The translations under genes were made by a program, and so were the position numbers. Of a stretch of DNA of 6,320 nucleotides, positions 1-6,320 are shown in pieces. Origin of the DNA: a virus. Taxonomy: Duplodnaviria; Heunggongvirae; Uroviricota; Caudoviricetes. The stretch covers positions 1-6,320 of the IMG/VR virus record IMGVR_UViG_2740892229_000006. The stretch is one strand, 5' to 3'. How positions within the stretch are numbered: the stretch's first letter is position 1; the number at the start of each line of letters is the position of its first letter. The notes beneath the pieces were generated by a model. It was given only the letters and a program-made list of their open reading frames with translations. It was not told the DNA's origin and did not search any database.

Positions 1-251
1 TCCTGCTGCTTTAATGCTGCGGTAAACACACACTTCCAGCTTTCTGCATCCAGCCAGCGACCATGCCATTCAACCTGACGCGAAACGTCACCAAGGCAAG
101 CCCAAAGCTTCCGATTTTGGTCTAAGCTGCGGTTGCGCTCCTGAATGGTTACTACGATTGGTTTTGTTGGGTCTGGAAGGATTTGCTGTACTGCGTGAAT
201 AGCGTTTTGCTGATGTACTGGAGATCGAATTTCAAAGGTTAGTTTTTTCAT
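1..251 (-). CDS. ninB: NinB/Orf-family recombination mediator, N-terminal 83 codons only (gene runs off the left edge of the window)
   Basis: Hand translation of the minus strand from ATG 251-249 gives MKKLTFEIRSPVHQQNAIHAVQQILPDPTKPIVVTIQERNRSLDQNRKLWACLGDVSRQVEWHGRWLDAESWKCVFTAALKQQ with no stop before position 1. This matches the lambda NinB N-terminus as I recall it. SD GGGAGAGGGAAG lies just upstream of the ATG. Absent from the ORF track, presumably because there is no stop inside the window. Confidence 0.8.
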   Translation of the reverse strand, partial: MKKLTFEIRSPVHQQNAIHAVQQILPDPTKPIVVTIQERNRSLDQNRKLWACLGDVSRQVEWHGRWLDAESWKCVFTAALKQQ

Positions 252-265
252 GACTTCCCTCTCCC

Positions 266-299
266 CCAAATAAAAAGGCCTGCGATTACCAGCAGGCCT
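266..299 (-). terminator. Intrinsic terminator after the primase-helicase gene (tR2-like position)
   Basis: Perfect 8-bp GC-rich inverted repeat AGGCCTGC (276-283) / GCAGGCCT (292-299) with an 8-nt loop. On the minus-strand transcript the stem is followed by UUUUUAUUU (complement of plus 268-276). It lies 30 nt downstream of the helicase stop (329-331) and just upstream of the ninB SD. Confidence 0.6.
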
Positions 300-328
300 G
301 TTATTAGCTCAGTGATGTAGATGGTCAT

Positions 329-2209
329 TTAATACTCCGTCACGTTTTCCTGTCGCCACGCCTCGTCATATTCCGATTTCGGCATATTGGCGATGTAGCT
401 ATAAGGCGATCCTGATTCAAGTTGCAGGAACTGGTGCGATTGCTCGTCAAGGAACAACGGGACACCACCTTCCCAACCTTCGCCGTTACGTTGTTTTTCA
501 AGCATCAAAACAGATGCCGGAGATGCCAGTAACTGTTCGTCCTTCTCTGACATCTTTTCACCACTCTGAACTCTCTGTAACGCTCTCTCGCGAGCCTTGT
601 TACGCCAGATGATGAAAAGGTTGTCTGTCAGGTCTGTTATCGCTCCAGAGCCTTTTACGTCCATTTTCCCGGTTGGTTTTTCTTCGCTGTCTCCTTTTCT
701 CGAGTGAGTAACGAGAATGACGTGGGAGTTTGTTTTGTTTTTGAAATCGCAAATCGAGTCAACAAACGCCTTCTGCCCGTTATAGTCATCGTCGCCTATG
801 CCACATTTCATCAGGCTGTCGATGATGAATAACTGGATCCCGTATCGGCGGCGAGCGTAGTCGAATATTTCGATCAGCCTGTCGGCTTTCGCCGTTCCGG
901 TCAGGCCAAACACCCAAAGTCTTTCGTCATAAAATTTAAATGCAGAGTCAATTTCCAGCACTGGCGGCATCTTGCAGCACGTCGCCTGACGGGTAAGTCG
1001 CTTAAGGAGAATGCCTGGCTTCAGCTCAAGTGACGCGATGCACGTCTTCACACCCTGACGCATTGCCTCAAGTGCCATATGCCCGACAACCTCCGTTTTT
1101 CCGTGACCGTTCACACCATTGACCAGCGTCAACTCGGCCTCACGGAACTGGAATTTATCTGCCAGAGATTCCCACGGTGGATTAAACAGATACTGCTGCT
1201 TGCCGTAGAAAGCGTTGATAGTGTCCTGGTAAAACTCTCGCGCGCTGTAGAGTTCTTCAGGATCGAAGTAGGATGCCGTGCCGATGTACTGCCAGATTTC
1301 ATCCTCGGTAACACCGTTCATCAGGCATTCGTTGATGTCTTTGTGCGGCAGAGTAACAAGACGGCAACGATGTTCACCGAGTCGGCTTGCGATTTCCCTT
1401 GCGGCTTCACGACCAACATCATCAACGTCCATCGAGATGAATATTTCCTCAAACCTGTCGAGGTTGTGATACTCAAACTCAATCCACTGTTGCTTAGCGC
1501 CTTTCCCGCCACCAAACGGCACGGATAACGCCGAGATGCCGTATTGCGCATAGCTCATACAATCAATTTCGCCTTCGCAAAGTACAACCGCCCTCACGCC
1601 AGCGTCCAGAGCCTGCCATCCGAACAGACAAGGTTCGCAATCACCTTCTGCCATAATGACTTTCTTCCCGTCCGGGCGCTCAGTGCTGATTCGCTTGACC
1701 TGCAACAACTCACCATCGCGTTTGTACGGAAGCACCAGAGCATCCAGTTCTCGCTCTCCATTCCACACCTTACCGCTGACAACCTCGTAGCGCTTTACGA
1801 CTTCTGGCGATATGCCACGCGATTGCAGGTACTCAAGATGGGATTCTGTTCTGGTAACGTAGCGGGCGATTTTCTTGCGATCAGGTCTGGAGAATTTCTT
1901 CTCACGTTTGGCATCGAAATGGTGATCGTCATCCTTGATACCGAGAAATGCTTTCGCTTCCTGCATAGCCTGATGCAGGTTAATTCCACGACATGCCATC
2001 CACAAATCAAGCATGTCACCGCCGTCTCCCTCAGCGAAATCAGCCCATTTTTTCTTGCCGCTAAGGTTGACCTTAAGGCTGTTTCCCTTGTCACCGTTGA
2101 CGTTACCGGCAACCCACTCATGCCCCTCTTTTTTGCCGTTTGGCAACAGGTGCGGAGCCACCCTGTCAACCTGCGACCAAAGCAGGTCGCTGAGTTCACT
2201 TGGCGTCAT
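329..2209 (-). CDS. Phage replicative primase-helicase (toprim-like N-terminal half, RecA-fold NTPase/helicase C-terminal half), in the position of lambda P
   Basis: 626-codon ORF from the track, stop TAA 331-329, SD GAGGGA 4 nt before ATG 2209-2207. Motifs read from the translation: acidic toprim-like VVLCEGEIDCMSYAQYG; Walker A GVNGHGKT; Walker B-like LFIIDSLMK; then VILVTHSRK. It sits directly downstream of the O-like initiator. Domain assignment is by motif recognition only. Confidence 0.8.
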   Translation of the reverse strand: MTPSELSDLLWSQVDRVAPHLLPNGKKEGHEWVAGNVNGDKGNSLKVNLSGKKKWADFAEGDGGDMLDLWMACRGINLHQAMQEAKAFLGIKDDDHHFDAKREKKFSRPDRKKIARYVTRTESHLEYLQSRGISPEVVKRYEVVSGKVWNGERELDALVLPYKRDGELLQVKRISTERPDGKKVIMAEGDCEPCLFGWQALDAGVRAVVLCEGEIDCMSYAQYGISALSVPFGGGKGAKQQWIEFEYHNLDRFEEIFISMDVDDVGREAAREIASRLGEHRCRLVTLPHKDINECLMNGVTEDEIWQYIGTASYFDPEELYSAREFYQDTINAFYGKQQYLFNPPWESLADKFQFREAELTLVNGVNGHGKTEVVGHMALEAMRQGVKTCIASLELKPGILLKRLTRQATCCKMPPVLEIDSAFKFYDERLWVFGLTGTAKADRLIEIFDYARRRYGIQLFIIDSLMKCGIGDDDYNGQKAFVDSICDFKNKTNSHVILVTHSRKGDSEEKPTGKMDVKGSGAITDLTDNLFIIWRNKARERALQRVQSGEKMSEKDEQLLASPASVLMLEKQRNGEGWEGGVPLFLDEQSHQFLQLESGSPYSYIANMPKSEYDEAWRQENVTEY

Positions 2210-2313
2210 GATTCCCTCAGATTGAGATTTTTAAACCAGAAATCGACAAACGAAATACTTAACCAGCCGTGGTTATAACCAGCGACCAGTAGCGATTTGA
2301 TTTTTGATTTCAT
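2206..2313 (-). CDS. Hypothetical 35-aa micro-ORF bridging the O-like gene and the primase-helicase
   Basis: Hand translation: ATG 2313-2311, MKSKIKSLLVAGYNHGWLSISFVDFWFKNLNLRES, stop TGA 2208-2206. SD AGGTGA precedes it. The ATG is 3 nt after the O-like stop (TGA 2319-2317) and its stop overlaps the helicase start in an ATGA arrangement. Too short for the ORF track. It could be a coupling ORF rather than a functional protein. Confidence 0.3.
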   Translation of the reverse strand: MKSKIKSLLVAGYNHGWLSISFVDFWFKNLNLRES

Positions 2314-2316
2314 GGT

Positions 2317-3177
2317 TCACCTGTCGAAAAACACGTAGCCAGTTTTCGATACGGTGATTGCGGATGATGGTTTGGATTGTGGTTGAATGGTTTCTGGCTT
2401 TTCGTCGTTCCAGCGCTGACCGTTGAGGTAGCTCGATGGTAACAACCTGTCGAATCCGAACTGCTTACCATTCCTGCATGCGATGTCTTCTGCCAGCATC
2501 GTGGCAAACTCGCTTGCCGTACCCCTTGTAGTTTTACGCCATTCCCTGAACTGTGTTCTGAATGCCGAAGCTGCGTTTTTCTTCCCGGCTTTCCGCATGC
2601 CTGCACACCAGAATATTTCCTCGAATGCCTTGTCGGTTTCTTCGTGACGGTCAGGTGATTTTTCACACTCCGTCCGAACACTTTCGGACATAGTGTTTTT
2701 ATTATTTCTTTTTTCTTTTGTAATAGTTTCTTTTGTGTGTCCCTGTTTTGGTGACAGCGCTGTCACCGTTTTGGTGACACTTTTTGTCACCAATGTAGTG
2801 ACATTATCACCAGAGTAGTGACACCCTTCTATTTTCCATTCTTCGATGTTCTTGTTAGGACCGATTTGCTGGCCTTCGCGAAGGATAACCTTCATCGCGA
2901 TAAGCTCATTCTTGGCCTTGTTTACCTTCTGTCTTGGCAGCCTGGTAATTTGAGCTAACTGACTATCAGAGATGCGATCCATCTTTTTACCGTAGCCGTA
3001 TGTTTTACGGCATATGGCGTGGGCAACCTTGCTCTGATTTTTCGTTAAATCTGCGCCGATAAGCTCTTCATACAGGGCATTTGCAAGACGGGTATAACCA
3101 TCTTCAACTTCTGCCACACGACGCTCCACAGGCCGTTGTGAAGGCCTTAAATGTGTTACGGTTGCAAGATTACTCAT
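2317..3177 (-). CDS. O: Replication initiator with lambda O-like N-terminal iteron-binding domain and a non-lambda C-terminal domain
   Basis: 286-codon ORF, ATG 3177-3175, SD AAGGAG upstream. Residues about 25-115 ([89 protein letters not shown]) align to the lambda O N-terminal domain as I recall it. Iteron repeats and an AT-rich tract lie inside the coding sequence, as in lambda ori. The C-terminal approx 120 aa do not resemble the lambda O P-binding domain. Confidence 0.85.
2690..2745. other. AT-rich DNA-unwinding tract of the replication origin, inside the O-like gene
   Basis: The run tagtgtttttattatttcttttttcttttgtaatagtttcttttgtgtg is strongly A+T-rich against an approx 50% GC background. 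It lies immediately downstream, in gene orientation, of the iteron cluster, the same arrangement as lambda ori. Confidence 0.6.
2750..2826. repeat. Origin iterons: about four tandem dyad repeats built on GGTGACA/TGTCACC
   Basis: GGTGACAGCGCTGTCACC (2750-2767, perfect 18-bp palindrome); GGTGACACTTTTTGTCACC (2773-2791); GTGACATTATCACC (2798-2811); GTGACAC (2818-2824). Spacing is about 20-24 bp, all in the O-like N-terminal coding region. Confidence 0.7.
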
Positions 3178-3316
3178 GACCTTTCTCCTTCTGCATCAGC
3201 TTCACTTTTTCCAACTCAGCCCGGAATCGACCAGGCTGCTTGAAGCTGGACAGGAAGCGATCACGTAGTATGTGTTTGTGAATTTTGTCCTGGTAAGGAC
3301 TGAGTTGTTTTGTCAT
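3170..3316 (-). CDS. Hypothetical 48-aa basic protein between cII and the O-like gene
   Basis: Hand translation: ATG 3316-3314 preceded by SD AGGAG (CCACAGGAGTCATT-ATG); [48 protein letters not shown]; stop TAA 3172-3170, overlapping the O-like start by 8 nt. Too short for the ORF track. Lambda has no gene here as I recall (cII and O are about 30 bp apart). Confidence 0.4.
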
Positions 3317-3350
3317 AATGACTCCTGTGGATTGATCCAGTCTTTCTACA

Positions 3351-3629
3351 TCAGGCCTCGAAGAATTCGCCGTTCTTCGGGGCTTTTTCTTTTGTCAGCA
3401 TTCTGGCTACTTTCTTAGCCAGTTCCGCCAACTCCTCGTCTTCAACACCCCATTCAAGAACAGCCAGAAGCATTCCCATTTTGGGGATGAAGCTGTCTTT
3501 CCATCGCGAAATTTGCGATTCATTAATCCCTAACGCGTCGGCAACCTTTCGCTGACCACGTACAGCAATTCGATTCAGGATGTTGCTTGTAATTGCATTC
3601 GCTTTCTTGCGAGTACTTGTAAGTTGCAT
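3351..3629 (-). CDS. cII: CII-like transcriptional activator (lysogeny establishment)
   Basis: ATG 3629-3627 with SD AAGGAAA; stop TGA 3353-3351; 92 aa: [92 protein letters not shown]. The core SQISRWK...[13 protein letters not shown] matches lambda CII. The track's longer start at 3689 is rejected: no SD, and the extension would cover the pRE -10 region. Confidence 0.85.
3355..3393 (+). terminator. Intrinsic terminator on the strand antisense to the cII 3' end (oop-RNA-like terminator)
   Basis: 11-bp stem GCCTCGAAGAA (3355-3365) / TTCTTCGGGGC (3373-3383) with one G-U pair and a 7-nt loop, followed on the plus strand by TTTTTCTTTT (3384-3393). No U-run follows on the minus strand, so it is unidirectional against cII. 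The position matches the lambda oop terminator. Confidence 0.6.
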
Positions 3630-3648
3630 ATGTAAGTATTTCCTTAGA
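3607..3648 (+). promoter_or_regulatory. pRE-like CII-activated promoter reading toward cI
   Basis: TTGC-N6-TTGT (3607-3620) is in the same register relative to the cII start codon as the lambda TTGC-N6-TTGC CII site. It is followed by ATGTAAGTATTTCC with -10 AAGTAT (3634-3639), which matches lambda pRE as I recall it. Confidence 0.45.
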
Positions 3649-3663
3649 TAACAATTGATTGAA

Positions 3664-3685
3664 TGTATGCAAATAAATGCATACA
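3664..3685 (-). other. Palindrome in the nutR-to-cII spacer (tR1-like position)
   Basis: TGTATGCA-AATAAA-TGCATACA, an 8-bp inverted repeat with a 6-nt spacer, lying where lambda has the rho-dependent tR1 region. Rho dependence cannot be read from sequence. Confidence 0.3.
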
Positions 3686-3708
3686 CCATAGGTGTGGTTT
3701 AATTTGAT

Positions 3709-3740
3709 GCCCTTTTTCAGGGCTGGGATGTGTAAGAGCG
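3709..3740 (-). promoter_or_regulatory. nutR N-utilisation site (boxA + boxB)
   Basis: Minus-strand boxA CGCTCTTAC (complement of 3732-3740) and boxB GCCCTGAAAAAGGGC (complement of 3709-3723; 5-bp stem GCCCT/AGGGC, loop GAAAA), immediately downstream of cro on the PR transcript. Confidence 0.8.
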
Positions 3741-3748
3741 GGAATGTC

Positions 3749-5101
<1,353 letters not shown>

Positions 5102-5151
5102 TCCCCACCTCAATCTCAGTAACCCAAAAACAAACTATTTTCCGTTTAAAA

Positions 5152-5219
5152 ACAATGGAGTTTGTTTTTTGCACCTTCGTTTACAATATTTCTTGTTTAC
5201 AACATACAATCTTTCTTGT
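5152..5219. promoter_or_regulatory. Left operator: OL3 (5152-5165), OL2 (5183-5196), OL1 (5206-5219), 434-type sites
   Basis: Plus-strand 14-mers ACAATGGAGTTTGT, ACAATATTTCTTGT and ACAATCTTTCTTGT all fit ACAA-N6-TTGT. Spacing and position relative to pL mirror the OR arrangement. Confidence 0.8.
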
Positions 5220-5231
5220 AATTTTAAGCCA
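5196..5231 (+). promoter_or_regulatory. pL promoter for N and the leftward early operon
   Basis: -35 TTTACA (5196-5201), 17-bp spacer containing OL1, -10 TAATTT (5219-5224). The probable start near 5231 (ATCAGCAGGACGCACTGACC) matches the lambda pL transcript 5' end as I recall it. Confidence 0.5.
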
Positions 5232-5263
5232 TCAGCAGGACGCACTGACCACCATGAAGGTGA

Positions 5264-5294
5264 TGCTCTTAAAAATTAAGCCCTGAAGAAGGGC
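5264..5294 (+). promoter_or_regulatory. nutL N-utilisation site (boxA-like + boxB)
   Basis: boxA-like TGCTCTTAA (5264-5272) and boxB GCCCTGAAGAAGGGC (5280-5294; stem GCCCT/AGGGC, loop GAAGA), about 35-65 nt into the pL transcript and upstream of N. Confidence 0.8.
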
Positions 5295-5404
5295 AGCATT
5301 CAAAGCAGAAAGCTTTGAGTAGCGCGAAATGCAGCTGCAAGACAGCAACCGTGGAGATAAGCATCACGGCGCGTTACTCAAAGCTAACTGACAGGAGAAT
5401 CCAG

Positions 5405-5731
5405 ATTGATGCACAAACACGCCGCCGCGAACGTCGCGCAGAGAAACAGGCTCAATGGAAAGCAGCAAATCCCCTGTTGGTTGGGGTAAGCGCAAAACCA
5501 GTTAACCGCCCTATTCTCTCGCTGAATCGCAAACCGAAATCACGAGTAGAAAGCGCACTGAATCCGATAGACCTTACGGTGCTGGCTGAATACCACGAAC
5601 AGATTGAAAGCAACCTGCAACGTATTGAGCGCAAGAATCAGCGCACATGGTACAGCAAGCCACGCAGTGAAATGGGTGTGACTTGTGTTGGTCGCCAGAA
5701 AATGAAATTAGGCAGCAAACCACTTATTTGA
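5405..5731 (+). CDS. N: N transcription antiterminator, with ATT at the conserved initiation position
   Basis: The in-frame translation from 5408 is DAQTRRRERRAEKQAQWKAANPLLVGVSAKPVNRPILSLNRKPKSRVESALNPIDLTVLAEYHEQIESNLQRIERKNQRTWYSKPRSEMGVTCVGRQKMKLGSKPLI, stop TGA 5729-5731. It matches lambda N (MDAQTRRRERR..., arginine-rich boxB-binding motif), with a divergent C-terminal approx 20 aa. The codon at the expected start is ATT (5405-5407), with SD AGGAGA (5393-5398) 6 nt upstream. The track's ORF begins at TTG 5315, which has no SD and lies within the nutL leader just after boxB. Confidence 0.75.
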   Translation: MDAQTRRRERRAEKQAQWKAANPLLVGVSAKPVNRPILSLNRKPKSRVESALNPIDLTVLAEYHEQIESNLQRIERKNQRTWYSKPRSEMGVTCVGRQKMKLGSKPLI

Positions 5732-5739
5732 GGTGAGAT

Positions 5740-6210
5740 ATGACAAAATCATGGAGCGTACCTTTTCCTGAATCAGAAACTGAACATGATGGAATGCCTG
5801 TTTTCTGGAGATTCCAGGCGACAGTTGAAGAAGATGGGATCAAAATATTCGCACTTCAATATATAGCTTTTCATCAGACAGAGCATTATGCATGGTTGGT
5901 TCCTGCGTATTGGATTGTTAATTTTAAACCAGCACCAAATCAGTGGTTACAGGAATGGAAACAAAGGAGAAATAGATATGCAATTAAGAAAGTAGCAAAA
6001 AATGCAGAAAGATCTTTTGCATTCCCGACGAAGAAACTTGCCATTGAAAGTTTATTGCGCCGAAAGAAATACCATTTGATGAGAATCAAACAAGATTTGG
6101 CTGTTGTATCAACTCTTGTTGATGGGATGAAGAATATTGATACATCAACACCAGATATTGAATATAACTTTGGACACAACCAAGAAACAGAAAATTGGGT
6201 ATTTTATTAG
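5740..6210 (+). CDS. Hypothetical 156-aa protein, AT-rich, translationally coupled to N
   Basis: ATG 5740-5742 is 8 nt after the N stop, with SD AGGTGAG immediately upstream; stop TAG 6208-6210. The coding sequence is visibly more A+T-rich than its neighbours (Lys/Asn/Ile-rich, AAA/ATT codons). No motif I recognise and no obvious transmembrane segment. Confidence 0.65.
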   Translation: MTKSWSVPFPESETEHDGMPVFWRFQATVEEDGIKIFALQYIAFHQTEHYAWLVPAYWIVNFKPAPNQWLQEWKQRRNRYAIKKVAKNAERSFAFPTKKLAIESLLRRKKYHLMRIKQDLAVVSTLVDGMKNIDTSTPDIEYNFGHNQETENWVFY

Positions 6211-6224
6211 TACAAATAAGCACT

Positions 6225-6252
6225 GTGTATTCATTCCAACGAGTGAATACAC
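6225..6252. other. Perfect 9-bp inverted repeat (stem-loop) just downstream of the 156-aa ORF
   Basis: GTGTATTCA (6225-6233) / TGAATACAC (6244-6252) with a 10-nt loop. No clear U-tract follows on the plus strand, so it is not a canonical intrinsic terminator. Confidence 0.35.
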
Positions 6253-6320
6253 GGAGCAATGTCGCTCGTAACTAAACAGGAGCCGACTTGTTCTGATTAT
6301 TGGAAATCTTCTTTGCCCTC

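Follow-up and report, generated by a model that had tools for sequence, protein, structure and literature searches.

A rare natural ATT start-codon allele of a lambda-type N antiterminator gene in a lambdoid prophage

The antiterminator N is the first switch of lytic development in lambdoid phages, and its amount is tightly controlled. In N-defective lambda prophages, such as those carrying N amber mutations, N is lost or reduced and delayed-early expression is blocked at the terminators; single amber mutations in N are leaky. The lambda N leader is highly structured, and N together with Nus factors bound at nutL represses translation of N itself (PMC5725501). Only two E. coli genes, infC and pcnB, are confirmed to start with AUU, and initiation at this codon in E. 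coli runs at 1-2% of AUG, or at 0.02-3% in other constructs (10.1101/063800). Higher values have been obtained elsewhere: with a good Shine-Dalgarno (SD) sequence, AUU reached about one-sixth to one-eighth of AUG (PMC3592434), and a phage hydrolase gene started at AUU gave about 5% of AUG in a report that also describes preferential inhibition of non-AUG starts by ppGpp and nutrient limitation (PMC5499595).

Here we describe a lambda-type N gene in which the initiator ATG is replaced by ATT. The window, by which we mean the whole stretch of DNA analysed, comprises all 6,320 bases of contig CCPP01000009.1 from the isolate assembly GCA_000752895.1 and represents the immunity and early region of a lambdoid prophage. 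Its gene order, ninB-primase-O-cII-cro on one arm and cI-orf-N on the other, matches that of annotated relatives and places N next to the immunity region, at the head of the pL operon. The minus strand encodes ninB, which is cut by the contig end, a toprim/helicase (primase/helicase) gene (329-2209), an O-type replication gene (2317-3177), cII and cro. The plus-strand genes begin with a 434-type cI (4068-4700), which is followed by a 134-residue open reading frame (ORF; 4697-5101), by N and, directly 3' of N, by a 156-residue ORF (5740-6210). The 134-residue ORF overlaps the cI stop codon, occupies the rex position and has a signal-peptide-like N terminus; both ORFs are annotated as hypothetical in relatives, and neither gave a Pfam match. 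Of the annotated relatives, the closest were an E. coli GB089 prophage, at about 98%, and Shigella phage Sf101, which matches 88% of the window at 97.9%; N starts with ATG in both. No Rfam family was matched within the window. Its strongest terminator-like hairpin (3353-3385, plus strand) has a stem of 14 pairs and then a run of T; it is antisense to cII, at the 3' end of that gene, which is where the oop RNA terminator of lambda is found, and it too gave no Rfam family.

Sites for N-dependent antitermination were present for both early transcripts. nutL (5264-5294, plus strand) consists of boxA TGCTCTTA (5264-5271) and boxB GCCCTGAAGAAGGGC (5280-5294), while nutR (3709-3740, minus strand), located between cro and cII, carries boxA CGCTCTTA and boxB GCCCTGAAAAAGGGC. 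The first base of the nutL boxA was found to be polymorphic among the IMG/VR loci L001-L119, with G (GGCTCTTA) at 50, T (TGCTCTTA) at 29 and C (CGCTCTTA) at 27; because this base varies freely in lambda-type phages, the boxA of the window was ruled out as a second defect. The leader from boxB to the SD falls into about six length classes among the IMG/VR loci, ranging from 99 to 257 nt, and measures 99 nt in the window. Within the pL region, two ACAA-N6-TTGT repeats (5183-5196 and 5206-5219, together 5183-5219, plus strand) are presumably 434-type OL operators, judged by the operator consensus of phage 434.

A strong tR2-like intrinsic terminator was predicted between the primase/helicase gene and ninB (276-299, minus strand), at the position of lambda tR2. 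Its hairpin lies within the coding sequence of a 26-codon hydrophobic ORF (MTIYITELITG...; 248-328, minus strand), whose counterpart in a second carrier of the ATT allele (locus L103, 6578-6660, plus strand) is identical over the first 33 nt and differs in the hairpin sequence. A counterpart of the terminator is present in L103, so a nin-type loss of the terminator was rejected as a form of compensation for both the window and L103. Since nutL, nutR, the tR2-like terminator and the neighbouring genes are intact and no nin-like bypass is present, the phage should still need N, and passage of the tR2-like terminator in particular should require it.

The N frame (5405-5731, plus strand) comprises 108 codons plus a stop and opens with ATT (5405-5407) at the position of the lambda initiator ATG, as placed by alignment, Pfam and structure 6GOV. 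The first-pass annotation had read the frame as a lambda-type N, with ATT in place of the conserved ATG and an AGGAGA sequence 6 nt upstream, and each of these assignments was borne out. When the region was aligned to lambda (J02459) and to E. coli GB089, a G-to-T change at 5407 was the single difference in the surrounding 60 nt; ATG stands at this place in lambda and its relatives. The SD (AGGAGA, 5393-5398, plus strand) and its 6-nt spacing are those of lambda, and the predicted duplex with the anti-SD has an energy of −7.4 kcal/mol. The ATT-started product matched Pfam family N36 (PF11438) with 92 bits, residues 2-36 aligning to all 35 positions of the profile, and chain N of 6GOV (lambda N) aligned with its Met1 on the Ile codon at 5405-5407 (E = 3e-58). 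The product is about 90% identical to lambda N, with residues 2-63 identical, and, codon 1 aside, it is identical to a Met-started N found on at least 1000 contigs of a large protein collection. Predicted accessibility of the SD was 0.63 with ATT and 0.56 with ATG; this change is not meaningful, and an effect of the substitution on RNA structure was therefore ruled out.

The same substitution has a second consequence that the first-pass annotation did not notice. Besides removing the ATG, G to T at 5407 creates a TTG (5406-5408) in the +1 frame, the same frame as the pre-existing ATG at 5409-5411, which had been correctly described as out of frame and followed by a 26-codon ORF. The resulting +1-frame ORF (5406-5489, plus strand; 27 codons from TTG 5406 or 26 codons from ATG 5409; stop codon at 5487-5489) shares the ribosome-binding site of N, with spacings from the SD of 6 nt to AUU 5405, 7 nt to UUG 5406 and 10 nt to AUG 5409. 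This ORF gave no Pfam match and probably competes with N for ribosomes. Frameshifting from it back into N was considered and rejected, as visual inspection of 5406-5487 showed no slippery heptamer and the product of any such shift would be without the arginine-rich motif. Upstream, a 20-codon ATG-started leader ORF (5329-5391, plus strand) stops 13 nt before the ATT, just 5' of the SD; reinitiation from it is no more than a remote possibility, because this ORF has no SD and lies within a predicted hairpin.

That the allele is real was supported by its recurrence. The first-pass annotation had asked whether ATT recurs in related N leaders, and it does so in two further loci, L103 and L121, with ATG found in nearly all of the others. 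Three carriers were thus verified in DNA: the window, L103 from IMG/VR and L121 from an ENA metagenome. L103 is a 27-kb metagenome contig whose main stretch in common with the window covers 5379-5700 with one mismatch, the remainder giving few short matches; it differs from the window in its repressor, in its 257-nt leader and in the C terminus of N. L121 is an 899-bp scaffold in which only the part matching 5223-5746 is common to the window, the flanks being unrelated. When the start codon was masked, the N segment of the window was identical to 11 ATG alleles, that of L103 corresponded to the window haplotype plus one private synonymous change, and that of L121 corresponded to another common haplotype, also plus one private synonymous change. 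No further damaging change was present in the N genes of this small sample of carriers, and two synonymous private changes are too few to show purifying selection. No disrupted ORF was found in the 6.3-kb window or in 11.6 kb of L103, the nut sites were intact, and the intact genes of L103 include a lambda-type Q and a holin gene.

The allele is also rare, with a frequency of about 0.1%, and it was not conserved in any clade sampled. Among the 119 N loci listed from IMG/VR, 118 start with ATG and one with ATT, and all 24 species-representative contigs and all 55 metagenome contigs have ATG. The N start region was located in 841 of 5,426 complete E. coli genomes, at 895 places, none of which carried the exact 61-mer of the window. 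None of 52 phage records carrying this N had the ATT allele, and a 33-nt ATT-only probe, designed such that every 28-nt seed spans position 5407 and hence seeds on the ATT allele only, matched neither the 5,426 complete E. coli genomes nor any of 50,697 phage records. A scan of IMG/VR for other non-ATG starts returned only the one ATT locus for ATH and nothing for BNN or AVN, and Thr, Lys, Arg, Leu and Val were absent from the start position in window-type and lambda-type leader contexts. The 138-residue product that gene callers derive from the ATT allele was present on two contigs of the large protein collection. Conservation of AUU among orthologues, which would be expected of a gene of the infC/pcnB type, was not found.

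Two kinds of side observation were made during these searches. The lambda N start region was detected in assemblies of Marinifilum, Limosilactobacillus vaginalis, Nocardioides, Desulfovibrio piger and Capnocytophaga (L123-L146); to this set Shewanella canadensis and two Pseudomonas add contigs of about 48.4-48.5 kb, and some matches have about 1x coverage. Lambda N in these unrelated species-representative assemblies looks like contamination by lambda control DNA. Similarly, the record MW057783.1, named 'Campylobacter phage CJLB-4' (48,361 bp), has lambda N at nearly lambda's own coordinates and looks like lambda itself rather than a Campylobacter phage. Separately, rearrangement has destroyed 2 of the 112 complete N genes sampled from IMG/VR (about 2%), which shows that prophages do retain defective N alleles, with a frequency comparable to that of ATT. 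In L009, N is shortened to 52 residues, and in L012, it is fused into a 195-residue chimera; the rearrangements lie after about codon 28-33.

By mutation alone, transitions to ATA, GTG and ACG are expected more often than a change to ATT. ATT, or at least Ile, is nonetheless the only start-loss variant seen: besides the three carriers, an exact protein-level look-up turned up one Logan contig (P0031) that encodes the 133-residue ORF of lambda proper, with Ile in the start position. The allele is old enough to have entered several mosaic backgrounds. With only ATT or Ile seen where the other changes are likelier, we infer from these three or four cases that a single origin, followed by spread with the 5' part of the N module, fits better than repeated hits.

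Published initiation rates allow the output of the allele to be sketched. Once pL is derepressed, the strong SD, being unchanged, should go on recruiting ribosomes. In the N frame they would then meet AUU, which IF3 discriminates against and which has an efficiency of roughly 1-15% of AUG in E. coli. The new UUG (7 nt from the SD) and the AUG (10 nt) in the +1 frame, which share this SD, should capture most initiations and yield a peptide of 26-27 residues; as AUU would be facing a better codon, UUG, at a distance of one base and an AUG at a distance of four, most ribosomes would thus make the +1 peptide. N of normal length (fMet-Asp-Ala-Gln...) would be made in a small amount, about 1-15% of that from AUG or less, and perhaps no more than a few percent. 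Lower N would relieve the nutL-mediated self-repression, by which the loss may be partly buffered. Antitermination would still be weak at the tR1/tR2-like and tL terminators, and lytic development would be slow or inefficient. The +1-frame UUG and AUG could also draw off so many ribosomes that too little N is left to be useful. Nothing in the sequence looks compensatory: the SD is unchanged, the AUG of the +1 frame is still there, and the window and L103 both keep an intact tR2-like terminator. Overall, we favour the reading that the window carries a genuine, heritable ATG-to-ATT allele of lambda-type N that behaves as a strong hypomorph in an otherwise intact early region (probability about 0.5); the sequence itself, its rarity, the independence of the carriers and the intact surroundings are observed, whereas the level of N and the phenotype are what we infer for such an allele.

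Several other explanations were weighed against this reading. A sequencing or assembly error at 5407, which the first-pass annotation had raised, would account for a single-base difference in a 6.3-kb draft-assembly contig, and every carrier does come from a draft or metagenomic assembly. Three independent assemblies, which differ in source and in flanking DNA and represent at least two N haplotypes, nevertheless have the same base change; that of the window was made from an isolate, and the L103 contig is 27 kb long. An error is now very unlikely, and we reject it on the finding of ATT in L103 and L121. Alternatively, N might be made as an N-terminally extended protein from an upstream in-frame codon, either GTG (5351-5353, plus strand) or TTG (5315-5317, plus strand). 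The frame is indeed open from 5315, and gene callers emit the 138-residue product. As the first-pass annotation had argued, however, both codons are poor starts: neither has an SD (−0.7 kcal/mol for GTG 5351 and −1.8 for TTG 5315, against −7.4 for the N SD), and both fall within a long leader hairpin predicted between nutL and the N SD (5311-5385, plus strand; 16-bp outer stem), TTG 5315 on its 5' arm. This hairpin, known from prediction only, occupies the place of lambda's structured N leader. Moreover, ATG alleles occur behind the same leader, and the open frame is thus no peculiarity of ATT. In L103, there is no in-frame canonical start upstream of the ATT, and the first in-frame canonical start is a TTG about 24 codons inside N, use of which would delete the RNA-binding motif. 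Given L103 and the weakness of the GTG and TTG sites, an extended N is therefore no general answer, and we regard it as highly improbable.

Two further readings concern how much N the ATT allele makes and whether selection has acted on it. The allele could be effectively null, with AUU behind the +1 UUG and AUG giving too little N and the prophage locked in with an N-minus phenotype; it might then persist because the gene is silent and free of selection during lysogeny, or because loss of N spares the host on induction. In keeping with this, the allele is extremely rare, with no example in isolated phages or complete genomes, other broken N alleles occur at about 2%, AUU efficiency can fall to 0.02% of AUG (10.1101/063800), and neither a compensatory change nor a terminator loss was seen. 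Such rarity is what would be expected of a deleterious allele in general, and an effective null would fit it equally well. A null class should, however, also include ATA, ACG, GTG-negative and other changes, whereas all three DNA-verified start changes are ATT; the allele has lasted through recombination into at least three mosaic contexts and two haplotypes, and there is no further decay in N or in neighbouring genes. We consider an effective null possible and place it behind a strong hypomorph. At the other extreme, AUU may have been selected as a low-N setting that ties N to the level of IF3 and to ppGpp or nutritional state, as in infC and pcnB, with a bias toward lysogeny or later lysis in poor hosts. 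In its broadest form, an N lineage passed among lambdoid phages by recombination would have N throttled at AUU, with the +1 UUG/AUG as a decoy, so that the lysis-lysogeny decision or induction is tuned at initiation. ATT alone was seen, it is the codon used by infC and pcnB, it is spread across several phage backgrounds, and the stronger effect of ppGpp and nutrient limitation on non-AUG starts (PMC5499595) points the same way. Against this stand the frequency of about 0.1%, the lack of conservation in the sampled clades and the absence from characterised phages; AUA and AUC, which would serve equally, are unseen, which suggests one origin rather than repeated selection. Selection for low N is a long shot, both as a response to host state and in the broader form. 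Most likely, the ATT allele is a rare natural weak-start variant for which the known initiation rules suffice, and no new mechanism is involved, as AUU initiation and N-defective prophages are both well known.

Read as a strong hypomorph, the allele offers a ready-made natural test of the least N that a lambdoid phage can live with, and it could show whether such minimal changes quieten prophages. It also bears on annotation. Gene callers mis-annotate the allele as a 138-residue protein, and a prophage-completeness tool would call the region intact even though its key regulator, N, may be nearly silent.

Compared with lambda N (J02459; PDB 6GOV, 5LM7 and 1QFQ), the gene of the window retains the arginine-rich N36 domain in full, the identical residues 2-63, the SD and its spacing, nutL upstream, nutR after cro, and the place of N as the first gene of the pL operon. 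It differs in its initiator, ATT instead of ATG, and in its C-terminal ~20 residues and leader length (99 nt from boxB to the SD), which belong to another common allele class; unlike in lambda, the immunity is of the 434 type and the replication genes are of the Sf101/P22-like type. In N amber lambda prophages, the defect is a nonsense codon, whereas here it would lie at initiation. With infC and pcnB, the locus shares an AUU behind an SD at a working distance (−7.4 kcal/mol, 6 nt), with IF3 sensitivity and limited initiation to be expected. In infC, however, the AUU is conserved and is a target of autoregulation, while here it is a rare allele of a gene that normally starts with AUG and is known from sequence. 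One-base initiator changes in T4 rIIB (AUG to AUA) and T7 gene 0.3 (AUG to ACG) lower synthesis and do not abolish it (PMC5499595), and a natural ATT start attenuates expression of ebpA in E. faecalis (PMC4447247). Those phage mutants arose in the laboratory and the ebpA start is a conserved bacterial one, whereas the window carries a circulating natural allele with overlapping out-of-frame starts.
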